Part shown: positions 1 through 64,000 of the stretch, piece by piece
Layout: each line of letters starts with the position of its first letter
How positions within the stretch are numbered: the stretch's first letter is position 1
DNA from: Candidatus Poribacteria bacterium
GTDB lineage: Bacteria > Poribacteria > WGA-4E > WGA-3G
Assembly: GCA_963665235.2 (NCBI GenBank)
Contig: CAXXLX010000001.1
Span: 3,072,001-3,136,000 of the forward strand
DNA: 64,000 nt
Direction: 5' to 3'
Notes under the pieces: model-generated
Seen by the model: only the letters and a program-made list of their open reading frames with translations
The model's database searches: none
Told to the model about the DNA's origin: nothing
Translations under genes and position numbers: made by a program

Positions 1-9
1 CGTTATAGG

Positions 10-1497
10 TTATTGAGAATCGGTTCGAAGTTGCGTAACAAGTTCGGCTGCTGTGCAACTGTTTATCAGTTTACCGACAATTTCTTGTGTGCCAAAATGT
101 GGACGTTCCATCATAATTTTATCGAAACCTGTTGGGCCGTTAAAGATTATTGAATTCCAACTTGCGCTGTGGATATCGTTAGGAAATTTACGCAGACAGG
201 TGCCTCGGAAGTATGCGCGCGTGTCTACGGGTGGATGCTGCATTGCATGAACGATTTCTTCATGGCTTAGCAGCTGTTCCACGTGTCCGTTTTTAAGGAG
301 CCGTGCGTAAAGTCCTTTATCCGGACGCAGGTCATGATATTGCAAATCGAGCATTCGAACGCGCGGGTCGCTCCATTTAAAGTTGTGGCGGTTTACATAA
401 GCATCTATAAGCCGTTTTTTGATAATCCAATCTAAATGGTGCGCTAAGCTCATCGGTTCGGTTTGTAAACCCTTTAGCACATATTCCCATTTTTCTAGGA
501 CATCTTGCACTATAGGGGTTCGTTCTTCAGTAGATAGGTGTTGATGTGCAAGTTCAAGGTACGCTTTTTGGAGCTCTATTGCGCTCCACTGTCTGCCATC
601 TTCCAGTTCAAATTTGTTTTGGCAAGATAGGTCGCGTGACACTGCTTTTATCGTTGCGACTGGGTCTTTTAGGCGGAACTGTTTTCCGACAACCCCCTTC
701 TCAATCAATTGTAGCACGATATTTGTGATTCCGATTTTCAGGTAAATTGTGAATTCGGACATGTTTGAGTCACCAACGATGACGTGGAGCCGGCGGTAAA
801 GTGTTGCGTCGGCATGCGGTTCGTCACGTGTGTTAATGAGCGGACGTTCAACCATTGTGCTAAGTCCAACCTCTTTTTCAAAGAAATCGGCGCGTTGTGA
901 GATTTGGTACTCGGTGTCAGTCGTTCCGTTTTCAGCACCCACTTTTCCGCTGCCAGTGATAATCTGACGTGTTACGAGAAATGGGGTTAATCCATCAACG
1001 ATATCTGCGAAGGGCACCGCTCGTGACATGAGGTAATTTTCATGTGACCCGTAGCTGTGTCCTTTGTAATCCGTATTATTTTTGTAGATGATGAGTTCTT
1101 GGTTATCGAGTAAAAGTTGTTCTGCGGCGAGGCGGCTCAGGTCTAAGATGAGTTCTCCCGCCTTTTCGTATTTGAGCACATCTCGGGCATTTGTGCATTC
1201 AGGCGTGCAGTACTCCGGGTGTGCGTGGTCGACGTAATATCTGCCGCCATTTATCAAAATATCATTGATAACGCTGCTATTTACAGTGTCCACCGATATA
1301 TGCTCGCCTTCAGCCACGAATCCGCGTGCGTCCATTAGCGGACTTTCTTGCGCGTAATCCCACGAAATTGTTGTGAGATTTTGGCTTTTGTAGGCGTTGA
1401 CGACCAGCGTTGACGCTGCAATAGGGTCCTGTTCACGCGCATTTTTGACAGAGATACCGAATTCAGTTTCGGTTCCGATAATTGTTGGTACTGCCAT
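10..1497 (-). CDS. dop: Pup deamidase/depupylase Dop (PafA/Dop family)
   Basis: Motifs IGTETEFGI, WDYAQESPLMDARGF (Dop-type), NGGRYYVDHAHPEYCTPEC, YKNNTDYKGHSYGSHENYL, TRDEPHAD, RRLHVIVGD, DLQYHD. Likely start at MAVPT (1497). Lies directly downstream of arc. Confidence 0.9.
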   Translation of the reverse strand: MAVPTIIGTETEFGISVKNAREQDPIAASTLVVNAYKSQNLTTISWDYAQESPLMDARGFVAEGEHISVDTVNSSVINDILINGGRYYVDHAHPEYCTPECTNARDVLKYEKAGELILDLSRLAAEQLLLDNQELIIYKNNTDYKGHSYGSHENYLMSRAVPFADIVDGLTPFLVTRQIITGSGKVGAENGTTDTEYQISQRADFFEKEVGLSTMVERPLINTRDEPHADATLYRRLHVIVGDSNMSEFTIYLKIGITNIVLQLIEKGVVGKQFRLKDPVATIKAVSRDLSCQNKFELEDGRQWSAIELQKAYLELAHQHLSTEERTPIVQDVLEKWEYVLKGLQTEPMSLAHHLDWIIKKRLIDAYVNRHNFKWSDPRVRMLDLQYHDLRPDKGLYARLLKNGHVEQLLSHEEIVHAMQHPPVDTRAYFRGTCLRKFPNDIHSASWNSIIFNGPTGFDKIMMERPHFGTQEIVGKLINSCTAAELVTQLRTDSQ

Positions 1498-1546
1498 TTG
1501 ACTCTTTCTTTGCCAGAGCAGTGGTGCTGCAATCACTCAATGGAGA

Positions 1547-1679
1547 TTGGCTGTTGGCTTCGCTGGCTAATGGCTGTTAGCAAGAGTAAAGAAACAAAAA
1601 GGACGCTTCTCTTTCTTATATTTCTTCTCTTCTCTTATATTTCTTGCTAATTGCTAATTGCTAATTGCCAATTGCCAAT
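1547..1679. repeat. Heptamer-repeat inverted element (TTGGCTG-like x n, GCAAGA ... TCTTGC, TAATTGC x n)
   Basis: A run of ttgctaa/ttgccaa heptamers at 1644-1679 is roughly complementary to the ttggctg/ttagcaagag run at 1547-1585. Same family at 10982, 11402 and 50390. Confidence 0.6.
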
Positions 1680-3475
1680 TATAGATACGTTCCGCCTTTG
1701 CTCACGCGCATGTCTGGCTTTCTCCGAGATTCGGGTTGATTAATCAGGGCACGAATGTTGACGATTTTTTCGCCTTTTCTGCCTGAGATTTTTGCCCAGT
1801 CATCTGGATTCGTGGTATTCGGGAGGTCCTCGTTTTCACGGTATTCTTCCCGGATAGCTGTTTTAAGGTCGTCAAGGGAGATGCCTTTCTCTTTTCCATC
1901 TGAATTGATTAAACGTTTAATCGCCGCTTTCTTTGCGCGTGAAACGATGTTTTGAATCATAGCACCGCTGACAAAGTCTTTGAAAAAGAGCACTTCGCGT
2001 TCACCCCGTGTGTATGTGACCTCAATAAATCGATTTTCGTCTGTCGTTGCGTACATCTCATCTACCGCTTCAGCGATGAGGAACTCAGACAGGGTATTCG
2101 TGTTGCCGTCGAATTTCTCAAGTGCCGCTTCGGCAAACGGGAGCTCCGGTGTTAAGTAGATAGCGAATATATCCTTTGCTCCCTCAAGACCGGGCCGGTC
2201 AATTTTAATCTTTATATCAAGCCGTCCTGGTCGGAGAACTGCGGGGTCAAGGAGGTCCTGCCGATTGCTTGCACCGATGACAATAACATCACGCAGGTTT
2301 TCAACGCCATCAATTTCTGCAAGAAATTGTGGGACCAACGTAGATTCCATATCTGATGAGATGCCCATGCCTCTGGACCGGAACAGCGAATCCATTTCAT
2401 CGAAGAAGATGACGACTGGGAATCCCTCTTTAGATTTTTCGCGCGCCTTCTGAAAGACCTCTCGAATCTTCCGCTCCGTTTCCCCTACGTATTTGTTGAG
2501 CAGTTCGGGTCCCTTAATGTTGATGAAATATCCTTTGACTTCATCTCTCCCCGTCTGTTGGCGTACCCGTTCGGCGAGGCTGTTCGCTACAGCGCGGGCT
2601 ATCAAGGTTTTGCCGCATCCGGGCGGGCCGTAAAGTAGGACTCCCTTTGGGGGTGTGAGGTCAAATTCGCGATATTCCTCTGGGTACAGGTACGGCATCT
2701 CAATGGCATCGCGAATGGCACCTATCTGTTCATCTAGACCGCCAATGTCATCGTAACCGATATCAGGTACTTCCTCGAGGAGTAGGTCATCAAGTTCGCG
2801 TTTGGGCAGTTTTTCCAGAACTATCCCGCTTGTATGATTCAGCAGGACGTTGTCGCCTGTTTTTAGGATTTCGTCTTTCAATGCGGCAGCGACTCGGACA
2901 ACCCGTTCTTCATCGGTTCTGAGGCTCACAATGACCCGTTCCGATTCCAGGACCTCTTTAACCTTAACAACGTCGCCGTGTTTGTCAGGTGTTTTGGTCC
3001 CAACGACGTTCAAACCGCTATTTACGATGACTTCTTGCCCTGTGTACAGCTGTTCGGCTTTTAGCGTAGGGTCAAGATTGACACGCCATTTTTTACCGCT
3101 GATATCGACATCGACAGTCTTATCCTCATTTGTTCTGAGGAAGATGCCGTAGTTGTTGGGGGGCGCGCTAAGCTGCTTGACCTTTTCGCTGAGCAGTTCC
3201 AGTCTTTCTTTCGCTTCCTGAAGTTTGTTCATCAACTTTCGGTTGCGTCGGTGTGCCTGCATGAGTTCGCGTGTCATGCTGTAGAGTTGTGCATCAACAT
3301 CGTCATCAGGGGCAGCTCTGAGTTGCCTTCGCAGGTCAGTCACCTCATTTTGGAGCATCTCTATTTGCCAATTGAGCTCACGAATCCGCTGTGGATAATC
3401 CGCTGTATCTGATGCGGTTTCCGTAATATCGGACCCTTTCGCTAACTCCTGAGAGGTCTCTCTTTTGGTAGCCAT
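1679..3475 (-). CDS. arc: Proteasome AAA ATPase ARC/Mpa
   Basis: N-terminal coiled coil, LSAPPNNYG and OB domains, LEEVPDIGYDDIGGL, Walker A GPPGCGKT, IKGPELLNKYVGETER, Walker B IFFDEMD, ENEDLPNTTNPDDWAKISG, and C-terminal HbYX-type tail GGTYL. Confidence 0.95.
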   Translation of the reverse strand: MATKRETSQELAKGSDITETASDTADYPQRIRELNWQIEMLQNEVTDLRRQLRAAPDDDVDAQLYSMTRELMQAHRRNRKLMNKLQEAKERLELLSEKVKQLSAPPNNYGIFLRTNEDKTVDVDISGKKWRVNLDPTLKAEQLYTGQEVIVNSGLNVVGTKTPDKHGDVVKVKEVLESERVIVSLRTDEERVVRVAAALKDEILKTGDNVLLNHTSGIVLEKLPKRELDDLLLEEVPDIGYDDIGGLDEQIGAIRDAIEMPYLYPEEYREFDLTPPKGVLLYGPPGCGKTLIARAVANSLAERVRQQTGRDEVKGYFINIKGPELLNKYVGETERKIREVFQKAREKSKEGFPVVIFFDEMDSLFRSRGMGISSDMESTLVPQFLAEIDGVENLRDVIVIGASNRQDLLDPAVLRPGRLDIKIKIDRPGLEGAKDIFAIYLTPELPFAEAALEKFDGNTNTLSEFLIAEAVDEMYATTDENRFIEVTYTRGEREVLFFKDFVSGAMIQNIVSRAKKAAIKRLINSDGKEKGISLDDLKTAIREEYRENEDLPNTTNPDDWAKISGRKGEKIVNIRALINQPESRRKPDMRVSKGGTYL

Positions 3476-3650
3476 AGGAGAAGTTCTCACTTTCCATTAA
3501 AAGAATTGATGGTATACAGTGTCGGCCGGTTTTGATTATGTCCAGCTCAACCTTTACTTATTAGAGTATAGCATGCTACAAATAGTGCGTCAAGAAGAAA
3601 TCGAAGGTGTTCAATTTTTGTGCCGCTGCAGCAATCACCTAAGCAGCTGT

Positions 3651-4730
3651 CTACTCTTCATCAACGTTTTCAGCGTCTATTGAGATATCCTCGAACTCAT
3701 CAACCTCGTCTTCAGGAATTTCACCTGCGGTAGATTGCGAAAATGAGGTGAGACTTTCCCGGATTTTGCTCTCAATTTCCGCTGTGATTTCAGGATTCTC
3801 CTCCAGATAGGTTTTGACAGTATTCCGTCCTTGGCCTATCCGCTCGTTGTTATAGGAGAACCATGACCCACTTTTCTGCACCAAACCTTCCTCAACAGCG
3901 ATGTCGAGGAGATTGCCCTCTTTGGAGATGCCTTTCCCAAACGTCACGTCGAATTCGGCTTCTCTGAACGGTGGGGCGACCTTATTTTTCACAACTTTGA
4001 CACGGACTCGGTTTCCAAGTATATCGGTGCCATCCTTAATTTGTTGGGCGCGCCGCATTTCCAACCGAACGGAAGCGTGGAACTTTAGCGCAAGTCCACC
4101 GGGGGTCGTATCCGGATTGCCGAACGTCAACCCAATTTTTTGCCGAATTTGGTTTGTAAAGACAACGCACGTGCGGGATTTGTTTGTCACACCGGATAAT
4201 TTCCTTAATGCCTTAGACATTAACCGGGGCAGCAACCCGACGTGTGCGTCGCCCATTTCGCCTTCAATTTCTGCCTGCGGTGTTAAAGCAGCCACTGAGT
4301 CAATGACAACGATATCAATGGCCCCACTTCTGATGAGGTGTTCCACAATTTCGAGGGCTTGTTCGCCAGCATCGGGTTGCGAAATCAACAAATTTTCTAG
4401 GTTGACCCCAATATTGCGTGCGTAGGTTGTATCTAGGGCGTGTTCGACATCAATGAAGGCGGCAATTCCACCGAGTTTCTGTGCCTCTGCAACGATGTGG
4501 AGTGCCAATGTTGTTTTTCCTGTGGCTTCATGTCCAAAGACTTCAATAATTCTACCGCGTGGCACACCGCCGACCCCAAGTGCTAAATCGAGGGCAAGGG
4601 CCCCGGTCGGAATTGTTTCTACAGGTACAACGTCGCTGTCGGAGAAACGCATAATCGCCCCTTTTCCGTATATGCGTTCTACCTGTGCAATTGTTTGGTC
4701 GAGTGCTTTCTGTTTTTCTTCTGTTGCCAT
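3651..4730 (-). CDS. recA: Recombinase RecA
   Basis: [64 protein letters not shown]. Confidence 0.98.
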
Positions 4731-4731
4731 T

Positions 4732-5316
4732 TTAGGCTGTCTCCTTTTCGAGTTGACAAGTTTTTAGCGGGGTATAGACAGCGCCCGTAGGATGCATCTC
4801 ACTTCTGATGAGTGCAATTTCGTTGACTGTGAAAGACCCCCTATCAAGGATTTCGTACTGTTTAAATGAATCGGTAAAAGGTTTCAAATTTATACGGTTT
4901 TTTAGACGTGCTAACGTTAAGTGTGGATGAAATCGTGTATCTGCTGGGTATTCCAGTTTAGCGAGTCCCTTGTTAACCGTTTCTGCCAATGTTGACACTG
5001 CTGACGCGCCATGTTTTAGTCCTATCCATAGCACACGAGGGCGCGTCAAATTTGGGAATGTCCCGATACCCCCAATTTCAACAGGAAAAGGCGTGCGAGT
5101 TGCGGCAACACGTTGAAGGGCGGCACCAATTTTCGGAACCCGCTGCTTTTCTATATCCCCTATGAATTTCAAGGTGAGGTGGAAGTTCCCATGTCGCACC
5201 CAGGATGCCTTGCCGATTTTCGGACGGAACGCGTCCTGCACCGTTGTGAGTAAATTTTGAATCGGGTCCGGTATCTCAATAGCAACGAAACATCGTATCG
5301 TATCCGCACGCATCAC
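4732..5316 (-). CDS. thpR: RNA 2',3'-cyclic phosphodiesterase (2H family)
   Basis: RCFVAI start, two HxT motifs (FHLTLKF, PHLTLAR), PRVLW, GAVY. Usual position upstream of recA. Confidence 0.9.
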
Positions 5317-5333
5317 GTCTGGCTCCTGACACC

Positions 5334-5945
5334 CTAAGATTTTGAAGGTTGTACCAAATTAAAGACCGCCTCGCGGTTTCTGAACACAAATTCTGACCCG
5401 GAGACCACTGTTAACACTAGGGGAAGATACATCATAAAATAAATTGGGCCGTGATGCCGTATAACCCGTTCTGAATCGTTTGGGAAAAGGGCAAGCAACC
5501 CTAAACTAATTAAAATCACGATGAACTGAGAGGCAGTTTTGTATTTTCCCCATCGATTCGCAGCGACAACTTTCCCATTTTTGACGACAAACACGGTTCG
5601 CAATAAGGTAACAACGAACTCCCGTCCTAGGATAACCAATACCATCCACATCGGTATTAAGCCACCTTCAAATCCTAACCCCTCGTCTTTGAAGAGGGTG
5701 AGGCAAATTAACGCGGCACCGACCAACAGCTTATCAACGAAGGAGTCCATGAAAGCACCGAAGTTGGTCGTTCCATATTTCCGCGCGATTCTCCCATCGA
5801 GCGTGTCTGTCAACGCTGCAGCACCGAAAAAAATGTTGGCGAGCATCATTGACTTTGCACGAAAATAGAACGTGAACGGCAGTATCAGCAAAAATCGCAA
5901 AAATGTTAAAAGGTTTGCTAACCGTAAAAGACTACGAAGATTCAT
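5334..5945 (-). CDS. pgsA: CDP-alcohol phosphatidyltransferase (PgsA-like)
   Basis: ANLLTFLR, TDTLDGRIARKYGTTNFGAFMDSFVDK signature, REFVVT, GKYKT. Confidence 0.85.
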   Translation of the reverse strand: MNLRSLLRLANLLTFLRFLLILPFTFYFRAKSMMLANIFFGAAALTDTLDGRIARKYGTTNFGAFMDSFVDKLLVGAALICLTLFKDEGLGFEGGLIPMWMVLVILGREFVVTLLRTVFVVKNGKVVAANRWGKYKTASQFIVILISLGLLALFPNDSERVIRHHGPIYFMMYLPLVLTVVSGSEFVFRNREAVFNLVQPSKS

Positions 5946-5951
5946 AAATTC

Positions 5952-6647
5952 CTAATTATCGGAAACGTCAATCACCTCAGCATCTTCAGGAATAACAAAC
6001 TTGAACACGTCAGGAGGTAGTTTTTTGTCCCGTTCAATTTTGGATAAGGTAACAATGACGCTCCGCTGCTGACCATCTTCAAATTTAGTCGTAGTGCCAA
6101 ATTGCACAGGGAGCCATTCATCTTTTTTGACCCAGATGTATAGTGTTTCCTTCACCGTACTGGTCACCATGTGCGGTTTGAAGGTCAACTGAATTTGATA
6201 AACACCTTTCGGATTCGCGGCTTCATCTGGAACAAGTTTCATATTATAGTTTTTTCGTACGTCCTCAAGTGAGGCTCCGATTCCCGGTAAAATCTCCCGC
6301 CGTTTCCGGGCATCCCACTTCATTTTGTTCACCTGCTCCAGGAGGGGTACATAAGACCAAGCATATTTGCCATCCAAAACGATGACTTTTTCAACCTTGC
6401 TGCGGTCTTTGCGGGCCACGTACTCTTTACGGAGTAGGTTCGGTTTGCCAAATGTAAACCGCCCGCGAGCCGTGCTTTTCCCATGCGGAAATAGAGTCGT
6501 TTCCTCGAACTCTGCACTGAAATTCTTAGATTTTTCATAAGCTGCCTTGAAATTCTCAAAAATTTCGTCAACCGTATAGGTAGCACCATCGCTGGCAAAG
6601 CCTATTGACAGGCATATCAAAATTAAACTCCAATAGAGGCGTTTCAC
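5952..6647 (-). CDS. LolA-family outer-membrane lipoprotein carrier
   Basis: Signal peptide, FSAEFEETT, GRFTFGKPNLLRKEY, VLDGKYAWSYVP, FKFVIPEDAEVID. GTG start after AGGAG. Confidence 0.75.
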   Translation of the reverse strand: MKRLYWSLILICLSIGFASDGATYTVDEIFENFKAAYEKSKNFSAEFEETTLFPHGKSTARGRFTFGKPNLLRKEYVARKDRSKVEKVIVLDGKYAWSYVPLLEQVNKMKWDARKRREILPGIGASLEDVRKNYNMKLVPDEAANPKGVYQIQLTFKPHMVTSTVKETLYIWVKKDEWLPVQFGTTTKFEDGQQRSVIVTLSKIERDKKLPPDVFKFVIPEDAEVIDVSDN

Positions 6648-6725
6648 TGTGTTTCTCCTTTTCGAAAACGAGATGGAAGATTTATTATGTATATAGTATA
6701 GCATTAACTTTTTTATCTGTCAATG

Positions 6726-7175
6726 CTATTTTTTAATTTTTTCGCTGTTGATAATTTTTTCGACCTCTGTTTCCGAAACGTGTAATCGCGACCAGTTTGT
6801 CAGCGCGACCTCTAACTCGTTTGGTGCCTCTAATGCATGTATGACAAGCCGTTCCAAAGTTTCCGCAACCGCTGTCTCTCTAAATATCGCCTCAAACCAT
6901 ATCCCAAATGTTTTGATTGCATCCGAAGATTCAGAAAAAACCCAAAAAATGACACGACAAAAATCGAGACCTTCGTCTACTCGCTTCTCTGAAATCCACA
7001 CCTCTTCAGGAAATCCATGAAAAAATTCTAACAGATTCGCGATTAACACGGGTAATTCCTGATTGAGATAGGAAATTTCCGGATAGATGTCGAAATGAAC
7101 CGCGTATTTGTGAGCATAAAGCCGCCGCGCTGCATCCTCGGTGCGTTCAACGGTTGTTTTTGTGTCAGATAACAA
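6726..7175 (-). CDS. Hypothetical protein
   Basis: 149-aa ORF with a GGAGG RBS before a TTG start. No recognisable motif. Confidence 0.55.
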   Translation of the reverse strand: MLSDTKTTVERTEDAARRLYAHKYAVHFDIYPEISYLNQELPVLIANLLEFFHGFPEEVWISEKRVDEGLDFCRVIFWVFSESSDAIKTFGIWFEAIFRETAVAETLERLVIHALEAPNELEVALTNWSRLHVSETEVEKIINSEKIKK

Positions 7176-7306
7176 GGGGTACCTCCTTTAAATAGATGGA
7201 CAAAGGCTGCTTGCACATGGTATACTATACTAGAAATGTATTACAAATTGATGCCCGAGGTGCTAGGCACTGTGGGCGCGTCTATCAAGAGAGGACAAAT
7301 ATATCT

Positions 7307-10300
7307 ATGGCGGATTCCGAACGGATAACATATCTTAAAAACGAACTAAAAAAACGCATACTACTTCTGGATGGGGCAATGGGGTCGCTGTTACAGACGT
7401 ATCGACTCACGGAGACGGATTTCCGAGGCGACCTATTTGCCAATCATCCGTGTGACCTCAAAGGGTACAATGACCTGCTCTGCTTAACGCAGCCGGATAT
7501 TGTGCATGAAATACACACAAACTATTGTCGCGCGGGTGCCGATATCATCGAAACGAATACCTTTACGAGTACATCTGTTTCAATGGCGGACTATCAACTT
7601 GAAGAGCTAACATATCAGATTAACGCTGCGGCAGCGCGTATTGCGCGGAAAGTGGCCGATGAATGGACATCCCCTGAAAAACCACGTTTCGTCGCGGGGA
7701 GCATCGGCCCTACCAATCGCAGCTGCTCCCTCTCCCCTAACGTAAATGACCCAGGCTATAGAAATATCACCTTCGCACAGTTGGTCTCCGCTTACACAAC
7801 GCAAGCGGAGGGTTTAATCGATGGCGGTGCCGACCTTCTCCTCGTTGAAACCGTTATGGACACCCTTAATTGTAAAGCAGCCCTCTTTGCAATTCAAACC
7901 CTTTCCGAAAAACGCGGTATTGACATACCGATTATTGTCTCCTCTGACAGAAGCGGAGGCGGCGGACGCAACCTTTCAGGACAAACGGTTGAGGCTTTCT
8001 GGAACTCCGTTCGGCATGCAAACCTACTCGCTGTAGGATTAAACTGCGGTTTTGGGGCTCAACAGATTCGTCCCTATCTCGCCGAAATGGCGAAAATCGC
8101 TGATGTCCCGGTTATCTGTTATCCAAATGCAGGGCTGCCTAACGAGCTCGGACAGTACACACAGACTCCAGCAGAAATGGCAGATTGGATACACGAATTC
8201 GCACAAAACGGCTACGTGAATATTGTCGGCGGATGCTGCGGAAGTCAACCCGAACATATCGAAGCCATTGGCAAAGTCGCAGCAGAATATCCACCCCGCC
8301 AGCCTGCACCCCAAAAATCGGCATGCAGACTCAGCGGCTTAGAACCGTTTAACATCACACCCGACTCTCTCTTTGTTAACGTTGGAGAACGTACAAACGT
8401 AACAGGTTCGCGAAAATTTTCAACGCTTATTAAAAAAGGGGACTATGAAACCGCCTTAGAGGTCGCAAGGGACCAAGTGGAAAACGGCGCGCAAGTTATC
8501 GATATTAATATGGACGCGGGTATGTTAGATGCAAAAACTGCAATGGTCAAATTCCTCAACCTTATTGCAGCGGAACCGGACATTAGCCGAGTGCCTATTA
8601 TGTTGGACTCAAGCAAATGGGACGTAATAGAGGCAGGTTTAGCATGTATACAGGGAAAAGGGGTTGTTAACTCTATTAGTTTAAAGGAGGGGGAACAGGA
8701 TTTCTTAGAAAAGGCAAGACTTATCAGACGGTACGGGGCAGCGGTTATCGTGATGGCGTTTGATGAGAAGGGCCAAGCGGACACCTATCAACGGAAAGTG
8801 GAAATATGCAGGCGGGCATATCGTCTTTTAACAGAGACGGTTGCATTCCCACCGGAGGATATCATCTTCGACCCGAATATCTTCGCTATCGCCACAGGTA
8901 TTCCAGAACACAACGAATACGCAAAGGCGTTTATAGCAGCATGTAGCGAGATTAAATCTACTTGCCCACACGCTTTAGTGAGCGGGGGTGTGAGCAATAT
9001 TTCGTTCGCGTTTCAAGGCAACAACACGGTGCGAGAGGCGATGCACGCCGCATTTCTCTATCACGCTATCAATGCTGGAATGGATATGGGTATCGTCAAC
9101 GCCGGACAACTCGCTGTATATGATGACCTGCCTAAACCCCTATTAGAGGCGGTAGAGGATGTCCTGTTTAATCGCACCGAAGATGCAACCGACCGCCTCG
9201 TTAAGCTCGCCAGCACACTGCAAGGCACACGAAAGAAAAAACGCGCTAACAAAGCATGGCGGAAATTACCGGTTGAAAAACGACTCAGCCACGCACTTGT
9301 GGAAGGAATCGTTGAACATATTGAATCGGATACGGAAGAAGCACGGCTCCGGTATGAAAGACCTATACAGGTAATTGAGGGACCTCTGATGGATGGGATG
9401 GACCGGGTCGGTGAACTCTTCGGAGATGGTAAGATGTTCCTCCCGCAGGTCATGAAAAGTGCACAGGTGATGAAAAGGGCTGTTGCACATCTGATTCCCT
9501 ATATTGAAAAGGAGCAGGCTGAAGGGGTCATACAGTGTAGGGGAAAAATTGTTATGGCAACGGTGAAAGGCGACGTTCACGATATCGGTAAAAATATCGT
9601 AGGGGTGGTGTTGGGATGCAACAATTACGACATTATTGACCTCGGGGTGATGGTGTCAGCGGAGGACATTTTGGAAACGGCACGCAAGGAAAACGCGGAT
9701 ATTATCGGTTTGAGCGGGCTCATTACGCCTTCATTAGATGAAATGGTGAACGTCGCTGAAGAGATGGAGCGTGATGGATTCCAAATTCCGCTCCTCATCG
9801 GCGGGGCAACTACCTCAAAGGTGCATACGGCTGTTCAGATTGAACCTGCTTACAGCGGCCCGACGATTCACGTCAAAGATGCCTCACGCAGCGTAGGAGT
9901 CGTCGCCAATCTTATGAGCGATGAAAACCAGGACCGGTTCGTTGAGCAGGCACGCGAAGAATACGCGGACATCAGAGCACGCCGTGAAAAAAATCGCCAA
10001 CAAACCAACTTACTCCCTTATGCTGTTGCCCAACAACGCAAATTTACTCCTGATTGGAAAAATTACCGTCCACCTAAACCGCATAACATAAATATTAAGG
10101 CGTTTGACGATTATCCGTTAGCGGAACTTGTTGATTATATTGATTGGACACCTTTTTTTACCACATGGGGGTTGACAGGAAAATACCCGAATATTCTAAA
10201 AAATCCGGAAATTGGAACAGAAGCGCGGAAACTGCTCACCGATGCCGAAACCTTACTCCAGAGAATCGTCGAACAGAAAAGGTTTCAGGCACGAGCCGTT

Positions 10301-10981
10301 GTGGGAATCTTTCCCGCAAACGCGGTCGGTGAAGGAACAGAAATATATGCTGACGAAGAGAGAACAGAGATTATCGCTACGCTGCATCACCTGCGTCAAC
10401 AGACTGAACAGCCCTTCTCCAGACCTAACCTCAGCCTTGGCGACTTCATCGCACCGAAGTCGACTGGCCTCCCGGACTATATCGGCGCGTTCGCTGTTAC
10501 AACAGGCATCGGGGTCCCCGAACTCTGTGCCGAGTTTGAGAATCAACATGACGATTACAACAGTATTATGGCGAAGGCGTTGGCAGACCGATTGGCGGAG
10601 GCTTTTGCTGAACGGATGCATCAGCATGTCCGCACTACCCTCTGGGGATATGCTACTGACGAAACGTTAGACACTGCTGCCCTGATTGCAGAGAAATACC
10701 GCGGAATACGACCGGCCCCGGGATATCCCGCATGTCCGGACCATACTCAGAAACATGTCCTATTTTCGCTGCTGAACGGTACGGAGAACACAGGCATTTC
10801 TCTCACCGAAAATCTTGCGATGTTCCCTGCAGCGTCTGTAAGTGGGTGGTATTATTCACACCCGGACGCACGCTATTTCAGTATCAGCAGAATCGGTGAG
10901 GACCAGGTTGCTGATTATGCATCGCGTACCGGTATGAACTTGGAAACAGCGAAACGTTGGCTGAAACCCTTGTTGAGCTAG
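7307..10981 (+). CDS. metH: Cobalamin-dependent methionine synthase
   Basis: [34 protein letters not shown] (B12-binding), [14 protein letters not shown]. Start at MADSE (7307). Confidence 0.97.
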
Positions 10982-11036
10982 TTGGTTATTGGCGATTAGC
11001 AATTAGCAATTGGCAAGAGATGTTGTGATTCTAATA

Positions 11037-11170
11037 ACTTGAGCTTGATAATAAATGTCCGTGCAATCGACGAGCAATCAATGGTTTCCCTACTACGAGC
11101 CCTTATATTTAGTATTCGGGCAACCAGCCCGCTCCTCATACTAGGGGAAAACTTTTTTTCAAACTCATGT
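11037..11170 (-). mobile_element. Short (134 bp) degenerate copy of MITE family A, reverse orientation
   Basis: The ends gagcttgataataaatgtccgt and aaaactttttttcaaactcatgt are reverse complements of the ends of the 26335 and 51784 elements. Also shares the internal agtattcgggca...cgctcctcatactagg. Confidence 0.7.
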
Positions 11171-11182
11171 ATATATGTATAT

Positions 11183-11270
11183 CCTCTTCAGTAGGAGCGT
11201 GCTGTGCACGCGATATTGCGTCCGTTCCCTTCTGTCCTCTTCAGTAGGAGCGTGCTGTGCACGCGATATT
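11183..11270 (+). repeat. Two GTAG-type REP palindromes
   Basis: tcctcttcaGTAGgaGCGTGCtgtGCACGCgatatt occurs twice in direct orientation. Confidence 0.7.
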
Positions 11271-11511
11271 AAGGAGGGGACGGATTGCCCGAATCCTAGA
11301 AGAGGTCTGTTGAACAACCGGCGAAAAATATGGAGAACTAAATACCTCTGAGGGAGTCGGCAAAAAAATTGCCATGTTTTGTCAAATTGTGTTATACTAA
11401 AATGGCTATTGGCTATTGGCTATTGGCTGTTGGCAAGAGAAAGAGGGCTCTGACGTGCTTCAGATATGTGCTTAGAATCGCAAACCTCTTGCTAATTTGC
11501 TAATTGCCAAT

Positions 11512-11875
11512 ATGCATAACCAACACGAAACAACTATTACAAAAGAATTGGTAAACATCCTACGACAGATGCGCCACGGCTGGAACATTGAAACGGAGGT
11601 CAAAGCCTTCATCAAAGGCAATAGCGGTCTAGATGCACTCGTAATTGAACGCGGGAGAGAGCCGGTCGGCATTGAAGCAAAATTCGCCACTACCACTAAC
11701 GCCAAAAAACTGCTCGAGCAGGCAGAAACACGGCTTATGTTCGAACTTGAAACTGGATACCAGACCGCCAGCGAAACCCTTGATAACGTTATCGCAATCC
11801 TCTATCCCGACCGCTTTAAAACGGTGCCAGGGCGCGATATTCAGGCAAAACTACGCGCGGCACTTGACATAGACT
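11512..11875 (+). pseudogene. Truncated N-terminal PD-(D/E)xK-like fragment, possibly of a restriction-modification protein
   Basis: GLDALVIE...VGIEAK resembles a PD-(D/E)xK motif. After about 11875 the frame only reads the antisense strand of the HAD gene. A promoter-like TTGCCA..TATACT lies upstream at about 11369-11398. Confidence 0.45.
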
Positions 11876-12553
11876 TGAGACAGAATAGTCCGGTTGTCCA
11901 TCCGCTACTTTTGGTATCGATAGACGCAATTTTCGGTCTATCAAAACGCTTGTCATGCCTGCCCGGTTAGCACCAATAATATCATTTTGGATAGAATCAC
12001 CGACGAACACAGCCTCTTCAAACAGCACGGCAGCACGTTCACAAGCCGCTTTGAAGATTCCGAATTTCGGTTTCCTGACACCGATTTCACCGGAAATTGT
12101 TAGCGACTGAATCCGTTCACTTAGTCCAAGGTGTCTCACTTTAGACAGTTGACTGTCAGTATGTTCATCATGCGCGCCGTTAGTGATGATACCGACATGA
12201 TATGCTTGTAGCTCTGCAAGTACTGTGACATCTGCGTAAAGGCGTAATCTTGTGAGGTAGCGCGTGCTGAGAAAGTCATTGAGTTCTTCCGTAAATTTAT
12301 CTGGCGGCAAATTGAGTTCTTCGAATAAACATTGGAAACGTAAGTCTCTCACTTCTGCCATGGAGCATTTCCCTGCGTCAAGTTGCTGAAAGAGTTTCCG
12401 ATGAACTGTTGCCCAGGCATTTGTGAGCGTCTCTTCCGAAATATCTGACTTGTATGTACGGAATAGGTGAAAAGTATCTTTTTCTGCAATACGCCATGCT
12501 GTATCGGAATCACAGAGTGTACCATCAAGGTCGAAGAATATTGCCTTAATCAT
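11816..12553 (-). CDS. HAD-family hydrolase (YjjG/NanP-like)
   Basis: FFDLDGTL, IITNG, GVRKP, FVGDSIQNDIIGA. The last ~15 residues look like read-through into foreign sequence. Confidence 0.88.
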   Translation of the reverse strand: MIKAIFFDLDGTLCDSDTAWRIAEKDTFHLFRTYKSDISEETLTNAWATVHRKLFQQLDAGKCSMAEVRDLRFQCLFEELNLPPDKFTEELNDFLSTRYLTRLRLYADVTVLAELQAYHVGIITNGAHDEHTDSQLSKVRHLGLSERIQSLTISGEIGVRKPKFGIFKAACERAAVLFEEAVFVGDSIQNDIIGANRAGMTSVLIDRKLRLSIPKVADGQPDYSVSSLCQVPRVVLPEYRALAPF

Positions 12554-12614
12554 AAGGGGAGAGGGGCAGCGCGGCCACAAACGTTAGGGCCGGCCGGCGC
12601 GTTTACAAGTAGTT

Positions 12615-13700
12615 TTACGGGGTTTTCCCTAATTTTACGGTATAGTGTTGGTCGCGGCCGTCTCTATGGATTTTCAGGCGGATTTCTGTATCTGGCGCAG
12701 TGCCACCGACACACCGCAAAAGTTCACCGTAGGTTTGCACCGGCGCGTTGTTAAATTCAAGGATAATGTCCTCCGGTGAGATACCGACCTTATCTGCGGG
12801 CCCACCCTTTATAACCTGCGTAACGCCGATTCCGAGTTCACTCACTTCAATGTGAACGCCGAGCCAGCCTCGCGTCACCTTTCCATGTTTTATGATTTCA
12901 GTTGCCACAGATTTGACTGTCTCTATCGGGATAGCAAACGTAATATCCTGATTGTTCCGTGGCTGCAGTGACGGATGCCTGAGAAGTTGTACTATGTCGC
13001 CATTTGTGCCTTCGGACAAAATAGAATCAACGAGGGCATCCAACGGGCCAGGTTCGGTAAGGACAGCGAGTATCATTCCAACGATTTCTCCCCCCGTGTT
13101 TACGACTGCCCCGCCACTATTACCAGGCGTAACCGGGGCATTGATTTTGATGAAGTTCTTGCAGAGATGGTCGGGCAAGGTGTCCCAACCGCTGACAATC
13201 CCGAAGGAGACGATAGGACTCTTACCGTAAGAGCTCCCGATTGTGGCAACCCAAGACCCCGTCCCAATTTTTGAGGAATTGCCCTGCTTAACCTGTACAG
13301 AGGGTTTGTGTTCTGTCTGAAGCACAGCCAGCTCCATCAGGTTATCAACGCCAAGTAGCTTGGCAGGTGATACCTTGCCATTACTGAAAATAACTTCAAT
13401 CCTATTGACATCCATATCAAACGTTGTTGTTACCACATGGCCGGCGGTATCAATAACAATTCCGGAGCCAATATTTTGGCGTGTTATTAGCAATTTGTCC
13501 GGTGGCAATTGGGGTGTTGGTATGACCTGTGTCGCTACCACTTTAACGACAGCGGGACGTGCCGCCGTGACGAGCTTTTGAAATTCTTTTTCAAGCAACT
13601 GTAAGATGTTTTCTTTTGCCATACCAGGTAAGACAAAATAGAAAAGCAGACTGAACAGTGCTGTTATTAATAGTATCTGTTTCGATTTTTGTAGACGCAT
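12615..13700 (-). CDS. HtrA/DegS-like trypsin domain + PDZ protein
   Basis: Signal peptide, GSGIVID, PGNSGG, FAIP, RGWLGV and one PDZ domain. The catalytic His and Asp positions are altered. Confidence 0.85.
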   Translation of the reverse strand: MRLQKSKQILLITALFSLLFYFVLPGMAKENILQLLEKEFQKLVTAARPAVVKVVATQVIPTPQLPPDKLLITRQNIGSGIVIDTAGHVVTTTFDMDVNRIEVIFSNGKVSPAKLLGVDNLMELAVLQTEHKPSVQVKQGNSSKIGTGSWVATIGSSYGKSPIVSFGIVSGWDTLPDHLCKNFIKINAPVTPGNSGGAVVNTGGEIVGMILAVLTEPGPLDALVDSILSEGTNGDIVQLLRHPSLQPRNNQDITFAIPIETVKSVATEIIKHGKVTRGWLGVHIEVSELGIGVTQVIKGGPADKVGISPEDIILEFNNAPVQTYGELLRCVGGTAPDTEIRLKIHRDGRDQHYTVKLGKTP

Positions 13701-13721
13701 GTGTTTACCCTCTAAAAAAAA

Positions 13722-14270
13722 TTATAACCCACCACCGGTCAACGTATCGGTGTAGCTGACGCGCTTTAACATATAGTGCTGTTGCGTCGGTTGCGATGCA
13801 AATGCACTGCGACGCGCTAACGGTATTTGAAGCGACAGTGGGTTCCGGGATGTTTCGAGCTGCCCGTCACCCTGTAAACGTGAGTTGATAGCACTTTCCC
13901 CCGTAGGTCGGTGTTCATCGTTGAAAACGCCTCCCTGATACAGGTAAGTACCGGCTGTAATACAAATCAACACCATGACGCTAGCGAATACCCATCTGGG
14001 CCAGCTCAACGTGTATAAGAGACGTTGCCAAAAATTAGGGGGCTCGCGGGACTCTTCGGCGAGCCGTTGTTGTAATGTCGGCATAAAGTGAGGCGAAGGG
14101 TCAATCTGCGGTAACTGCTGTGCTGCCTTCACGGTCTCCTGGAATAGGGTGTACTCCTGCTGACAGTTATCGCATGTCGAGAGGTGTGCCTCAAAACCTT
14201 GTAGGTGTTGATAATCCAGTTCATCTTCAAAATGAGCGGAGAAGTGTTCCGTGGCTTGTAAGCAATTCAT
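13722..14270 (-). CDS. Zinc-binding anti-sigma factor (zf-HC2) with TM helix
   Basis: MNC...HLSTCDNC (HxxxCxxC), one TM segment. Overlaps the sigma factor stop codon. Confidence 0.88.
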   Translation of the reverse strand: MNCLQATEHFSAHFEDELDYQHLQGFEAHLSTCDNCQQEYTLFQETVKAAQQLPQIDPSPHFMPTLQQRLAEESREPPNFWQRLLYTLSWPRWVFASVMVLICITAGTYLYQGGVFNDEHRPTGESAINSRLQGDGQLETSRNPLSLQIPLARRSAFASQPTQQHYMLKRVSYTDTLTGGGL

Positions 14271-14875
14271 AGGGGCTCCATAAAAGATTTTAATTTATCC
14301 TTAAGCATTAATCGGGCTCGGTTGATTCGGGATTTGGTTGTGCCGCTCCGTAGTTCGAGTATCTCACTGATTTCGTCGTAGCTAAATCCTTGGAGATCCC
14401 GAAGTATGAGCGGGACTCTATACTGTTCTGGCAATTCCGCTATCGCAGTATGGATAGCTTTGCGTAATTCTTTGCGTTGTAGTGCAACTTCAGGTTGAAA
14501 AGCGACATCAGCAGGTGCACTTGCGATGCGGTCAATTTGTTCACCTTCCTCATCAAAGCTATCGCTATTATTAACGATATTGTCAACCCGGTATCTGTCG
14601 CGACGACTTCGGTTTCGCAGTTCATTTTTGCACAAGTTTTTCGCAATCTGATACATCCATGTGTTAAAACGAGCTCGCCCCGGTTGGTAGCGGTGCACTG
14701 CTTTAAACACCCGAATGAACGTCTCTTGTGCTAAATCTTCAGCGGCATCCCTATCATCGATATACCGGGCGATGAAATTGATAAGCGGCTGCTGATGGCG
14801 GCGCACTAAGAGCGTAAAAGCACTCTCATCTCCTTTTTGAAAACGTTGTATTAATTCATCGTCTAATTCGGGCAT
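14267..14875 (-). CDS. ECF RNA polymerase sigma factor (RpoE/SigW-like)
   Basis: AEDLAQETF, FNTWMYQIAKN, SYDEISEIL, GTTKSRINRAR. Confidence 0.93.
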   Translation of the reverse strand: MPELDDELIQRFQKGDESAFTLLVRRHQQPLINFIARYIDDRDAAEDLAQETFIRVFKAVHRYQPGRARFNTWMYQIAKNLCKNELRNRSRRDRYRVDNIVNNSDSFDEEGEQIDRIASAPADVAFQPEVALQRKELRKAIHTAIAELPEQYRVPLILRDLQGFSYDEISEILELRSGTTKSRINRARLMLKDKLKSFMEPL

Positions 14876-15049
14876 CAGATTCCTCCAAAGGCACTTTATG
14901 TGTTAATATACACCAAACTGTGGATTCGGTTGCATTTTTTTAATTTTCACATATTTTTTGTTTTGAACGGATAGATGTCGGATGCTAATGGGAAGGTTTT
15001 TGGGATGTTTATTGTCTGAATGCACGTCGCATTTGGGCGAATACGCCGC

Positions 15050-15185
15050 AAATCGCGGCGTATCGCGGAGAACGCGGAGAACGCGGAGAACGTGGAATTA
15101 AGAAGTTCTTTGTTCCGGATCCGTTTCTTGCGAAAGGAGATGTCTGGGACACAAAATCATTTTCCGTGTTCTCTGTGTTCTCCGT
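15050..15185. repeat. 9-mer repeat inverted element
   Basis: cgcggagaa x3 at about 15064-15095 and the complementary ttccgtgttctctgtgttctccgt at about 15162-15185. Confidence 0.55.
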
Positions 15186-15216
15186 TTTGTGGGCTTTTTA
15201 GAGACCTATTTGCTTC

Positions 15217-16167
15217 CTATTGTGTGCTATTTCCGTTGAGGTCAATATCCTCAAAAGTTTTCGCGTTGAGTATCTGCTCGAAGAGTGTATCAAGCCGTGA
15301 GAATTCCGTGATTTCTTTGATTTCCGCTAGAACGGTATCAGAGATTTCAGGGAATTGGTGCGTCAACAATTTGATAACATACTCCTGTTTGGTTCGGAAC
15401 TCACCTTGTTCGAGGCCTTGTTCGAGGCCTTGTTCGAGACCTTGTGTGATGCCGCGTTGATAACCTTGTTCATCGCCTTGTGCGATGCCGCGTTTCATGA
15501 CCTGTTCGTAAAAAGGAGATTCTTGCATGATTGCCTCCAATCTAGGTTTTTGAAAAAGTTCGTTTGGATGGGCTAAACTCCCGAAAAGCGAGAGTGCAAA
15601 TAAAAGGTTCGCCCGCATTTCTCGGCTGACATCGGCCGCCTGGGTCGTCTCTATACACTTCTCAACCCAAGCTTCAGGTGTCATATCCGCTGGCGGTTCC
15701 ATCAAAGCCGTGAAAGGGAGCAACCCTATAGCTGTAGGGTCCAAAAACGCTTCACCCGGCAAATCATAAACACGGATGACGTTATACTGGAAGTACCCAC
15801 CGCCACGCTGTTCGTTTCCATACCTATAGACACCGGTGTCGTTTTGACCCGCTGGACGGCGGAGATAGAACACCGTTGAATAGACGTTCTTGCCGTGTTC
15901 AAGGGCAAGGAGACTTGAATACGCCAGCATCCGGAGGTGCATCGGTTTATGTGTGCTGTCGTCGGTTTGTGCCTCTATATGTAGGATAGCCTCCTCATCC
16001 GGCAGTTGGACATGAAACGTCATATCACTATGATGCACCCGAAGCGTGACGTGCTCGGTGTTCAGCTGCGCTAAGATTTTCACTTTCGATGTTCCGAGTG
16101 CCAACGCTGCTAAAGAATCCGGGAACCACCCCGTAATGCGTTTAAAGATTTTATCAAAAAATGCCAT
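15217..16167 (-). CDS. Rpn/YhgA-like PD-(D/E)xK nuclease (putative transposase)
   Basis: FDKIFKR, SD...LHIEAQ, MHLRMLAY, ESPFYEQ, low-complexity (GLEQ)3 from a 12-bp repeat, helical C-terminus. Confidence 0.8.
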   Translation of the reverse strand: MAFFDKIFKRITGWFPDSLAALALGTSKVKILAQLNTEHVTLRVHHSDMTFHVQLPDEEAILHIEAQTDDSTHKPMHLRMLAYSSLLALEHGKNVYSTVFYLRRPAGQNDTGVYRYGNEQRGGGYFQYNVIRVYDLPGEAFLDPTAIGLLPFTALMEPPADMTPEAWVEKCIETTQAADVSREMRANLLFALSLFGSLAHPNELFQKPRLEAIMQESPFYEQVMKRGIAQGDEQGYQRGITQGLEQGLEQGLEQGEFRTKQEYVIKLLTHQFPEISDTVLAEIKEITEFSRLDTLFEQILNAKTFEDIDLNGNSTQ

Positions 16168-16304
16168 AATGAATATTATACCTATATTGTAGAGATATGT
16201 CAATATGTTTAATCAGGGAAGAAAAATCTTGACCTGAAAACGATTTTTGTGTATCCTTTAAAAAATACCATATATGCGAAAAATTGTCAAATTTGGAGGT
16301 TTAC

Positions 16305-16874
16305 ATGTTCGAACAGGTTTTACAAGAGGTTGAGGCGCAATGTAGAGAAGAGCGAATTCCGATGCTGGGACCAGAAAAGGCGAAATTTCTCGCCGCATGT
16401 GTTGAGAAGGCAAAACCGTCCCTGATTGTGGAGTGTGGTACCGCCATCGGTTATTCCGGGCTGTGGATGTTACGCGTGTTGAAGACTGAGAACACCGGGC
16501 GACTGATAACGATCGAAATAGATGAGAACCGCGCCCAGCAAGCCCGCGCTAATTTTGAACGGGCCGGGCTCGACGGCCTCGTGGATTCACGCATCGGCGA
16601 TGCACAAGAGGTCCTGAAAACTATCCAAGAGCCGGTCGACTTCCTACTCCTTGATAACAATTTCAACAACTATTTCCCCTGTTTTCAAGCAATTGAATCA
16701 CAACTAACTAACCCGGCAACCGTTGTAGCGGACAACGTCGGTATCGGGGCAGAGGCAATGGCGGATTATCTTGAACACGTACGCGCTCGCTATGAATCTG
16801 AAACACACTGGTTTGACATAGACCTGCCCTGGGTGAAACAGGACGCAATTGAGGTTAGCATTTACTGCCGTTGA
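16305..16874 (+). CDS. Class I SAM-dependent O-methyltransferase
   Basis: VECGTAIGYSGLW, ITIEID, GDA, DFLLLD, VVADNV. GGAGG RBS. Confidence 0.88.
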   Translation: MFEQVLQEVEAQCREERIPMLGPEKAKFLAACVEKAKPSLIVECGTAIGYSGLWMLRVLKTENTGRLITIEIDENRAQQARANFERAGLDGLVDSRIGDAQEVLKTIQEPVDFLLLDNNFNNYFPCFQAIESQLTNPATVVADNVGIGAEAMADYLEHVRARYESETHWFDIDLPWVKQDAIEVSIYCR

Positions 16875-17082
16875 ACAAAAACGGCACAAAGTAGCAGTTT
16901 ATGCTCCACTCATCTGCTGTTTTCGCAGTGTCTATGGTAAACCAACGGACATTTATTATCAAGGTTAGCATTTACTGCCGTTCAAAAGTAAGCCCAAGCA
17001 ACGCGCCGGGCTGGTTATATGGCGAGGGATATTTCTCAGGAAACCCTCTTATCAAACCGCAAGGAAATATCAAAAATTAAAA

Positions 17083-19758
17083 ATGGACTATAATTTTACC
17101 GATGTGGCTCGGCTGCCTGCACCGGGCGATAATGTTGCTATTGCAACGCAAACATTGGCAGGTGGCACACGCATTCACTACGATGGACACGAATTTCAGC
17201 TATCACATACCGTTCTGGAAGGACATCGGTTTGCAATTCAATCAATTCCGGAAACTTCAGCACTCCTGTCGTGGGGATTGCCGTTTGGTTTCGCCACACG
17301 TTCCATTGCCATTGGCGATTATGTCTGCAATCAGAAGATGCTCGATTCGTTGTCAATTAGAAATTTAAGCTTTGCCTTACCGGAGGTGCCAAACTTTAGC
17401 GATAAGTTGTCGCCATATCTGTTAGATGAGACAGAATTTCGTCCGGGGAAGCAGGTAGCACGGTATAGGGACGAGCGTCTGTTCCTCGGTTACCATCGTC
17501 CTGGGAACCGTGGCGTTGGCACGCGAAACTATGTTGTGGTCATGAGCACAACTGCGCGTACCGCCGGCTTCGCCAGGCGGCTTGCCGAAAAGTGTGCAGG
17601 ACATACTGACGCTTATCCGAACGTAGATGGTATCGTTGCCGTAACGCACACGGAGGGCGGAGAAGGCAAAACGCCCAATAACGTTGAAATGCTGCTCCGA
17701 ACCCTCGCCGGTTTCACTGTGCACCCGAATATAGGCGCAATCTTGGTGGTTGACTACGGTACCGAGGCGGTCACAAATGAGATGCTCAAGACATATATGC
17801 ACCGTGAAGGATACGCCCTGGACGATGTTACCCACCGTTTCTACCAGCGACAACGCAGCTTTGATGCAGATTTAGCCAATGGGACAGTGATTCTTAACCG
17901 ATGGCTGCCGAACGTGAATCGGGTGCCGCGCACCGAGCAATCGTTAGCACATATCAAAATCGCCTTGCAGTGCGGTGGCTCGGATGCGTTTTCGGGCGTA
18001 TCGGGCAATCCGCTCGCCGCTTACGTAGCAAAGGAGGTTATCCGTTATGGCGGATGCGCAAACCTTGCGGAAACCGATGAACTGATTGGGTCGGAGGAAT
18101 ATGTACTACAAAACGTTCGCGACCTGCCGACAGCGCGCACGTTCCTGAAGACAATTGAACGTTTCAAGGAACGCGCCGCATGGCATGGACACTCCACAGA
18201 AGGAAATCCCTCCGGCGGCAACAATTTCCGAGGGCTCTACAACATCGCCATTAAATCTATTGGCGCAGCAATGAAACGACACCCAGATGTCTGTCTTGAC
18301 TACGTTATCAATTACAGCGAATTGATGGAACAGCCGGGCTACTACTTCATGGACAGCCCAGGTAACGATTTAGAGAGCATCGCAGGGCAGGTAGCCTCCG
18401 GAGCTAACATGATTTTCTTTGTGACAGGCAACGGCTCAATTACCAATTTCCCCTTCGTACCGACAATTAAGATTGTCACGACCACCGGACGGTATGAGAT
18501 GCTTACGAAGGATATGGATGTGAACGCTGGCGCGTATCTCGATGGGATGCCGATGGAAGAACTTGGGAACGCTATGCTCGACTTGACAGTGAATGTTGCA
18601 TCGGGGGAACGCTCAGTCGGAGAGAAGGCTGGCCACTCGCAGGTCTCGTTGTGGCGCGATTGGAAACAGACCGGCCCTGTAAATTTGAAACCGCTCTTAA
18701 CCGACTCTGAATTGCGGTCCGGTGAACCGATTCCGATTGATACTGCTACGACACAGCAACGTGTGCCTACCGCCTTGCAATTTCGTGCTCTCCAAACGGA
18801 AACGGGGTACCGCACAGAGCAGGTCGGACTCATCTTGCCCACTAGTCTCTGTTCCGGACAGATTGCACAGATGATTGCACACCGTTGCAATGAACGAGAA
18901 ATTGGCAAAGCGCAAGGCGTATCCCGTTTTGTGGCACTCCCGCATACAGAGGGGTGTGGTGTTTCCAGTGGCCGTTCTGAGGAAATTTACACCCGCACGA
19001 TGATTGGACATCTCACACACCCAAAGGTTGCACTCGGTCTACTCCTCGAACACGGTTGTGAAAAGACACACAATGACCATGTCCGCCATGAAATTCAGAA
19101 ACTCGGTATATCCCCAGAACGCTACGGGTGGGCAAGCGTGCAATTGGATGGCGGCATTGATGCTGTTATTGAAAAGGTGCAGGACTGGTTTCTGGAAACG
19201 TTTGCGGATAAACCTACCCCCCCGGTTGTCGATGCAGATTTGAAACATCTCTGTATAGCCGTAACATCAACCGGAGAGGGGACAGAAGCAGTCTCACAGG
19301 CTTTGACGCAATTGACTCACGAAGTCGTCGCTGCGGGGGGAACGGTTGTTGTACCAGCAAACGCGACCTTCCTATGTTACGAAAACCCACAACGTGTTGC
19401 ACCTACTTTAGCCTATGGGCAGCGGATTGAAAAAGCAGGTTTCCACATCATGGAGACACCGACCGACCAGCAGACAGAAACGTTGACAGGCTTGGGAGCG
19501 ACAGGTGTGGAATTAGCACTTGCATACATCGTTGGGGCCCCCATGCAATCCCATGTGATGGTCCCGCTGATTCAGGTCTCTACGGATGCTACAACGCAAG
19601 CAAACTACGGGGCCGATTTGGACCTAATGACCGCCGATGCTAACAACATGTTAGCCTTGATTGTGGAGGTAGCATCGCGTCGGTATACCCCAAAGCTGCA
19701 CGGTAAGGGAAACACAGATTTTCAGTTAACGCGCGGGTTATTAGGGATTTCAATGTAA
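17083..19758 (+). CDS. UxaA/GarD-family sugar-acid dehydratase with partially duplicated catalytic region
   Basis: SAF domain (DNVAIA, GHRFA), GVGTRNY, LQCGGSDAFSGVSGNP, GNPSGGN. A second copy carries PTSLCS, HTEGCG and LEHGCE. Confidence 0.85.
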   Translation: MDYNFTDVARLPAPGDNVAIATQTLAGGTRIHYDGHEFQLSHTVLEGHRFAIQSIPETSALLSWGLPFGFATRSIAIGDYVCNQKMLDSLSIRNLSFALPEVPNFSDKLSPYLLDETEFRPGKQVARYRDERLFLGYHRPGNRGVGTRNYVVVMSTTARTAGFARRLAEKCAGHTDAYPNVDGIVAVTHTEGGEGKTPNNVEMLLRTLAGFTVHPNIGAILVVDYGTEAVTNEMLKTYMHREGYALDDVTHRFYQRQRSFDADLANGTVILNRWLPNVNRVPRTEQSLAHIKIALQCGGSDAFSGVSGNPLAAYVAKEVIRYGGCANLAETDELIGSEEYVLQNVRDLPTARTFLKTIERFKERAAWHGHSTEGNPSGGNNFRGLYNIAIKSIGAAMKRHPDVCLDYVINYSELMEQPGYYFMDSPGNDLESIAGQVASGANMIFFVTGNGSITNFPFVPTIKIVTTTGRYEMLTKDMDVNAGAYLDGMPMEELGNAMLDLTVNVASGERSVGEKAGHSQVSLWRDWKQTGPVNLKPLLTDSELRSGEPIPIDTATTQQRVPTALQFRALQTETGYRTEQVGLILPTSLCSGQIAQMIAHRCNEREIGKAQGVSRFVALPHTEGCGVSSGRSEEIYTRTMIGHLTHPKVALGLLLEHGCEKTHNDHVRHEIQKLGISPERYGWASVQLDGGIDAVIEKVQDWFLETFADKPTPPVVDADLKHLCIAVTSTGEGTEAVSQALTQLTHEVVAAGGTVVVPANATFLCYENPQRVAPTLAYGQRIEKAGFHIMETPTDQQTETLTGLGATGVELALAYIVGAPMQSHVMVPLIQVSTDATTQANYGADLDLMTADANNMLALIVEVASRRYTPKLHGKGNTDFQLTRGLLGISM

Positions 19759-19776
19759 CCGCGCGTCCTATAACGC

Positions 19777-20287
19777 AAGTTGCCACATAGTAGCACAAAC
19801 TTCCTAGTTTGTGCCATAAGCGTCCAAAGTAGCATAAACTTCCTAGTTTGTGCCATAAGCGTCCAACATAGAAGTTCACGATAGTAGCATAAACTTCCTA
19901 GTTTGTGCCATAAGCGTCCAACATAGAAGTTCACGATAGTAGCATAAACTTCCTAGTTTGTGCCATAAGCGTCCAAAGTAGCATAAACTTCCTAGTTTGT
20001 GCCATAAGCGTCACGATAGTAGCATAAACTTCCTAGTTTGTGCCATAAGCGTCCAACATAGAAGTTCACGATAGTAGCATAAACTTCCTAGTTTGTGCCA
20101 TAAGCGTCCAAAGTAGCATAAACTTCCTAGTTTGTGCCATAAGCGTCCAACATAGAAGTTCACGATAGTAGCATAAACTTCCTAGTTTGTGCCATAAGCG
20201 TCCAACATAGAAGTTCACGGTACAATTATCAGCAGTTTTTCACTAAAAGCGACGTTTACAAGTCTAAAAATTGATAGGTGGCAACTT
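19777..20287. mobile_element. Putative MITE (TIR AAGTTGCCAC) filled with a REP array
   Basis: aagttgccac at 19777 and gtggcaactt at 20278-20287. A related end, ataggtgtcaacttaag, occurs at about 27206-27222. Confidence 0.5.
19790..20219 (+). repeat. Tandem array of 9 GTAG-type REP hairpins
   Basis: GTAGCATAAACT-TCCT-AGTTTGTGCcataagcgtc at 19790, 19829, 19884, 19939, 19978, 20019, 20074, 20113 and 20168 (periods 39, 41 or 55 bp; linkers invariant). Confidence 0.9.
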
Positions 20288-20311
20288 AGGTTACTATAGG
20301 GCCCGGTGCAG

Positions 20312-20662
20312 CTAAACCTTTGCCTCAACGGTGAACCCACCTATCAACGAAAAATTCGCTGCAAACTGATACAGTTTCGCGTTATTCCTCTCAATCGTGG
20401 GCGGGTTGTAATGCTCGCCATCTTTCGACCACACAGCGTTGTTCGCCTCAACGCTCTCCCACAACGTAATCCAAGCGTAATCGTAGTCCGATGTAGCAAC
20501 ACCTTCAAGACCACCCTGATACCCTTTGAGAAGTTCAACAGCGAGACACCCCGGTAGTGAACGGACCGCCGGAAGATAGTGCTGTAACATGAAATCCTCA
20601 AAGACTTCATGTTCGACCATCGGTTTGAGTTCAATCGTATGAATTGCACGAAAATGTGACAT
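20312..20662 (-). CDS. Hypothetical dimeric alpha+beta barrel (ABM/Dabb-like) protein
   Basis: AAGGAG RBS. Pattern LPGCLAVELLK...YAWITLWES. Confidence 0.6.
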   Translation of the reverse strand: MSHFRAIHTIELKPMVEHEVFEDFMLQHYLPAVRSLPGCLAVELLKGYQGGLEGVATSDYDYAWITLWESVEANNAVWSKDGEHYNPPTIERNNAKLYQFAANFSLIGGFTVEAKV

Positions 20663-20686
20663 ATCTCGTAACTCCTTAGGTCGGCT

Positions 20687-21757
20687 TTAGCGGCCGCCGA
20701 TAAATGCCTCTAATTTCTCCTTCGCATCCGCATCAGAATATTGGACAGGGGGCGATTTCATAAAGTAGGCGCTTGGACCGTAAAGAGCACCACCTATACC
20801 TCTATCTATAGCTAATTTACAACAACGGATTGCGTCTATGGCAACACCTGCGGAATTTGGAGAATCCCAGACCTCTAATTTTAACTCAACCCGCACGGGC
20901 ACATCGCCAAATTCGGTGCCATCAAGATAGAGATAACACCATTTTCTATCATCTAGGAACGGAACGTAATCGCTCGGGCCGATATAGACATTTTTCGGTG
21001 CAACTTCGTGGTTGAGCTGCGAGACAACGGCATCGGTTTTTGAAATCCGTTTCGATTCAAGCCGTTCTTTCTCCAGCATATTTTTGAAGTCCATATTTCC
21101 GCCGACGTTCAGCTGCGAGGTGCTTCCAAGTTTTAACCCACGGTCGCTCATCAACTTCGCCAATGCGCGGTGAACGATTGTTGCCCCGAATTGGGCTTTG
21201 ATATCATCACCAACAATTGGTAAACCTGCCGCTTCAAATTTCGCACGCCACTGCTCATTTTTTGCGATGAAAACTGGCATGCAATTGACAACCGCACAGC
21301 CCGCATTCAACGCCGCTGTAATATACCATTTCGTCGCCTCTTCGCTACCGACAGGCAGATAGTTGATAAGAATATCCACCTCATTTTCCTGTAAGACTTC
21401 AGCAACATCTACCACATCCGCAGTCGATTCTTGCACCGTTTCGTGATAGTATTTCGCAAACCCATCCATTGTCGGGCCCCGCTGAACCGTTACGCCTGTC
21501 TCTGGAACGTCTGAAAACTTAATGGTGTTATTCGGTTCACACCAAATCGCTTCAGCCACATCACGGCCCACTTTGCTGCTATCCACATCGAATGCAGCAG
21601 CGACTGTAATATCACTTAGATGATAGGGGCCAATTTTCACGTTCATCAGTCCCGGAACGAATTCGTCCTCTTCCGCTTTTTGATAATAATGGATACCTTG
21701 AATCAGCGAGGAGGCACAATTTCCGACTCCGACAATCGCGATACGAATCTCTGACAT
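20687..21757 (-). CDS. ino1: Inositol-3-phosphate synthase
   Basis: [55 protein letters not shown]. Confidence 0.95.
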
Positions 21758-22017
21758 AACTCTCTCCTATTTCTTTATAGAATGAAAAATAAATTACTCC
21801 AGTCCACCATTTTTGGCAAGGTGTTTCGTTCTCTTTTCGTAGTATTTCGGTTAAATGTTGACATCGTAGGAGCGGATAAAAAACTTTCCGGAACGTGCTC
21901 CTAAAACCGTCTCTTAACAGGGTAATACTTTTTGGGGAAAAAGTCAAATTAAAAATGTGTATGAGTCAGGACTATTTAGAAAACACGACTATCCCACGAC
22001 CTAGCCCCACAAACGTG

Positions 22018-23082
22018 TCACGACAACGGCAATGAAATCGGCGCGCCGATTTGGGAGGAACGATATGTCGCCTCTGCTAATTCAATACCATCTCTGCCGA
22101 TGCGGCCGTGAGTTGTCGGCTGCGCTTCACCGGCGATACAGGCAAGCCAATGGTCAATGCTTGCCCCTTTCGCTGCGACACCCCAATAACGTTGACTCCG
22201 CTGCGATTCTGGCAGAGTGCGGTAGGTGTCATCGTTCGGAACTGTGGCACTGAACTCTTCTGGAGCTGCCATATCGTGAGTTTTCCAACGCACGCCATGT
22301 CGAATCAACGTTGCGGAGCCTTTGCTAGTCACGAGACCGTTCCCGCTATTCCCGATTTCCGCGGCCCAACTCTTAATCATCATGCCGACACCCCCGTTTT
22401 TGAAATGCACGGTCAGCACAGCGTTGTTCTCCACTGCCTCATCAGCAGGCGGGTAGGTCCCCCCAAGCGGCACATGGCTCGTGAAACCGTAGACACTCGT
22501 AGCAGGCCCATAGAGCCATAACCACAAATCGAGGTTGTGAATAGCTTGCTCCACTAACATGCCCCCGGATTCAGCTTTGACAAAAAGCCACGGATGCCGT
22601 TCCGGTGAAAACCAACCCACCTGATTGGAATACGCCATCTGTAGTGTACCAAGTGTCCCATCGTCTAATAGCGATTTCAATTTCATGTAACCCGGGTCAA
22701 ACCGCATCATATAGGCTACCATCAGGAGAACACCTGCATCTTCAGCAGCAGCTACCATTGCATCACCCTCGGTGACGTTGCAACACATCGGTTTTTCCAT
22801 CAAGATATGTTTACCCGCCCCAGCGGCGGCAAGGGTGATTTCAAGGTGCGGCCGCGGATGGACACACACGTCGACTGCGTCTATATCTTTTCTGTCAAGA
22901 AGGGCACGGTAATCCGTGTATGCGTCTGCACTAAACCGCTCAGCCTGTTCGTTTGCGGATGCCGCGTTGATGTCAGCGATTGCGACAATGTCAGCGCGAC
23001 GGGTCGGTTCAAAGTAATACGGGGCATGGAGGTTGCGAAAAATGCCCCCACTGCCGATAATACCGACTCTAATCTTATCCAT
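22018..23082 (-). CDS. Gfo/Idh/MocA oxidoreductase
   Basis: GIIGSGG, AGKHILMEKP, GGMLVEQAIHNLD. Confidence 0.9.
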   Translation of the reverse strand: MDKIRVGIIGSGGIFRNLHAPYYFEPTRRADIVAIADINAASANEQAERFSADAYTDYRALLDRKDIDAVDVCVHPRPHLEITLAAAGAGKHILMEKPMCCNVTEGDAMVAAAEDAGVLLMVAYMMRFDPGYMKLKSLLDDGTLGTLQMAYSNQVGWFSPERHPWLFVKAESGGMLVEQAIHNLDLWLWLYGPATSVYGFTSHVPLGGTYPPADEAVENNAVLTVHFKNGGVGMMIKSWAAEIGNSGNGLVTSKGSATLIRHGVRWKTHDMAAPEEFSATVPNDDTYRTLPESQRSQRYWGVAAKGASIDHWLACIAGEAQPTTHGRIGRDGIELAEATYRSSQIGAPISLPLS

Positions 23083-23141
23083 ACATTTCCTCCCTGTCGT
23101 TGTTCGTAGTAGGGAAACCATTTATTGCCCGTTCCCCCCGC

Positions 23142-23852
23142 CTAATGTCCATCCCTGACATTAAGAATAGGGGGTTTCCTTGTATCCTCTAAAAGCGCGA
23201 GTGCCTCCAATATAATCGCATGTTGCAATGCTGGATTGTTCGGCTCCCCAAGAGGGTAACCGAAACGATACGGAACCGCTAACGCACGCGGCGGCTTAAC
23301 CCGCTTTGTAATGCTTTCATCAAGCGTTATAGAAACAGTCGAGACTCCCGCCGATTCAACGGCGCGTTGTATCAATCCTACTGACTGATTGCACATCGGT
23401 CATACAGGCGTTAAAAATGCTACATCAACACCATCCGCTTTGAGCTTCTGTCCTACCTCCGGTGCAGTTTTTTCAATAAGCCGTTTCGGTTTTGTAATTG
23501 AGCCCATGAAACTGAAGTGTCTATCGTTGAGTGAACCGATTTTACCTTCTGTCTCTAGCTCCCTGAATCTATCAAGTGGGAACGCAAGGTTTACATCAGT
23601 TTCGATACCGCGTTCATCATAAGCCGCACTTTTATGTCCGTTTATAAGTGTTTGAGTCTGAATGGAATTTGGAATTTCGCGGTATGAACAATCACCGCCA
23701 TTATAAGGCTTCTGTTCTCGAAGATGTAATCCAGCCGTTGTAATTAGCGCGACACGGCATCGGCTTAATTCCTTTTGCAAAGGTGTGTTAGGCGTTGTAC
23801 TATAAGACCTGATTGGGTATGCCTGCATAAAGAATCGGTATAAATTGTCCAA
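23142..23852 (-). CDS. PrdB/GrdB-like selenoprotein (in-frame UGA read as Sec at 23400-23402; 236 aa)
   Basis: Two in-frame ORFs join as ...DVAFLTPV-UGA-PMCNQSVGL... (UxxC). Family motifs VALITTAG, DVNLAFPLDR, KPPRAL, FGYPLGEP. SECIS-like hairpin right after the UGA. Confidence 0.9.
23371..23389 (-). promoter_or_regulatory. Bacterial SECIS-like stem-loop
   Basis: AUCAGUC-AGUAG-GAUUGAU: a 7-bp stem, GU in the apical loop, loop starting 17 nt after the UGA. Confidence 0.7.
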
Positions 23853-23864
23853 TTTGAAAATGTC

Positions 23865-24890
23865 CTACCCGTTCGCAAAGATAAGCCGTTCCCTGTTTTG
23901 GCAGGGGAGTTGTATCGTCTGCCCGGTAATACTGCTTTCAATAGCAGCAAATCCGATTTCGTTCACAGCGGTGTAGTCATCGCGAGCACAGTGGGGAAGC
24001 GGCCCGCCATCAAGATAATCTGTAATCTGTTTATACGCAATTTTGAACGGACTGGCGTTTTCAGGTAAATCGAGCGTTGCGTTATCTATCAACTTACCCT
24101 CCTTATGCACCGTTGCGCCGCTATAAAATCCGGTTTGGACTGTGCCTTCACTGCCGATGACATCCACAGAAAATGCCCCTCGGACCCCATGTTTTCCGAC
24201 ATGGCAACCGATAACACCGCTTTCATATTGGATAGTTGCCCCGACAATTGCAGGTTCAGGTTCGTAAGGTGTCGGAACATCACCACCCCCTTCAACAAAC
24301 CCTGTTACCGCGCTTGGGTCGTAACCGGCGAACTGGCAAATCATATCCGTTGTGTGGATAGCAAAAGAGAGCACACCGCCGCCACAATAACCGATGACGG
24401 TTTGTACCTCACCGATGAGGCCATCCTTGATAAGGGATTGGAGCCGTATCAGATGCGGCCCCCAGTGCCGTGTGTAATCCACGATGATTGGGATGCCCTT
24501 TGCGTCAGCCCCCGCTGTCATTGTGTCTACCTCTTCGAGGGAACATCCAGCTGGTTTTTCGAGAAAAATGGCTTTAATGTCCGCCTTCAAGACGTTCTGC
24601 GTCACCGCGAAATGGTGAGGGCCCCGCACACAGACAGCGACAATGTCCAACTTTTCACTTTCGAGCATCTGTGTGTCTGTTTCATAGTAATTGATGGAGT
24701 TGTCAGGAAAACCGGGCCCCCATGTTTTTTTAAAGTCTGCTTGGCGTTCAGCAGACATATCGGCAACTGCCACTAATTCGGTTGTCTCACAAAAACGGAT
24801 GCCACCTGTGTGGCAATACGGATAAGCGTCATCTGGCGTTGAATAACGGGAGGCAATACTGCCTAACCCAATAATACCGACACGATACAT
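23865..24890 (-). CDS. Gfo/Idh/MocA oxidoreductase
   Basis: VGIIGLG, IFLEKP, AIHTTD. Confidence 0.88.
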   Translation of the reverse strand: MYRVGIIGLGSIASRYSTPDDAYPYCHTGGIRFCETTELVAVADMSAERQADFKKTWGPGFPDNSINYYETDTQMLESEKLDIVAVCVRGPHHFAVTQNVLKADIKAIFLEKPAGCSLEEVDTMTAGADAKGIPIIVDYTRHWGPHLIRLQSLIKDGLIGEVQTVIGYCGGGVLSFAIHTTDMICQFAGYDPSAVTGFVEGGGDVPTPYEPEPAIVGATIQYESGVIGCHVGKHGVRGAFSVDVIGSEGTVQTGFYSGATVHKEGKLIDNATLDLPENASPFKIAYKQITDYLDGGPLPHCARDDYTAVNEIGFAAIESSITGQTIQLPCQNRERLIFANG

Positions 24891-24922
24891 AAGAATTGCT
24901 CCTTTGTTTGAGGGGTGTAACG

Positions 24923-26059
24923 TTACGCCTCTTCAATCGCTTCAACATTCGCACGCGGTAAGATAATTTTCAGGTCGTCCTCAAGTTCAACCTGCAACAC
25001 CCGTACCTGTGCTTCTGTCTCCAATTTCTGAAGAGGTACAGGCAGCTCGGTGACACGTCCCAGTTTTCCGAAATAGGGTTCACGAATAATTCGGACTGCG
25101 CTGCCGACCTCCAAAACGCCTTCGGTTGTCCTAGCGGACGTATCAGCTTCTGTCTCTAAAGTTTCCTGTGTGAGCGGAATAAGAATTTCTGGTCTGACAA
25201 CGCCAGCGCGAATCTGTGTAGCTCCATTGATGGAGGTCTTCATGCCTTCCCGTGCTTTTAGCAGTTCGAAGGTACGTTCGGCCATGGAGATACTCCCGAA
25301 CCCTTCGGTGATTACTAGAGTAATGCCGATGTTTTCGGAACCTGTAATAGCAACACCGAGCTCGTACCCTAAAAATTCCCGCAGGTCAGCATCATCAATA
25401 CCGCCGGCAATGATACCTTTGACACCGTGCTGAATTGCCTTCTGAATCGCCTCTGTTGTGACGAGAGCCCCGCCAACAAGGATTTTATCCCGGTGTTCCT
25501 CCGATATTTGGGCTTCAGTCAACCTATCACTGGCAGTTTCTACTACCACAACTAAGGGACCAATCTTTTCATTGCCGACACCAAAAATGCCTTGGATGTA
25601 AGTTCCATAAGTCTCAACGATGACACCTTCATCCGGCACCGTTTCGAGCACCTTTCCATCTATATATGCCTTCACTTCGACCGGAATTGGCGGTTCGCGA
25701 AGGATAACCTGCCCCGTAACATCGGATACCGTTTCAATTGTGCCATCAATCGGTGAACGTGCTTGAGATTTGAAAAGCCCAAAAAGTCCTTTAGTTGTGG
25801 CAATAATTTCATCTTTGGCGACAGTTTCGCCTACAGGTTTGAGCATGTATTCCGCGATTTCGTTCGGCGGTATACTGAGCAGATTAGCAACGTTTAGCAG
25901 TTGCACGTTGCCTGGCAGGTCCGCCTTTGCAACGACATCTTCCGCCGCAACCGTGTTCCCGACCTGGACGAGGACCTCACCTTCAAGAGGAAGCATCCGT
26001 TTTTTGTCAATCGTCATCCCCTCGGTGACCTTCAGTCCTGGGGTATATGCATGTGCCAT
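24923..26059 (-). CDS. Conserved hypothetical protein with barrel-sandwich-hybrid-like repeats and a C-terminal KOW/SH3-like segment
   Basis: MAHAYTPGL, GEVLVQVG, SPIDGTI, IQGIFGVG, TEGFG, GATQIRAGVVRPE, VRIIREPYFGKLGRV. Confidence 0.7.
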   Translation of the reverse strand: MAHAYTPGLKVTEGMTIDKKRMLPLEGEVLVQVGNTVAAEDVVAKADLPGNVQLLNVANLLSIPPNEIAEYMLKPVGETVAKDEIIATTKGLFGLFKSQARSPIDGTIETVSDVTGQVILREPPIPVEVKAYIDGKVLETVPDEGVIVETYGTYIQGIFGVGNEKIGPLVVVVETASDRLTEAQISEEHRDKILVGGALVTTEAIQKAIQHGVKGIIAGGIDDADLREFLGYELGVAITGSENIGITLVITEGFGSISMAERTFELLKAREGMKTSINGATQIRAGVVRPEILIPLTQETLETEADTSARTTEGVLEVGSAVRIIREPYFGKLGRVTELPVPLQKLETEAQVRVLQVELEDDLKIILPRANVEAIEEA

Positions 26060-26302
26060 TAACTGACCTCAATTTTTATGGTGAAAAGGTTTAAAACCTC
26101 TGAAAAAGACCTATTCATCAAGCACTTGTAAGAAAGCGGTGAAATTAGACACCGAGACCGCAAGCGTGTGCAGCTGGGTGATGTGTGTAACAACAGGGTC
26201 AAATTGTCGCATAAATAGTATACCTCTATCTTTCTAAAAAGTCAACTGTTTTTCAAATCTCACAAAAATTGTCTACAGTTTAGTTTAGTAATTGTTAAGC
26301 AC

Positions 26303-26331
26303 TTGATATTTTCTCAGAATTCGGGTATAAT
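26303..26331 (+). promoter_or_regulatory. sigma70-like promoter
   Basis: TTGATA-17-TATAAT upstream of the MITE and ORF 26745. Confidence 0.65.
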
Positions 26332-26334
26332 AAA

Positions 26335-26711
26335 ACGTGAGTTTGAAAAAAAGTTTCTTTAGTCCCGTAGGGACGATATATTTATAGAAGCAGCGGTTTC
26401 CGCCCCAGCGGTTTCCGCCCCACTCTTAGTCCCAGTATTCGGGCAAATAGCCCGTTCCTCAAGGACGATATGTTTATAGAAACGTGAGTTTGAAAAAAAG
26501 TTTCTTTAGTCCCGTAGGGACGGGACGATATGTTTATAGAAACGTGAGTTTGAAAAAAAAGTTTCTTTAGTCCCGTAGGGACGATATATTTATAGAAGCA
26601 GCGGTTTCCGCCCCACCTCTTAGTCCCAGTATTCGGGCAAACAGCCCGTTCCTCAAGGACGATATGTTTATAGAGGTTAGTGAAAACGGACATTTATTAT
26701 CAAACTCACGT
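26335..26711 (+). mobile_element. MITE family A with REP cargo
   Basis: TIR ACGTGAGTTTGA...TCAAACTCACGT and flanking direct repeat TAATAAA. Contains GTCCCgtaGGGAC hairpins and internal re-duplications of the left end. Confidence 0.8.
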
Positions 26712-26744
26712 TAATAAAACAAACATCTAATAAGGAGCACGAAG

Positions 26745-27206
26745 ATGAAAGTGCAAATAATATTCAGTACATTGATATGTCTTCTCTGCTGTGTGCCAGC
26801 TTTTGGCGACTTGACCGTTGACGATTTAGGGAAAATCAACACGATGCTCAGAGAATCTGAAAAACGCATGCAGGAATTTGTCGCCAGAGAAACAAAGCAC
26901 ATACGAGAATTCGTCGCCAAGGAAACAAAGCACACGCGAGAATCCGTCGCCTTAGAAATAGCACCCGTCACGACTAAAATTGACGAGGTAAACAAACGGT
27001 TGGATATTGCCTTTATGCTAATCATTGCACTGATGGCATTAATTGGCGTTGTCATCGGAATTCCACAGATTATCGTTGCGATACAGAGCAGAAAGGAACG
27101 CTTACAAGATAAAAAGATTGCTGAACAAGATGAAAAGATTGCAGAACAGGAACAGCAACTTGAAGCTATGCGGGCAGAATTAGAAGCAATCAAACAGCAC
27201 TTGTAA
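26745..27206 (+). CDS. Small signal peptide / coiled coil / TM / coiled coil protein
   Basis: AAGGAG RBS, signal peptide ending PAFG, LTVDDL, TM ending IGIPQ. Paralogue of 34862-35458. Confidence 0.8.
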   Translation: MKVQIIFSTLICLLCCVPAFGDLTVDDLGKINTMLRESEKRMQEFVARETKHIREFVAKETKHTRESVALEIAPVTTKIDEVNKRLDIAFMLIIALMALIGVVIGIPQIIVAIQSRKERLQDKKIAEQDEKIAEQEQQLEAMRAELEAIKQHL

Positions 27207-27257
27207 TAGGTGTCAACTTAAGAAATCAGCATCAGGTAGCTATTTCGGGGCTGCGGT

Positions 27258-28286
27258 TTATCCTTGTGCTAATTTCTGCTGGAATTTCAGGCTATCTATA
27301 ACCTCTCGGTTTACGATCCACAACGGTATTTTTCCAGAAGCCACGCTAATGATACTCTCACATGCACTTCTACCGTTTCCTTCGAAACACTCATCAGTCC
27401 AGCAAATACTATGCGGTGTAACGATAACGTTATCTAGTGTCAAGAGCGGCTCATCGTTGCGAATCGGCTCCTGCTCAAACACATCAAGGCCTGCCCCCCG
27501 AATTTGTCGGTTTTGGAGGGCAGTTGTGAGGGCCTTCTGATCGACAATTGGACCGCGTGCGGTGTTAATCAGGTAAGCTGTCCGTTTCATGAGTCCGATG
27601 CGTTTCGCATCTATAAGTCCTCGCGTCTCTTCGGTTAGCGGGCAGCACACACAAACAAAATCAGCCGTTTTCATCAAGGTTTCCAGGTCAACCTGTTCCA
27701 CGTCAAGCTCAGCTGCATCAGCCGGTGTAATGTATGGGTCAAAGGTGATATGGCGCATTCCGAAGGGTTTGGCGAGTTTAAACACCTCTTTTCCGATGTT
27801 GCCCATACCGACGAGTCCAAGCGTTCTCCCGACCAATCCCATACCCATATAGTCGTTTTTATCCTCCCATCTACCCGTACGCGTCAGTTTATCTTTTATC
27901 AACAATTGATGGCTCAGAGATAAGACGAAAGTCAGGATAGAGGTAGCAACCGGTCTACGAACGCCGTCGGGTGCAATCGTCAGGAGCACCCCATTTTCAG
28001 TGCAAGCTGGCACGTCCACCTTATCGTACCCGACCCCGAATCTAGCAATGATAACCAACTTGTCCGCTCCAGTGAGTGTTTCCGCCGTAATGCCTGTTCC
28101 TAACACAAGGAGCGCGTTGTAATCTTGCACCTGTTGTGCGGTTAATTCAGGTGTATCTTCCGCAATATATTCCCAGTCCAGCCCCGCTTCATCAAACATC
28201 GGCCCGGCTATCGGTTCTAAATCGGAGGTGCCATCCGGTTTCAGAAAGTCCCGCGTGATACCCACGCGAAATACAGATTTATCCAT
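27258..28286 (-). CDS. D-isomer-specific 2-hydroxyacid dehydrogenase
   Basis: RFGVGYD, GLVGMGNIG, INTARG, GLDVFEQEP, VTPH. Confidence 0.92.
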   Translation of the reverse strand: MDKSVFRVGITRDFLKPDGTSDLEPIAGPMFDEAGLDWEYIAEDTPELTAQQVQDYNALLVLGTGITAETLTGADKLVIIARFGVGYDKVDVPACTENGVLLTIAPDGVRRPVATSILTFVLSLSHQLLIKDKLTRTGRWEDKNDYMGMGLVGRTLGLVGMGNIGKEVFKLAKPFGMRHITFDPYITPADAAELDVEQVDLETLMKTADFVCVCCPLTEETRGLIDAKRIGLMKRTAYLINTARGPIVDQKALTTALQNRQIRGAGLDVFEQEPIRNDEPLLTLDNVIVTPHSICWTDECFEGNGRSACESIISVASGKIPLWIVNREVIDSLKFQQKLAQG

Positions 28287-28320
28287 TTGTTACTCCATTT
28301 CAAATTCACATACACGTTGT

Positions 28321-30042
28321 CTACTCCGGTGTAAGCGACACGTGGCGGAGATATTTCCATCCGACCGGTGCAAGTTTCAGGTTCTGCACCCTTCTATTGA
28401 CAACCAACAACCGTTGTGCGTGTGCCAATGGCACCCACGGTACATCTCTATGGAAGATTGCCTGTGCTTGCTGATAGAGTTCGATGCGTTCGTTCCGATT
28501 GCTGCTCATTCTGGCGCGTTCCAACACATCCTGCATTTCATCGCTTCGGTAAAACGCCAAATTCAGTGCGGGTTTCTGCGCAGTAGTTTTGCTCAAAAGA
28601 TAATAGAAAAAATTATCCGGGTCACCCCCAGCACTCCACCCTATCATTACTATATCGTGTTCACCATTTTCTATCTTCTCAATATAGGTTGCCCAGTCAT
28701 AAGTTACAATTCTTGCTGTAATACCGACGTTTTGAAGGTCGGATTGTAGCATTTCCGCAAGTGCGTTCCCATCTGGAATATAGGGACGCGGGACTGGCAA
28801 TGCCCAGAGCGTTGTTTCAAACCCATCAGGATAGCCAGCTTCCGCAAGCAGTTGTCTTGCAAGTTCCGGGTCGTAGGCGTAGTCCTCAATAGTATCGTCA
28901 TAACTCCAGAGCGTGGGCGGAATTGGTCCCTTCGCGGGAATCCCTAATCCTTGGTATAAGTGTTCAACAATTTCAATTTTGTTAATAGCATAATTCATAG
29001 CGAGCCGCACCTTAGGATTGTCGAACGGGGGTTTCTCCATGTTCATCGCGAGATAACCAACATTTAACCCCGGTTGTCTCGCGAGTTCAAGCTGTGCATC
29101 GCTCTGAATCAGGGGTATATCATCAGGATTAGGAAATTCCATCACATGCAGGTCGCCTTGCTGGAGTGCCATAAGTCGTTCACCGTTATCAGGAATGGAA
29201 CGAAAGATAAGCCTATCTAACGCGGGTTTTCCTGTCCAATGCGCGTCGTTTGCGGTAAGGACAATTTTATCGTCTCTATCCCACTGTAGGAACTTGAAAG
29301 GGCCCGTGCCTACAGGGTTAGTCCCAAAGTTTTCGCCAAAATGCTCAATTGCTGCAGGGCTCACCATAGCAAATTGCGTTTGTGTCAACGCACTGATAAA
29401 AGGCGCGTACGGCGTTTCAAGCGTGATTTGAACCGTGAACGCATCTAGCGCAATAACCTGAGTGATAAGATAAACATTATTGGATAGCGCGATAGCTCTA
29501 TTCAGTGAGAAAACAGCTGCCGCCGCGTCAAACGGGGTGCCATCATGGAATTGGACACCTTGTCGCAAGTGAAAGGTCCACGTTAATCCATCGGCAGAGC
29601 TGTCCCATGCTACTGCTAGGGCGGGTTCGATATCGGTCGTATCTCCTCTATATTGGACAAGCGTATCGTAGATAAGCTCGCAGACTTTCGCTGATTCACC
29701 ATCAAGGATTCGCGGGGGGTCAAGCGTAATAGAATCGCCGCCGCGTCCAAAAATCAGGGTGCTGCTTGTAGGGGCAGGCTCCGATCCGCTGCGGCTTATA
29801 ATATTAGCAACAAGGACAAGATCCAGGATATTCACCGTCCCGTCTCCGTTGACATCGGGATTCGGCATCTGTGTTGGTTCGCTGCGTTCGCCAAAATGCG
29901 AAGCGACAAACGTCAAATCTAGGATATTCACGGTCCCATCTCCGTTGACATCCCCCCTAATGTTCATATCTTGTGCGCTACTTCCTATCAAAAGTAGGAG
30001 AAACCCACCGAGTCCTATTGTCGTGAAAGCCAGTTTCCTCAT
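28321..30042 (-). CDS. DppA-like ABC substrate-binding protein with N-terminal dockerin-like domain
   Basis: Two DVNGDGTVNILDL repeats, then family 5 motifs (FHDGTPF, PVGTGPF, PVPRPY). Confidence 0.9.
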   Translation of the reverse strand: MRKLAFTTIGLGGFLLLLIGSSAQDMNIRGDVNGDGTVNILDLTFVASHFGERSEPTQMPNPDVNGDGTVNILDLVLVANIISRSGSEPAPTSSTLIFGRGGDSITLDPPRILDGESAKVCELIYDTLVQYRGDTTDIEPALAVAWDSSADGLTWTFHLRQGVQFHDGTPFDAAAAVFSLNRAIALSNNVYLITQVIALDAFTVQITLETPYAPFISALTQTQFAMVSPAAIEHFGENFGTNPVGTGPFKFLQWDRDDKIVLTANDAHWTGKPALDRLIFRSIPDNGERLMALQQGDLHVMEFPNPDDIPLIQSDAQLELARQPGLNVGYLAMNMEKPPFDNPKVRLAMNYAINKIEIVEHLYQGLGIPAKGPIPPTLWSYDDTIEDYAYDPELARQLLAEAGYPDGFETTLWALPVPRPYIPDGNALAEMLQSDLQNVGITARIVTYDWATYIEKIENGEHDIVMIGWSAGGDPDNFFYYLLSKTTAQKPALNLAFYRSDEMQDVLERARMSSNRNERIELYQQAQAIFHRDVPWVPLAHAQRLLVVNRRVQNLKLAPVGWKYLRHVSLTPE

Positions 30043-30043
30043 A

Positions 30044-31702
30044 TTAATTCTCCAACGATATATGGCGTAGGTATTTCCAATTCAGTGGATGGAGTGTAAG
30101 ATTTTTCACCTTTTTGTTAATCACTAAAATCTGTTGTGCATGTGCCAACGGGACCCAGGGGACATCTGTATGGAAAATTGCCTGTGCTTCTTTGTAAAGC
30201 GCGACGCGTTTCTCACGTTCGGTGATTGCCCTTGCCCGTTCTAGGACATCTTGCATTGCATCGCTGCGATAAAAGGCGATATTTCCAGCCGGTTTCTTCG
30301 CCGCCGATTTACTCAAAAGATAATAGAAAAAGTTATCGGGGTCGCCTAAGTCCGCAGACCATCCTAACATTGCCATATCGTGCTCGCCATTTTTGGTTTT
30401 CTCAAGATACGTGCTCCACTCATACGTTTCTATGTCGGCGCGTATACCGACATTTCGGAGTTCGGATTGGATCACCTCCGCGAGGGCACGTCCATCCGGA
30501 ATATAGGGACGTGGCACTGGCAATGCCCAGAGCGTTGTCTCAAACCCATCGGGGTATCCCGCTTCAGCGAGCAGCTTTTTTGCCAATTCGGGATTATAGG
30601 TGTAGTCCTCAATAGAATCGTCATAACTCCAAAGTGTGGGCGGAATCGGATTCTTGGCGGGGATACCCATGCCCTGATATAGGTGCTCAATAATCACCGC
30701 TTTGTTTATTGCATGATTTATCGCCTGTCTGACTTTCAGATTACCGAACGGTTCTTTGTCCATGTTCATCGCCAAATACCCGATGCTCATGCCGGGTTGT
30801 GTTATCAGTTCAAGCCTTGCGTCGTCTCGAATCCGTTGCAGATCGTCCGGGTTCGGAAATTCCATCGTATGAAGGCTCCCATCCTGTAGCGCGATGAGCC
30901 GTACCGAGTTATCCGGAATAGAACGGAAAATAACCCTATCTAAGAGCGGTCGTCCCCCCCAATACGCCTCGTTCGCTTCCAACACAATCTTATCGTTCCG
31001 ATCCCATCGGACAAACTTGAAAGGGCCGGTCCCGACAGGGTGATTGGTAAAATCTGCCCCCCATTTTTGAACTGCTGTTGGGCTCACAATCGAAAACGGG
31101 GTTATCGCAATCGTATAGATGAAAGGCGCGTACGCCGATTTGAGATGAATCTGGACAGTAAACTCATCAACTGCCGTGATTTTATCTACAATTTGGGCTA
31201 AACCTGTATCTATCCAATAGTTATAGACACCGCTACCTTTATGGAACGGGTGGGCCTCCTCATGCTGCCGGTTAAGCGAAAAGAGTACCGCTTCGGCATT
31301 GAAGGGGGTTCCATCATGAAACGTGACTCCCTTGCGGAGATGGAAGGTCCAGGTTAATCCATCTTCCGAACTTTCCCAACCGGTCGCGAGAGCGGGTTCC
31401 AGTTCCGTACTGTCGCGTTTATATTGCAAGAGCGTATCGTAAATGTTATCACACACTTTGAAGGATTCACCATCTACTTCCAACGCGGGGTCAAGCCCGA
31501 CAGAGTCGCCGCCGCGTCCAAAAATTAGGGTGCCGCCCTTACTGTGCGAATCGGCTTGCACCCCCATAGAAAGCAAAACTATGGGAAACGTCAAGAGTGC
31601 TAACCAACCAATTAGTAAAAACGTTCTAGAAGACAGCCCGCGAACAATATCAACGCCGCTACTTGCCTTATGGATGAACCGTATAAAAACTCTATTTTTC
31701 AT
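30044..31702 (-). CDS. DppA-like ABC peptide-binding protein
   Basis: FGRGGDSVGLDP, FHDGTPFNA, PVGTGPFKF, PVPRPY, GDPDNF. True start may be downstream. Confidence 0.92.
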   Translation of the reverse strand: MKNRVFIRFIHKASSGVDIVRGLSSRTFLLIGWLALLTFPIVLLSMGVQADSHSKGGTLIFGRGGDSVGLDPALEVDGESFKVCDNIYDTLLQYKRDSTELEPALATGWESSEDGLTWTFHLRKGVTFHDGTPFNAEAVLFSLNRQHEEAHPFHKGSGVYNYWIDTGLAQIVDKITAVDEFTVQIHLKSAYAPFIYTIAITPFSIVSPTAVQKWGADFTNHPVGTGPFKFVRWDRNDKIVLEANEAYWGGRPLLDRVIFRSIPDNSVRLIALQDGSLHTMEFPNPDDLQRIRDDARLELITQPGMSIGYLAMNMDKEPFGNLKVRQAINHAINKAVIIEHLYQGMGIPAKNPIPPTLWSYDDSIEDYTYNPELAKKLLAEAGYPDGFETTLWALPVPRPYIPDGRALAEVIQSELRNVGIRADIETYEWSTYLEKTKNGEHDMAMLGWSADLGDPDNFFYYLLSKSAAKKPAGNIAFYRSDAMQDVLERARAITEREKRVALYKEAQAIFHTDVPWVPLAHAQQILVINKKVKNLTLHPLNWKYLRHISLEN

Positions 31703-31738
31703 TAATCTCTCCGATGTTCGTTGTTAAAAATATATTTC

Positions 31739-31767
31739 ATGATACAGATATTTCTGGTAGATGTCAA
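31739..31767 (-). promoter_or_regulatory. sigma70-like promoter of the dppA pair
   Basis: TTGACA-17-TATCAT on the minus strand. Confidence 0.65.
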
Positions 31768-31782
31768 GTGAATTATGCAGGC

Positions 31783-32529
31783 GGGTGTGTAAAGTTTTTG
31801 TACTATGATAGAGGGAAGGATGGAAGATTGGAAGATTGGAAGGGGGGAAGGATGGATTTCGCGCGTGTGTTGTCTGAATTGCGGATTTATCGGATTTATC
31901 GGATTTTAAGATGCGTAACAATAGAAGGTTTGTGATTATGAGCTAGTGTGTTGTGTTTTCTATAAATATACCGCCCCGCTGGGGCTAGCTTGTCTGGCCC
32001 TTGTGCTTCTATAAAGATACCGCCCCGCTGGGGCTAGCTTGTGTTGTGTTGTTGTGTATTCTATAAAGATACCGCCCCGCTGGGGCTAGCTTGTCTGGCG
32101 TTCACATTAAACCTGTCGCCCCGATACGCCTAGTCCCAGTATTCAGGCAAGCAGCCTGCTCTTAAGGACGCTATATTTATAGAAGCAGATGTTTCCCCAA
32201 CCCCTAGTCCCGTATTGTCTGGCGTTCACATTAAACCTGTCGCCCCGATACGCCTAGTCCCAGTATTCAGGCGCCCCTGCTGGGACGCTATATTTATAGA
32301 AGCAGATGTTTCCCCAACCCCTAGTCCCGTATTGTCTGGCGTTCACATTAAACCTGTCGCCCCGATACGCCTAGTCCCAGTATTCAGGCAAGCAGCCTGC
32401 TCTTAAGGACGCTATATTTATAGAAGCAGATGTTTCCCCAACCCCTAGTCCCGTAGGGACGATATATTTATAGAGAAAACGGACATTTATTTTCAAACTC
32501 ACGTTTAAGTACAAAAATTTTACACACCC
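31783..32529. mobile_element. MITE with IS256-like ends, 8-bp TSD and composite repeat cargo
   Basis: TIR GGGTGTGTAAA(G/A)TTTTTGTACT and TSD ATGCAGGC at 31775-31782 and 32530-32537. Contains 8-mer and 9-mer repeats, 3 reverse REP copies (31960-32090), 3 units of about 120 bp (32092-32460) and a family A right end (32478-32504). Confidence 0.85.
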
Positions 32530-32537
32530 ATGCAGGC

Positions 32538-32743
32538 GGGGGCCTGTAAAATTTTTGGAGGAGCAAAGGAGAGATAGAGGTCTGGAGGCGTGGAAAGCCA
32601 GAATGACGAATCCGTTTTTCGGGGGTATGCCCTCGTTATAGGTCCCGTCTAAGTTTCGACCCTAAAATAGCACTCCGTCATTTTACAAACGGTGGCGAGG
32701 TACACGGTAGATTAACACATAAGTACAAAATATTTACACACCC
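32538..32743. mobile_element. Second, degenerate IS256-like MITE abutting the first
   Basis: Left end ggggcctgtaaaatttttg and right end agtacaaaatatttacacaccc. No TSD seen. Confidence 0.45.
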
Positions 32744-32864
32744 TCTCTTCACGAAATATTGGCACATCTTGAAAAAGTGTATCTTTTCAGATGAAAAATC
32801 GTTTTATAATAGATAATGCGGATATGAAAACTTTGGAAGAACTTTCAATTTTAGAGTGGCAATT

Positions 32865-34835
32865 ATGGAATCTTTTGAGCAACTCATCCAAAATTTAACG
32901 GATGCAACGCAACCCATCGGAACCCGGCGGACAGCTGTTACAAAAATTGCTGAGATAGGTAACGATCAAGCCTTATCCTTTCTCCTTGACGCGCTAGGCG
33001 ATATAGCCCCGACCGTGCGGCGTGAGGCAGCGAATGCACTACAGCAATGCAATTTCCATGAGGCGGTCCCCGCACTTCTTCGCGCCCTAGAAACGGAGGA
33101 GAATGACCTAACGCGCTGGACGTTCATCGAAGTCCTCGGACACATCGGAACAGCCACAGCACTTCCCGTACTCCAAACCCTTTCAAACACCGAATCTCCG
33201 TTGACCCGAAGGGTAGTCCAGAAAAGCATAGACCAAATTATTGAACGGCATCCAAATGTAGGTCGAGTTGAACCTACAGAAACCCAGCAATTTTCGGAAG
33301 GGACAGCCGAAGTCTCGGAGACAGACAGCCACTTGGCCGCTGATATGTCACATCAGCAAACTTCACACCAAAACATACAGTCAGAAAAATCTGAGGACCT
33401 CTTTGAAAGTGCCTTCGAGGAAAATATTTATGACTTAGACAGTTCGGAAGCAGGGGACTCTGAAAATGCTGAAGAACAGATTAGCACAGGTAGGACTTTT
33501 TTTGACGATTCGGTTAACTCAGATGACGAAAACGTTTCCCCTGGAGGAGAGTCCACCCTCTCCCCACCGTTTAGAATCAAGGCACATTTGTATATAGAAG
33601 ATGGAGAAGAAGAGGCGGAGGATATAGAAAGGACTACTGTACTGGGCACTGAACAAGACGCAGCGACAAGCGAAACACAATTTGAGGACTTTCAAGATGA
33701 ACCAGCGTCATCCGATACGACTACAACATTCGCTGAAACTTTCATCGATGCGGAAACCAGTGATACACCGGACGCACAAGCACCCGAACTTGATACCGAA
33801 GACGACACAATGAAAGATGCCCAAACGCAGATCGAGAAACGTCCGGAGGATGCCGCTGCGCTCCCGGTTTTAGTGCCGAATACCTCCGTTGTCATATATG
33901 GGCAAGAGAAAACAGCACTTGCACCGAGCATCTTCGCCATCATGTTGCGTCCCGGTAGCTACCTTTCAAAACAGTGGGTTACCCGGACAAAGCTCTATCT
34001 CAGCTTATGTTGTTTACTCACTGCAGCAGCAATCATGTTGATATATTCACAGGTGCAACGTCAAACGCGCTCGCCTTATATCACTGGCTTTGAGATTGAG
34101 TTCGTTGGGGACCCCCAACGGTATTTAGATGAAGGTGATTTCCACTTCCAGCAGGGCAACTATCGACGGGCAATTGAAGCTTATGAACTCATTCGTGCGG
34201 TAGATACGTTGGCGGTCGATTTCTATAAGAATCTCGGTTTCGCCTATTTTCAGGAGAATCGATACGCTCTTGCAGCAGAGGCTTACGAATTCTTCCTTGA
34301 GGCACAACAGAACCAGACAGTCGAGCCTTTTGTAGCGGAGGCTTCGAACCGGGGCAGTTTACGGAGGTCTGAGGCACAACGCATGTCGGATAATTATAAA
34401 ATCTACAATGCCCTCGGGACAGCGTATTTGCATTTAGAGGACTTTCATGAAGCGTATCGTGCATATAAAGAAGCGATTGCCCTTGCCCCGAATGAAGCGG
34501 AGGCCTACAGCAACCTCGCCCTTCTCTATTCAGAGGGGTACCAACAGAAACCCCGTCTTGCCGAGGCTCTTGCACATACTGCCGTTAGGCTTAACCCAGA
34601 TGTGGCTCGCTATCACACTATGTTGGGCAGGCTACTCGCTAAGCGTGGCCAGGTTAATAAGGCAATAAGCACACTGGAACGCGCTATCCGTCTACAGAGT
34701 GATTATCTGCCTGCGTACTATCATTTGACAGCAGCTGCGCTAAAATCTAAACAGTCAAAGAAAGCATCTAAAGCTGTACAGAAGCTTGTTCAACTCAATC
34801 CCGCCTTTCTGCATCAACGTAAGCTCACGCGGTAA
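32865..34835 (+). CDS. HEAT-repeat / acidic linker / TM / TPR protein
   Basis: HEAT (VRREAANAL), long D/E-rich region, TM LYLSLCCLLTAAAIMLIY, TPR motifs (YKNLGFAY, YNALGTAY, AYSNLA). Confidence 0.8.
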   Translation: MESFEQLIQNLTDATQPIGTRRTAVTKIAEIGNDQALSFLLDALGDIAPTVRREAANALQQCNFHEAVPALLRALETEENDLTRWTFIEVLGHIGTATALPVLQTLSNTESPLTRRVVQKSIDQIIERHPNVGRVEPTETQQFSEGTAEVSETDSHLAADMSHQQTSHQNIQSEKSEDLFESAFEENIYDLDSSEAGDSENAEEQISTGRTFFDDSVNSDDENVSPGGESTLSPPFRIKAHLYIEDGEEEAEDIERTTVLGTEQDAATSETQFEDFQDEPASSDTTTTFAETFIDAETSDTPDAQAPELDTEDDTMKDAQTQIEKRPEDAAALPVLVPNTSVVIYGQEKTALAPSIFAIMLRPGSYLSKQWVTRTKLYLSLCCLLTAAAIMLIYSQVQRQTRSPYITGFEIEFVGDPQRYLDEGDFHFQQGNYRRAIEAYELIRAVDTLAVDFYKNLGFAYFQENRYALAAEAYEFFLEAQQNQTVEPFVAEASNRGSLRRSEAQRMSDNYKIYNALGTAYLHLEDFHEAYRAYKEAIALAPNEAEAYSNLALLYSEGYQQKPRLAEALAHTAVRLNPDVARYHTMLGRLLAKRGQVNKAISTLERAIRLQSDYLPAYYHLTAAALKSKQSKKASKAVQKLVQLNPAFLHQRKLTR

Positions 34836-34861
34836 ATAGCAGAAGGCCTCCGAGCTAATCA

Positions 34862-35458
34862 TTAAAGTAATGACAACACCTTAACTCTGAGTGTTTCTAC
34901 TTCTTCAGTGAGTGCGCCAATCATCTCATTCTGTTTCTGTATAAGTGCCGCAATCTGTTTCTCGGACTCTCTATCCTTAACTCTGAGTGTTTCTACTTCT
35001 TCAGTGAGTGCGCCAATCATCTCATTCTGTTTCTCCGATGTCCTATCCTTCATACTACGCCATACCATGATAAGCTGGGGTATACCTACGGCTAAGACTA
35101 TGAGAGCTATCAAAGCGAATACAAAGTTCGCGACCATTACGATCTGTTTTTCAACGCCGGTTAAACGTGCATCTAATCGCGCAAACCCCTCTTTCATAGA
35201 CACAATATCGGCTTTCATAGACATAATATCGGCTTTCATAGACACAATATCGGCTTTCATAGACATAATATCGGCTTTCATAGACACAATATCGGCTTTC
35301 ATAGACACAATATCGGCTTTTATAGGCGTGAGTTCCTTCTCAATTTCCTCTTTGACAATCGAGCGAATTTCTTTGAGGTCTTGAGGGGTCAACTGAGCGA
35401 AAGATGGCGGCGCAAGCACACACAAACAGACTGATAAACAGAAAAAAATTCTTAACAT
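34862..35458 (-). CDS. Signal peptide / coiled coil / TM / coiled coil protein with tandem heptad expansion
   Basis: GGAGG RBS, LTPQDL, KADI(V/M)SM x6 from a 21-bp repeat, TM ending VGIPQ, duplicated QNEMIGALTEEVETLRVK. Confidence 0.8.
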   Translation of the reverse strand: MLRIFFCLSVCLCVLAPPSFAQLTPQDLKEIRSIVKEEIEKELTPIKADIVSMKADIVSMKADIMSMKADIVSMKADIMSMKADIVSMKEGFARLDARLTGVEKQIVMVANFVFALIALIVLAVGIPQLIMVWRSMKDRTSEKQNEMIGALTEEVETLRVKDRESEKQIAALIQKQNEMIGALTEEVETLRVKVLSLL

Positions 35459-35634
35459 GATTGATTTCCTCCTCCAAAATTTTTCTAAAAGCAATTATAC
35501 AGAATTTCTCCGATTAACGCAACATCAATTTTTTCCAAACAAATCAGGCATGAACCCCGCCAGCAGCATAAAAAAAAGACGAGGCACGAAACCCCGCCTA
35601 TGTAAAGAAGTTAAGATTTGAGGCGTTACAGCCC

Positions 35635-36714
35635 TCACCTCGCACAACGAAAACCGAAGAGAAAGTTCGCGGTCAGAGGCGTAACGGAGTTACGAGAGGC
35701 AGCCCGCACGTTTCGTACTGCATTGCTCCAAGAGCCACCACGCAAAACGCGGGAACTTTTAACACGTTTATATCTATTTATTAACGACTCGATACTATTC
35801 GCACCCGACAACGGATTCCGAGCAGGCGATGTCGAATAGAAATTGACGTTATACTCGTCCAAGCACCACTCCGAAACATTACCAATCATATCATGCAAAC
35901 CATAACGATTCGCAGTATATTTACCCACTACCGCGGTATCGCCAATATGCCTATCGTAGTTCGCTTTAGTGGAATCTATAGTGTTGCCCCACGGATATTT
36001 TAGACCTGCTAAACCGCCACGCGCAGCTTTCTCCCACTCCGCCTCTGTCGGCAGACGTTTGCCCGCCCACTCCGCGTAAGCCATTGCACCGTACCAACTT
36101 ACCATCGTAACAGGGTGATTCTCATACCCCGTTTTCACACGATATTTACCGGATGCAAACTCAATCCGAGAATGACGCTGACCAATATTGTACCATGGGG
36201 TCCCATCCTCAGCATGTGTGCCTTTAGCATTCAGAAACTCAGCATATTGGGCATTGGTGACCTCGTACTTATCCATGTAAAACGCATCTACATAGACAGA
36301 ATGGACAGGTTTCTCATGAAACACTCCACTGTTGCTTCCCATCTGAAATTTACCCGCGGAGATTCGTACCATGCCTTCAGGTGGTGACGAAACATCGGGT
36401 GCTGCAACAGTGTAGGTAAGTGAAATAGCACCATCATCCCACGTGAGGACAAGCTCCAACGTGCCTAGGGGAAAAGGACCCTTTATTGTCGCATTCATAC
36501 CAGAGATGGATAAGTTACCGTTATTCGCTTTCAGTCCTGTGGGGGTGCCGTTAAAAGTAACGATAATCTTCGTATCTGTTTGGATTGTGCGGCCATCTGC
36601 GGGAATTGCTTTGATAAACGACACCGTTTCTTCTGTCTCATCACAACCACTGAAGGCAATCGCAAGCCAAGTGACAAGCATAGCTATGCCTATGAAACGA
36701 AAATATTTTTTCAT
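35635..36714 (-). CDS. Lipoprotein with Ig-like domain and FGE-sulfatase (SUMF1-like) domain
   Basis: Lipobox FSGC, FQMGS, YEVTNAQY, RLPTEAEWEKAARGG, YGLHDMIGNVSEW, RGGSW, GFRC. Confidence 0.9.
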   Translation of the reverse strand: MKKYFRFIGIAMLVTWLAIAFSGCDETEETVSFIKAIPADGRTIQTDTKIIVTFNGTPTGLKANNGNLSISGMNATIKGPFPLGTLELVLTWDDGAISLTYTVAAPDVSSPPEGMVRISAGKFQMGSNSGVFHEKPVHSVYVDAFYMDKYEVTNAQYAEFLNAKGTHAEDGTPWYNIGQRHSRIEFASGKYRVKTGYENHPVTMVSWYGAMAYAEWAGKRLPTEAEWEKAARGGLAGLKYPWGNTIDSTKANYDRHIGDTAVVGKYTANRYGLHDMIGNVSEWCLDEYNVNFYSTSPARNPLSGANSIESLINRYKRVKSSRVLRGGSWSNAVRNVRAASRNSVTPLTANFLFGFRCAR

Positions 36715-36739
36715 AAAATGCTCACTCCTTACAGTCTAC

Positions 36740-37215
36740 TTGACATACTCTCCCAGCTAAAGCAAGGGAGATTCTTTTAAAAAGTTCCGCTACGCGTTAG
36801 CTATTGGATTGTGGTTTTCAGACGTGTGAACGTCAACGGAGATGCTTGGGCTGTTCCAAGTCTTACTGCCCCTAACTCAAAGGACAAGGTTTCCCTGCCC
36901 TCGTGCTTCGCACCTTCTTTATGCTTGTGAATCAGTGCTTTGGTATCCAATGCAGCATGACCCGTCTTTTGGATACCGAAAGCATTGCACAAAAATGTGG
37001 ATATTGACTGGGTATCGCCAGAACATCAGCACACAACCCTACCATAGGTTGAGGTTCGGAACTTCAACATTGGTGGCGTTGAAGGTGGTAATCCGAACCA
37101 CTGATGATATATATGTTATACCACATTTTAATGCAAAAGTCAAATTAAAAACATAAGCTTATGTTCCTACTACATCCCCCAGCTAAAGCACGGGGGTTTT
37201 GTAGCGGAAGATTTG
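36740..37215 (-). mobile_element. Non-autonomous IS200/IS605 element (PATE-like) with omegaRNA-like body
   Basis: Left end TTAT|CAAATCTTCCGCTAC-AAAA-CCCCCGTGCTTTAGCTGGGGG. Right end GAAT-CTCCCTTGCTTTAGCTGGGAG-AGTATG-TCAA|. No tnpA or tnpB ORF. Internal TTGACT-17-TATAAC promoter. Confidence 0.88.
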
Positions 37216-37222
37216 ATAAATT

Positions 37223-37565
37223 ACTATAGTTTGGACAATATCCGTGAGTCGGATCCCCGCTTTCAAAGCATCTCTGATTTTTCTCTAAGTGCCTCACACA
37301 AATGCAAACAGGAGAAAAATGGTTTCCGCCGATGGGTTTCCAAAGCGCGGTTTCCCCAGCGGGGCGGAATGTTTATAGAATGTTGGAAACCATTGAAAAC
37401 CATTGGAAACCTTTAGCAAGAGGGTTGTGATGCTAAGCATATCTCTGCCGCGCCTCAAAAACCTCTTCCCCTCTTCCACCCTTCCCCTCTTCCACCCTTC
37501 CACCCTTCCACCTATCCGTTTGACAAGAACGTTGGGTTCCCCCCTAAAATTGTCCAAACTATAGT
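37223..37565. mobile_element. MITE with 17-bp perfect TIR and 7-bp TSD
   Basis: ACTATAGTTTGGACAAT ... ATTGTCCAAACTATAGT and TSD ATAAATT (37216-37222, 37566-37572). Contains a REP (ccccagcggggcggaatgtttatag) and 8-mer and 10-mer repeats. Confidence 0.85.
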
Positions 37566-37636
37566 ATAAATTATAACAGATGTCACAAAAAATGCCAGAA
37601 ACAACCAGACACAAACACTATTCCGCTGAGCCGCAT

Positions 37637-40600
37637 TTAGCGCACGATGGAAAGTTTGCCCACGTGTCGCCCGGTTGCTGATTCAAGCACATAGATATAA
37701 ATACCGCTGCTGATGTCTGTAAGATGCCAAACCTTTCTGCACCGATCAATTGCTGTTGTAACAAGCGATGCGACCTGGTTTCCCCCGACATCATAGATTC
37801 TGATATGTGTTCCTTCAGGCAACCCCGAAAATGTCACTTGATTCTCGCGGGCTGGATTTGGATAGACACTTACCGCCGAGAGAGACTGCACAGGAAATTC
37901 CACCGCTAACATGCTTGCATCCGCTGCGATGTCAGCGCCGTAAATATCAGAGAGCTGCAACGTCTCAATTTGATAGCGGCTGTCTGTGTGACGAAGGGCA
38001 CCGGCTGGAAACGTTAGCACAACACGTCGACGCGAGTGCACCAAAATGGCGGATTGCGGGGCATAATTCTCATGCATGTTATCCGCTGTTCCGTTTGCTT
38101 GTCGGTGCAGGCGGTAACGTGCTGGCTGTGCAGCGGAACTGCTCATCGGTTTGTCAAACTGCAACAGAAGCTGATTCGGGGCAGAATAGACAGCCGAAGT
38201 CAACCTCGGCAACGGGGTCGGAACGACAGCAACCGCTGTGGATTGCGCACCGACATGCTCGCCGTTTAGTCCTTGTGATTCAATCACGTACCAATAGGTT
38301 TTGCCCGTTGTCAGTCCTGTATCGACGAAATATGTTTCTGAAATCCCTTTACGAATCGGTTTCAGCATCTCTGAGGCGTGCCGTCGGTGGATAGTATAGG
38401 TAATTGCCCCCAGTGCTGCCTGCCATTGGAGCCTGATTGATGTTTCACTAATCGGTTTTGCGGAAATTCCAGCCGGCGCGAGGGGACCGGTCTGTTGGGC
38501 ATCTTTAAAAACAGCGAGGGCATTTTCGTTGTTAAAAATCAACTCATTGGCACCGTCGTTATCCACATCAGCGACAACTATATTAAAGGTGTTAGTTGCT
38601 GGATGATGCCAGATGGGGTGGAAGTCAACCCCGTCGTATTGCACGAGGTAGAAGTTTGGCGGGGCAGCGATACACAGCTCATTCTGTCCATCGTTATTAG
38701 CATCTGCAATAGTTAGCGCGCCCCCTTGTAGGTCACGAATTCGTTGCTGCCATACTGCGCGATAGCTGTTGTTGCCGTCAGTCGTAAAAATTGTGAAAAG
38801 CCAATGCTGACGAGGAATATCAACTTCGGTAGTCCACACCTTCGCACCGACAGCAAACTCCGGTGTACCATCGCCAGTCAGGTCGCCTGCAGCCAAAAGG
38901 ACGGGGATGCCTTCAGGGAGCATGCCAACCCAGGTATGTCTGTATCGGTTATCTCCGGTGTTTTCGTAGATAAAGATTTCTGCGTCGCTATCACCTGTTA
39001 AAATTTCCATCTGTCCATCCGCGTCAAAATCATCTATAGCGAATCGGGTCGCTTCAATCTTATTTTTACCCTGCGTTGGATTTTCAAGGACAGTTGTGTT
39101 GCGATAGCTATTATCCCGCTCTGCTTCATAAACCCCGATAGCATCAATTCCATTATAACGATAACGAGAGAAAATTTCTGGTTTTCCATCTGCATCGCCA
39201 TCTAAAATTGTGCCGCCCCAGATTTCTGTCGTTTTCCAGATACGTTCTGTCGGGAATTCACCGGGGGCGGGTTGTTCAAGCAAAAATGTGCCTTCTGAGG
39301 AATTGCCCAAGATTTCCAGAAGGCCATCGCCATCGGTATCAGCAGTTCCCCAGAGCCGTGCTAATGGTAACCTTTCCTGAGGGGAAAAAACGTGTTTGTC
39401 CATTAGTTTGTATGTGCTATCATCATACGCCTCAAAAATTTGTAAGACTGTTTCCCCATCGGCATCCGTTCCCATGTCGATGAGCTCTAATTTTCCGTTT
39501 CCGTTCATATCTTCAGCGGCGGCAATCGGGTGCAAATCGTGTGCCACCGAGGCCACTTGCGAAAGATGAAACGGTTGAATGTACACATCTTGTACTGTAA
39601 TTGGATACAACGCGCCGTTGTTGTCATCAATCTGTTGCAAACCTGTTCGATTTTGAACTGTCAGACGGTACAGGTATTCACCGGGGGGCAAACCTACCTC
39701 GGACAGATAGGCGATATGTTGCCGATGCACCGATTCTGTAGTAGCAACCCGTAAGCGGTGAGAGTGGGAGATAGCTTCTACTGCTGGAAAAATCTCAATT
39801 TCTCCGCGTGCTGACACATCTGTTTGCCAGATAACAACCGAATCGACACGGTTTCCGGAGAACCATAGACTTGCCTCATGCTTGGAAATACGTGGTGGTG
39901 GGTGTGCTATTGGGACAACCACTTTGTCTCGGATAGTTTTTCCATCTCCATCTGCAACGCTGAGCCGTAGCGTATATATGCCTTCTGCTAATGCTGTAGC
40001 ATCCCACTCATGCAAAACAGCCTCAAACTTGGGGACCGTTTGCGGAATACCGATAGGATACCAGAGTGCGGGGGTTTCACTCATGCCGAATTCCAGCCAA
40101 TATTTAACGAATCTATTCCCGCCGGCACTTCCGAAAACCGCTATTTTCCCATCCTGCTGAATTTGAGGCACGGCAATATAAGCGGTAAGTGCTATCTGTT
40201 CAGTCAGCGCAGCATAAGCATCAAGGAGCCCGGCTCCAACAAGCGGTGTTAGGAACAGCTGCTGTGCAGTATTTATCAACGCCTGTCGTACAGTTGTGTT
40301 AGCGCACGTTGGATTTGCAGAAATCAGCAGGGCAGCGACACCGGACACGTGGGCTGCTGCCATTGAGGTCCCAGGGCGGGACTTGTACTCTTTAAGGTCT
40401 ATACTAAGAATACCTGCACCGGGTGCCGCGATATCGATGCTTGCGCCGAAATTAGAGCCGCCCCCTAATTGCCTATCCGCTTCGAGTGAGGCAACAGAAA
40501 TGACTGTTTTAAGTGCAGCTGGATAGTATGACCCCGCTTCCGCTGAATTCCCCGCTGCAGCGACCAGTACACACCCACGATGGTAGGCATACTCTACAGC

Positions 40601-41536
40601 ATCTTGTACAACAAATGCGTTTACTGTGTCACCCCAGCTCATATTAATCACGTGCGCGCCGTTGTCCGCTGCGTAAACGATAGCAGCAGCGACATCGTCG
40701 TTCTGTAAAAACCCGCCACCCCCGATGACAAACCCTGCTCGTAAAGGCATGAGACGGCATCCCCAGGCGATACCTGCAATTCCGATACCGTTGTTTGCTT
40801 CCGCAGCAATAATGCCGGAGACATGTGACCCGTGTCCTGTTTCATCTTCAGGTGTATTATCGCGTTCTGTCCAATCCCCTTGGCCGGGCAGTGTAGGAGC
40901 ATCGCTAAAATCCCAGCCATTGATATCGTCAATATAGCCGTTCGCATCATCATCAACGCCGTTGTCAGGAATTTCGTCGGGGTTCTGCCAAAGCTGGTCC
41001 CGAAACTCAGCGTGCCCACTCACGATACCGCTATCGACAACTGCCACTGTCACATCTGGTATTCCCTGTTCAATGGACCATACTTTCGGTAGGTTTAGCA
41101 TCTTCAGATTCCACTGTTCAGGGTATCGTGGGTCATTCGGCACAGTTTCATTACAGAACCGGTTGAGCCGATTCAGTTCAGCAGCTTCAATGGTGCTATG
41201 TTGGGCAAACTTCTGCTGCAACGGTTCCAATTTCCAACCTATCGGAAACTGAATGCGGTAGATGCGCCGAAGCTTTGGGTGTCGTCCACCGGGTGTAGAT
41301 GGCGCGAAAACAGGGGAAACGGATTCAGCCCCCAATTTTTTACTCAACGCACGAAGTTGCACAGCAGTCGCAGTGGGGTGTAAACGGACAATGAGTTCCC
41401 CGGGGGTGTAGGTGTACGTCATTTCGGCGAGACTATCTGAATAGGAGGGGGCAAAATCGAGGGGGCGTTCAGCAGCTTCCAGACTAATAGATATGAACAG
41501 CATTAGAAGATAGAGATAGACACTATTTTTCGTCAT
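37637..41536 (-). CDS. Secreted S8 subtilase with FG-GAP/VCBS repeats, FN3/Ig domains and a T9SS-CTD-like tail
   Basis: Catalytic triad VAVVDSG / GHGSHVSG / GTSMAA, many DxDGDG repeats, C-terminal VYPNP...SSGIYIY...GKLSIVR. Confidence 0.92.
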   Translation of the reverse strand: MTKNSVYLYLLMLFISISLEAAERPLDFAPSYSDSLAEMTYTYTPGELIVRLHPTATAVQLRALSKKLGAESVSPVFAPSTPGGRHPKLRRIYRIQFPIGWKLEPLQQKFAQHSTIEAAELNRLNRFCNETVPNDPRYPEQWNLKMLNLPKVWSIEQGIPDVTVAVVDSGIVSGHAEFRDQLWQNPDEIPDNGVDDDANGYIDDINGWDFSDAPTLPGQGDWTERDNTPEDETGHGSHVSGIIAAEANNGIGIAGIAWGCRLMPLRAGFVIGGGGFLQNDDVAAAIVYAADNGAHVINMSWGDTVNAFVVQDAVEYAYHRGCVLVAAAGNSAEAGSYYPAALKTVISVASLEADRQLGGGSNFGASIDIAAPGAGILSIDLKEYKSRPGTSMAAAHVSGVAALLISANPTCANTTVRQALINTAQQLFLTPLVGAGLLDAYAALTEQIALTAYIAVPQIQQDGKIAVFGSAGGNRFVKYWLEFGMSETPALWYPIGIPQTVPKFEAVLHEWDATALAEGIYTLRLSVADGDGKTIRDKVVVPIAHPPPRISKHEASLWFSGNRVDSVVIWQTDVSARGEIEIFPAVEAISHSHRLRVATTESVHRQHIAYLSEVGLPPGEYLYRLTVQNRTGLQQIDDNNGALYPITVQDVYIQPFHLSQVASVAHDLHPIAAAEDMNGNGKLELIDMGTDADGETVLQIFEAYDDSTYKLMDKHVFSPQERLPLARLWGTADTDGDGLLEILGNSSEGTFLLEQPAPGEFPTERIWKTTEIWGGTILDGDADGKPEIFSRYRYNGIDAIGVYEAERDNSYRNTTVLENPTQGKNKIEATRFAIDDFDADGQMEILTGDSDAEIFIYENTGDNRYRHTWVGMLPEGIPVLLAAGDLTGDGTPEFAVGAKVWTTEVDIPRQHWLFTIFTTDGNNSYRAVWQQRIRDLQGGALTIADANNDGQNELCIAAPPNFYLVQYDGVDFHPIWHHPATNTFNIVVADVDNDGANELIFNNENALAVFKDAQQTGPLAPAGISAKPISETSIRLQWQAALGAITYTIHRRHASEMLKPIRKGISETYFVDTGLTTGKTYWYVIESQGLNGEHVGAQSTAVAVVPTPLPRLTSAVYSAPNQLLLQFDKPMSSSAAQPARYRLHRQANGTADNMHENYAPQSAILVHSRRRVVLTFPAGALRHTDSRYQIETLQLSDIYGADIAADASMLAVEFPVQSLSAVSVYPNPARENQVTFSGLPEGTHIRIYDVGGNQVASLVTTAIDRCRKVWHLTDISSGIYIYVLESATGRHVGKLSIVR

Positions 41537-41784
41537 GATTTCCCGTAACCTTCGCAGTTTACCTTAGCGTAGCTCCCAGCTCTTACAAGTGTTTCCTGCA
41601 AAAATTGGATGTCCCTGGCGTAGGTCCTAAAAAACATTTGATTTTACTAAAAAATATGTTATAATATAGTCATTATAATAACATAAGGGTTAGATAAAAT
41701 GCAAAGCGAAACACGAAATCAAGATATCGACAACAAATATCATGTTAGAACGGACACGGTAGTAAACGGACAAGGGACCATCTT

Positions 41785-43422
41785 ATGAGAGCATCGGAAT
41801 TGACTGTAAAATGTCTAGAGAACGAAAAGGTAGATTATATTTTCGGAATACCGGGCGAGGAAAATCTGGATTTAATGGATGCACTGTTGGATTCTAGGAT
41901 TCAATTTATCCAGACGCGCGACGAACGTGGGGCTGCTTTCATGGCGGATGTTTACGGCCGTCTAACAGGTAAGGCAGGCGTGTGTCTCGCTACGCTGGGC
42001 CCCGGGGCGATGAACCTCGTTACGGGGGTTGCAGATGCGAACATGGATAGGGCTCCTATAGTGGCAATCACTGGACAAGCAGGTTTGGATAGGATGCACA
42101 AGGAATCGCATCAATACATAGACGCTGTGTCTGTGTTCAAACCGATGACGAAGTGGAACACGCTTATCCATCTACCGGAGATTATTCCAGAGTCTATCAG
42201 CAAAGCGTTCAAAACAGCAATCGGTGAAAAGCCGGGGGCTACGCACCTCGATTTTCCGGAGGATGTGGCAAAAATGGAAATCAGCGCGGACCCGGTCCCG
42301 CATGACTACCCGAGTGAGGCGGAACCTGTCGCTGCCTGTCTGGAACGCGCTGCACAATTGATTAATGATGCAAGACAACCGATTATCCTCGCCGGAAACG
42401 GGGTCATCCGACAGGATGCGGCACGTATGTTGACCCAATTTGCGGAGATGACGAATATTCCGGTCGCGAACACCTTTATGGGAAAAGGCAGCATTCCGTG
42501 GACCCATCGGCTTTCGCTGTTGAGCGTCGGATTGCAAGCAAACGATTTTGTTTCCTGCGGTTTTGACCGGGCGGACCTCGTTATCGCTGTCGGTTACGAT
42601 ATCGTTGAATACCACCCTCGCCTCTGGAACCCAAATCATGACAAAAAACTGGTACATATTGATACACAACCGAGTGAAACTGATGCCGCTTATGTCACGG
42701 ATGTGGAAATGGTTGGCAATATCAAACAGAGCCTCAAGCATCTGATGGCACAGGAAATTCATCCGAAAGATGCTGACTACGCTTCAAATACACTTCGAAG
42801 AATTATCCTGGACCAACTTGAGATGCACAGAGATGATACCGCATGCCCGATGAAACCGCAAAAGGTCTTGAGCGATGTCCGTTCCGTATTAGATACAGAT
42901 GACATTCTCATCTCCGATGTCGGCGCGCACAAAATGTGGATTGCCCGGATGTATCCGTGTTATCAACCGAATACGTGCATTATTTCCAACGGATTCGCCG
43001 CTATGGGCATTGCAATGCCGGGGGCTTTTGTCGCAAAACTTATCCACCCGGAACGCAACTGTTTGGCAATCTGCGGCGATGGCGGTTTCCTAATGAACTC
43101 ACAGGAGCTGGAAACCGCAATGCGAGTCGGTGTCCCTTATGTCACACTTATTTTTAATGATGAGGCTTATGGCCTCATTGAATGGAAACAGATGAACACC
43201 TTTGGCAGACCCGCACACATTGACTTCACTAATCCGGACTTCGTGAAGTACGCTGAAGCCTTTGGTGCAAAGGGGTATAGGGTACAGGAGAGCAGCGAAT
43301 TGGTGCCGATACTCAAGGATGCGTTCAACCAGAAGGTGCCATCGGTCATCGATTGTCCAGTGAATTACGACGAAAATCTACGATTAACTAACGAGCTTGG
43401 GAAGCTGACATGCCCCATATAG
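41785..43422 (+). CDS. Acetolactate synthase large subunit-like TPP enzyme
   Basis: FGIPGEEN, LATLGPGA, ISNGFAAMG, GDGGFLMN...FND. Confidence 0.9.
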   Translation: MRASELTVKCLENEKVDYIFGIPGEENLDLMDALLDSRIQFIQTRDERGAAFMADVYGRLTGKAGVCLATLGPGAMNLVTGVADANMDRAPIVAITGQAGLDRMHKESHQYIDAVSVFKPMTKWNTLIHLPEIIPESISKAFKTAIGEKPGATHLDFPEDVAKMEISADPVPHDYPSEAEPVAACLERAAQLINDARQPIILAGNGVIRQDAARMLTQFAEMTNIPVANTFMGKGSIPWTHRLSLLSVGLQANDFVSCGFDRADLVIAVGYDIVEYHPRLWNPNHDKKLVHIDTQPSETDAAYVTDVEMVGNIKQSLKHLMAQEIHPKDADYASNTLRRIILDQLEMHRDDTACPMKPQKVLSDVRSVLDTDDILISDVGAHKMWIARMYPCYQPNTCIISNGFAAMGIAMPGAFVAKLIHPERNCLAICGDGGFLMNSQELETAMRVGVPYVTLIFNDEAYGLIEWKQMNTFGRPAHIDFTNPDFVKYAEAFGAKGYRVQESSELVPILKDAFNQKVPSVIDCPVNYDENLRLTNELGKLTCPI

Positions 43423-43507
43423 AAAAAGAACGCATAGCGTGTTTACTGCAAACGGAGCGGGGCAGAAAATGTGGTACGCGCTATGCAAATTAGAAAGGAA
43501 GTAAACA

Positions 43508-44548
43508 GTGACAGTTCCAACAATTGAGTGGGTAGATGGCAGGATTCAAATGATTGACCAAACGCTGCTGCCCAACGAATTCAAACAAATTTATTGTGAT
43601 GACCTCCCCTCGGTCTGGGAGGCGATTAAATCTTTGCGTGTCAGGGGCGCGCCCGCAATTGGCATAGCCGCTGCATTAGGCGCGGTCCTAGGGATTTGGG
43701 AGTCAACTGCCGAAACGTACGAAACGTTTGCAGCGGAACTCAAATCTGCTACGGATTACCTGGCCACCTCACGCCCAACAGCCGTTAATCTCTTTTGGGC
43801 ATTAGATAGGGTAAGCCGAACCGCCGAGGAAAACCGACACCTTCAAATACCCGCACTCAAAGAGAGATTGCTCGCTGAAGCGTTGGAGATTATAGAGGAG
43901 GATAGAGCGATGTGCCGTGCCATCGGGAAACACGGGATGGCACTCTTAAATGAAAACGATGCAATTTTAACCCATTGCAACGCTGGCGGATTGGCAACGT
44001 CCGACTACGGCACAGCGTTAGCCGTAATGTTCAGCGCGCATGAAGCTGGCAAAAATATTCAGGTTTACGCTGATGAAACCCGCCCGCTGTTGCAAGGCGC
44101 ACGGCTTACCACCTGGGAATTGATGCAGGCCGGTATTGACGTAACGCTTATCTGCGATAACATGGCAGCGCAGGTCATGAAGGAGGGAAAAATCCAATGC
44201 GTTATCGTCGGTGCGGACCGCATCGCAGCGAACGGTGACACCGCAAACAAAATTGGCACCTATAACGTGGCTATTTTGGCGGATGCACACGGCATACCCT
44301 TTTATGTTGCTGCACCGACCTCAACGTTGGACTACGCGCTTGAGACAGGGGCAGAGATTCCGATTGAGCAACGCGCAGCAGAAGAGGTAACCGAGGGATT
44401 CGGAAAATTGACTGCCCCTGAAGGTGTAAAGGTCTATAGTCCGGCATTTGATGTCACGCCGGCAGCATTGGTCACGGCAATTATTACCGAAAAAGGGGTG
44501 GCACACCCGCCCTATACAGCAAGCTTGAAGGCTTTTCAGACAGAATAG
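43508..44548 (+). CDS. mtnA: S-methyl-5-thioribose-1-phosphate isomerase
   Basis: VRGAPAIG, RPTAVNL, THCNAGGLAT, DETRPLLQGARLT, GADRIAANGDTANKIGT, PAFDVTP. Confidence 0.96.
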   Translation: MTVPTIEWVDGRIQMIDQTLLPNEFKQIYCDDLPSVWEAIKSLRVRGAPAIGIAAALGAVLGIWESTAETYETFAAELKSATDYLATSRPTAVNLFWALDRVSRTAEENRHLQIPALKERLLAEALEIIEEDRAMCRAIGKHGMALLNENDAILTHCNAGGLATSDYGTALAVMFSAHEAGKNIQVYADETRPLLQGARLTTWELMQAGIDVTLICDNMAAQVMKEGKIQCVIVGADRIAANGDTANKIGTYNVAILADAHGIPFYVAAPTSTLDYALETGAEIPIEQRAAEEVTEGFGKLTAPEGVKVYSPAFDVTPAALVTAIITEKGVAHPPYTASLKAFQTE

Positions 44549-44560
44549 CTAAAAACCGTA

Positions 44561-45844
44561 TCACGCTGCCTTTTCAATATTTGCGCGGGTCCCCTCGACA
44601 TCAAAACAGGCGTATTGATTGGTCCGCATAATTTGCGTAGCAAACGCCATTGCCTGCTTTTCTGTGAAATACCCGTCCTCGATTTCTGCCTCAAGGGCGC
44701 GGCGGATTTCGTTCCGCGCTTGTATAGAGTATGCCATCGCACTTGTCGGCCACCCGGTGTCCCCACCGAAGGCAAACAGCTTATTTGAGGGCACTGCATG
44801 GATGCATCGGCGTAAGAAATCGCGTGAACTGTATGGGTCGATGCTCCATGCCCAGCAGAAATCAACCCAGATGTTGCGGTAGTGCTTGGCAAGAGCGACC
44901 AGTTCATCGTTATACGGGTAGGCGATGTGCATGAGTACAAACTTCGCGTCAAGATATCGCGCGAATAAAGCACACATATTCCCCGCTGGGATGCGGCTGA
45001 CAGGCATTCGGTCGTTGCCTGCGTAGTAGCCGGTATGAATTTTGAACGGGAGATTGTGTTCAATAGTCAGTTCAACCCCGCGTGCCCAGCACCAATCGCC
45101 GAGGCAGAGGCGCGTGGATTCATCTGCGGATTTTGTGAGCACAGCATCTAGCGCAGTAGCAGCATCGGCATCGGTTCGTTCGCTCCAGTCGAGCGTTCGG
45201 TTATAGGCATGCTGCGATTTTACGGCGATAGCACACGGTGCATGCTTCGCGAAAATTGCCGACAATGCGTTTTTCAAGGAGGCGAGGTCTTTAACTTCAA
45301 CACCGGTTTCCGCATGAATAGCACTCGGGTCAATTTGCCCGTTGCAGAAGGTTGCCCACGACAGGTCATAGAGGAAAAAATCTAATCCTGATGGGTCAGG
45401 CGGACAGGGCCAGCTGAAATCATCGGTTTGGATATGGTCGAGATTTGCAAGGTCGTGTAAGATATGATAACGTTTGCCTGGGGTGCGAAGCGTCTGCACC
45501 TTACCTTGTGCCTCAGCGAGCGCGTCCCCAGTTAGTTCATCAAGACCGTAGATATGTTTCGCGATGAGGCGTACAGCTTCGCCGTATCCTGTAAATTGCG
45601 TTGCTTCCCACGCCTCGCGAATTCCTTCGAATCGGTCTTTGATATCACGGGATGCGTCCATCAAATTTTTCATCGACTCCGGCGTGGCCCCGGCGGTGTT
45701 AAGGTCGGCTGGGACATAGTTTCCGAATAAATCTTGAAGGATATCGGGTCCGTTTTCGACCCAATCATTTTCTCTCCGCATGTGTTCATGCGTATCAACT
45801 AAGCGGATAGATTGAATATGATGTGTTAAATCTGTAGTTTCCAT
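44561..45844 (-). CDS. Amidohydrolase-family protein
   Basis: LVDTHEH, KIHTG, VLMHIAYP, FGGD. Confidence 0.85.
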   Translation of the reverse strand: METTDLTHHIQSIRLVDTHEHMRRENDWVENGPDILQDLFGNYVPADLNTAGATPESMKNLMDASRDIKDRFEGIREAWEATQFTGYGEAVRLIAKHIYGLDELTGDALAEAQGKVQTLRTPGKRYHILHDLANLDHIQTDDFSWPCPPDPSGLDFFLYDLSWATFCNGQIDPSAIHAETGVEVKDLASLKNALSAIFAKHAPCAIAVKSQHAYNRTLDWSERTDADAATALDAVLTKSADESTRLCLGDWCWARGVELTIEHNLPFKIHTGYYAGNDRMPVSRIPAGNMCALFARYLDAKFVLMHIAYPYNDELVALAKHYRNIWVDFCWAWSIDPYSSRDFLRRCIHAVPSNKLFAFGGDTGWPTSAMAYSIQARNEIRRALEAEIEDGYFTEKQAMAFATQIMRTNQYACFDVEGTRANIEKAA

Positions 45845-45896
45845 GAAAATTCTCCTTCTTAAAAACGAAATCGGTCTGGTCTAGTAAATTTTGTAC

Positions 45897-46041
45897 TTGA
45901 CAAATATATCAAATCATGATGTAATATATAGTGTCTTGACGAGCTAGCTACCTTTTTCGCGAGATTGAGTGTGATATTTCGCAATGTGTTTGCAGCAAAA
46001 CATCTGCGTTCCATTATACAGAAAAAGTGTTTTTGTGTCAA
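45897..46041. promoter_or_regulatory. Face-to-face sigma70 promoters
   Basis: Plus strand TTGACA-17-TGTAAT (45897-45925). Minus strand perfect TTGACA-17-TATAAT (46041-46013). Confidence 0.65.
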
Positions 46042-46189
46042 GAGAAACCTCCAATTTTCCAATTTGGCCGCGAGGCATATTCTCGTTGCTTTTCTGGAAG
46101 TATGCATTCTCCGAATGCTGGAAGCAACAGGAAAGCAACGCGTGCGACAACTTACTGAAACGAACGGAGGAAAACCACAGGAGCAGATA

Positions 46190-47110
46190 ATGCCTACAGG
46201 ACGGATTAAGTACTACAATTCGGATAAAGGGTTCGGCTTCATTGCACAAGATAGCAATGAAGAGGATGTCTTTTTACACAATTCCGCGATTAAACACGCG
46301 GAATACGAGGAGCTTCGCGTCGGTCAACGCGTTAAGTATAACGTCGTTGAAGGCGAGAAGGGCCTCGTTGCTAAAAACGTCGAAGTGTTGCTGACCTCAA
46401 CGGAACGGAGATGGCTGCGCCAAGGGAAAACGATTATACCCCGCGGCTACTCCGGATTTCCAGCCCAAAATCAGGAACAGCTTTTCAATGAAAATGAACC
46501 GTTGGTTGATAAAACCGACCCAGAGAACAGGACACCCGCACTCAAAACCACGTCACCCCCCGGAGATAAGCCCCCGCAAACCGATTCCCCTACATCCCAG
46601 ACTGAACCGATAGTAGAAGGTAAAGAGCAAACCTCCAAACGGTTGAGCTTCGGTGACCTGTATATCCTCAAACAGATCAATTTTGAGACCCCGATGTTTT
46701 TTGCATTGTATAACCACGAGCAAGTGCCTGCTACGGTATTAGAGATGACGCTCTCTACTTTTACGCTTAATTGCAGCGGAAAGGAGCAGGTCATTGCGAA
46801 AACGGACATAAAATATTGCTATAAAGACATCGACGCAGAGAACTTACGCGCACTGCTACGTTACAATGAAGAGGTCAAGGCGCGACAACTCAAAGCGACA
46901 GCTGCTCCCGAAGATGTCTATACGCTCGATGCTGAAACGGCTCAACACGCCCGAAAAGATGGAAATTCAATCAGGGTCACCCTCAGGGAGGGCGAAATCT
47001 TCCAAGGCACAGTTGACTGGATTAGTCCTTACGAGATTAAGATGGTCCTGGAAAACGGTTCTAAGGTTGTCGTGTTTCGGCACGCCCTCCACAATTTTGG
47101 AGTAGTATAA
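46190..47110 (+). CDS. Cold-shock domain protein fused to two Hfq/Sm-like domains
   Basis: CSD RNP1 KGFGFI and RNP2 VFLH, a P/T/E-rich linker, and two Sm-like repeats ending QVIAKTDI and VVVFRHAL. AGGAG RBS before ATG 46190. Confidence 0.8.
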   Translation: MPTGRIKYYNSDKGFGFIAQDSNEEDVFLHNSAIKHAEYEELRVGQRVKYNVVEGEKGLVAKNVEVLLTSTERRWLRQGKTIIPRGYSGFPAQNQEQLFNENEPLVDKTDPENRTPALKTTSPPGDKPPQTDSPTSQTEPIVEGKEQTSKRLSFGDLYILKQINFETPMFFALYNHEQVPATVLEMTLSTFTLNCSGKEQVIAKTDIKYCYKDIDAENLRALLRYNEEVKARQLKATAAPEDVYTLDAETAQHARKDGNSIRVTLREGEIFQGTVDWISPYEIKMVLENGSKVVVFRHALHNFGVV

Positions 47111-47111
47111 A

Positions 47112-47705
47112 ATGGCAACACATTCAGAACAGGTAATGGCTGCTTACAACGGACTCGTCGCTGAAATAACAAGAGATGTGCGCCGGTTGCGTGAAGAATA
47201 CGGACGTTTGCCGTGTCCGACAGATTGCTTTAAGTGCTGTCGCAATACGGCGACAATGCCCATAAGTGAAGTCGAAGCGCGCGACCTAAAGCGCGGTTTA
47301 GACGCTCTTCCGCAGCAGATACGCCGTCATATTCGTAAAAAGGCGGACCGGACAATTGCTGTCCTACAAGCAGCTGGGCATTCACAAGAAAAGATGGTCC
47401 AGGATGCAGGTATGGAGGCTATCCAGCTTGTCAAAGGGAAACCGGTCGGCGAGTGTCCGATGCTTATCGGGGGTGTTTGCAGTGTCTATGAACATCGTCC
47501 GGTGATATGCCGCGTGTGGGGTTATCCCATCGATAACGGCAATGAACTCAGCTGTTGTCATAAAACTTTCATCGGGCAACGGCAAAAGTTTAAACCGATA
47601 GATTACAGCGGGTATTGGCGGCGGTGTAAGACACTTAGCGAAGCACTAGGCGCGACCCAAAAAACACCGAACTGTTATCTCGTTTCGCGGCTGATAGAGA
47701 CATAG
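47112..47705 (+). CDS. YkgJ-family cysteine-cluster protein
   Basis: CPTDCFKCC, CPML, CSVYEHRPVICR. Confidence 0.88.
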   Translation: MATHSEQVMAAYNGLVAEITRDVRRLREEYGRLPCPTDCFKCCRNTATMPISEVEARDLKRGLDALPQQIRRHIRKKADRTIAVLQAAGHSQEKMVQDAGMEAIQLVKGKPVGECPMLIGGVCSVYEHRPVICRVWGYPIDNGNELSCCHKTFIGQRQKFKPIDYSGYWRRCKTLSEALGATQKTPNCYLVSRLIET

Positions 47706-47750
47706 CTCCAACATGCTATGCAATGGATGCATGTGGCAACATCTGAACAG

Positions 47751-48065
47751 CTAAATATCTTCTGACGCGTTGAACTCGCGCAAAAAGGTGAAGGTATAAA
47801 TTCCGGTACGGTGCCCATCGCTCCAGAGAAGCCGAATCGCATAGCGGCCAACGCGCTGAATATCTACGATGTGCAGCTTCTCCCAAAACTCTTCAGTCGG
47901 TAACACCCGAAGCAGATCAGCGTTTTGTCGTTCCGCGTCGCACCGCGCGCACGGGCAGTTTTGCCGAAGAAGGCGGTAGGCGTGTTCACTCCGATGCCCA
48001 TCTTTCCATTGAATAGCGAGACTATTCGGCAAACGTTTGATTTCGGTAGGTTGTACATTCAGCAT
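47751..48065 (-). CDS. DUF971 / GBBH-like N-terminal domain protein
   Basis: WKDGH, LRQNCPCARC, VGRYAI, WSDGHRTGIY. Confidence 0.88.
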   Translation of the reverse strand: MLNVQPTEIKRLPNSLAIQWKDGHRSEHAYRLLRQNCPCARCDAERQNADLLRVLPTEEFWEKLHIVDIQRVGRYAIRLLWSDGHRTGIYTFTFLREFNASEDI

Positions 48066-48144
48066 TTGAAGTCAAACGGGGTGTCAATCTTCAGCATCCG
48101 CATCGGGTGTCTCCAATTAACACAAACCCGTTTGTCCTCGTTGG

Positions 48145-48408
48145 TTACAGGAAGTAATCCGCGTTGATTTGTGTGAAATGTTCCCATTCATCCGGGACAT
48201 CTTCCTCCATGAAGATAGCCTCAACGGGGCATTCCGGTTCACATACCCCACAATCAATACATTCCTCCGGATCGATAAAGAGTTGATTGACCTCTTCATA
48301 TTCATCGGCTGCATCCGTCGGATGTGGGTGAATGCAATCCACGGGGCATACATCAACACACGCGTTATCTTTAACATCAATACAAGGTTCACAAATTACA
48401 TACGTCAC
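48145..48408 (-). CDS. Dicluster ferredoxin (FdxA-like)
   Basis: CEPCIDVKDNACVDVCPVDCI and ECIDCGVCEPECPV. Confidence 0.93.
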   Translation of the reverse strand: MTYVICEPCIDVKDNACVDVCPVDCIHPHPTDAADEYEEVNQLFIDPEECIDCGVCEPECPVEAIFMEEDVPDEWEHFTQINADYFL

Positions 48409-48615
48409 TGAAAAAATCCTCCTTTTTGTTAAAATTCAGCTATAGGTTTTCCGCTTGCATTCCGTTATAATAATACCATGTAGAATCCGGTTTGTCAAGT
48501 ACTATTTTAAAATTTACCACAACCAATACTTGACAACAAAATGTTTGTATCAGATAGTAAAATCCGCAAATATGTGAGCAAGCTGTGAGAAGTTGTATCA
48601 TTGCTGGGTTTTCTC

Positions 48616-49020
48616 TCATGAAAACGCAGCAAGAAAGTCTGCGGCTGTTAGGATCTGGATGTTCTGATAGTTTCCAAGTACTAGGAGATGGCGGTCCCCA
48701 GTAACAATATGAGTTGCTGCCCCTGCAACAGCACACTCAATGATTTTATTGTCGTCCGGATCCGCATCAACAACGTTGAGCGTGTTCCTAATCGTAACCA
48801 GTCGCATGAAATCAAGGAAGAACGCAATCCTATCTCTCGTTTGGATTGATGAGAAATTGAGCTTGGCAGAAAGTTTTTTTGCCAATTCATCTAAAATTTC
48901 TGCACAAGTCACTGCTTCAACACTGCCTCGTCGTGCTAGCTCAAGACAGTGATAGGGGGTTCCTCGCCAACCGGTCCCGGAGAAAAGGATATTTGTATCA
49001 AAAACAACTATTGGGTACAT
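48616..49020 (-). CDS. PIN-domain toxin
   Basis: VVFDTNIL, ILDEL, DPDDNKIIECA, IVTGDRHLL. Confidence 0.9.
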   Translation of the reverse strand: MYPIVVFDTNILFSGTGWRGTPYHCLELARRGSVEAVTCAEILDELAKKLSAKLNFSSIQTRDRIAFFLDFMRLVTIRNTLNVVDADPDDNKIIECAVAGAATHIVTGDRHLLVLGNYQNIQILTAADFLAAFS

Positions 49021-49247
49021 TCGCGGTCTTCATGAATGAGGTCGTCAACAAAACGTTCACGCTCTTCCTCGTTCATCGCGTCCCAATCTAAACCTCGTGA
49101 GACACATAACTTCCGGAGCTGTGCTTCGGCATAGTCCATAAGTGCTGCTTGTTTAGGGTCTAATTTATTTGAATCGGCACGCGCGACTGCCTGCCCATTT
49201 TCAGGCAGGAGTTCTTGATTGCTTGTTGAGCCGACAGTTAAACTCAT
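49008..49247 (-). CDS. Small putative antitoxin
   Basis: About 80 aa, GGAGG RBS, overlaps the PIN gene start, acidic C-terminus RGLDWDAMNEEERERFVDDLIHED. Confidence 0.65.
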   Translation of the reverse strand: MSLTVGSTSNQELLPENGQAVARADSNKLDPKQAALMDYAEAQLRKLCVSRGLDWDAMNEEERERFVDDLIHEDRECTQ

Positions 49248-49447
49248 CTCATTTTCCTCCTTCGTGAACCCGGTATCTTGTGTGAGCAGGTTTCCAAGAG
49301 ACCAGAAGTGCACTCCTAATTATCTTACTGCAATTATACATTGTCGCGTTGTATTCGTCAATTGCTTTCAGCGACTTTTAAAATTTCTGTGATTTTGACG
49401 CAATTAAATTCCGTACCAGCGGTCAAATGACGTTGTAGAATTTTGTC

Positions 49448-50251
49448 CTATTCCACGGCTACAATTGAAATCTTCCACCGGTCGGCTTGTTGGCAGAGGC
49501 GCGGCGAGTCCATAACAAAGGTCCGTTTTGCTTCAACGGCTAACACGCTATTTTTGGCAGAACGCAGCGTCTCGAGCGTTTGCATGCCGACTGTCGGAAC
49601 GTCAATCCGGAAGTCGTGGTGTTCCGCCGCAGCTTTCACGACTACAACGCCTTTGCCGCCCAGGGCAACGCCTCTCTGAATCGTAGCATCTGTCCCCTCA
49701 ACCGCCTCAATTGCAAGGATAACCTGATTTTTAATGACAACGGTTTGCCCGATATCCAAATTCGCCATTTGGCGAGCGACGGTTAGACCGCGTTCTATAT
49801 CTCCCCATTGTGCAGCGTTCGGTTCGCGCTCCGTTAAAACCCCCGGTTCAGGAAGCAGATGTCCAAGGAAATGGTCCTGCGTTAAGATAGAAATGCCCGC
49901 AGCTTGAAAGTGGTCAAGAATAGATGAAATCAGGGAGGCTGTTTTTTCCCGGCGATGTCGTGCCAAAAGCTTGAGGGCAGTCGCATCAAATTGGAACGGA
50001 CGTAACAGGATACTCCGCTCAACTTTACCGATAATGACAAGCTCCTTGACGTTTAAATCGAGAAGCGTTTGCGTGACCTTCTGAATTTGGCCGACCCCGT
50101 AGGCGTGCATCTCACACGGAATGCCAACGAAACGCTCGGCATCGCCTTTGGTAATTTGGATAATAACCAGGTCTCGCCCCTGTGCAATAGCTGCGCGTGC
50201 TACGAAAACAGGGAGCTCACCTGCTCCCGCGATGATGCCAAGTTTTTCCAC
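49448..50251 (-). CDS. lpxI: UDP-2,3-diacylglucosamine diphosphatase LpxI
   Basis: LGIIAGAGELP, DIGQTVV, AIEAVEGTD, DFRIDVPTVG. Confidence 0.9.
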   Translation of the reverse strand: MEKLGIIAGAGELPVFVARAAIAQGRDLVIIQITKGDAERFVGIPCEMHAYGVGQIQKVTQTLLDLNVKELVIIGKVERSILLRPFQFDATALKLLARHRREKTASLISSILDHFQAAGISILTQDHFLGHLLPEPGVLTEREPNAAQWGDIERGLTVARQMANLDIGQTVVIKNQVILAIEAVEGTDATIQRGVALGGKGVVVVKAAAEHHDFRIDVPTVGMQTLETLRSAKNSVLAVEAKRTFVMDSPRLCQQADRWKISIVAVE

Positions 50252-50310
50252 GTCTCTTCTTCCGTTCTTGCAACCGATTAGCCCAATATAATAGGCGATA
50301 TGTTTATAGC

Positions 50311-50418
50311 ATGTTGGAAACCGTTGGAAACCTTTAGCAAGGGAAAGAGGTAGATGCACGCTCATCAAACCGCGTATTGGAATCACAACCTCTTGCCAAT
50401 TGCCAATCGCTAATGTCC
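50311..50418. repeat. Dispersed GCAAG...CTCTTGC element with 10-mer and 7-mer arms
   Basis: tgttggaaaccgttggaaacctttagcaag is shared with 37381-37420. ctcttgccaattgccaatcgctaa is shared with 11486-11510. Confidence 0.55.
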
Positions 50419-50419
50419 A

Positions 50420-51673
50420 TTAAGTATGCCGAATTGCCTCAATCGGGCTTAATTTGGCCGCCTGACTAGCTGGATAATAGCCGAAGAAGATGCCCACCGC
50501 AGCACCCGCAGCAACTGAAATAAGCATAGCCTCTAACGTAATCACAGAGGGCCAGGTAAATTCCCGCAGGAAAAATTTGCTTACCGCCCACGAAAAGCAC
50601 TTCCCGACTAACGTGCCTGTTACAATGCCTAACACGCTCCCCATCAGACACAGAAGGATGGACTCTGTCAGAAATTGGAGACGAATATGATAACTTTTCG
50701 CACCAACCGCCTTACGCAACCCAACCTCCGGTATCCGTTCCGTAACCGAGACTAACATAATATTGAGAATGCCGATGCCAGCGACAATTAACGATACCGA
50801 GGCGATAATAACTAGCACTAACTCTATGATAAAAATAGTTCTTTTCGCACTTTCAATGCCTTTCTTGGCACTCCACGTCCGAAAAAATGTATCATCCCCA
50901 CCATGGTTCCGGGTCAGAACAGTTTCAACCTCCTTAAGAGCCTGCTCTACTACATCGGGACTCTTCGCGCGAATCATAATCGCACCGACATGCGTACGCC
51001 CCCCAAAACGGATTTGTGCAGTCGTTATCGGAATGAAGATCATGTTGTCATCACTCTTCCCTACCTCTAATCCGTCACCACGGCTTTCCATAATACCAAT
51101 TACGGTAAAACGTTTTCTGTTCCGGCCATGGCTGATGCTGACCTCCTGCCCAATTGGGTCTATGCCTTTAAATTGCTCTTTCCAGACTTTTGAACCGATG
51201 ACACAAACTTTAGTCCAGAAGTTTAAATCTGTATCGGCGAGAAATCTGCCATACTCCGTATCCCATTGACGCACCTTTTGGTATTCAAACGTGGTGGCAC
51301 GCATGTAGGTTTGCTGATGTTTTCCCTCAACTTCAAAGTCTATGTAATGACTTCTTTCTACGGTAGCGACTTCAACGGAGGGACACTGCTCCTGAATATG
51401 GCGCAGGTCTCGCATCTCTAGGTAATGTGGGCTCGTATTGCGCCGCCAACGCCCATTTTTCTGGATATGCCCCGGACGGTAAACGCCGAACATGCTCGGC
51501 CCACCGATTTTGTCTATTTGACTCCTCATGAGCTTTTCTGCACCGGCACCGAAGGACATCATCGCAATGATGCCTGCAATGCCAATGGTAATCCCTAAAA
51601 GCGTTAAAATTGTGCGGAGCTTACTTGCACGGAGCACTGAAAACGCAGTAATCAGATTTTCTAAGAGTTTCAT
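50420..51673 (-). CDS. MacB/FtsX-type ABC transporter permease
   Basis: LRTILTLLGITIG, GIGILNIMLVSVTERIPEVGLRKAVGA, QFLTES, FGYYPA. Confidence 0.92.
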   Translation of the reverse strand: MKLLENLITAFSVLRASKLRTILTLLGITIGIAGIIAMMSFGAGAEKLMRSQIDKIGGPSMFGVYRPGHIQKNGRWRRNTSPHYLEMRDLRHIQEQCPSVEVATVERSHYIDFEVEGKHQQTYMRATTFEYQKVRQWDTEYGRFLADTDLNFWTKVCVIGSKVWKEQFKGIDPIGQEVSISHGRNRKRFTVIGIMESRGDGLEVGKSDDNMIFIPITTAQIRFGGRTHVGAIMIRAKSPDVVEQALKEVETVLTRNHGGDDTFFRTWSAKKGIESAKRTIFIIELVLVIIASVSLIVAGIGILNIMLVSVTERIPEVGLRKAVGAKSYHIRLQFLTESILLCLMGSVLGIVTGTLVGKCFSWAVSKFFLREFTWPSVITLEAMLISVAAGAAVGIFFGYYPASQAAKLSPIEAIRHT

Positions 51674-51783
51674 TTTTTTACCATATAGCCGTAGACGAAA
51701 AGATTTTTTTTGTTGCACCAATTCACGAAACGTGCTAAAATGATTTAGACGCATGTTCGCGAACCTACAGCAATCTAAACAAA

Positions 51784-52387
51784 ACGTGAGTTTGAAAAAA
51801 GTTTTCACCTAGTATGAGGAGCGAGAAACCTTTGGTTTCCCGAATACTGGGTGCTAAGTCCGCTCCTTAGGGACGATATGTTTATAGGCATCTGGGTTTC
51901 CGCCCGGTCTCTTAGTCCCGTAGGGACGATATATTTATAGAAAGCCGTTTCCGCCCGGTCTCTTAGTCCCGTAGGGACGATATATTTATAGAAGGTCCGT
52001 TTCCGCCCGGTCTCTTAGTCCCGTAGGGACGATATATTTATAGAAAGCCGTTTCCGCCCGGTCTCTTAGTCCCGTAGGGACGATATATTTATAGAAAGCC
52101 GTTTCCGCCCGGTCTCTTAGTCCCGTAGGGACGATATATTTATAGAAAGCCGTTTCCGCCCGGTCTCTTAGTCCCGTAGGGACGATATATTTATAGAAAG
52201 CCGTTTCCGCCCGGTCTCTTAGTCCCGTAGGGACGATATATTTATAGAAGCCGTTTCCGCCCGGTCTCTTAGTCCCGTAGGGACGATATATTTATAGAAG
52301 GTCCGTTTCCGCCCGGTCTCTTAGTCCCGTAGGGACGATATATTTATAGAGGTTAGTGCAAACGGATATTTATTATCAAGCTCACGT
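51784..52387 (+). mobile_element. MITE family A with a 9-copy REP array
   Basis: TIR ACGTGAGTTTGA...TCAAGCTCACGT and flanking direct repeat TAAACAAA (51776-51783, 52388-52395). Confidence 0.85.
51895..52350 (+). repeat. Tandem repeat of about 51 bp x9 with GTCCCgtaGGGAC hairpin
   Basis: Unit tagtcccgtagggacgatatatttatagaaagccgtttccgcccggtctct, nearly invariant. Confidence 0.92.
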
Positions 52388-52394
52388 TAAACAA

Positions 52395-52423
52395 AGTATA
52401 CCACAAACCTTTAACTTATGCAA
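52395..52423 (-). promoter_or_regulatory. sigma70-like promoter of the ABC permease
   Basis: TTGCAT-17-TATACT with extended TG, abutting the MITE end. Confidence 0.6.
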
Positions 52424-52445
52424 ATTTTTTTAGAGGCAGCCAGTT

Positions 52446-54281
52446 GTGGGAACAAATCTCTCACAGATTTCAGACAGTTCTTTGCTTCTGTGGCCAGGAA
52501 TGCAAAAATCAACTGCACATCAAGCAGCATTAGCTAGGTGCGCCCGGTTTGAGAGTCCAGCGTGGATTCAATTGCCGGCCGACCTAATTAAGACGCGGTA
52601 TTGGTTAAAAGCCGTTGAATACACTTTTGACGAATCGGCGGCAGCAATAGCCATTCAGGGCCGTTTGCAACGGATTTTTGACGAATCGGACGAAAAAAGT
52701 CCGACCTTCACGCAATTTTATCTCATTGCACAACCGCACGCGGCTGCACCCTGCTATAACATTAGCGATTATGTGAAACAGTGCATGGATGGCGACCTTT
52801 CAGTTGCAGAACGGTTGTGTGGAAGAAAACTTATTCACATCTATCAGACTGAAACAGCTGCCGATGACCTGCTAAGCGATTCTGGCGTTGACCGGTTTAT
52901 CAAACGATTTCTCACACATTATGTGGAAATGTACGGTACAGCGGCTATCCTCGGTTTTACTTGTGAACTGCCGAGCTTCTTATCCGTATTAGCGGTAGAT
53001 GAAACGTCTGTCCCGTGGAGCCCCGCGATGTCAGAGGGAATTATCACCGAAGCCGCTGAAAGTAGACACAAACCTGCTGTGAACGCCCCTGAATACTTAT
53101 CAAATCAGCAACCTGCAACCCTGCCGCTCCTTTTTCATGAAACCTACGACTCGGCAGTTGTTCGAAGTAGCTATTGGCAGGCATTGACAGTACAATTCGC
53201 GAAATGTTTTATAAGAGGGCTCAGAAATTTCTGTCATCAGCACGGATTAAAATTTTCGGTCACGGTACAAGCAGGTGCAAAGACGCTAACGTTTGAGTTA
53301 AGCACATTACTATCAGAGATAGACTGTCCAATTCTACGCACCACGGTGTTGGATACGCCGAGACGTTTAGTTGTCGCAAAGTCGGTGTGTAGTCACGCGA
53401 AGCATGTCGGAATGTTGAGAAAAGGCCCGTCTATACTTTCACAGCGGCTCAGTGATGCAACCTTGGGTTTCAATCAGTGGGTGTCACCAAGTGCTGTGCC
53501 TCACGGAGCGGCCACTTTGACAACACTCTTCGCGACAGGACATCCCAAACGTGCAAGCTTGATGGTGTCGCCGACGCAAAGTCTCTGGATGAAACCCTCG
53601 GAGAAACAGTGGAATCACGTGACAAAAGCGTGGGGGTGGTTGTGTCAAACGGTGTGGCATTTGGGATACGATTTTCATATCGTTTCGGAGGCGCAGTTGA
53701 TTGATGCCACGGTAAATAGCGAAAAACGGGGGCTCAATTTCAACGGGGAGGTCTATCAACTTATTTTACTACCGAGCTGTATTTCGCTGCATGAAACGAC
53801 TGTGGAACGTTTAACAGCATTTACGAAGGCGAAGGGGCGGCTGCTTGTCAACGCACCCGCTCCTTATCTGCTCAATGGACGGATTGGACTTGAACCGTAC
53901 CCGTTGGAACACCTAATTTATAGGCGGCGCACCACGATATTGGACGGCCCCCTTGGCGAAAGGGAGACCGCCCTCAAAAAATTCCTTAGAAAATGGATGC
54001 CCTCCGTTATTTCACTCTATGCACGCCCGGCGAATCAACTCACGGAAGGTATTCAGGTCCATCACCGACAGGATGGGAACAGACACCTGTTCTACCTATT
54101 CAACACGACAGCAGAACCGATGGATACCTTGATTGAGATAGCAGGCGAAGCAGCCGCTGTTGATGAACTACAGATGCAGACAGGAAAACAGGTATCTATA
54201 GATGCCTGGCACGCCGATGGAAAAACATATATGAACTGCACGTTTGCCCCTGAACAGGGCAAATTACTTCTTGTTTCCTGA
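52446..54281 (+). CDS. Hypothetical protein, divergent glycoside-hydrolase-like with GATase-like C-terminal domain
   Basis: GFTCELP, SYWQAL, LGYDFHIVSE, YQLILLPS, FYLFN patterns recall GH106/GH42-type C-terminal regions. Confidence 0.5.
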   Translation: MGTNLSQISDSSLLLWPGMQKSTAHQAALARCARFESPAWIQLPADLIKTRYWLKAVEYTFDESAAAIAIQGRLQRIFDESDEKSPTFTQFYLIAQPHAAAPCYNISDYVKQCMDGDLSVAERLCGRKLIHIYQTETAADDLLSDSGVDRFIKRFLTHYVEMYGTAAILGFTCELPSFLSVLAVDETSVPWSPAMSEGIITEAAESRHKPAVNAPEYLSNQQPATLPLLFHETYDSAVVRSSYWQALTVQFAKCFIRGLRNFCHQHGLKFSVTVQAGAKTLTFELSTLLSEIDCPILRTTVLDTPRRLVVAKSVCSHAKHVGMLRKGPSILSQRLSDATLGFNQWVSPSAVPHGAATLTTLFATGHPKRASLMVSPTQSLWMKPSEKQWNHVTKAWGWLCQTVWHLGYDFHIVSEAQLIDATVNSEKRGLNFNGEVYQLILLPSCISLHETTVERLTAFTKAKGRLLVNAPAPYLLNGRIGLEPYPLEHLIYRRRTTILDGPLGERETALKKFLRKWMPSVISLYARPANQLTEGIQVHHRQDGNRHLFYLFNTTAEPMDTLIEIAGEAAAVDELQMQTGKQVSIDAWHADGKTYMNCTFAPEQGKLLLVS

Positions 54282-54353
54282 ATTTCCTTCATAATCCGCT
54301 TGACAGAATCTTAACTTTTGGGTATCTTATAGGAAAAACGGAAATGGGCTAAG

Positions 54354-57155
54354 ATGAAACGGACGATGAACTTTTCAAACAGTGGAACAGCATCAACAAA
54401 AGCAGGCGAAGAAGCCTCAACTGAAATGGTCTACATATCCGCTGGTGAATTCCGGATGGGCAGCAGAAAACGTCCTGCTGCAGCCCCTGTACATAATGTC
54501 TATCTTGACGAGTACTATATTGATATTTATGAGGTAACAAATGCCCAATTCAAGGCGTTCATTGATGCCAATCCGCAATGGGGCAAAGATAAGATTCCGA
54601 GCGAATATCATAACGGCAGCTATCTAAAACTGTGGAACGGAAATGACTACCCGAGCGGCAAAGCCAATCATCCGGTTGTTTACGTAAGCTGGTACGCTGC
54701 AATGGCATATTCACAGTGGGTTGGAAAACGACTTCCAACAGAGGCGGAATGGGAGAAAGCTGCCCGCGGGGGCGCGGTCGGCAAACGTTACGTGTGGGGC
54801 GATTCACCCGACCCGAGTAAGGCGAATTACATTAATAACGGGAATCCAGAATATACCGCACCTGTCGGGAGTTATCCGCCGAACGGATACGGATTGTATG
54901 ACATGGCGGGAAATGTGTGGGAACTGTGCCTAGATGAGTACGATGCAAAATTCTATAGTCGGTCCCCAGCTAAAAACCCGATAGCCGGTGCCGCTAATCT
55001 TGAAATGTTACTTGAGAATTTCATGGATGTTCGGACAGCTCGGGTTGCACGGGGCGGGTCATGGACAACGCCTGGGCCCGCGTATACGGCTGACCGTGGC
55101 AATGATTTGCCTACGAACACGAACGGTTGGCTCGGTTTCCGCTGTGCAAAAACTTTGACAACCCAGGAGAAAGCGGAATTGTCTAAACTGAACAGTAAAA
55201 AACGACAGGATTCTGCCCGGCAGCCATCAAAAGTCGACTTTGATAGTGAGGAATCGTTTCAGCAGGTCGCCCAAAACAGTAGAGACGGGGTCGCCTATAT
55301 AGAAGCAGTTTCCAGTACAATATTAACCTTGCCGTGGCACATGCATAAGCTGTTCACACATAAGCGCGGGGCGACGTATACTAATTTACATAGGTTTTTG
55401 TCGCGTATCCAAGAGGACACGCCTATTGGTATAGCGGGCACCGGTTTTTTTATCGCCCGCGATATGCTGGTAACCAATATTCACGTGGTTGTGGATGCGA
55501 AAACTATCGCCGCAAAACAGCTGGATAGTGAAAAACCCATCCTATATCCTATTGAAGGTGTCATGGCGTTTGACGAGAAAAATGACTTAGTTGTCCTAAA
55601 GGTTGCAGAAGAATGTCCTACACCGCTCAGCCTTGGTGACAGTGAAACCGTCCAAAGCGGCGAAAATGTTAGTATTGTGACGTATGTAGGTGGGGAATTC
55701 AATTATATAAAGGGAACTATTTGTAGCGAAGGCGGGAGTGATAGATTTCATCGGGTTAAAGCGAAACTCACACACGGGAACAGTGGAAGTCCGATGCTAA
55801 ACGGCAGGGGTGAAGTTATCGGTATAGCCGCTTCTGTCGAAAGAATGTCCGCTAGCACTGTAGCGGATGCCTCAGAATTCGCGAATGCGGTACCTTCAAA
55901 CCTCCTGAATTCGCTGCTTGAAAAGGCGGATAGCATTGAACCGTTCGAGGCATGGCGAAAGCGTCCATGTATACGCGCCTATGCTGTAAGTTTTCAAGGA
56001 GATACGCGGTTAAAAAAGCAAAAACACACCGCAGCACTAGCAAAATATGATGTGGCACTGAAGCATAACCCACATCTGATCCAAACTTATAACAATCGTG
56101 GCACAGCAAAATTGAAATTGGATGACTATGAGGGAGCTATAGCTGACTTTGATACCGTGCTTCAACACGATGCGGATTTAGCGTCTGTCTACACAAATCG
56201 CGCTATTGCGAAGATGTCCATATACGACTTAGAAGGGGCCTCAGAAGATATAGGTTTTGGGTTCCAATACCTCCGAGATTCTAAAAATTTCCAACTATAC
56301 CTGCTCCGTGCATGTGTAAAGAGTGCACTCGGGGATATATTAGAGGCAATGGAGGACATTGACAAATGCATTACGCTCAATCCGGATTTCGCTGAAGCCT
56401 ACATGATACGCGGAATGATTAAGAGCGAACAGGAGGACTATCACGAAGCTATCGTAAACGCTGAGAAAACTATCGAACTCAAACCGGAGTCTGAAATAGG
56501 ATATGCCAGCCGGTCAAGTGTGAAAAGATTACTCGGTAAATTTAACAATGCCCGTGGAAATATAGCGGATGCCGAGAAGCTTTATCAGGAGGCACTTGAA
56601 GATGCCGAAAAAGCTGTCCACCTCAAACCGAAGTCTTCTCTTTCGCTCTCTGCTCAAGGGAGGGCAAAGCAGCAGCTCGGGGAAGCTAAAGCTTCCAAGG
56701 GGGATATCGTTGGCGCGCGGGAATTGTATAAAGCAGCGATTACTGACCACACAAAGGCAATCCAGATTAAACCGAGGTCCCCTACAGGTTATAATGACCG
56801 TGGATGGGCAAATTATCTGCTCGGTCAATTAGAAACCGAACAGGGGAAAGCAGCGAGGGCACGAAAACACTACCGAGCGGCTATAGTAGATAGCAGTGAA
56901 GCCATCCGGATAGTGAAAAATGCATATTCTGCATATTCCTACCTTCACACTCGCGGGGCTGCAAAGGCTGCCCTCGAAGATTATGATGAGGCAATTGCGG
57001 ATTTTAGTGAAGCCATCCGGATTAAACCGGAATATGCCACAGCCTACCGAGACCGCGCAAAGGCAAAGGAGGTACTAGGCCAAAACGAAGCAGCGGAAGC
57101 CGACTATGAGAAAGCGAAAACGTTAGAGGCAGCTGCCGAAAAGAGGATACGCTAA
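54354..57155 (+). CDS. FGE-sulfatase + trypsin-like protease + TPR fusion
   Basis: RLPTEAEWEKAARGG...GFRC, then TNIHVV / DLVVLK / GNSGSP, then many TPRs. Confidence 0.88.
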   Translation: MKRTMNFSNSGTASTKAGEEASTEMVYISAGEFRMGSRKRPAAAPVHNVYLDEYYIDIYEVTNAQFKAFIDANPQWGKDKIPSEYHNGSYLKLWNGNDYPSGKANHPVVYVSWYAAMAYSQWVGKRLPTEAEWEKAARGGAVGKRYVWGDSPDPSKANYINNGNPEYTAPVGSYPPNGYGLYDMAGNVWELCLDEYDAKFYSRSPAKNPIAGAANLEMLLENFMDVRTARVARGGSWTTPGPAYTADRGNDLPTNTNGWLGFRCAKTLTTQEKAELSKLNSKKRQDSARQPSKVDFDSEESFQQVAQNSRDGVAYIEAVSSTILTLPWHMHKLFTHKRGATYTNLHRFLSRIQEDTPIGIAGTGFFIARDMLVTNIHVVVDAKTIAAKQLDSEKPILYPIEGVMAFDEKNDLVVLKVAEECPTPLSLGDSETVQSGENVSIVTYVGGEFNYIKGTICSEGGSDRFHRVKAKLTHGNSGSPMLNGRGEVIGIAASVERMSASTVADASEFANAVPSNLLNSLLEKADSIEPFEAWRKRPCIRAYAVSFQGDTRLKKQKHTAALAKYDVALKHNPHLIQTYNNRGTAKLKLDDYEGAIADFDTVLQHDADLASVYTNRAIAKMSIYDLEGASEDIGFGFQYLRDSKNFQLYLLRACVKSALGDILEAMEDIDKCITLNPDFAEAYMIRGMIKSEQEDYHEAIVNAEKTIELKPESEIGYASRSSVKRLLGKFNNARGNIADAEKLYQEALEDAEKAVHLKPKSSLSLSAQGRAKQQLGEAKASKGDIVGARELYKAAITDHTKAIQIKPRSPTGYNDRGWANYLLGQLETEQGKAARARKHYRAAIVDSSEAIRIVKNAYSAYSYLHTRGAAKAALEDYDEAIADFSEAIRIKPEYATAYRDRAKAKEVLGQNEAAEADYEKAKTLEAAAEKRIR

Positions 57156-57175
57156 CGGTAAAAAGGTGAACTATT

Positions 57176-59188
57176 ATGACAGAAAAAATAGACGTAACAT
57201 TACAGCAAATTGGAGAAAAAGCACTCGCCGAATCTGTAGTCCGTTTAAAATCGAAACAGACTGATACCGACTCCGGGGAGCTTGTTGACTCACCACGTGG
57301 AACCGGGTTTTTTGTCGGGCCGAACCTGATTGTGACAAATATTCACTGTATGGTAGATGAACAATCCACTTGGGCAGAACTTACTAGCACGGGTGCAACG
57401 TTCCGTATCACGGGTGTCATTGCGTTTAATGGCGACAACGACCTCGTCATACTCAAAACAACAGGGGAAGGGGTACCGCTCCCAATTGCCGATAGTAGCA
57501 CAGTTCAAATCGACGACCTTGTTTGTGCAGCGGGGTACTCCGGCGGAGAAGAGGGAGAAGCTAAACAGAGCACTATTCACAGTTTTCGCCATAGCGATCA
57601 GCGTTTCCAAATTAGAGAATTCCTTGGGGGCGGATATAGTGGAAGTGCCCTGCTAAACCGAACAGGTGAAGTGATAGGCGTTATTGCCGCGGGTGCTATG
57701 TCATTTACGCGCAGCGGCGAGATTCTCTCCGGAAGCCACGCAGTTGCCTCGAACACGCTAGCCGACCTCCTTGCAAGCAAAACGAAAGTGCAAACGTTGG
57801 CGAAATGGCGGAAGCACCCACAGATACGCGCCTATAGTGAGAGTTCAAAAGGACAACAGGCAATGCTGGACGGACATGTCCTCTCCGCAATGAAACACTA
57901 TGATACTGCCCTTGAATTTAATCCAAATATGGTTGAGGTTTATGCCAATAGGGCGACTATAAAGGCAATGCTACTCCAATTCGATTCGGCACTGTCGGAC
58001 TGCGATGCGGCTATCAAAATCAATCCGGAATACGGTGAGGCATATAAAAACCGCGCCGCTATAAAGTTTACCCTCAAACGATACGAAGAGGCACTCGTAG
58101 ATTGGGCAGTTGTCATTAAACAGGAGCCTGAGTTCATTGAGGCATATAAAAATCGCGCCCTTATAAATGCTGACCTCCACCGATACGAAGAGGCACTCGC
58201 GGATTATGATGTGCTGCTCGAAATGCGGCCTGAATCGAGCAATTTCTACGTCTGGCGAGCAAGTTTGAAAACCTCCCTCGGCCGATACGAGGAGGCATTT
58301 GCCGATTATGAGGCTGCCTTAAAATTTGCACAAGATTGTACCCAAATCTTTTTCTGGCGTGCACGTACAAAAGTCTTGGCCGAAGACTATGCAGGTGCCC
58401 TCGAAGACCTAGATAGATTCAGTAGTCTAAATGCTCTACCAATCAGCATTTTCGATATTTACCGCCAGCGCGCACTTATCAAACAGAACCTTGATGACTA
58501 TGAAGGTGCCATAAAAGACTACGATACGGCTATTCAGAACAATCCCAAAGACGATGTTGCCTACTGCGACCGGGCCCTTACAAAACGGACCTACGGCATG
58601 ATTAAAGCAGAACTGGGCGATACGGTGGCAGCTCGAACCCTCTATCAAGAAGCTATTGAGGATTACACAGCATCCATCCAACTTGACCCCAAATACGAAC
58701 GAGTCTATAACAGTAGGGGATGGACAAAGTTCCTCCTTGGCGAACTAGAAATCAAGCGTGGGAATATAGAGGCGGGGAAAATGCTCTTTAAAGACGCAAT
58801 CCTCGATAGCGATGAGACAATTCGCCTACAATGGGATAACCCGAGTGCAGAACCCTACTACGCCACCGGAAAATCGAAGACTGCACTGGAGGATTATGAT
58901 AAGGCAATTGCAGATTTTAATGAAGCCATCCGGCTTGACCCCACAGTTTCACTATACTACGAAGGGCGCGCGGAGGTCTATGAGGCAGCCGGACAACACG
59001 AAGCCGCGAAAGCTGACTCTGAAAAGGCACAAGAACTAAAAGCAGCAGATGAAGCATCTGGACAACACAAGGCCGCGAAAGCCGACTTCGAAAAGACAAA
59101 GGAAATGACGGCAGCCGGACAACACGAGGCCGCGAAAGCCGACTTCGAAAAGGTAATGGAACTCGAAGCAGCACCTGAAAACGAATAG
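57176..59188 (+). CDS. Trypsin-like protease + TPR protein
   Basis: GTGFFV, TNIH, DLVILK, GYSGS, TPR array, C-terminal GQHxAAKADxEK x3. Confidence 0.88.
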   Translation: MTEKIDVTLQQIGEKALAESVVRLKSKQTDTDSGELVDSPRGTGFFVGPNLIVTNIHCMVDEQSTWAELTSTGATFRITGVIAFNGDNDLVILKTTGEGVPLPIADSSTVQIDDLVCAAGYSGGEEGEAKQSTIHSFRHSDQRFQIREFLGGGYSGSALLNRTGEVIGVIAAGAMSFTRSGEILSGSHAVASNTLADLLASKTKVQTLAKWRKHPQIRAYSESSKGQQAMLDGHVLSAMKHYDTALEFNPNMVEVYANRATIKAMLLQFDSALSDCDAAIKINPEYGEAYKNRAAIKFTLKRYEEALVDWAVVIKQEPEFIEAYKNRALINADLHRYEEALADYDVLLEMRPESSNFYVWRASLKTSLGRYEEAFADYEAALKFAQDCTQIFFWRARTKVLAEDYAGALEDLDRFSSLNALPISIFDIYRQRALIKQNLDDYEGAIKDYDTAIQNNPKDDVAYCDRALTKRTYGMIKAELGDTVAARTLYQEAIEDYTASIQLDPKYERVYNSRGWTKFLLGELEIKRGNIEAGKMLFKDAILDSDETIRLQWDNPSAEPYYATGKSKTALEDYDKAIADFNEAIRLDPTVSLYYEGRAEVYEAAGQHEAAKADSEKAQELKAADEASGQHKAAKADFEKTKEMTAAGQHEAAKADFEKVMELEAAPENE

Positions 59189-59220
59189 GAACACCGGTTG
59201 ACTCGCCAAAAGGAGAAAAA

Positions 59221-60780
59221 ATGACAGGCGGCACGATTTTTGTCGAATGTTTGAAAGCACAAGGCATCGAGGTAATTTTTGGGCTACCGGGAAACCACCT
59301 CGATACCGTTTACGAGGCACTACATAACAATCAAGATAGCATCCGGCACTATGTCACACGGCATGAAGGCGGAACCGCTTTTATGGCGGATGGATATGCA
59401 CGCGCTAGCGGTGAGGTCGGGGTCTGTATGACTGTTCCCGGACCGGGCGCGAACAACGCATCTATTGGGATATGTGAGGCATATACGGCGTGTTCACCGG
59501 TGCTTTGGATTACAGGGCAAAACCCATCTTACCTGGCACAGAAAGACCCCCGGAAAAGTTTTCACGGATTGAATCAGGCGGCGGCCTTCGCGCCGATGAC
59601 GAAGGATATGGAAATAGTGCACCGAGTTGAACAGATTCCGGGGGCAGTCAATCGTGCCTTTCGCGCGCTGCGCTCAGGCCGACCCGGACCTGTCCTAATG
59701 GAACTTGCAACTGACGCACTACAGGCGGTAGCCGAATTGCCAATCCCACCGAGAAACAACGGAATCCAGACAACAGCAAACCCCGCGGACATTGATGCAG
59801 CGGTAGCGTTAATTGGCGCATCGGAACGGCCGCTGATTGTCGCTGGCGGCGGTATTAACCATACGCGTGCAACCGCAGAGCTGCTTGAATTCGCACGGCT
59901 GATAGATGCCCCTATTGGAATGACAGGCATGGGCAAGGGGGCTGTTCCTGAAGATTCACCCTATTCAATCGGGCTCTTCCGCGATGGTGTTGGGCAAGCA
60001 GCGATGCAAGCGGCTGACCTCATTATTGCTATCGGCACACGATTTTCCTATCGCGATACAGGAAATTGGGCACTCCAAATCCCGCAACCGCTACTGCACA
60101 TTGAGGCGGATGTCGACGAAATTCACAAAGAATACCCCGCCACCGTTGGAATCGGAGCAGATCCGAAATTGGTACTACAGCAGCTAAACGAGGCATTGGA
60201 CAGCGAAAAACGTACCGGGGGCTGGGGCGAAGGGTTACGCCAACTTCGCCACCAATTCACGGCAATTGAACCGCCGAGAATCCTCCGGGAGATGCGCGAT
60301 GTTATGCCACGTGATGCTATCTTGTCCGTTGATGTCAATATTACCGGTTACGGGGCACTTTCGCATTTTCCGATGTATACCGCAGGCAGCTATATCTTTT
60401 CCGGCATATCTGTCGCTATGGGAATTGGGTTGACGGGTGCTATCGGCGCGCAGGTCGCCTATCCGGAACGGAAGGTTGTGGCACTCAGTGGAGATGGTGG
60501 TTTCCTGATGACCAGTCCAGACCTTGCAACAGCGGTGATGTACGAGCTGCCTATCGTCACCCTTGTGATGAACGATAATCAGTACACCTCAATTGAACGG
60601 GGACAACTTAGACGGTTCGGAAAACGCATCGGGGTGGAATTGGTTAACCCGGACTTCGTTCAGTTTGCTGAATCTTTCGGGGCAGTCGGGCTACGCGTCG
60701 AAACCCCTGACGATTTCAAACCGACCTTTGAAAAAGCACTCGCCTTGGATAAGCCGGTAGTCATTGAAGTTATAAAGTAG
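59221..60780 (+). CDS. Thiamine-pyrophosphate-binding enzyme
   Basis: FGLPG, RHEGG, PGPG, SGRPGPV, GDGGF...MND. Confidence 0.88.
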   Translation: MTGGTIFVECLKAQGIEVIFGLPGNHLDTVYEALHNNQDSIRHYVTRHEGGTAFMADGYARASGEVGVCMTVPGPGANNASIGICEAYTACSPVLWITGQNPSYLAQKDPRKSFHGLNQAAAFAPMTKDMEIVHRVEQIPGAVNRAFRALRSGRPGPVLMELATDALQAVAELPIPPRNNGIQTTANPADIDAAVALIGASERPLIVAGGGINHTRATAELLEFARLIDAPIGMTGMGKGAVPEDSPYSIGLFRDGVGQAAMQAADLIIAIGTRFSYRDTGNWALQIPQPLLHIEADVDEIHKEYPATVGIGADPKLVLQQLNEALDSEKRTGGWGEGLRQLRHQFTAIEPPRILREMRDVMPRDAILSVDVNITGYGALSHFPMYTAGSYIFSGISVAMGIGLTGAIGAQVAYPERKVVALSGDGGFLMTSPDLATAVMYELPIVTLVMNDNQYTSIERGQLRRFGKRIGVELVNPDFVQFAESFGAVGLRVETPDDFKPTFEKALALDKPVVIEVIK

Positions 60781-60859
60781 CGATTCACAAATTGTCGGTT
60801 TCGCTCCTTTCAACCCGACCTGCAATTGGCACAAAAAAAACAGAAAAGAGGAATTTGAT

Positions 60860-62062
60860 ATGCGAAAAAAGATAGGTGTTCTAACGGGGGGTGGTGATAC
60901 AAGTGCACTCAACGCTACCCTCAAAGGTATTGCATTGAGAGCCGAAGAACTCGGTTTCGAACTGGTAGGATTCATGGAGGGGTGGCGAGGCGTTTTGCAA
61001 GGCGGACGCTACTTTACCCTCACCCCTGACCTCATCGATGAGAACCAAGGCGGAACGCTTCTAAAAAGTTCACGGACCAACCTTATCGCAATGGATAAAC
61101 TAGATGAAGCCATTGAAAATCTGAAAAAATTGGACATCAGCGGACTCATTCCGATTGGCGGTGATGATACATTGACAGTCGGTACCGCCCTTTCAGAACA
61201 ATTCACAACGGCGTTCGTCACAAAGACGATTGATAACGATGTCGGTCTCAATCCGCCGTACGGGGATTCTGTCGATTACTCTAAGATGATTAACTATTTC
61301 TGCCCCGGCTTCCCAACAGCGGCGAGTCGTGTTATTGATGCAGTCCGCGATTTACGGACCACGACCTATTCACATGACCGCGTCATTATCGTTGAAGCGA
61401 TGGGACGAGATGCGGGGTGGTTGACACTGTCCGCAGCTTATGGACTGGCGGACCTTATCGTTGTACCAGAGGTGCCCTATCAACCGGATAGATTGGCGGA
61501 AGCAATCGGAAAAAAACATAAGGAGCAGGGAAATGTCATCGTCGTCGTCTCGGAAGGCATCCGAAATGATGCAGGTGAATTAATGATAACTTCACAGGCG
61601 GAACTTGACGCGTTCGGACACACGAAGCCGGGCGGATGTTCAGAAATTATCGTCGAAGCTATGAAGAAACGGCTCCCGGAGATTTCAAGTTCAGCGTTTC
61701 GTGCCCTGATACTTGGATATCTACAAAGGTGCGGCAGCCCGATACCTCTGGATAGAGACACCGCTATTAAAGCGGGAGCACTTGCGGTGCGTGCCCTCGC
61801 TGATGGTATGCGGGACGGTGTCGCGACGATTGCGCGAACGGATGCGGGTATAGAGCCTGCCCTGCTACCGCTGGACCAGGTGTTGAAACGGGATGAAACT
61901 GGACATGTTATCCGTCGAAGCCTTGACCCCCGTTTTTACGACAGTGAAAACTACCAGTTGTCACCTGCTGGTGCCGGGTATTTCCGGCCCCTCTTCGGTG
62001 ACCTCCCGCGTTGTGCGTTATCCTTAAGGGACCGGCGGATTGATATAGGCGAAATTGCATGA
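60860..62062 (+). CDS. 6-phosphofructokinase, PPi-type signature
   Basis: TGGGD, GGDDT (Asp at the donor-specificity site), KTIDND, MGRDAGW, GYLQR. Confidence 0.9.
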   Translation: MRKKIGVLTGGGDTSALNATLKGIALRAEELGFELVGFMEGWRGVLQGGRYFTLTPDLIDENQGGTLLKSSRTNLIAMDKLDEAIENLKKLDISGLIPIGGDDTLTVGTALSEQFTTAFVTKTIDNDVGLNPPYGDSVDYSKMINYFCPGFPTAASRVIDAVRDLRTTTYSHDRVIIVEAMGRDAGWLTLSAAYGLADLIVVPEVPYQPDRLAEAIGKKHKEQGNVIVVVSEGIRNDAGELMITSQAELDAFGHTKPGGCSEIIVEAMKKRLPEISSSAFRALILGYLQRCGSPIPLDRDTAIKAGALAVRALADGMRDGVATIARTDAGIEPALLPLDQVLKRDETGHVIRRSLDPRFYDSENYQLSPAGAGYFRPLFGDLPRCALSLRDRRIDIGEIA

Positions 62063-62071
62063 AAATATGCA

Positions 62072-62095
62072 GCGGGCGGTATTTGCACCGCCCGC
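62072..62095. terminator. Hairpin between convergent genes
   Basis: GCGGGCGGT-atttgc-ACCGCCCGC, a 9-bp stem. Confidence 0.55.
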
Positions 62096-62132
62096 CACCC
62101 TTTCTATATGTGCCTACAAATGCCTATTATCT

Positions 62133-62903
62133 TTATCGATGTGATGTGCCTCCAGCGCGTTTTAAGTCACCCCAACGCGTTGTCAATTTGCCACGCGCCT
62201 CAACTGGTAGGAGTGTGTCGACCCCATCGAGTAGACTGCTGATTTCGCCTTCGTCCAGGGCACGGGTGAAGACAGCTACGTCGTCCATTGCGCCTGCAAA
62301 TGTTTCACCATCGGACCCGCCAAGGCGGTATGTCTCATTGTTTCCGCGTGTTTCTTGGTAGTCGGTCTCCGCGACCTTCTCGCCGTTGGCATAAATTCTA
62401 AATTTATTACCATCGCTTGAAACGGCTACGTGTGTCCACTCATTCCCTTCGATGATGCCGTCTTCGGTCTGGCATAGGACTGTCCATCCACCGACCTGAC
62501 CACGCCAGGAGAGTAGCCTCTGATCTTTGTTCAAGAAGAGCGTATTGTGCCCAGCGGCCCCGGGGAGGCTTCGCCAGATATGCTCCCACGGGCTGCCCGT
62601 GAAATCCGGCTGTATCCAAGCCGAAAGTGTAAACGGGTCTGATTTGAAAATGTCTCCGTGAAGAGAGTCAGAGACTTTTAGCTCAACGTAAACGGTCGGA
62701 GGTAATTGAATAGCATCTCCGAATTTGCCTTTATCCCACTGGGCATCGCCTACAACTGTTCCATGGTTATCGTTTCCGGATGCGTCCTCTGGATTGCCGT
62801 TGAATGGGAAGTACGCCACTAAATCCGCATCTTCCGCGGTAATCCCTAAAGAGGTGCACATCAGTAAAAGAGTAAGTGCCAAAATTGACGTGAATAGTTT
62901 CAT
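62133..62903 (-). CDS. Secreted LamG/ConA-like domain protein
   Basis: Signal peptide, LVAYFPF, DASGNDNHG, FTLSAWI, WTHVA, FAGAMDDV, tail VEARGKLTTRWGDLK. Confidence 0.9.
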   Translation of the reverse strand: MKLFTSILALTLLLMCTSLGITAEDADLVAYFPFNGNPEDASGNDNHGTVVGDAQWDKGKFGDAIQLPPTVYVELKVSDSLHGDIFKSDPFTLSAWIQPDFTGSPWEHIWRSLPGAAGHNTLFLNKDQRLLSWRGQVGGWTVLCQTEDGIIEGNEWTHVAVSSDGNKFRIYANGEKVAETDYQETRGNNETYRLGGSDGETFAGAMDDVAVFTRALDEGEISSLLDGVDTLLPVEARGKLTTRWGDLKRAGGTSHR

Positions 62904-63361
62904 GAGAATTACTCCTTTTTCGCAAATGTCCACAATGCAAACAAAAAACCGCACTGAGACACTCCATAAAAAAGCGAAGTGTGCACGTGCGGGTATGTAA
63001 GGTATCGCAGCTTGTAACTCCTGCGACACTGCCTCGTGACAAAATAACAAATGTAAAATTATATAAGGGGGGGGGTAAACCGCTAGTTATAACACATCCG
63101 ATAGGGACGGGCCCAAAACATCCTAAAACGAATGACAGATATCGGATGCATTCATTTCTGAAGAGTGATCTGTTTTTCACTGTCGGGTCCCCCATAAAAT
63201 TTAAAGTCTATTCAAAAATTTCGCGCCATCACTCAAGAAAATAGCTTTTTGGGAAGGCACAAATTGAAATGGACTGCCTGTTCAGTATAGTGTATCAAAA
63301 AACCGTTTTTAGGGCAACCTTTCCTTTAAAGATTGACTATTTCTTCTTGAAAAAAATTCTC

Positions 63362-63390
63362 TTGCAAACTTAATCTAAATTGCGTATACT
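63362..63390 (+). promoter_or_regulatory. sigma70-like promoter of the helicase gene
   Basis: TTGCAA-17-TATACT. Confidence 0.6.
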
Positions 63391-63463
63391 ATATGCAATG
63401 TACATTAAACCGTGAAGTACAGAACTTACGTCCCCCGGAAACTACACAAGTGGAGGTATTTTT

Positions 63464-64000
63464 TTGACAGATAATTTATTAAGTGCTCTGAACGATGTCC
63501 AGCGTGAGGCTGTCCAACACACCGATGGCCCGCTGCTTATCTTATCCGGTGCGGGGAGCGGCAAAACACGTGTGATTACGCACCGTGTCGCATACCTGAT
63601 TAAACATCACGATGTTCCACCGTCCCGTATTCTTGCGGTAACATTTACGAACAAAGCGGCGAACGAGATGAAAACCCGGCTTGAGACGCTTCTGGAAACA
63701 GGTGTTAGCAAAAACCTGTGGGTCGCAACGTTCCATTCCACCTGTGCACGCATCCTGCGTCGAGATATTGAAAAATTGGAGCCGTATAACGGGCGTTTCA
63801 CAATTTACGATACAGGTGAGCAATATACCCTTATCAAAGGTATTCTTCGGGAACTCGGTTTGAGCGAAAAGACTCATAACCCGCGTGCTGTTCTCAGTCA
63901 TATCAGTCGCGTCAAAAACGATTTCCTAAAACCGACAGAGTACACTAACATCGCCAGCGGCTATTTTGAAAAAATTGTTGCGAGAGTCTACCCGGTGTAT
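63464..64000 (+). CDS. pcrA: PcrA/UvrD-family DNA helicase (5' part, runs off window; missing from the ORF track)
   Basis: GGAGG RBS and TTG start. Translates LNDVQREAV...GPLLILSGAGSGKTRVITHR...ILAVTFTNKAANEM...TFHS. Confidence 0.92.
   Translation, partial: MTDNLLSALNDVQREAVQHTDGPLLILSGAGSGKTRVITHRVAYLIKHHDVPPSRILAVTFTNKAANEMKTRLETLLETGVSKNLWVATFHSTCARILRRDIEKLEPYNGRFTIYDTGEQYTLIKGILRELGLSEKTHNPRAVLSHISRVKNDFLKPTEYTNIASGYFEKIVARVYPVY

Follow-up and report, generated by a model that had tools for sequence, protein, structure and literature searches.

A protein-less IS200/IS605 element of the PATE type in a Candidatus Poribacteria genome, with an omegaRNA-like scaffold and a conserved pseudoknotted leader RNA

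An FGE-sulfatase lipoprotein gene (Pfam E 3.3e-66) of a Candidatus Poribacteria bacterium starts 25 bp past the right end of an IS200/IS605-type element without a protein gene, a distance that agreed with the initial annotation of this DNA. That annotation had described the element as ORF-less, with an intact targeting code, its own promoter and an orphan omegaRNA-like transcript preceded by an extra 5' structured domain. The locus raises the question of what an element lacking both transposase and nuclease genes encodes, which partners it may depend on, and what the additional 5' RNA domain is. The window referred to below is the whole stretch of 64,000 nucleotides that was analysed; coordinates are positions within it, and all features of the element lie on the minus strand.

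The element was confirmed nearly to the base, extending from 37215 to 36740 on the minus strand with a length of 476 nt. The motifs TTAT, AAAA, GAAT and TCAA were all found at their predicted positions on this strand (Table 1). Both ends carried subterminal imperfect palindromes, with the loop GCTTTAGCT common to the left and right hairpins, while terminal inverted repeats were absent. The distances from hairpin to cleavage site were 19 nt on the left and 10 nt on the right, identical to those of IS608 as given in the accessible part of PMC3201880, so the IS608-like end geometry that had been proposed was upheld. The longest ORFs inside the element were 63 and 104 aa, and a tblastn search with the 35 resident TnpBs detected no significant TnpB likeness within it (best E 0.014, in a 476-nt database).

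Table 1. Features of the element and its immediate surroundings, in window coordinates
Feature	Position	Strand	Basis or remark
Target / transposon-adjacent motif TTAT	37216..37219	-	Retained 5' of the left end
Left end	37176..37215	-	19 nt from cleavage site to hairpin foot, then imperfect palindrome
Guide AAAA	37197-37200	-	Element +16..+19, directly 5' of left hairpin
Left hairpin CCCCC-GTGCTTTAGCT-GGGGG (11-nt loop)	37176-37196	-	Imperfect palindrome
Sigma-70-like promoter TTGACT-17 nt-TATAAC	37115..37143	-	Prediction; TG precedes the -10 box
-35 box TTGACT	37138-37143	-	Sequence
-10 box TATAAC	37115-37120	-	Sequence
Pseudoknotted leader RNA	37008..37106	-	Covariation in two alignments
Leader P1	37101-37106 with 37024-37029	-	
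Leader P2	37092-37099 with 37053-37060	-	
Leader P3	37078-37084 with 37062-37068	-	
Leader P4	37047-37051 with 37034-37038	-	
Leader pseudoknot	J2/3 37085-37091 with L4 37039-37045	-	
Leader P5 hairpin	37008-37021	-	
Middle domain, P6 + P7	36935..36990	-	Stems covary in three genera
Middle-domain loop AAGACGGGTCATGCTGCA	36951-36968	-	Near-invariant; resembles RuvC-I-coding stretch of tnpB
OmegaRNA-like scaffold	36740..36901	-	Homology to tnpB 3' ends; includes right hairpin, GAAT and tail
Guide GAAT	36771-36774	-	Element -35..-32, directly 5' of right hairpin
Right hairpin CTCCC-11-GGGAG	36750-36770	-	Within omegaRNA-like scaffold
10-nt tail AGTATGTCAA ending TCAA	36740-36749	-	Right terminus of element
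3' flank, putative guide of ~16-20 nt GTAGACTGTAAGGAGTGAGC	36720..36739	-	Overlaps ribosome-binding site of the FGE-sulfatase gene; role by analogy with omegaRNA layout (accessible parts of PMC10691335, PMC10055086)

Nine full-length copies with 88-100% identity were found in this genome, and every one of them was preceded by TTAT and ended in GTATGTCAA / TCAA. The 3' flanks of the copies were mutually unrelated and did not repeat TTAT in any of the nine cases, i.e., the copies lacked a target duplication; as two copies had common flanks, the nine copies represent eight flank contexts. The further copies with differing 3' flanks that were expected of a mobile element therefore exist, and the alternative of a single decayed copy was not borne out. 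A contig of the metagenome run X3 joined 36739 to 37216, skipping exactly 476 nt as an empty site would, where the joint was present in a single contig, from one run out of the four, with 30 letters on the shorter side and 90% likeness, settings under which false joints are possible. An exact-pattern scan of genome contigs returned ten stretches, two of which were real, both in Poribacteria records, and the other eight were due to chance; none of the seven stretches returned from metagenome contigs was real.

The right-hand part of the element proved to be related to tnpB genes of the same genome. Positions 333-476 of the element matched the 3' ends of ten tnpB-only elements with 68-69% identity (E 1e-10 to 4e-14), and the homology of the scaffold to these ten elements spanned 144-161 nt. 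Of 30 predicted scaffold pairs, ten still paired although both partners had changed in an alignment including one tnpB element, and the tnpB-3'-like GTAAGAC segment noted earlier was present. Judged from these alignments, the omegaRNA region of the tnpB-only elements has a diverged homologue in the last 144 nt of the element. This relationship extended to other members of the group: among the 12 ORF-less representatives of this genome, 10 matched a resident tnpB family at its 3' end, four different families being involved, and matches between other ORF-less subfamilies and other tnpB families reached 99%.

The ten tnpB-only elements had the left end, promoter and right end in common with the element, all ten were located after TTAT, and nine contained an intact ORF of 400-401 aa with OrfB_IS605 and Cas12f1-like TNB domains. 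Thirteen Y1-transposase matches were detected in the genome, and the resident Y1 transposases include the TnpA at G000:C1:3153209-3153562. Two tnpA+tnpB elements showed an identical left hairpin and had the first 47 nt and TTAT in common with the element, with a similar right hairpin, whereas their right tail was TCTATCAC... instead of AGTATGTCAA. Candidates for the cognate tnpA and tnpB genes sought for the element were found in the tnpB-only elements with the same ends and in the two tnpA+tnpB elements with the same left hairpin and TTAT. As matching TnpB genes are resident, the term 'orphan' for the omegaRNA has to be dropped. Cross-loading by the resident 400-aa TnpB is not assured, because the scaffold is only 68-69% identical. 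With ends common to tnpB-only elements and a left hairpin common to tnpA+tnpB elements, the element is assigned to the PATE type: it is a non-autonomous, protein-less IS200/IS605 derivative with a stand-alone omegaRNA, a kind that has already been published.

The predicted promoter with its 17-nt spacer was located as described in the initial annotation, but its -10 box deviated from the TATAAT of the other eight of the nine copies. TATAAT is the family consensus, and this copy ends in C at the invariant last position; a T was found at 37115 in all four metagenome runs. The promoter is common to the element and the tnpB-only elements, and the predicted pattern occurred in a fixed register 33-35 nt ahead of the leader at 32 of 47 loci. 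In a separate promoter scan this copy is not listed, because a T is demanded there at the last -10 position. The five stems named earlier for the transcript were all present in the sequence, and the RNA of the element folded better than its shuffled versions (z = -3.10, with none of 100 shuffles being equal).

Directly at the predicted transcription start, the RNA was predicted to form a leader of approximately 100 nt, which is a three-way junction with a loop-to-internal-loop pseudoknot. In the unfitted MAFFT alignment A3, pairing reached 94.6% in P2 and 95.9% in the pseudoknot, with five double-changed pairs in each. In the model-fitted alignment A4, 89.9% of the leader cells paired when compared to 67.6% in shuffles, and 28 of 34 leader pairs were changed on both sides; these shuffle statistics overstate the difference, as the compared sequences are kin and multi-copy families. 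The pseudoknot, absent from the model, was nevertheless 97.1% paired in A4. The leader variants numbered 20 for the pseudoknot and 34 for P3. The 5' domain thus showed strong covariation, and the leader is, on the evidence of these alignments, a well-supported new RNA fold that is conserved and covarying. The junctions were 1-4 nt long with few invariant unpaired bases, so that no particular biochemical role of the leader is indicated. The leader was followed by a hairpin and then by an A-rich single strand. In the middle domain, the likeness of the near-invariant loop to tnpB was one of nucleotides judged by eye, because the protein-level test (best E 0.014) was not significant.

Comparison with Rfam 15 assigned no family to the leader, the middle domain or the scaffold. 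The search of positions 36000-38000 of the window with E up to 10 gave one chance miRNA match outside the element, and that of ten diverged loci with E up to 1 gave nothing on the leader; neither tRNA nor tmRNA was detected by ARAGORN. A weak HgcC match (Rfam, E 0.07) was seen on the omega region of one tnpB element. A 'Poribacteria-1' motif has reportedly been described by Weinberg et al. in 2017. The term is absent from the main text of that paper, and the motif, if included in Rfam 15, had no match here. A tnpB-associated leader like the one seen here was not found in the literature searched, including the accessible parts of PMC10055086 and PMC10691335.

The leader was widely distributed. 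Of 151 Poribacteria genomes sampled, 74 contained it according to model R2, the carriers being ORF-less elements of several end types in every case, and within this genome it was located 20 times; a TnpB-like ORF followed the model-R2 leader at none of 47 loci. Exclusive association of the leader with ORF-less elements was considered on this basis and ruled out by a topology search, which found the leader ahead of intact tnpB. The same topology with unrelated sequence preceded intact tnpB in 22 of 28 homologues elsewhere (upstream by 80-88 nt in all but one of the 22, where the distance was 120 nt) and 4 of the 35 genes in this genome, as compared with 0/400 in each of two sets of random controls, using a descriptor that was written after the first such case had been seen. 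In these tnpB-type leaders the fold stops a few bases ahead of the start codon, with the 3' strand of P1 adjoining the ATG. The 5' domain, which according to the initial annotation a normal omegaRNA does not explain, is a conserved covarying fold. It is not peculiar to the element, being common to many ORF-less elements and present in diverged form before intact tnpB.

Taken as a whole, the locus is probably best explained as a PATE-type mobile omegaRNA element with an ancestral conserved leader. TnpA, a Y1 transposase supplied by another locus of the genome, would excise the top strand and insert it 3' of TTAT. Transcription from the left-end promoter would yield an RNA of approximately 370 nt that passes from the leader via the middle domain to the omega scaffold and continues into the flank as guide. 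TnpB from the tnpB-only elements may load this RNA and cut the empty TTAT+flank site, and recombination at the cut site would then restore the element, as in the homing model of Meers et al. The leader would already have belonged to the ancestral tnpB mRNA of these transposons and been retained upon gene loss, and it would work at the RNA level independently of tnpB translation.

Several other explanations were weighed against this one. The RNA features might be inert relics of a deleted tnpB element, leaving only parasitic DNA moved by TnpA; the middle domain does seem to hold a piece of tnpB coding sequence, the -10 box of this copy is mutated, and the identity of the scaffold to resident tnpB 3' ends is low at 68-69%. 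We regard this as improbable, as the R2-type leaders form an ORF-less-only clade (0/47 with tnpB) whose helices and pseudoknot are kept by compensatory changes, the scaffold pairs are retained through double changes, and the promoter stays in register at 32 of 47 loci. The element could instead matter to its host as a mobile promoter driving the FGE-sulfatase lipoprotein gene, which has the same orientation at a distance of 25 bp, with no terminator-like site predicted in 36300-37700; several relatives are also located directly upstream of co-oriented host genes. However, the production of a guide already demands read-out into the flank, the -10 box is weakened in this copy, and the family is found in many unrelated contexts, which leaves this explanation the least credible of those considered.

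Other alternatives concern the leader itself. Aptamers are commonly built as a three-way junction in which a loop pairs with an internal loop to form a pseudoknot. This resemblance, together with the position of the fold just ahead of the start codon in tnpB elements, where the 3' strand of P1 adjoins the ATG, would suit an RNA that regulates the translation of tnpB in cis (for example a riboswitch, a thermometer or an autoregulatory site) and is merely carried along in ORF-less elements. Such a role seems unlikely, given that the structure is conserved across many ORF-less lineages without anything to translate and matches no Rfam family, and no shared pocket is apparent because the unpaired bases differ between tnpB-type and ORF-less-type leaders. 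Even less probable is a processing signal that would give the guide RNA a free 5' end, whether by self-cleavage as a ribozyme or as a tRNA-like handle that recruits RNase P or RNase Z: whereas the position at the extreme 5' end, the hairpin and A-rich single strand behind it, and an acceptor-like P1 with two arms whose loops touch are compatible with it, neither Rfam nor ARAGORN gave a ribozyme or tRNA-like match, and the junctions are very short with few invariant bases. The role that we would assign to the leader before others, though only tentatively, is that of a compact 5'-terminal fold protecting or maturing the transcript. More speculatively, it may serve TnpB guide-RNA transcripts as a functional module not described before, a 5' handle for nuclease resistance or TnpB capture; its retention by protein-less elements from several TnpB lineages would be due to its allowing their guides to compete for the nucleases of other elements. 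If this were true, the active RNA would be a three-domain molecule of approximately 300-420 nt, extending beyond the usual scaffold alone.

As an example of its kind, the element is sound but unremarkable, since protein-less guide-RNA elements of the IS200/IS605 family are already known. The novelty is in the leader, a new fold with which, throughout a bacterial lineage, tnpB mRNAs as well as stand-alone guide-RNA transcripts are predicted to begin. Being conserved, the leader provides a concrete handle that can be mutated to ask how an omegaRNA is made, stabilised and loaded without co-expression of TnpB. If it raises the stability or loading of the RNA, a use in TnpB-based editing tools is conceivable.

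Compared with IS608 of Helicobacter pylori, as described in the accessible part of PMC3201880, the element likewise inserts 3' of a tetranucleotide and has a 4-nt guide directly 5' of each hairpin, with cleavage sites 19 nt 5' to the foot of the left hairpin and, at TCAA, 10 nt 3' to that of the right one. The target and guide are TTAC and AAAG in IS608 but TTAT and AAAA here, the hairpin sequences differ, and neither tnpA nor tnpB is contained in the element. IStrons (bioRxiv 10.1101/2023.11.20.567912, accessible part) likewise have a large structured RNA beside the left end of a guide-RNA-encoding IS605-family element; theirs is a 5'-side group I intron, which nothing matches here, and splicing is not indicated. 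Close relatives in the same genome are the tnpB-only (IS1341-type) elements, which have the same right hairpin, tail and TTAT and a homologous omega region; the first 108 nt of one of them (G000:C1:170109-171517), comprising the left end and promoter, are 82% identical. Unlike the element, they encode a 400-aa TnpB, as at G000:C1:170126-171328, and have a different 5' UTR; neither model R2 nor the strict descriptor detected the leader in these elements. PATEs encoding omegaRNAs that are acted on in trans are in print (PMC10055086, PMC10691335), and the PATE-like elements of Geobacillus stearothermophilus (Meers et al., PMC10055086) and the 'standalone omegaRNAs' of PMC10691335 offer a close parallel. 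As far as described in the accessible parts of these two papers, they likewise lack a protein gene while retaining both ends, carry the omegaRNA scaffold at the right end with a guide from the flank, and need TnpB and TnpA in trans from relatives in the same genome. In contrast to them, the element analysed here is predicted to give a transcript of approximately 370 nt, in which a pseudoknotted leader of approximately 100 nt and then a middle domain are placed upstream of the scaffold.

The minus-strand element had been described in the initial annotation as an ORF-less IS200/IS605 element with IS608-like ends (TTAT, AAAA, GAAT and TCAA), its own promoter and five stems, and this identification of its kind was correct. 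At the left end, AAAA at +16..+19 was followed without a gap by the hairpin CCCCC-11 nt-GGGGG, giving 19 nt from the cleavage site to the hairpin foot. At the right end, GAAT abutted the hairpin CTCCC-11 nt-GGGAG, from whose foot a 10-nt tail with the terminal TCAA led to the cleavage site. All five named stems were found, and the predicted fold of the element RNA was better than those of shuffles (z = -3.10). The neighbouring ORF starts 25 bp past the right end, as stated, and encodes a lipoprotein with an FGE-sulfatase domain (Pfam E 3.3e-66).

Features of the element and its surroundings in the window
Feature	Position	Strand	Basis
Target TTAT	37219-37216	minus	sequence
ORF-less element, directly after TTAT	37215 to 36740, 476 nt	minus	sequence
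Leader (helices P1-P5, J2/3-L4 pseudoknot)	37008-37106	minus	
Middle domain (P6 and P7)	36935-36990	minus	
P7 loop	36951-36968		
OmegaRNA-like scaffold	36740-36901	minus	
Last -10 position of the promoter	37115		
8-nt tandem repeat, just upstream of the element	37462-37517		
Region of raised depth	37240-37560		metagenome contigs

The promoter pattern TTGACT-17-TATAAC was present as described, with TG upstream; it was missing from the promoter-scan list because the scan needs T at the last -10 position. C was found at this position in the window copy alone, with T in the other eight copies and in the contigs of all four metagenome runs. The predicted promoter of the window copy is probably weaker than that of the family. 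The adjoining tandem repeat consisted of CCCTTCCA-like units in five overlapping 24-nt copies, and a similar CCACCCTTCC run was seen upstream of a tnpB element of the same genome (contig C1, ~330,960). The contig depth around this repeat was 10- to 100-fold above the flanks in the four runs, with several skip joints, indicating that the region is another dispersed repeat.

The genome contained nine full-length copies of the element (88-100% identity), all of which were preceded by TTAT and terminated in GTATGTCAA when aligned together with their flanks. The flanks were unrelated among the copies, except that C1:1018312 and C3:14408 have the same flanks, so that the nine copies represent eight contexts; the prediction of further copies behind TTAT with differing 3' flanks was borne out. 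Also detected were a chimeric copy, a decayed copy and a fragment, one of each. A 24-nt insert, GAGGATGTCCTCGGTGGGACCTCG, was observed in the omega region of three or four of the nine copies (C1:1018312, C1:3342011 and C1:546347, with a shorter, variant form in C3:14408), and in another element (C1:892517 onward) a related unit, GATGTCCTCGGTGGGACC, was expanded to a long tandem array giving false ORFs.

Cognate tnpA and tnpB, which the initial annotation had proposed to look for, were both present. Ten tnpB-only elements (1409-1434 nt) had matching ends: their first 108 nt, comprising the left end and promoter, were 82% identical to those of the element, and the right hairpin, tail and TTAT were the same. 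A 400-401-aa ORF with OrfB_IS605 and Cas12f1-like TNB domains was retained in nine of them, and its three RuvC motifs and zinc-finger cysteines are kept, as judged by eye. The genome is rich in IS200/IS605 sequences, with 44 TnpB TNB-domain matches, 20 leader-bearing ORF-less elements and 13 Y1-transposase matches. Two of the Y1 matches lay within tnpA+tnpB elements, in which the left hairpin and TTAT were identical to those of the element, the right hairpin was similar and the right tail different. Among the DNA contigs of four metagenome runs, one from run X3 joined 36739 to 37216, skipping exactly 476 nt; this contig is suggestive of the expected empty site and not stronger, since it is a single contig with a shorter side of 30 letters, found at 90% likeness.

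The 3' part of the element is, as judged from its sequence, an omegaRNA scaffold. Positions 333-476 of the element matched the ten tnpB-only elements over their last ~145 nt (68-69%, E 1e-10 to 4e-14), a region made up of the tnpB 3' end and the right end. When the window copy was aligned with one variant from its own genome, three relatives from other genomes and a single tnpB element, 10 of 30 predicted pairs were kept through double-sided changes. A resident tnpB 3'-end partner was found for 10 of the 12 ORF-less representatives of the genome, and none for the other two at E 1e-6. The CTATGAC-ended subfamilies matched the 3' end of a 383-aa tnpB (92-99%), the GCTATCAC-ended subfamilies that of a 368-aa tnpB (74-77%), and a GATGTCA-ended element that of a 402-aa tnpB (70%). 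The omega region of one tnpB-only element (L012:179-291) gave a weak Rfam HgcC match (24.7 bits, E 0.07; gathering score 50); archaeal HgcC RNAs overlap IS605 orfB 3' ends.

DNA search detected the element interior in only 2 of 100 related genomes, at 73-74% identity; all stems showed compensatory changes in these two. With a covariance model that spanned the 178-nt domain in full (R1), matches were obtained in 23 of the 112 family genomes, and alignment of 31 R1 matches placed the conserved core in the first ~100 nt. Two R1 matches were discarded, L109:1563-1660 as tnpB coding sequence and L110 as a match without the structure. In a MAFFT alignment of 29 core sequences not fitted to any structure (A3), P2 was 94.6% paired and the pseudoknot formed by J2/3 with the P4 loop 95.9%, with five pairs changed on both sides in each. 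The covariation score was 0.283 versus 0.135 in shuffles, none of 500 shuffles being as high, and the remaining helices were affected by misalignment. A model-fitted alignment (A4) was made by re-aligning 47 leader matches from 47 of 62 sources, the 15 omitted being repeated places, own copies identical to that of the window, one copy with the same sequence as that of another genome, and L110, the false match. Here, 89.9% of cells paired versus 67.6% in shuffles and 28 of 34 pairs changed on both sides, covariation figures that, like those of A3, overstate independence, since the alignments consist of related sequences and multi-copy families. Pairing fell to 37-49% when the partners were shifted by 1-3 columns. 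The pseudoknot, absent from the model, was 97.1% paired with covariation in five of seven pairs; 19 of its 20 different sequence pairs were complementary, and 34 different P3 stems were counted. The predicted pairing pattern of the leader is unambiguously real despite the kinship of the sequences, and the covariance modelling suggested for the 5' domain revealed strong covariation, including the pseudoknot.

A model of the leader core (R2, 101 positions) gave matches in 74 of the 151 phylum genomes sampled: 69/99 in the own family, 1/10 and 3/26 in two sister families, and 0/15 in six other families. Its 20 places in the window's own genome were the nine copies and eleven elements of other end types, and two sampled relatives (G037 and G051) had at least 26 scored matches each. 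All loci inspected were ORF-less, with a left hairpin, promoter, leader, variable middle, omega-like 3' part and right hairpin, and at least four kinds of end. The promoter pattern was located 33-35 nt before the R2 match in 32 of 47 loci, which would place the predicted transcription start 1-3 nt before P1. No TnpB-like ORF was found behind the leader at any of the 47 loci; the 19 co-oriented ORFs of at least 150 aa starting within 900 nt gave no match by phmmer (E up to 10) and are host genes. A complete ORF-less element was also observed in a 14.9-kb contig filed as viral (L148, IMGVR_UViG_3300006527_000034; ~330-790, minus strand), with TTAT, left hairpin, promoter, leader (R2 70.9 bits, E 3.9e-18), omega-like part and right end.

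The leader topology, with unrelated sequence, was also seen in the 5' UTR of the resident 368-aa tnpB. A descriptor written after this case was seen (P2 of 8 bp, J2/3, P3 hairpin, P2 return, P4 of 4-5 bp, and P4 loop:J2/3 pairing of at least 6 bp) matched upstream of four resident tnpB genes out of 35, at 79-86 nt before ATG and with two tnpB families represented, and in 0 of 400 random regions. When relaxed (P2 7/8), it matched 22 of 28 homologues of the 368-aa TnpB from 28 genomes, all of one protein family, and again 0/400 random regions. The distance to the gene was 80-88 nt in 21 of the matching homologues and 120 nt in one, with 19 distinct pseudoknot sequences among the 22; several of the six non-matching homologues have the fold with one flaw. 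Neither R2 nor the descriptor found the leader in the ten tnpB-only elements that match the window's element. The topology before intact tnpB genes indicates that the leader has long been part of tnpB transcripts in the group, and the ORF-less elements carry a sequence clade of their own.

Possible explanations of the leader are a switch of translation, a signal for processing and inheritance alone. The weightiest point is that the fold has been kept via compensatory changes in lineages without a gene to translate, which argues for a role at the RNA level independent of tnpB translation. A protective or maturation fold of the RNA best fits three features, namely the position at the very 5' end, the compactness, and the short junctions with few invariant unpaired bases; we propose this reading tentatively, as one that may well prove wrong.

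In the middle domain, the P7 loop AAGACGGGTCATGCTGCA matched by eye the RuvC-I-coding stretch of tnpB at the nucleotide level (16/18 bases for the resident tnpB, 18/18 for that of another genome), the likeness at the protein level being not significant. The loop was nearly invariant across three genera and the stems covaried. The RuvC-I stretch of the resident tnpB is itself flanked by arms able to pair (7/8, by eye), and this, with the match of the loop, hints at an RNA hairpin within tnpB retained by the gene-less elements.

The leader had no match in Rfam 15, and no description of such a leader was found in the literature on Poribacteria/TnpB, PATE/TnpB, 'Poribacteria-1', or TnpB untranslated region/pseudoknot. 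A published motif list may include a Poribacteria motif of this name. The element would be transposed as a single strand into TTAT by TnpA, its transcript would read out the guide encoded by the flank, and the RNA would load TnpB in trans, leading to homing; these steps are derived from what is established for IS608 and TnpB, with the anatomy of the element as their support here. The element itself is of a known kind, since PATEs "often encode omegaRNAs" needing TnpB action in trans, according to the portion consulted of PMC10055086, and stand-alone omegaRNAs function in trans with compatible effectors, according to that of PMC10691335. To this known kind is added a new and well-supported RNA module, and both end spacings equal the cleavage-site-to-hairpin distances of IS608, 19 nt on the left and 10 nt on the right, in the excerpt consulted of PMC3201880.

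Follow-up and report, generated by a model that had tools for sequence, protein, structure and literature searches.

A conserved Poribacteria protein joins a cold-shock domain to two Hfq-type Sm domains: a possible new type of bacterial RNA chaperone

Hfq and the cold-shock proteins (Csps) are the two textbook RNA chaperones of bacteria; Hfq anneals RNA, Csps melt it, and both are normally encoded as separate small proteins. Here, we describe a 306 aa protein from a 64,000 nt-long stretch of the Candidatus Poribacteria contig CAXXLX010000001.1 (the window, meaning the whole stretch of DNA that was analysed), encoded at window positions 46190-47110 (+), in which a cold-shock domain (CSD) and two Hfq-type Sm domains are combined in a single chain. 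This is a real, conserved and undescribed architecture built from familiar RNA-chaperone parts, and the sequence comparisons and predicted models presented below suggest that the CSD-double-Hfq protein possibly represents a new type of RNA chaperone in bacteria. In this candidate phylum, whose members are uncultivated sponge symbionts, Csp and Hfq occur in fused form, with the Hfq part duplicated. The original prediction, made by reading the DNA by eye, had located the gene correctly and had quoted two C-terminal segments, both of which are present in the 306 aa protein.

The gene and its cold-shock domain

The open reading frame extends over positions 45965-47110 (+), with translation starting at the ATG at 46190. 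We consider this the real start because the Shine-Dalgarno sequence AGGAG (46179..46183, +) is located 6 nt before it and because the N-terminus MPTGRIKYYN is common to all 28 aligned homologues (28/28). A second GGAGGA is found near the Shine-Dalgarno sequence (46166-46171, +), and CAGGAGCAGATAATGCCT at this region was invariant or nearly invariant among all 12 aligned sequences.

Residues 1-67 (46190..46390, +) constitute the CSD. Residues 3-65 matched Pfam PF00313 with 72.6 bits (E 2.3e-20), passing the cut-off of 27, and the sequence match to E. coli CspA (1mjc) had an E value of 1.9e-13. Nucleic acids are bound in this family via the motifs RNP1 (K-G-F-G-F-I) and RNP2 (V-F-x-H), which are represented here by KGFGFI and VFLH; both stretches, K13-GFGFI-18 and V27-FLH-30, were invariant in 28 sequences and align to CspA. 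A five-stranded OB-type barrel was predicted for the domain, and Foldseek aligned it to 1mjc with a target-normalised TM-score of 0.87 and an rmsd of 1.6 A. Compared with the CspA family (PF00313; 1mjc, 1csp), the CSD is full-length, possesses RNP1 and RNP2 and is about 40-47 % identical to solved Csps. However, Csps are stand-alone proteins of ~70 aa, whereas here the CSD makes up the first fifth of 306 aa, with an invariant peptide of its own directly after it.

This post-CSD peptide (residues 67-97; 46388..46480, +) is defined by the invariant columns LLTxTERRWLRQGKxIIPRGYxGFxxQNQ, and its 30 residues were invariant across the Poribacteria homologues. A short helix was predicted inside it at residues 70-77, and a similar peptide is also present in P0122 and P0125, two more distant relatives with a CSD. 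Possibly, it serves as a docking or autoregulatory peptide. The subsequent linker (residues 98-148; 46481..46633, +) is rich in P, T, S, Q, E and K and differs in both length and sequence among the 28 homologues. With AlphaFold pLDDT values of < 50 over residues 83-162, the modelled linker is probably disordered. A canonical CSD and a disordered linker had both been anticipated from the letters alone, and these two assignments hold.

The double Hfq-type unit

The second of the two Hfq-type Sm domains, D2 (residues 247-306; 46928..47110, +), is directly followed by the stop codon. Taken alone, D2 of the window protein reached 21.2-22.3 bits on PF21979 (Hfq_1) and 14.2-16.4 bits on PF17209 (Hfq), both below the Pfam cut-off of 27, and it likewise stayed below the cut-offs of the NCBIfam models, the cyanobacterial Hfq-related one among them (TIGR02383, 13 bits vs 61.7; NF047718, 19.4 vs 52). 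The archaeal Hfq-like protein MJ1435 gave a below-threshold match at E 2e-3. At E <= 1e-3, an exhaustive phmmer search with residues 140-306 retrieved 163 cluster representatives, the majority of which span both halves of the query, and 53 sequences from these relatives were used for a family profile. When compared with the PDB, this profile matched the B. subtilis Hfq 3ahu at E 1.3e-7; another 37 sequences of Hfq or Hfq-like proteins were matched at E <= 0.01. Among 57 scanned relatives, 12 scored above the Pfam cut-off for Hfq or Hfq_1, and 14 contained a CSD. Hence, although strict membership fails for the window protein, D2 is, by sequence homology, an Hfq homologue, because 12 of the 57 relatives pass the Pfam cut-offs and the family profile finds Hfq at E 1.3e-7. 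That its own D2 lies below every curated Hfq cut-off counts against the RNA-chaperone reading discussed below.

The Sm2 motif of Hfq consists of [YF]-K-H-A-[IV] and is accompanied by an aromatic residue in the pocket. D2 possesses an Sm2-like motif, F296-R-H-A-L300, in which F-R-H-A replaces the Y-K-H-A of Hfq with a conservative K-to-R exchange, and Y281 is the aromatic residue at the pocket position. F296, R297, H298, A299 and Y281 were all invariant, and we take these conserved pocket residues to be the ones that contact RNA in Hfq.

The first domain, D1 (residues 149-215; 46634..46834, +), consists of a helix and five strands and terminates in the invariant sequence KYCYK. No direct HMM match was obtained for D1 of the window protein. 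When the D1 and D2 profiles were compared by hhalign, they aligned with a probability of 96.8 % (E 2.9e-10) over 55 columns, in register from the helix through strands 1-4. The controls remained far lower, with 0.5 % for D1 vs the CSD, 0.4 % for D2 vs the CSD, 7.7 % for the reversed D1 and <= 4.9 % for all of 20 column shuffles. Moreover, the D1-equivalent segment of the relative P0218 scored 33.5 bits on PF17209, which is above the Pfam cut-off. The profile match to D2, the D1 of P0218 and a confident predicted model together identify D1 as an Hfq-type Sm domain, and the profile alignment shows, at the level of sequence, that the double unit arose by internal duplication. Both Sm halves and the CSD motifs are under strong purifying conservation. 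The motif of D1 that corresponds to Sm2 is A-K-T-D-I, which is devoid of the Sm2 His, and in Poribacteria D1 also lacks the aromatic pocket residue; this, too, counts against the RNA-chaperone reading.

Predicted structure of the double Hfq-type unit

An AF2 model of residues 148-306, computed with a 53-row alignment, reached a pLDDT of 96.3 and a pTM of 0.90. It consists of two units, each of a helix plus five strands, with two short helices between them; these belong to the helical inter-domain connector (residues 216-246; 46835..46927, +), in which helices were modelled at model residues 66-75 and 80-84 with pLDDT > 90. We compared the model with 48,161 PDB representatives without the Foldseek pre-filter, and the best seven chains were all Hfq. 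D2 (model residues 100-159) superposed on Synechocystis Hfq 3hfo_A with a Z value of 8.6 and an rmsd of 0.9 A over 60 residues, and D1 (model residues 5-67) superposed on Caulobacter Hfq 6gwk_A with a Z value of 7.9 and an rmsd of 1.1 A over 63/63 residues. The Z values of 7.9-8.6 are in the middling range of structure comparison, and they count here because the sequence evidence points the same way and whole domains are spanned. Thus, D1 and D2 are each predicted to adopt the Sm fold, with an N-terminal helix and a five-stranded bent sheet. The original prediction had aligned both segments with Hfq by eye and had suggested a structure search with residues ~150-306; the seven Hfq chains at the top, the family profile, the hhalign comparison and the superposition on Hfq at 0.9-1.1 A all agree with tandem Hfq/Sm-like domains. 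Among the 48,161 representatives, no solved chain covered both D1 and D2. The closest structural match of D2 is a cyanobacterial Hfq, another observation that counts against the RNA-chaperone reading; this cyanobacterial Hfq binds RNA poorly and works via a protein partner.

Distribution and genomic context

A total of 268 close homologues with lengths of 300-320 aa were retrieved, and wherever the source gives a name, it is 'Candidatus Poribacteria'. A match was present in 120 of the 121 sampled genomes of the phylum and in all of the high-quality ones (114/114). Many of the 121 genomes contained 2-5 matches, the extra copies being shorter paralogues without a CSD, which also belong to Poribacteria. 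The assignment of the 'module-only' representatives to other phyla was considered and ruled out: the related loci (n = 32) are all from Poribacteria wherever they are named, from which it follows that these representatives are Poribacteria paralogues. A profile search with the diverse family alignment was likewise filled by Poribacteria proteins, and a search with P0131 returned 9 proteins. When phages were searched with the module and plasmids with P0232 by tblastn, only chance-level matches were obtained. The CSD-double-Hfq gene belongs to the core genes of the Poribacteria.

We further explored the repertoire of RNA chaperones. In the genome from which the window originates (92.6 % complete), the 306 aa reading frame was the sole CSD match and the best Hfq/Hfq_1 match, the only other row having an E value of 0.8; neither CsrA nor ProQ was found in this 92.6 % complete assembly. 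In a set of 61 phylum genomes, Hfq matches over the cut-off in frames of < 110 aa were restricted to two deep-branching genomes. Csp-sized CSD frames were present in the families f2, f3 and f8 in a set of 41 phylum genomes, and the 24 genomes of the window's own family contained no such frame except for one of 80 aa at a contig end. For the sampled genomes, stand-alone Csp and Hfq are to be read as not found rather than as absent. Since stand-alone frames were not found in the window's family, it looks as if the fusion is the main or the sole bearer of both CSD and Hfq there.

The gene directly downstream (47112..47705, +) encodes a YkgJ-like CxxCxxCC protein (UPF0153) of 197 aa and starts 1 nt after the stop codon of the CSD-double-Hfq gene. 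On PF03692, this protein scored 22.6 bits against a cut-off of 23, and four orthologues scored 25.2, 23.6, 21.9 and 21.3 bits. Its cysteines are arranged as C35-x3-C-x2-C-C43, followed by a later C-x9-C-x10-C stretch. The two genes had been described as coupled on the basis of the 1-bp gap. The gap is there, and ykgJ immediately follows the CSD-double-Hfq gene at 11 of the 12 close loci, but this was the case in just 3 of 12 distant Poribacteria loci from other families, and a convergent ferredoxin gene was found downstream in 7 of the 12 distant loci instead. The coupling is therefore restricted to a lineage, and the adjacency of ykgJ is at best weak evidence of a shared function. Stable housekeeping neighbours across the loci were the genes for ferredoxin, GBBH-like_N and an amidohydrolase.

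Metatranscriptome contigs that are 95-99 % identical (four runs of one study) cover D1-D2, and two metatranscriptome contigs bridge the junction with ykgJ, whereby such contigs from RNA libraries are no proof of transcription. Parts of the stretch were without an RNA-library contig, which is not evidence of silence.

The intergenic region upstream of the CSD-double-Hfq gene is 345 nt long and contains a promoter-like -35 hexamer TTGACA (45897..45902, +) followed by an A/T-rich, -10-like stretch, which may function as a promoter. In 7 of the 12 upstream regions that were aligned, the hexamer lies in one and the same column; the others were either cut, at 356 nt, short of this column or differed in sequence. 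It was absent from the output of the promoter consensus scan. If it is used as a promoter, its position implies a leader of ~260 nt. The most conserved part of this leader is a block at 46010..46056, with invariant or near-invariant columns in 12 relatives, and on the minus strand this block contains a perfect sigma-70 consensus TTGACA-17-TATAAT (46041..46013), which reached a score of 12/12 in the scan. Judged from the sequence, the block might be a divergent promoter or an RNA element, either of which is possible. A search of Rfam with positions 45000-48500 at E <= 1 gave no match; thus, no known cspA-type leader element was detected.

Proposed mode of action and alternatives

We lean slightly towards the reading that this is a three-part RNA-binding protein, consisting of a CSD, a flexible tether and a rigid, ring-forming double-Sm unit, that works as a chaperone. 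The N-terminal CSD would bind and melt single-stranded RNA, and the flexible tether would connect it to the rigid unit of two Sm domains. Double-Sm units would pair edge to edge as Hfq subunits do, and the simplest assembly would be a trimer that closes into a ring of six Sm domains, in which D1 and D2 sites alternate. In such a ring, D2 might retain the Hfq-like uridine pocket (Y281, R297 and H298), D1 might present another kind of surface, rich in lysine and tyrosine (K204, KYCYK), and the tethered CSDs could catch or unfold RNA close to the ring, with the melting CSD cooperating with the annealing ring. Within the window's family, the CSD-double-Hfq protein seems to take the place of stand-alone Csp as well as of stand-alone Hfq. 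While the domain identities, the duplication and the conservation are seen in the sequences and models, we infer that the protein binds RNA, assembles into a ring and acts as a chaperone.

A trimeric six-Sm ring with three CSD arms, as put forward in the original prediction, is plausible. In tandem-domain proteins such as the double-barrel capsid proteins, each chain contains a duplicated domain and three chains form a pseudo-hexamer (PMC6441041); these proteins serve as an analogy only, their fold and function being unrelated to those of the CSD-double-Hfq protein. A complex prediction with three copies of residues 148-306 scored 0.01 against a mark of 0.42, which speaks neither for nor against the ring.

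We give a minor but real chance to the alternative that the double-Sm unit forms no ring and instead acts as a monomeric or dimeric RNA platform, which would make the protein a target-specific regulator of translation or stability rather than a global chaperone. The protein would then resemble FljA, the repressor of phase-1 flagellin that binds the fliC mRNA and whose family may share the double-Sm build. It is consistent with such a platform that D1 and D2 were modelled as one rigid body (pTM 0.90), that non-ring Sm-like proteins (WYL domains and Rof/YaeO) appear lower in the structure list with Z values of 5.3-6.2, and that, among the ESM Atlas look-alikes of residues 148-306, PF03614 Flag1_repress clusters lead (0.91 and 0.90), with Hfq clusters next. 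The FljA clusters of 158-160 aa are similar in size to the double-Sm module. In addition, D2 of two relatives gave weak PF03614 matches at profile positions 19-60 and 116-164 (E 0.07-0.09), as would be expected if the PF03614 profile itself represented a two-Sm repeat. However, the scores from the ESM Atlas are leads only, and FljA itself is to be seen as a lead only: PF03614 had no match on the window protein (E <= 1) or in its genome (E <= 10), and among the relatives only 2 of 53 gave matches, both weak, with a best E value of 0.017. The sequence homology points instead to the ring-forming Hfq.

Quite improbable is a chiefly DNA-binding or transcription-linked role, for example that of an antiterminator resembling CspE or of a nucleoid-associated protein, with the Sm domains used for oligomerisation only. 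In NCBIfam, the CSD indeed scored best on the antiterminators CspE and CspD, well under their cut-offs, some relatives add a C-terminal HTH_3 (P0124, P0126 and P0128) or HU domain (P0258), and one solved Hfq entry among the structure matches is bound to dsDNA (5uk7). Yet, apart from the CSD, the window protein has no DNA-binding domain, and the conserved D2 pocket residues presumably correspond to the RNA contacts of Hfq. Finally, a role as the sensor in a system of defence or conflict is hardly credible: two Hfq domains are joined to GmrSD nuclease domains in the distant relatives P0251 and P0268, in one case together with a CSD, and weak CSD matches led to the retron Se72 effector and the TOTE S1/CSD domain, but the gene is present in 120 of the 121 phylum genomes with stable housekeeping neighbours (ferredoxin, GBBH-like_N and amidohydrolase), and no nuclease or other effector is attached to the window protein.

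Relation to known proteins

D1 and D2 are predicted to have the same fold as Hfq (PF17209; 3ahu and 3hsb from B. subtilis, 6gwk from Caulobacter, 1kq1 from S. aureus), with 0.9-1.1 A over 60-63 residues, and in the case of D2 the best structural match, 3hfo_A, is one of the cyanobacterial Hfq-related proteins (PF21979; 3hfo, 3hfn). In contrast to Hfq, which has a single Sm domain in ~70-110 aa, the window protein contains two Sm domains, a CSD and a long linker in 306 aa, and its D1 possesses a KYCYK motif of its own and no Sm2 His. Hfq is a homo-hexameric ring, whereas the window protein is known here from its sequence and a predicted monomer model.

That this architecture was not known from described proteins had been part of the original prediction, and with regard to the literature this stands: in full-text searches, neither a fusion of CSD and Hfq nor a protein with Hfq or Sm domains in tandem was found to have been described. 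It does not extend to the databases, in which some entries bear automatic PF00313+PF21979 labels. An Hfq with two repeats is reportedly mentioned by Sun, Zhulin & Wartell in 2002 (NAR 30:3662). The accessible part of PMC6200039 refers to that work solely with regard to species that possess two hfq genes.

Should the double-Sm unit form a closed ring, nature would have provided a hetero-site Hfq ring and, with it, a direct test bed for the division of labour between the proximal, distal and rim surfaces, as well as for what is achieved when an annealing ring has an unwinding domain tethered to it. The protein looks soluble, is small, and is amenable to tests in hfq and csp mutants of E. coli, for which the host need not be cultivated.

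A wider scenario appears rather doubtful to us: that Poribacteria replaced stand-alone Hfq and Csp by this one protein, that its trimer is a six-Sm ring with non-equivalent sites and three CSD arms, and that the double-Sm unit underlies a wider class of RNA regulators that includes FljA-type repressors and the HTH, HU and GmrSD fusions. In distant relatives, the same module was found fused to HTH_3, HU, DnaJ_C, HEAT or GmrSD domains, a further observation that counts against the RNA-chaperone reading; these fusions show that the module is a reusable nucleic-acid-binding unit that is not bound to one function.

Sequence features of the CSD-Hfq protein and its relatives

Directly C-terminal of the cold-shock domain (CSD), the CSD-Hfq protein carries an invariant peptide, LLTPTERRWLRQGKTIIPRGYSGFPxQNQ (46388-46480, plus strand; residues 67-97), which is also found in the more distant CSD-bearing relatives P0122 and P0125. 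This peptide gave no family match; possible roles are a docking site or autoinhibition. For the double-Sm unit (residues 148-306), the closest language-model look-alikes in the ESM Atlas were clusters of FljA (PF03614), the Salmonella-type phase-1 flagellin repressor; this likeness, if genuine, would make FljA a double-Sm protein as well. The flagellin methylase FliB has the same CxxCxxCC domain as the neighbouring ykgJ-like gene (47112-47705, plus strand), which may be a coincidence.

A second double-Sm paralogue that lacks the CSD and has a disordered, Arg/Gln-rich N-terminal tail is present in many Poribacteria (loci L033-L064; proteins P0137 and P0141), and the genome studied here has the CSD form only (1 match). 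The distant relatives P0185, P0251, P0261 and P0268, all encoded outside the window, are multi-Sm proteins: P0185 contains four Sm repeats at a spacing of about 150 aa, while in P0251 and P0268 two Hfq domains are fused to GmrSD nuclease domains, with an additional CSD at the C-terminus of P0251. As domain architectures, these arrangements hint at Sm/CSD sensors within defence systems.

Genomic surroundings of the CSD-Hfq gene

Near the 3′ end of the CSD-Hfq gene (46190-47110, plus strand), metatranscriptome contigs from a closely related strain have 14 additional bases at ~47097. A strain-specific deletion therefore appears to account for both the shorter C-terminus of the window's protein and the spacing of only 1 nt before ykgJ. 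In close homologues, e.g. P0003, the C-terminus is 4-10 residues longer.

Upstream, conservation of the intergenic region among 12 aligned relatives is highest in a block at ~46010-46056. It contains a perfect sigma-70 consensus on the minus strand (TTGACA-17-TATAAT, 46013-46041; consensus score 12/12), oriented away from the CSD-Hfq gene and toward a divergent amidohydrolase gene (44561-45844, minus strand). The block may serve as a promoter, either divergent or antisense, or may instead act as an RNA element of the leader.

Downstream and convergent to the CSD-Hfq/ykgJ operon lie two minus-strand genes, one GBBH-like_N (DUF971-type; 47751-48065, 84.2 bits) and one small and ferredoxin-like (48145-48408). 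Of the genes next to CSD-Hfq, the ferredoxin is conserved most widely, occurring at 7 of 12 Poribacteria loci from other families and duplicated in some. Also on the minus strand, a PIN_3 domain gene (48616-49020, 66.2 bits) is preceded by a small ORF of 101 aa (49008-49313), the end of which overlaps it by 13 nt, giving the pair the layout of a putative VapBC-type toxin-antitoxin system.
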